A stretch of 15,068 bases of DNA from Selaginella moellendorffii (lineage: Eukaryota > Plantae > Lycopodiophyta): NCBI RefSeq assembly GCF_000143415.4, contig NW_003314264.1:4325432-4340499 (forward strand). Reading direction: 5' to 3'. A program made the position numbers and the translations under genes. The notes beneath the pieces were generated by a model, which worked only from the letters and a program-made list of their open reading frames with translations, ran no database searches and was not told the origin of the DNA. Of this stretch, positions 1 through 15,068 are shown piece after piece; the stretch's first letter is position 1; every line of letters starts with the position of its first letter.

Positions 1-2
1 AA

Positions 3-721
3 AGTATAGTGGCCGGGATTAGACAGCATATTGCCTTCTGGAAGAGGGGGTTGGTGTTTGGTGGAGAATCCTATTTTCAGAGGTGCAAGCCTTTGCTCGA
101 ATACTGGGAGAAGATTATATCTGCTATCCAAAATGGGTTGGTTGTATATGAAGAATTGGAAGAGTCTTTTTGGCCAGAACCCAGAACACCAGATAGTAGC
201 GGAACAATGTCCTCTGGAAATGCAGTGACAGATAACGATGTTGAGGATCACTATTGTGGGCTGAGGAACAAGAAGCCGGATTCAGCATTCAATCCAGTAC
301 AGATCTGCAAAGGAATGGTCATGCTTGTCAGACCCAGTAATAAAAAACAAATGATATGGGTGGGGCGCTGCATCACTAATGCAGAGGAGGATGTGGAAAC
401 TAACTCCTTCAATGTAACTGTGGAGTGGGTCAAGCCAAGTTCCGGATATACGAAGGATTGCCTAGAAAAGAGATGGGTGCTGAATCCAAGGGATCCCAGC
501 ATGAGCATATCGGTGGATAATGTTGTGCATGGTTGGATGCGGAAGCAGGGTGCCACCATCACCTTGCCAGACCATGCAAGAGATGCAGCAAGAGCATTCA
601 TAACCCGGGTTCAAGGTGAGATCCATTAATATTCCTTTACTAAGTTTCTAATGTATTTTATTTCAAGGTGAACAATCCGAATCTGAATCAGAGGAGGCAT
701 GTGGCCTTACGCCATTCCTAG
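3..721 (+). CDS. 3' part of a multi-exon gene of unknown function, probably DNA-transposon-associated (exons <3-615 and 668-721, possibly 788-889)
   Basis: The frame is open from the window edge. The donor CAAG|GTGAGA at 616 and acceptor TTTCAAG at 667 define a 52-nt intron. Exon 668-721 continues in frame (GEQSESESEEACGLTPFLG). A second intron, 722-787, runs GTGAGA...TTCAAG. The next exon has a stop or frameshift. The TE association is inferred only from surrounding repeats; the product is not recognised. Confidence 0.45.
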
Positions 722-1711
722 GTGAGATGATACAAATAACAAGTATAAATTCTTAGTTGTTCTAGCAAATCTTACTTAAAGTTCAAGGTGAACAAGCCGA
801 ATATGAATTCATCGGATTGTTATAACAAATTGCGAGGTGATGGCATGAGGCGATACGCCATTTGAGAGTGGTAGCCATTCCTATATGAGGTGAGTGAAAT
901 ATTTATTAGAAATACCTCATTCAATTGTGCACTTCTAAGTCTTGGTCCACTTAGTACTGTTTGCATGTTTCTATTTTAATTCTTTCTCTAAAATGTTATT
1001 TAGCATGTGGCTTCATGCCATTGCTCTCCACAATCATGCATTGAATTTTTCTATCCTTGCATAATACTTCTCCATATATATAGCATGTGCGCACATGTGA
1101 TATGGTTCATTAAGCCTGATATAGTGTGTGAGGTAAAACAAAGATGATGTGACATATGCATTTACCAATCACACGTGCATAAATCTAATAATATGGCGTG
1201 TGGCCCATATTAATGGCACATAAACCCATATTGTGGGCTTACGTGCTTTATGTACCATCATTCCCTTGCAGCGTGTGTGTTGGTTTCCTTTTATAACACA
1301 ACGAACTCCATATTTTAGGGTGAAGAGCATTCTCATGGCAAGCACAAAATCTGTAAGTGAGGCAGAAAAGGAGACGGAGAAGGAGATAGGTGAAGATGTA
1401 GAATATATAAGTCTTCCAAACTCCCCGTACTATACTCCAGGTGATCATTTTTCTGAACAAACGGCAACATTAACAACTATCGAGAACGCCCCAGTAACGT
1501 CAGAGACAACAATCCAAAGCAAAACAACTGACCCGGAGAAGGATGATAGTACCGCTGAGAGTACCAAAAAGGAAGTGTCCACTAGCGCTTAGGCTTATAA
1601 TGGCGTGTGCCCTCATGCCATTTACTTGATCACCAAATACCTTTTTCCCTTTGCACTAGTATATCTTAATACCGGTCTGAGAAATAGAATGGCATGTGCC
1701 CTCAGGCCTTT
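696..1711. repeat. Dispersed ~24-bp imperfect palindrome, consensus AATGGCRTG-N6-YAYGCCATT (5 full copies, 1 partial)
   Basis: Copies at 696-716, 840-862, 1001-1022, 1193-1205 (partial), 1599-1622 and 1688-1711. Confidence 0.7.
1319..1592 (+). CDS. Possible low-complexity E/T/S/K-rich terminal exon or short ORF
   Basis: TTTTAG acceptor-like site at about 1318. Open frame MASTKSVSEAEKETEKE...STSA to the stop at 1590-1592. No recognisable domain. Confidence 0.25.
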
Positions 1712-1890
1712 TACTAAATCACCTTTGAAAGAAATGCAAGCCTCTATGTCGTAAAAAAAAGGTACTAGAGAAATTCCTTAATAATATGAATGTTATTTAG
1801 TTTCATGAAAATACACTAAGGGTCAAATGAGTTAAATGACTTCTCCAGACTAGCAATGCCTCTTGCTACACCTTCACAATTAGATTCGTA

Positions 1891-1990
1891 NNNNNNNNNN
1901 NNNNNNNNNNNNNNNNNNNNNNNNNNNNNNNNNNNNNNNNNNNNNNNNNNNNNNNNNNNNNNNNNNNNNNNNNNNNNNNNNNNNNNNNNN
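1891..1990. other. Assembly gap (100 N)
   Basis: Run of N. Confidence 1.
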
Positions 1991-4433
1991 AAGAAAAAAA
2001 AAGGGAGAACGACGGCAGTTGCAGCTGCATTGCTGCAGTGTCGACTACTAGGAGTGATTCCCCATTTCACCGGTGTTGGATATGGTGGGATTTGACGTGA
2101 TCTTCGGGATGGATTGGTTCAATCAGTTCATGGTAGCTCTGCATGGACAAAGTAGAAACCTTGTGGTACTAGCGAATGCCCAAGGAAGAAGATCCAGGGT
2201 GGAAGCCCAGGATCTAAAGGTAAGACAATGCAAGGCCAAAGATTCGTGCTTAAACCTGGTGTCCACAAGAGGACAACTCACTAAAGGGACCGAGGCTGCA
2301 TTTTTGTGCTTACTCTCGGTGAGGAGTGACAAAAAGATAGGAATGGAAGAAGTAACTTTTGTGATCCAGCGGGTGTTGAACCAATTCCGGGATACCATGC
2401 CAGAGGAGCTACCGGCGGGGTTGCCCCCCACACGACCGATAGAACATAAGATTGAGCTGGTCAAGGGTGCTGAGGCGGTGGTTCATCCCCCCTATCGTTT
2501 GAACAAAAAAGAACTTGCAGATCTCAAGCGCCAACTAAAGAAGTTGGTGGACAAAGGGTATGTTAGGTTGAGCAAGTTGCCCTATAGGGCACTGGTGCTA
2601 TTTGTGAAAAAGAAAGATGGATCTATGCGCATGTGCATAGACTACCGGTTGCTCAACAAATATACAAAGAAGAACAAGTACCCTTTGCCAAGGATTGAGG
2701 ACCTGTTTGATAGGTTGGGAAAGGCAAAATACTTCTCGAGGATTGACCTAAGGTCAAGATACTACCAGATCAGGGTAGCAGAGGAAGATGTCGAGAAGAC
2801 AACCTATCAAACGAGGTATGGGAGCTTCGAGTTTCTGGTGATGCCCTTCGGGCTATGCAATGCGCTGGCAACGTTTTCGGCGTTGATGAACCATATCTTT
2901 GTACCCTATCTGGATCACTTTGTGGTCGTCTATATTGACGACATCCTGATCTATAGTGAAATGCTAGAGGAGCATGCCAAACACTTGACGAAGGTGTTTG
3001 AGAAACTAAGGGAACACCAGCTGTATGCTAAAGAGAGCAAATGTGACTTTGCTCAACAAGAGGTAAAGTTTCTCGGGCATGTGGTGGGCAAGGACGGGCT
3101 CAAGGTGGACCCTGAGAAGGTCCAAGCGATCTAGGATTGGGAGCGACCATCAAATGTACATGAGTTAAGGGCATTCCTGGGGCTATGCAACTACTATCGA
3201 AAGTTTATCAAACACTATTCGAGAGTAGCCTTGCCCTTAACGGACCAAATGGGAAAAGGGAAGATGGTATAGACAGCGGAATGCAAGGCGGCATTCGTCC
3301 ACCTCAAGGGGAAGTTGAGGAAGGCTCCCATGTTGGCGTTACCAGACTTTGGTAAGGACTTTGAGGTAAAAACAGATGCTTCAGACTTTGCGTTGGGTGC
3401 AGTTTTGAAGCAAGACAACCATCCAGTAGCGTTCTTCTCGAAGAAGTTGGACAAGGCTCAACAAAAGTGGCCTGCCCATAGGAAGGAATTGTTTGCGGTG
3501 GTCAAGGCGCTCGACACTACCTTGGGAGACACTTCAAGGTTTACACGGACAATGTGGCAACGAAACACTTCTTGTCACAGCCCGACTTGAGGGGAAAACA
3601 AGGTCGGTGGGCCAATGCTTTTGCCGAGTTTGATTGCGAGATTCTGTACAAGCTTGGGAAGAGCAACATCGTGGCAAATGCACTAAGTCAAAAAGCGAGC
3701 TTGAAGTTAGCGATATCTAGCACGACAACAACCTTTTGGGATGATGTGCGGACCGCATACGAGAACGATGGTCTATCACAAGAAGTGTTGCTGAGGAATC
3801 TAGAGGCACGGGAAGCTCATCAAAGAGGTGAGTTGCCAATGGAAGAGAAAACAGGCTATACGGAACACAACAGACTCATATATTACAAGCAAACGAGGGT
3901 GTATGTTCCAGAAGGGGAACTAAGGAAGGTAGCCTTAGAAGAGTGTCATGACGGACCTCTTGCGAGACACGGCGGAGTGCCCAAGACAATGGGCTTACTC
4001 AAGAGGAAGTACCATTGGCCAGATATGGACAAGGATGTTCAAGACTATGTAAAGACATGTCCAACATGTCAGCAAGTCAAAGCCGTGACTAAGGCTAGTG
4101 GGGGCTTGTTACAAAGCATCCCAATTCCAGATCGTCCGTGGAAATGCCCTACGATGGACTTCATCACGGGACTTCCCCCAAGCGAGGGGTTCGATGCGAT
4201 ATTTGTGGTGGTGGATCAATTTTCAAAGATGGCACATTTCATACCCACCACAACAGAAGTGGATGTGGAAGGTGTGGCAAAGCTGTTCTTCGAACAAGTG
4301 GTTCGAGTGCGGGGAAGGCCGGAAGAGATTATCTCAGATCGAGATAAGATCTTCACCAGTAGGTTCTAGAGGACACTCCTAGAACAGTATCGCACCAAGT
4401 TGAAATTCAACACAGCCTATCACCCACAGACAG

Positions 4434-4480
4434 GTAATGGGTATTAAGTCAAGTTTGATGGCACTAACACTTCTTGACAA
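4434..4480 (+). other. 47-nt spliceosomal-type intron in the integrase core (acceptor decayed CAG>CAA)
   Basis: ACAG|GTAATG...CACTAAC (branch point 4464-4468) ACTTCTTGACAA|ATGGA. Removing it restores YHPQT-D-GQMERVN and the exact D,D(35)E spacing. Confidence 0.8.
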
Positions 4481-4898
4481 ATGGACAAATGGAAAGGGTG
4501 AATAGGCAGCCAAAGGATTATTTGTGATGCTATGTCTCAGGAGACCAGACCGATTGGGTTAGTCATTTGGGACTTGCGAAAATGTGTTATAACAACTCAC
4601 CACATTCGAGCATCGGGGTGAGTCCATGGGAAGCCATCAATGGGCGAGCTATTGAAGGTCCTGTGGAACTCGGCGTGGCCGAGTATCATGGAGAGTTACC
4701 CGCAATAGAGGCATTCACGGCGGAAAGACTCAACATTTGGAATCTAGTGAGGGATTCCTTGGAACGGGCTCAACAAAGGCAAACTAAGTACGCGAACCAG
4801 AAGCGCCGGGATGTAGAGTTCCAAGCTGGGGAGAAGGTGTGGCTGAACACCAAAAACCTCAGGCTACCAAGTGGGATCAGCTGGAAGTTGACCCAAAG

Positions 4899-4950
4899 GT
4901 AAAAATGCATGTATTTCTGTAAATGAATTGATCTTGAGTTCCTTAAGCAG
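4899..4950 (+). other. 52-nt GT-AG intron in the integrase C-terminal GPY/F region
   Basis: CAAAG|GTAAAA...TTCCTTAAGCAG|GTTCGCG, AT-rich. Removing it restores KLTQ-R-FAGPYEI and joins ORFs 4567-4902 and 4928-5179 in frame. Confidence 0.88.
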
Positions 4951-5297
4951 GTTCGCGGGGCCTTACGAGATTGAGGCTCGAATCGGTAAAGTGGCTTACC
5001 GTCTCCGACTTCCTCGAAAGATGGGGAAGATGCACCCCGTATTCCACCTGAGCTTACTCAAGTTGTATTTTGAGGATCCGCTTCGCAAGGACCAAGTAAG
5101 ACCTTTACCTGAGGTTATCCAAGGGGAAGAGGAATACGAAGTCGAGGCCATCCTCAATGCGCGCAAGAGCAAGCGATAAGGACGCAAGGTGAGAGAGTTC
5201 CATGTGAAGTGGAAAGGATTTCCACACTGCGAAGCAACATGGGAACCGGAGGAGAACCTAGCGAACGCACGAGATCTAGTGGAGGAATTTCTGCAAG

Positions 5298-5347
5298 GCA
5301 GAACTCTATGTACTTATACAAAATTTAATTAAAAGTATCATTTTAAG
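5298..5347 (+). other. Candidate 50-nt GC-AG intron after the chromodomain
   Basis: AT-rich island CAAG|GCAGAA...ATTTTAAG|AA. Removal extends the frame EEFLQ-E-VEKWHMLGPEGAPK to a consensus donor AAG|GTAAGC at 5392. The GC donor is weak. Confidence 0.35.
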
Positions 5348-5394
5348 AAGTTGAGAAATGGCATATGTTGGGACCCGAAGGCGCGCCGAAGGTA

Positions 5395-5767
5395 AGCTAA
5401 TTAGCATGGGTTAGCTAGGTCGACCAGGCGTAGGTAACTATGCCTGACTCCCTGCGGGGATGTCGAATCCGTAGATGTATTCTACGGAGGTTGGGTTCGA
5501 GTCCCAACCCCCTAGTAAAGCAAGGTTGGGTTTAAGTCCCAACCCCATACTAGGGCGTGGTGAGGTGAGGAATATAAGGACATCTATATTCCGTTGTCAT
5601 GGGCTCTTGGCCGGGGAGGCTAACTTAGGCACACCGCTAAGGGGGGATGCCCCCGAAGACATGGTCAACAAGCCTTAGGATAAAAAAGAGACGTTCGATG
5701 TGGGCATCGAACTTCTTCTATGGGTGGTGGAGTTGTAAGGAACCAACTCGCCAAGGTGTCGTAGGCT
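5395..5767 (+). ncRNA. Highly structured cis-acting RNA region in the retrotransposon 3' region
   Basis: About 13-15 nearly contiguous helices identified by eye, e.g. CAGGCGTAG-GTAA-CTATGCCTG 5425-5446, TCCGTAGA/TCTACGGA 5468-5488, GGTTGGG/CCCAACC 5489-5509 and 5524-5544, CCCTAGTA/TACTAGGG 5510-5555, GGAATATA/TATATTCC 5569-5592, GTTCGATG/CATCGAAC 5693-5712. Confidence 0.6.
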
Positions 5768-5817
5768 AAAGGATCCCCAAAAGCATGACCAAAATGACAA
5801 AGAGTTCATCGGATGGG

Positions 5818-6099
5818 ACCGAGTCGAAGATCGAGTCCAAGACCGACTCTAAGACCGAGTTCGAGATAGAGTCCGGGATCGAGTCCGAGGCCGAATCGGA
5901 GACCGAGTTCGAGACCGAGTTTGAGACCAAGTTCGAGACAGAGTCCGAGATCCAAATCAGGTCCAAGATCGAGTCTGAGGTCGAGTCCAAAGTCGAGTCT
6001 AAGATCGGGTCCGAGATCGAGTCTGAGATCGAGTCCAAGACCGAGTCCGAAGTCGGGTCCAAGATCAAGTCCGAGATTGAGTCCGAGACCGAGTCCGAG
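5818..6099 (+). repeat. 12-bp minisatellite, consensus GAGTCCGAGA(T/C)C, about 23 decayed units
   Basis: Direct reading of the tandem units. It explains overlapping low-complexity ORFs 5785-6105 (ESEI/ESKT), 5921-6172 (SPRS) and 5766-6068 (DSIS, minus strand). Confidence 0.92.
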
Positions 6100-6144
6100 T
6101 ACTAATACGGGTCAAGGGGTGAAAGCCCAAAGCATGCGTCTCCC

Positions 6145-6166
6145 AAGGGGGGGGGGGGGGGGGGGG
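6145..6166 (+). other. Polypurine tract (AA followed by G20)
   Basis: Preceded by GGGTGAAAGCCCAAAGCATG and followed by GGGTTCCAAAAGTATAGTAGGGATAGTG, the same context as the PPT/LTR junction at 8786-8860. Confidence 0.8.
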
Positions 6167-6168
6167 CT

Positions 6169-6902
6169 TTAAAGGGTTCCAAAAGTATAGTAGGGATAGT
6201 GAGGTCTAGGAACCAGTTTTGAAAGAACTCTCCAGTAGGGCTTCCAAATTGACTTGAGGTTGGGATTGGGACCGAGGGGCCTTGGGTGGGANNNNNNNNN
6301 NNNNNNNNNNNNNNNNNNNNNNNNNNNNNNNNNNNNNNNNNNNNNNNNNNNNNNNNNNNNNNNNNNNNNNNNNNNNNNNNNNNNNNNNNNNAAGGGAAAC
6401 CGACTACGATGCTCCCGGCTCATGTGGAGTGGTGCCCCACTTGAGTACCATGCGGCTCATTGGTCCTCGCCCTTCCTAGGGGCTTGAACCTTCCCTTCGG
6501 GATGGAAGTGGGGGGGTAGAGGTACCCATACCGGGCCGTTAGGCCACGGCGTTTCGCCCCGGCGTCCCGAAGCAAGTGTTGCACCCAAGACTTGGGATTT
6601 AGAGGGTCCCATGATCAAGTCTTGTGGTACCAAGGGGTGTTAAGAACCTGGAAGCTTGGTGTGCTTGGCTGCTTGTGCTTGTGGGGAGTGTAGCTGAACC
6701 TTAGGTTCAGTCTAACCTGGGGAGGGGGATTGAGAGAGATTTGGGAATTTGTGGATGGATGGCTAACACTCCGTTGCTCGTGCAGTGAGTAGCTGAAACC
6801 AAGTAGGACCAAGTAAGAGCTGGTACCATAGGCGGGAACCTTGGCGAGGGAACTTAGCAAAAGCCAAGGCAGTGTTGGGCGGATAGACGAGGTAAGCTGG
6901 CA
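6169..6902 (+). repeat. 3' LTR of the chromovirus (interrupted by a gap; 5' TG decayed)
   Basis: Follows the PPT. The first ~30 bp match the LTR start at 8833-8861. Ends TGGCA like the 8829-9196 LTR, with an abrupt switch to AT-rich DNA after 6902. Bases 6730-6888 recur at 14909-15068. Continuity across the gap is assumed. Confidence 0.6.
6292..6391. other. Assembly gap (100 N)
   Basis: Run of N. Confidence 1.
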
Positions 6903-8430
6903 AATTGGAAAGGAAAAATTTGTGGCTTACATATTGTGGGTTATACAATGATTTCTTCTTTAGCATTGAAGTTAGTTCAAATAAGACTCATGATCATTAT
7001 TAGGCAAAACTTGGCTATAGGCTTCTTCGAGATTTTGGTTCTTTGAGTTTTTATGCTCATTGTTCCATTTGTTAAAAGTTGTTGGGGAAGGCATTTTGGC
7101 TTGTTAGCTTCGACGTTGAAATTGGCTTTTGCATCTAACAATCATTAGTGATGATTGACTATCGTCTAGGATAGTTGATTATCCTTATCAAAAGATTTGT
7201 TTGGTTGTTAATGTAGAATGATGTGCCATTCTTCAGAATGGTGGATTCTTTCTTCAACAATGACTATACATCGCTCTTTTGATGGGAGGATTGATGATCT
7301 TTCATGATGGTTAATTGTTCTCTTTTATAGCTTATGGCTTTTCGTAATACCACATATTCTTTATGGTTTACTTTGGATTTGTCTCTTGTGTTTGAGATAT
7401 CGATAAGATGTTACTAACACTTGCTTAAGCAACTTTGTTTCCTTAGTATTATTGATCAAGATCTATCTAGATTGGCTAGTGTGATAGTTGGCATGAATGA
7501 ATGTTTGTTAGTTTTGCAACATTCATTTTATTCTGTTAATTGTTGCTTGAGTTAGTTCTAATAGATTTGGATGTTATTTCCTTCGAGTAATACATTCGCG
7601 AGCATTTTGCTTGCCAGTCAATGATACTTGTGTTCCTTGAGATGTTTTTGGTAAGTTGTTTGGTATACTATCTACAATCTTTGGTAGTTAAGTTTTTTCA
7701 TTGAGTTTACTTGATGATGTACTTGCTATTGAATGTTGTTGGATAATGACTCATGTCTTTATCAATTATGATGATCTTGGTGGTTTCTATACTATACTTC
7801 TAGTTTATCGGATGATAACTTACTTGGAATACTTTTGTGTTCTAATCTAAGATTTATTCATTGATAATTAAGACTCTAATATATGACTTTGATATTATCC
7901 ATGTATTGATCTTTCATTTGGGCGTTTGGGCCAGTATAGACAAACTGGCTTCGACACTTCGTGTGCATGGTGAAATCTCTAATCATGGGGTAGCTATTGT
8001 CGACTGGTCACATCACCTACCTCTCTATCAATGTTCTTTATTCCATTAAAAGGGCGTGACCGTGTAAACAATTCTAACTGCCTGTTTACAATAATCTATC
8101 TAAACTTTACTGATGGGTTTGGTTTCTTTGCTCATGAGAGTTGGGGCCTCTAACTTCTCTCTCTATGTCCCCGTGGGCAGAGGTATATCACACTTTTTCT
8201 AGAGTTGTTTCTTTGGCAGTATTTTAGACTAGAGTATGCATTGACGAAGATGTCAATCTTCCCTAGGGGGGAGAGAGTGTTGCAAATATGACTTCAGGTA
8301 TCAAAAGTTCCCTGTCGGTCAGTCCTTATAGACACTCTTTCCTTACTGCCACGATGACAGAAGATCGGTATTGTTGGACCCTTTATCAATCCCTCTTGTT
8401 CAAGTGTTAGTAAACTGAACTTTGCATCTA
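6903..8430 (+). mobile_element. Strongly decayed T-rich region, probably the 3' region of another LTR element ending in a PPT (8265-8277) and an LTR start TGTTGC (8278)
   Basis: AGGGGGGAGAGAG is immediately followed by TGTTG. The upstream DNA is strand-skewed with no recoverable ORF, and the LTR end is unclear. Confidence 0.35.
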
Positions 8431-8749
8431 TATGAGCATAAGGATGGAATTCCTAAGTGTCTATTTAGCCAAGCATACTTGGTCCAGCTTTTTAGTTCTC
8501 TTTGGCTCTGTTTTGCATTGGCTTGACAAGAACCCTCATATATTGAGACTAGTCCCTCAATATCACTGGATGATAGCTTATTGTGTCTGCCAAACACCCT
8601 CGCTATTATGCCCTTTATATTAGTCTCATTTTGGTCCCAAATGCTATTTATGGAAAGTGTCTAGATTTGCTCATTTGGCACAATGGTGTTCATCCTGTGT
8701 TTAAATTCGCAATCTAAGGACATTCCATATTTAGTAAGTTTTGAACTTG

Positions 8750-9196
8750 TCCCAGAGACTAACTCTTGGTACTAAAGGAGGCTTAGGGTGAAAGCCCAAA
8801 GCATGTGTTCCTCAAGGGGGGGGGGATATGGGGGGTTCCAAATATATAGTAGGGATAGTGGGTAATTTGGGCATGGTTGACCAACATAAAGCATAGTTTA
8901 GCTTTTGCTTGCATGCCTGTCCTTGTTTTGCGTTTGGCTTGGGTCTAAGCCCAAGTTCCATTCCATGCTAATTGGTGGAATACCCATATCCTTGCATTAT
9001 GCCACCAGTATGCTGAAATAGCACCAAACTCCATTTGGCTTCGTTTTGTATGCTGGTTCTAGCATAGGGATGTTGGATACTCTAGAACTGTTCCAAGTCA
9101 TTTCATGCTCTTATCCCTTCACTCCTTAGGTTGTATGCTTAGAAGTCGTTCCATACAATGCCATTGCTCCTTGGTTCCATGTTTGGAAGTTTGGCA
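8750..9196 (+). mobile_element. 3' end of a related LTR retrotransposon: PPT (8814-8826) plus a 368-bp LTR (8829-9196, TG...CA)
   Basis: AAGGGGGGGGGGATA|TGGGGGGTTCC...GTTTGGCA. The pre-PPT motif is shared with 6098-6146, and a second copy of the LTR lies at 9801-10168. Confidence 0.8.
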
Positions 9197-9753
9197 CCAT
9201 TCCTTCATTTAATGGCCTAAGGCCTTGAAATTTGGGTTCCACACAACTATCCTTTAGACACATGGCATGTGACATGTGGCACATAACATGTCACACATGG
9301 AGGGTTTAGAGGGTTTAAATTCTGCTTCCGTGGTTATCCTATGGTAAAGCACTATAGGATAAAGGGTAAAAATCACATGTGCTACAAATGGTCAAGCAGA
9401 AGCAACAAACAAAACATTGAAGACCATCCTCAAGAAAGTCATCAATGATTCCGGCAAAGACTGGGATGAAAAACTTCTTGACATACTTTGGGCCTATCGA
9501 ATTGCATATAAAGTCACCACCGACATGATGCCATTAAAACTCGCCTTTGGAACATAAGCCATCACGCCAATTGAATTCATCGTCCCAAGCATGCGAGTCA
9601 CCGTCAAGTATAATCTCGACATGCAATTTGAGAAAGGCTTCAGCAACTCGAATGTCTTGACGAGCTTCAACCCAACGCCCTCTAGACACTTCACACCATC
9701 CAAAAACAGCAAAAAGCTCAGCACGATCGACAAGCATCCCGGCACAATATTCC

Positions 9754-10218
9754 GAAATACAGCATCAACGATCATGTTCTCTGGTACCAAGGACCCATCA
9801 GCCAAACTCCCAAACATGGAACCAAGGAGCAATAGCACTGGAGTACGGAATGACTCCTGAGCATATAGCCCAAGGAGTGAAGGGATAAAAGCACGGAATG
9901 ACTTAGAACAGTTCTAGAGTATCCAGCATCCCTATGCTAGGACTAACACACAAAATGGAGCCAAATGGAGTCTGGTGTTATTTTAGCATACCGGTGGCAT
10001 AACGCAAAGATATGGGTATTCCACCAACTAACATGGAATGGAACTTGGGCTTAGACCCAAGCCGAACGCAGAACAAGGATAGGCACGCAAGCATGAGTTA
10101 GACTATGCCTCAGGTTGGTCAGCCATGCCCGAACTACCCACTATCCCTACTATACATTTGGAACCCCCTGAAATACAGCGTCAACGATCATGTTCTCTGG
10201 TACCAGGGACCCATCGGC
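9754..10218 (+). repeat. 49-bp direct repeat flanking the inverted LTR (9754-9802 and 10170-10218)
   Basis: GAAATACAGC(A/G)TCAACGATCATGTTCTCTGGTACCA(A/G)GGACCCATC(A/G)GC, with 3 A/G mismatches. Confidence 0.92.
9801..10168 (-). mobile_element. Inverted solo LTR copy, with terminal TG/CA trimmed
   Basis: The reverse complement aligns end to end with 8831-9195 (e.g. GGCTTGGGTCTAAGCCCAAGTTCCATTCCATG, GGATACTCTAGAACTGTT, TTGCTCCTTGGTTCCATGTTTGG), with mostly transition differences. Confidence 0.9.
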
Positions 10219-10699
10219 AAACTCGGCTGGAAACTCCACACCAACTGGAAAGGACCTTCTAAAATCATTGCACTCTACCCCAATGGCACTGTCAAAGTCA
10301 GCACACTTGCTGAAGACTTCACTAGATCGTCAACCTCAACAAGCTTTGACCATATCACGTTGACATGTTCAGCATCAGCACCTCAGCAAATTTCCAACCA
10401 GAACCGACAAACACCTTGAAACCAACAATCGACAATCACCGGTAGCCAAACTTTAACTCAACTCAGTTAGACACAACTCAACTCGACTCAACACGAACTC
10501 ATCCACCAACTTCAGCAACAAACAGCAGCAAAAATTATAAGTTCCAAGCTACCGTTGGATCAACGCCACCTCAGCAGATATCAACAGTTGAACTTGAGTT
10601 AACTTCATCAGCAATATCCACCATTGATCTTCAATCAAGCCAAGTCAAACCAAATCAATTCGGTCAACAAATCTCTACCATTTATCACCAGCAATCAAG

Positions 10700-11540
10700 C
10701 GCCACATGATCAGCCAACCAACAGTTACGGGTCTCAAGAACCCTAACAGGGGAAGCACTTTGATCTGAAGAGAAAGATGCCAGCTCATCCACCCCGGCGC
10801 CTCAGATACATCATACACCATATTCCTAGGCTTCCCAGCAACGACATAACCACTTTGGCTCAAGGACAATGGATTCTAGCTCCAGCCATCAACAAGCCGA
10901 TTATCTGGTCGAATATCAAGATGGTTCCTTTTACTACAAGAATACAACTTCGAAATCGTCCACAAACCTGGCAAAAATCACTAGCAAGCAGATTATTACA
11001 ATTATCAACATGTCTAAGTGCACATACAAAAGGGTCTGGGAGAATGCTCTAATCCTGAATATTACTGTCCGCATGGTTTCTCACCACACCTCTTCAACAT
11101 TTCTCCTACCACTGTTAACTTAACGTCGACACGGGGGACAATTTCAGATTCCAATCACTTCAATCTCCTTGTATTGTCCACAGCCAGTGTCAGACATAGT
11201 GCAGCCTTCTCTTTGCTTAATCTTTGTTAAATTATAATTGGAGAAAATGTGATCTAAGCCAGAATTTCTTTCTTGCTTTCTTACTTTATTCTGATTCATG
11301 TTGTGTTCCCATTGTACTTCTAAATTCACAAAAGACCTGCTCGTTCTTGCGCCTCTATTTGACGTCGATGCTGGCGACCAAGATACTTTTCCAGCCCAAC
11401 CTCAAAGAATCGGTTTCTTCAAGGACCTGCCCTACTTTCCTATCGATCCAGAGGAAGATACAATATTTCTCCTACACTCCATCACAAATTGCATGGCGAG
11501 TAACTTCGGACATTGACACCGGCCCCTCCAAGGAGGGACA
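10700..11540 (+). pseudogene. Fragmented extra ORF(s) downstream of the second integrase, possibly ending at a PPT-like AAGGAGGGA (about 11530)
   Basis: A chain of overlapping short + strand ORFs with protein-like segments (ECSNPEYYCPHG, LCSHC, GFFKDLPYFPIDPEED). No recognised domain. Confidence 0.25.
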
Positions 11541-11591
11541 TTCCTTATTCATTCATAATAGTAATGCCCATAACTAGTTTCAGCAACTAGA

Positions 11592-12430
11592 CTAGACAGG
11601 CAGAGCGATACCCCCTGCAGCGCAGAGATCAGCTCCGGTGTTGCGATCGTAGAGACTGCAGCCCTCTTTCATGTCCTCGCAGCTGCGGCGTGCATTCCTG
11701 CAAGACTGCAGGGTGGTGCCCTGAAAAGTTACAGACTTGGTACAAATGGACACTCTGGGCAGGCAAACGAGGGCGCAAACCCCCATGGGGTCTTCAGTAG
11801 GCAGGCAGGTGCTGTTTGCGGATGGATTCTCCAAGTAGATGCAACCGGATTTCCCGAAGCAGCAACCACAGTTATCTTTGGAGACCTCGGCATTGCAGAC
11901 CTCCACAATCGAATCAAGCTTACACTTCCTTCCTGCCATGAGCTCTATCGGAGAGGGCTGAGCTTCCTGAACATAATGAACAAGGCGGTTACCTTGATCT
12001 GTGCCCTGCTGCTCCAGCCGCGGGATGGGGTCACCGTTAACGATGTTGTAGTAACCGCATCCAGGTTGTCGGGGTGGGAGTTTTCCCTTGAGCACCTTGA
12101 TGCCTGATGTTGGGAATCCTGATGAAGGCAATGGGCATACGGCCAACTTCGGACCTTGGCACTCCCGGGTACAAGCCCTTGAATCACCGCCAATGCAAGT
12201 GACTTGTCCTGAACCAGGTTGCAGATAGACACAACCTTTCTTCAGACTACAGCAGTTGCTGCAATCGGTATAGGTGAGGTCACCATTGCAAACCTCGACG
12301 ACACCACCTTGAGCAGCTGCAAGAACAGGAGTCCGAGTTAGAATCGAACATACAAGTGGAGATCTCTCTCACAGGATAACGAGGCCAACAGAAGAAGAAC
12401 GAGCACGGGGAGATTGCCGCTTCCAGCCAT
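11592..12430 (-). CDS. Secreted multi-repeat potato type II (Pin-II, MEROPS I20) serine protease inhibitor, 260 aa, 2 exons (12430-12373; 12316-11592)
   Basis: Signal peptide MAGSGNLPVLVLLLLASLSSAQG, split by a 56-nt phase-1 GT-AG intron (12372-12317, CTAAC branch site) as in Pin-II genes. Motifs CSNCCSLKKGCVY...TC...ACTREC...AVCP and CGCCFGKSGCIY...TC...VCALVC...SIC. The frame is intact. Confidence 0.88.
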
Positions 12431-12571
12431 ACTTCTCTATTGCAGATCTGATGGGCTTTTGAAGTCCAGCATTGGTGCTTTAGAAATGTTCAAAACGTGT
12501 GTCCTTGACACAATGGATATCTTAATGCAGTAAGATAAGCCCTCTCACCACGGATGTGACGGGCGAGCTGA

Positions 12572-12620
12572 ATGTCCTTTGGCAATGCCAAAGGACATCT
12601 AATGCCAAATTGGCATTAGA
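12572..12620. promoter_or_regulatory. Two abutting perfect inverted repeats in the 513-bp divergent intergenic region
   Basis: ATGTCCTTTGGCA-A-TGCCAAAGGACAT (12572-12598) and TCTAATGCCAA-A-TTGGCATTAGA (12598-12620). The regulatory role is inferred from position only. Confidence 0.5.
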
Positions 12621-12943
12621 TAGTGGCTTGCTTTGCGAAGATTCACCGGTAAAATGCGGGAACAATGCCCAGTCTCAGCACAAAAACAAATATCAGCTCC
12701 AGTGTTGCAAACAATTTATGATGAATGAAAACATTCAAAGTTGTTTTAACTTTGTTTTCATGAGATTTCTATAATGCCAGGAACTTAACCACGTCCATCC
12801 CTGGGAACAGATTTGCAGTTTCAATCTCAGTGTGAAAGCATCTTTATCCCCCACAAACCACTTAAAATATTCAAAGTTCTTTGTAACTTTGCTTTTATAA
12901 TTGAGACACCGAGCCATGGGTTCTCTGCGTAGCCTTACCGCAG

Positions 12944-14965
12944 ATGAAGTTGCTTGTGCTCTCGGCCTGCATTCTTGTTCTCTTCTCGTGCCATGGACAC
13001 GCACTGATTTCTGTGCAGCAAGGCGATCTGTCGGAGGTGGACAGCTCCACGGCGATCCTGAGAATGAGCGGCGACTCCCTCCACAAACAGGTATGGTGGC
13101 AGTTCCTCCCCCTCCAGGACAGGCGTCCCGAGGCCTTTCTCCGGTACATGGTTGGCGCTGTACACAACCAGTCACGCTGCGATTTTGGGCACGAAGACCA
13201 AAATCTGACGGATCGGGCTAAATCGGAGATCAGGCAGAAGAAGGGTCTGTTAGGCACGAGGGGAGCAGCCATTGCAGAGTACCAGTCCGTCGACCACATC
13301 AAGAGCCTGGGAACGATGCGTGTCACAGTATGGATCCTGGCTTACTTGTGTGTTGGCGACAACAACAAAGATGACAGTAAGGCTTGCGACAGTGTGGCTC
13401 CAGTCATACTCACTACGATCGGGGAGAAGCCAGCGTTTAGAACAGTCTGGGAGATGTCCGAGTCCATAAGAACCTCTAAAGAGAATGGAGAAGATAAGTT
13501 TAGCCAGACAGTTAGCAACTCTTTAACAGCAAGAATTCTCGAGCTCTCCAGCAACAGCCGCCAAGTCAAGCTGCTCAATAGCTCGGATGTGAAAATCAAA
13601 AGCTTTCAAGATGGCACACTTACCTCCTGCTCAAACAAGACGAGGACTGACAGTAAAACCAGCGCTAGACGTAATATGATGGATGAAGATTTCCCATATA
13701 TGATGGACAGAGATATGAGCAGGTCCCGAGCGGATAAAGATAAGACGGAAACTATCACAAGGGCCGGAGACCCATATACGATGGGAGATAAAGATCTAGA
13801 TACGATGGACAGTGATATGCGCAGGTCCCGAAAGCAAGCAAGAATTGCAAATGCCTGGAGCGTGCAGGCCGAGACAATACTGGGCATAAAAGCTGTCGTG
13901 AAGAAAGCTTCTGACGCGGGTTACTATGCAGTGGAGAGATGCTATCGAATGGACGACAAATTCAACAGCAGCAAGCAATACTGCCGGGTTTTGGGAATGA
14001 AGCAGCCACTAAATTTTCTAGGAGAGGAAGTCAATATCAGCGAATGCGAGCAACAAGTACACACACCTGTTTTAGCGTCTGGCTCGACGGGAAGCTTTGT
14101 TGCATGCTCAAACTCTAGCGCCGATGGCGAAGGCTACCTGTGTGTCCAAGGCAATGGGAACCGAAAAGACGTGCTATCGCTGTTCCACCGATTTATCCAC
14201 CTCCGGCATCCTGGAGGAACGACACAAACTTTTCAGAAATAAACTATGTCCAAGGCCTTACCGACTGTGTGGTGCCAGCAGCGAGAGATATGTGCCTGGC
14301 AGGCACCGATTTCATCCCATCTTTCAATGATACCATAGATTCCGAGGTCGGTATCCTTGAAGCATACCTCTTCCAGCTCAAGAACCTGTACATCCAAGCT
14401 CACAGCTCGGCTCTCAACCTGGAACAAGGAGCCGCCACGGATTTCTGGGTGGCAGCCATCGCTCTTCCCAGCACTTTCATCGCCGTGGTGGCTACTACAA
14501 AGCCACTCACAAATTCACAGCTAAGTCGCCTTCGTTCAAAAAACTTGAGAAGGAAAACCCGCTACCTCAAGACCGCTGCTGTTGATCGCCAACTTGCTGC
14601 TGGCCATCGTCTCCTACTCGGCTGTCATCGCCATGATGGGCACAGAAATGCAGAGGCAGGCGAAGTTCGTGACCTGGGGACTCCACGCCGACCAAGTCCA
14701 GATCACGCAGCGTGGTCTCCAGGTGCTCGCGGTTATTCAGGGAGAATCCACCTACAAGTCCAAATCCCTCCTCCTGGCGTGGATTTCCATCGCAGCGCTG
14801 CTGCCAATCGTGGCATTGATCACCGTCCGCCGCTGCATGCAGGTGTTCGAGATCCAGGAGCTGCTGCCTAGGAATTTCAAATTCAAGAGCTTACACCAAA
14901 GAATTAAGTTGAGAAAGAATTTGGGAATCCGTGAATGGCTAAAACTCTATTATTTGTGTAGTTAA
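12944..14965 (+). pseudogene. Apparently intronless signal-peptide / large ectodomain / three-TM membrane protein, split by two frameshifts (about 14140 and 14575); pseudogene or assembly indels
   Basis: N-terminal MKLLVLSACILVLFSCHGHA. Three overlapping ORFs join into about 670 aa. Hydrophobic segments FWVAAIALPSTFIAVVA, LLLIANLLLAIVSYSAVIAMMG and LLLAWISIAALLPIVALITV. Several NxS/T sites. Family not recognised. Confidence 0.6.
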
Positions 14966-15068
14966 TGAGTAATTAAAACTAAGTAGAACCAAATAGGAGC
15001 TGGTATAATAAGTGGGAACCTTAGCAAGGGAACTTAACTAAAACCAAGGCAGTGGTGGTCAGATAGAC
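14909..15068 (+). mobile_element. Decayed fragment of the chromovirus LTR (homologous to 6730-6888)
   Basis: AAGTAGAACCAAATAGGAGCTGGTA...GGGAACCTTAGCAAGGGAACTTAAC...CCAAGGCAGTG...GATAGAC matches 6801-6888, and homology extends back to TTGAGA...TTTGGGAAT. Confidence 0.85.

Follow-up and report, generated by a model that had tools for sequence, protein, structure and literature searches.

Plant LTR retrotransposons are generally without introns, and a 2025 review names Ogre and EVADE as the exceptions (PMC12786077). Ogre, a plant Ty3/gypsy element, carries one intron of ~274 bp between its gag-protease and RT open reading frames (ORFs), which is spliced in part of the transcripts for Pol translation and kept in the DNA (PMC6317226, PMC12786077). 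In EVADE and other Ty1/copia elements, splicing is coupled to premature termination, and U1 allows full-length RNA to be made (PMC5580714). In HIV-1, a splice donor suppresses a poly(A) site that lies 195 nt upstream of it (PMC3694450). The MTE of musD and the RTE of IAP are mammalian elements for the export of full-length RNA by way of the NXF1 pathway (PMC4588558, PMC12786077); the RNA export of plant LTR retrotransposons, according to the accessible parts of the review, has not been studied directly (PMC12786077). Ty3 has a bipartite primer binding site, the 3' part of which is tRNA-related and located in the 3' untranslated region (PMC4974528).

SM1-Galahad is a Galadriel-related chromovirus of Selaginella moellendorffii, present in hundreds of copies, whose LTR exceeds 1 kb, is bounded by TG..CA and includes 11-25 nt of poly-G (PMC3350952). 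Its other defining traits are a tRNA-Met primer site, a group I chromodomain, a place in the Galadriel clade and over 80% nucleotide identity to its reference. Its main ORF stops after the integrase core and is followed by ORFs of 316 and 309 bp, the last with a chromodomain; the accessible portion of the paper reads these pieces as separate ORFs and describes no RNA structure (PMC3350952). The strings 'intron' and 'splic' occur nowhere in its text, nor 'intron' in its one text supplement.

The element analysed here lies in a window of 15,068 nt of S. moellendorffii DNA, to which all coordinates refer, and its 5' end is outside the window. It is probably SM1-Galahad, an assignment set by the published description and not by sequence identity. 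Its LTR, taken to its most likely right end, has 1198 nt, TGT..ACA ends and a 20-G run (6147-6166). The ORF from ATG 5021 to the stop at 5332 has 309 nt without the stop codon, though in the window copy a stop at 5177-5179 interrupts it; ORF2, from ATG 4582 to 4902, differs in having 318 nt against the published 316. Two introns in the integrase explain the odd three-ORF annotation. The main parts of the element are these:

2058 to 5332, + strand: pol of a Ty3/gypsy chromovirus (protease end, RT, RNase H, integrase, SH3, chromodomain)
4434 to 4480, + strand: intron 1, in the integrase core; 47 nt, GC 0.36, acceptor degenerate in the window copy
4899 to 4950, + strand: intron 2, in the C-terminal part of integrase; 52 nt, GC 0.31, GT..AG
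5719 to 5733, + strand: position of the polypurine tract (PPT), 10/15 purines in the window copy, adjoining the LTR start
5734 to 6931, + strand: 3' LTR, TGT...ACA, 1198 nt including a 100-N assembly gap, right end most likely as given

Pfam places RVP_2, RVT_1, RT_RNaseH, Integrase_H2C2, rve and SH3_Tf2-1 domains in 2058-5332, and chromodomain-bearing relatives match as far as 5290 (tblastn). A protein search with the chromodomain end returned no match, and the closest protein matches of the integrase pieces are distant (44-46% at best). The pol of the window copy is disrupted by stops and frameshifts. The family is very abundant, since 19,021 contigs of a single DNA run map to 4250-5815; DNA depth over the folded block described below is similar to depth over pol. 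Pattern scans of metagenome and viral contigs gave no match. Elsewhere in the window, 694-1714 holds at least six copies of a near-palindromic 19-23-nt motif, belonging to a different element left of the gap, and a cysteine-rich frame of 258 codons on the minus strand (11592-12368) has repeated motifs reminiscent of potato type II protease inhibitors, with no Pfam match at E 0.01.

Introns 1 and 2 are skipped at GT donors in transcript contigs, kept in the DNA and missing from intronless relatives. In contig 9 of run X15, 4433 is followed directly by 4481, the two sides of the joint covering 112 and 77 letters (depth 3.1); contig 10 of the same run joins 4896 to 4949, skipping 4897-4948, which is the 4899-4950 cut shifted by 2 (depth 7.3). 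Both joints come from this single run, a probable RNA run whose RNA status is a guess. When the 47 + 52 nt are subtracted, the spacing of two integrase motifs becomes 146 codons, the commonest value in relatives (34/79). Neither joint is among the best 15 of 37 joints listed for DNA run X1 (depth 134-255), in which summed depth at the listed intron positions exceeds 200,000; contigs drop rare variants, so X1 establishes intron retention as the rule, not that loss never occurs. The notion of the first-pass annotation that this retrotransposon keeps introns is borne out by these two. The likeness to Ogre is that of a plant Ty3/gypsy element with partly spliced transcripts; the single Ogre intron of ~274 bp contrasts with two introns of ~50 nt inside the integrase of this chromovirus. 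A literature search, with most subscription papers beyond its reach, found no description of these introns or of the RNA module downstream of them, nor do the accessible portions of PMC2864245 and PMC13192763 describe this case. What this analysis adds is the RNA backing for the integrase introns, the position of the LTR boundary and a poly(A)/U1 model, set out below.

Because the frame is interrupted by stop codons inside and downstream of the introns, the integrase would require spliced RNA, whereas new copies, which keep their introns, would come from unspliced RNA. It would follow that some rule excludes spliced RNA from copying: a high-copy family with two introns in its integrase must tell spliced from unspliced RNA.

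The first-pass annotation had drawn attention to a dense RNA fold that starts at a consensus splice donor, ends at 5767 and is closed by a TAG at 5762-5764, a would-be acceptor. That 3' boundary is wrong. Unrelated letters precede 5734 in 52 X1 contigs (agreement 0.37), 3 X4 contigs and 1 X20 contig, which fixes the start of the LTR at 5734; 5734-5767 is thus LTR, the supposed block's last domain takes in the PPT together with the edge of the LTR, and the TAG sits in U3. The right end of the LTR is most likely at 6931, judged by the terminal ACA and a fall in GC from 0.55 to 0.33 past that position. Farther along, 14966-15068 is an 82% copy of the 3' part of the LTR (6786-6888), a second, related LTR leaving the window. 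The start of a 326-nt inverted repeat (8831-9156/9843-10168, 87% complementary) resembles LTR 6117-6201, and integrase remains lie between and beyond its arms (9354-9626, 10889-11047).

The folded block is a family trait located between the pol stop and the PPT. The module and the candidate signals at its upstream edge comprise the following:

5301 to 5370, + strand: AT-rich island with the pol stop (5330-5332) and ATTAAA (5328-5333), a candidate internal poly(A) signal
5389 to 5397, + strand: consensus 5' splice site AAG|GTAAGC, a candidate U1 landing site
5395 to 5466, + strand: hairpin 5395-5416 and three-way junction 5420-5466 (z -3.3 for 5392-5467; helix probabilities 0.5-0.93)
5468 to 5555, + strand: core, with hairpin 5468-5488, T-arm 1, and T-arm 2 nested in the stem 5510-5517/5548-5555 (z -7.7; probabilities 0.96-1.0)
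5489 to 5509, + strand: T-arm 1, a tRNA T-arm hairpin with a 7-bp stem
5524 to 5544, + strand: T-arm 2, a tRNA T-arm hairpin with a 7-bp stem
5569 to 5669, + strand: hairpin 5569-5592 (firm, probability 0.97) and a weakly defined multibranch region (z -1.0 for 5556-5670)
5693 to 5712, + strand: 8-bp hairpin before the PPT (probability 1.0)

The density of the fold claimed for 5392-5767 is real: the predicted energy is -156.7 kcal/mol (z -5.25), and the proposed check against shuffled controls gave 0/100 shuffles as stable. A scan of the window in 120-nt segments places 5401-5520 second lowest in + strand z (-5.35). The signal is uneven, lying mainly in 5395-5555 and 5693-5712, and z is no lower than -1.0 for 5556-5670 and -0.5 for 5713-5767. 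Most of the helices listed in the first-pass annotation are also predicted firmly, with mean pair probabilities of 0.8-1.0 for 5395-5416, 5425-5446, 5449-5460, 5468-5488, 5489-5509, 5510-5555 with 5524-5544, 5569-5592, 5641-5654 and 5693-5712; what did not stand is the hairpin 5624-5641 of a supposed four-way junction, absent from both the whole-block minimum-energy structure and the centroid. A suggested search of Rfam with the block matched no family at E up to 1, and no hammerhead core was seen by eye.

The hairpins at 5489-5509 and 5524-5544 were not recognised as tRNA T-arms in the first-pass annotation; their loops fit the T-loop consensus. A search for hairpins of this type found these 2 in the window and 0 in 79 related loci (484,788 bases). 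Both stem from a 35-nt tandem duplication in the core, 80% identical, and they therefore count as one origin. The module shares with Ty3 the presence of tRNA-related sequence in the 3' untranslated region; the Ty3 segments pair with the primer tRNA, (PMC4974528), whereas in the window element the loops run in the same sense as the tRNA and belong to closed hairpins.

Comparison of the listed family variants with the predicted pairs, position by position (the tables miss changes near contig ends), indicates that most family differences are decay of the window copy. Among the variants listed, family-majority letters at 5435, 5437, 5476, 5533 and 5656 fall at unpaired positions, and the one at 5533 brings loop 2 closer to the T-loop. 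The pair 5430/5441, G-U in the window copy, becomes G-C with the majority letter at 5441; majority letters at 5577 and 5583 add two G-C pairs to hairpin 5569-5592, and those at 5572, 5673 and 5753 give wobble pairs. On the other side, the majority letter at 5675 breaks a pair, a majority change at the stem position 5445 has no partner change among the variants listed, and a change at 5640-5642 alters the foot of a small hairpin. Two arguments made for the RNA, a GNRA loop (GTAA) and G-U pairs as a sign of the + strand, are not valid for the family, the differences being mostly copy decay: the loop is a window-copy trait, with other letters at two of its four positions (262/267 and 264/267, X4 depth), and at least two of the G-U pairs (5430/5441, 5578/5583) have C in the family majority. 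The majority loop at 5434-5437 reads GGAG, which is reminiscent of the nucleocapsid-binding loop of a retroviral packaging hairpin.

Parts of the module are shared with sister families. Sister family A has retained 5483-5516 between different flanks (X1, 23 contigs for either side; also X4), and its letters after 5516 form another T-loop hairpin, the stem changed but paired. Sister family B keeps 5692-5736 (the last hairpin, PPT and TGT) before a different LTR, as loose ends behind 5736 indicate in 19 X1, 4 X4 and 1 X19 contigs, and others before 5692/5697; candidates for this family are SM2-Galahad and a non-coding parasite. One 659-nt contig of X19 shows 3 differences from it. More distant elements are another matter. 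The module has no similarity to 79 related loci (best blastn E 0.68), and in moss-type relatives the LTR begins ~80 nt past the chromodomain match and the module is absent. Metagenome contigs contain another chromovirus family, represented by L001:4062-4560 and 13 loci like it, with 81% mean column identity behind the chromodomain and a folded stretch 200-350 nt downstream, probably within its LTR.

Our tentative best explanation is that 5395-5712, with its two T-arms, tags full-length RNA for export and packaging, and that spliced mRNA loses the tag at a U1-gated internal poly(A) site. Termination in the AT-rich island, by the stop codon, would leave spliced pol mRNA with no tag, PPT or 3' LTR, and so useless as a template for reverse transcription. 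The 5392 donor, left unspliced, would bind U1 snRNP and block the internal poly(A) site on a share of the transcripts; these protected, unspliced transcripts would run on as genomic RNA. The module would then mark genome RNA only, with sorting by truncation instead of splicing. Donor positions +5 to +7 are predicted paired (unpaired probability 0.01-0.17), and the hairpin that hides half of the donor in this way could tune the ratio of mRNA to genome RNA.

Truncation of the coding mRNA and its gating by U1 are proposed because of the EVADE and HIV-1 precedents and because a lone ATTAAA lies in the AT-richest 50 nt near the donor. Nowhere else in the element body is GC as low as in the island (0.18-0.22 per 50 nt), and the ATTAAA at 5328-5333, with no X4 family variant among those listed, is the only AATAAA/ATTAAA hexamer in 1991-6931; the donor sits 59 nt past it and the stop codon that it contains. 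The likeness to EVADE is in the proposed logic only, that spliced RNA ends early and just codes for protein (PMC5580714). The EVADE intron is at the protease and its short RNA makes Gag, whereas the introns of the window element are in the integrase and the short RNA would make Pol; the U1 site of the window element would, moreover, lie downstream of its poly(A) site. Our confidence stays on the tentative side because the RNA runs, at very thin cover, showed no 3' end within the island. The complete chain, in which integrase comes only from twice-spliced mRNA, a U1-gated poly(A) site cuts the tRNA-mimic tag, PPT and LTR off every coding mRNA, and only unspliced RNA is copied, is doubtful as a whole.

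The module may instead be a plain 3' export or packaging element on all transcripts, like the musD MTE, with the donor and the ATTAAA incidental and the introns surviving by other means, for example through loss of the primer binding site with a 5' intron, or through export-coupled packaging. We regard this as possible, if somewhat doubtful. Like the MTE and RTE, the module is a multi-stem RNA of 300-400 nt adjoining the 3' LTR, in those cases of an LTR retroelement exporting its full-length RNA; the mammalian elements have demonstrated activity through NXF1 and, in the accessible text of PMC4588558, no mention of T-arms, whereas the window module is a predicted fold with a putative export role. 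A plain element fits the sharing of parts of the module with sister families, and the RNA reads that fall on the module (raw reads of X22, depth up to 3.2). A donor-like GAG|GTAAGC at 6889-6897, 40 nt before the LTR end, provides a second donor (6892) with the same intron-side hexamer; splicing from it in the 5' LTR could remove the primer binding site and thus exclude spliced RNA from copying. However, the AT-rich island, the lone ATTAAA and a donor at the exact edge of the fold are left unexplained, and a plain element does not by itself exclude spliced RNA from copying.

It is unlikely that the 5392 donor opens a third intron with its acceptor in U3, so that splicing removes module, PPT and LTR edge and leaves spliced RNA uncopyable. 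The idea is neat, with the PPT inside the would-be intron. The donor consensus noted in the first-pass annotation is indeed present; it has no family variant among those listed for 5389-5397, is nearer consensus than the donors of introns 1 and 2, and lies 3 nt before the first helix. As a motif it is weak evidence, since the window holds 4 copies of AGGTAAG, with 1.7 expected, and 15/200 shuffles reach 4. The proposed placement of the block inside an intron, and the use of the donor that goes with it, fared poorly in the RNA: no joint from 5391 is listed in six RNA runs (X15, X16, X19, X20, X22, X23), at a very thin cover (9 raw reads in X22 and 3 in X23, too few for joints, ends or strand; 0-3 contigs a run) that leaves rare splicing within reach. 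X15, whose spliced contig ends at 5284, has no cover on the module and X16 none on 5270-5815, gaps that are not counted as evidence. X19 contig 1 runs unbroken through the donor (5270-5444) and X20 contig 3 through the TAG (5641-5815); these read-through contigs, with 13-14 differences each, could derive from full-length RNA, from decayed copies that are read through, or from DNA. At 373 nt and 52% GC, the would-be intron (5392-5764) is unlike introns 1 and 2 (47-52 nt, 31-36%), and its donor is half hidden in a stem. Its closing helix (5671-5675/5763-5767) loses one pair and has another weakened in the family majority. An exon junction 59 nt past a stop codon, as this one would be, invites nonsense-mediated decay.

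A third short intron within the AT-rich island (~5310-5355) seems unlikely: it has a weak donor and no YAG acceptor in the family majority, and X19 reads through it. AGGTAAG also occurs behind the chromodomain in 5/34 relatives, at variable positions in the apparent LTR; these occurrences are not homologous to the 5392 donor and were rejected. Separately, AAG|GTAAGA at 2217-2225, in open frame between protease and RT, is a possible alternative donor.

The T-arms might act as DNA, either as B-boxes for TFIIIC (a Pol III promoter or a chromatin barrier) or as relics of a captured tRNA. A B-box-type motif, exact at 5494 and nearly repeated 35 nt on, speaks for this (the A-box was checked by eye only), but the perfect 7-bp stems exceed the needs of a B-box, and sister family A changes the stem and keeps the pairing. 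The + strand has no run of 4 T from 5345 to 6216, the first being at 6217; ARAGORN reports 0 tRNA genes, there being T-arms only and no cloverleaf; and Rfam, as noted, has no match. We consider a role as DNA decidedly unlikely.

Still more improbable is the absence of any function, the fold being a by-product of local duplications and of hairpins spread with the element. The 35-nt tandem duplication is a source of part of the strongest fold signal, and the minus strand of the block folds as well as the plus strand (z -5.53), so that energy does not indicate strand. Strong local folds also occur elsewhere: 12481-12600 is the strongest of the window scan (z -5.75 on the + strand, -4.05 on the minus strand), and of the 34 relatives long enough to scan (out of 37), 6 reach z <= -4 in at least one 100-nt stretch behind the chromodomain. 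Against this, several unrelated hairpins abut in the module, the T-loop sequence is kept, and parts are common to families with different flanks. An IRES for the downstream Ser/Glu-rich frame 5770-6105, the alternative of the first-pass annotation, is scarcely credible: there are 111 open codons, but they are a 12-nt tandem repeat of the LTR (5820-6099), open on both strands and with only low-complexity Pfam matches below cut-off, and the IRES is left with no target.

If sorting by an internal poly(A) site and an RNA tag is what this family does, a Ty3 element would be separating mRNA from genome RNA in the manner of a retrovirus, and with a defined RNA tag. A compact, bounded module with tRNA-like arms offers a direct way into the question of how genome RNA is chosen by a plant element.
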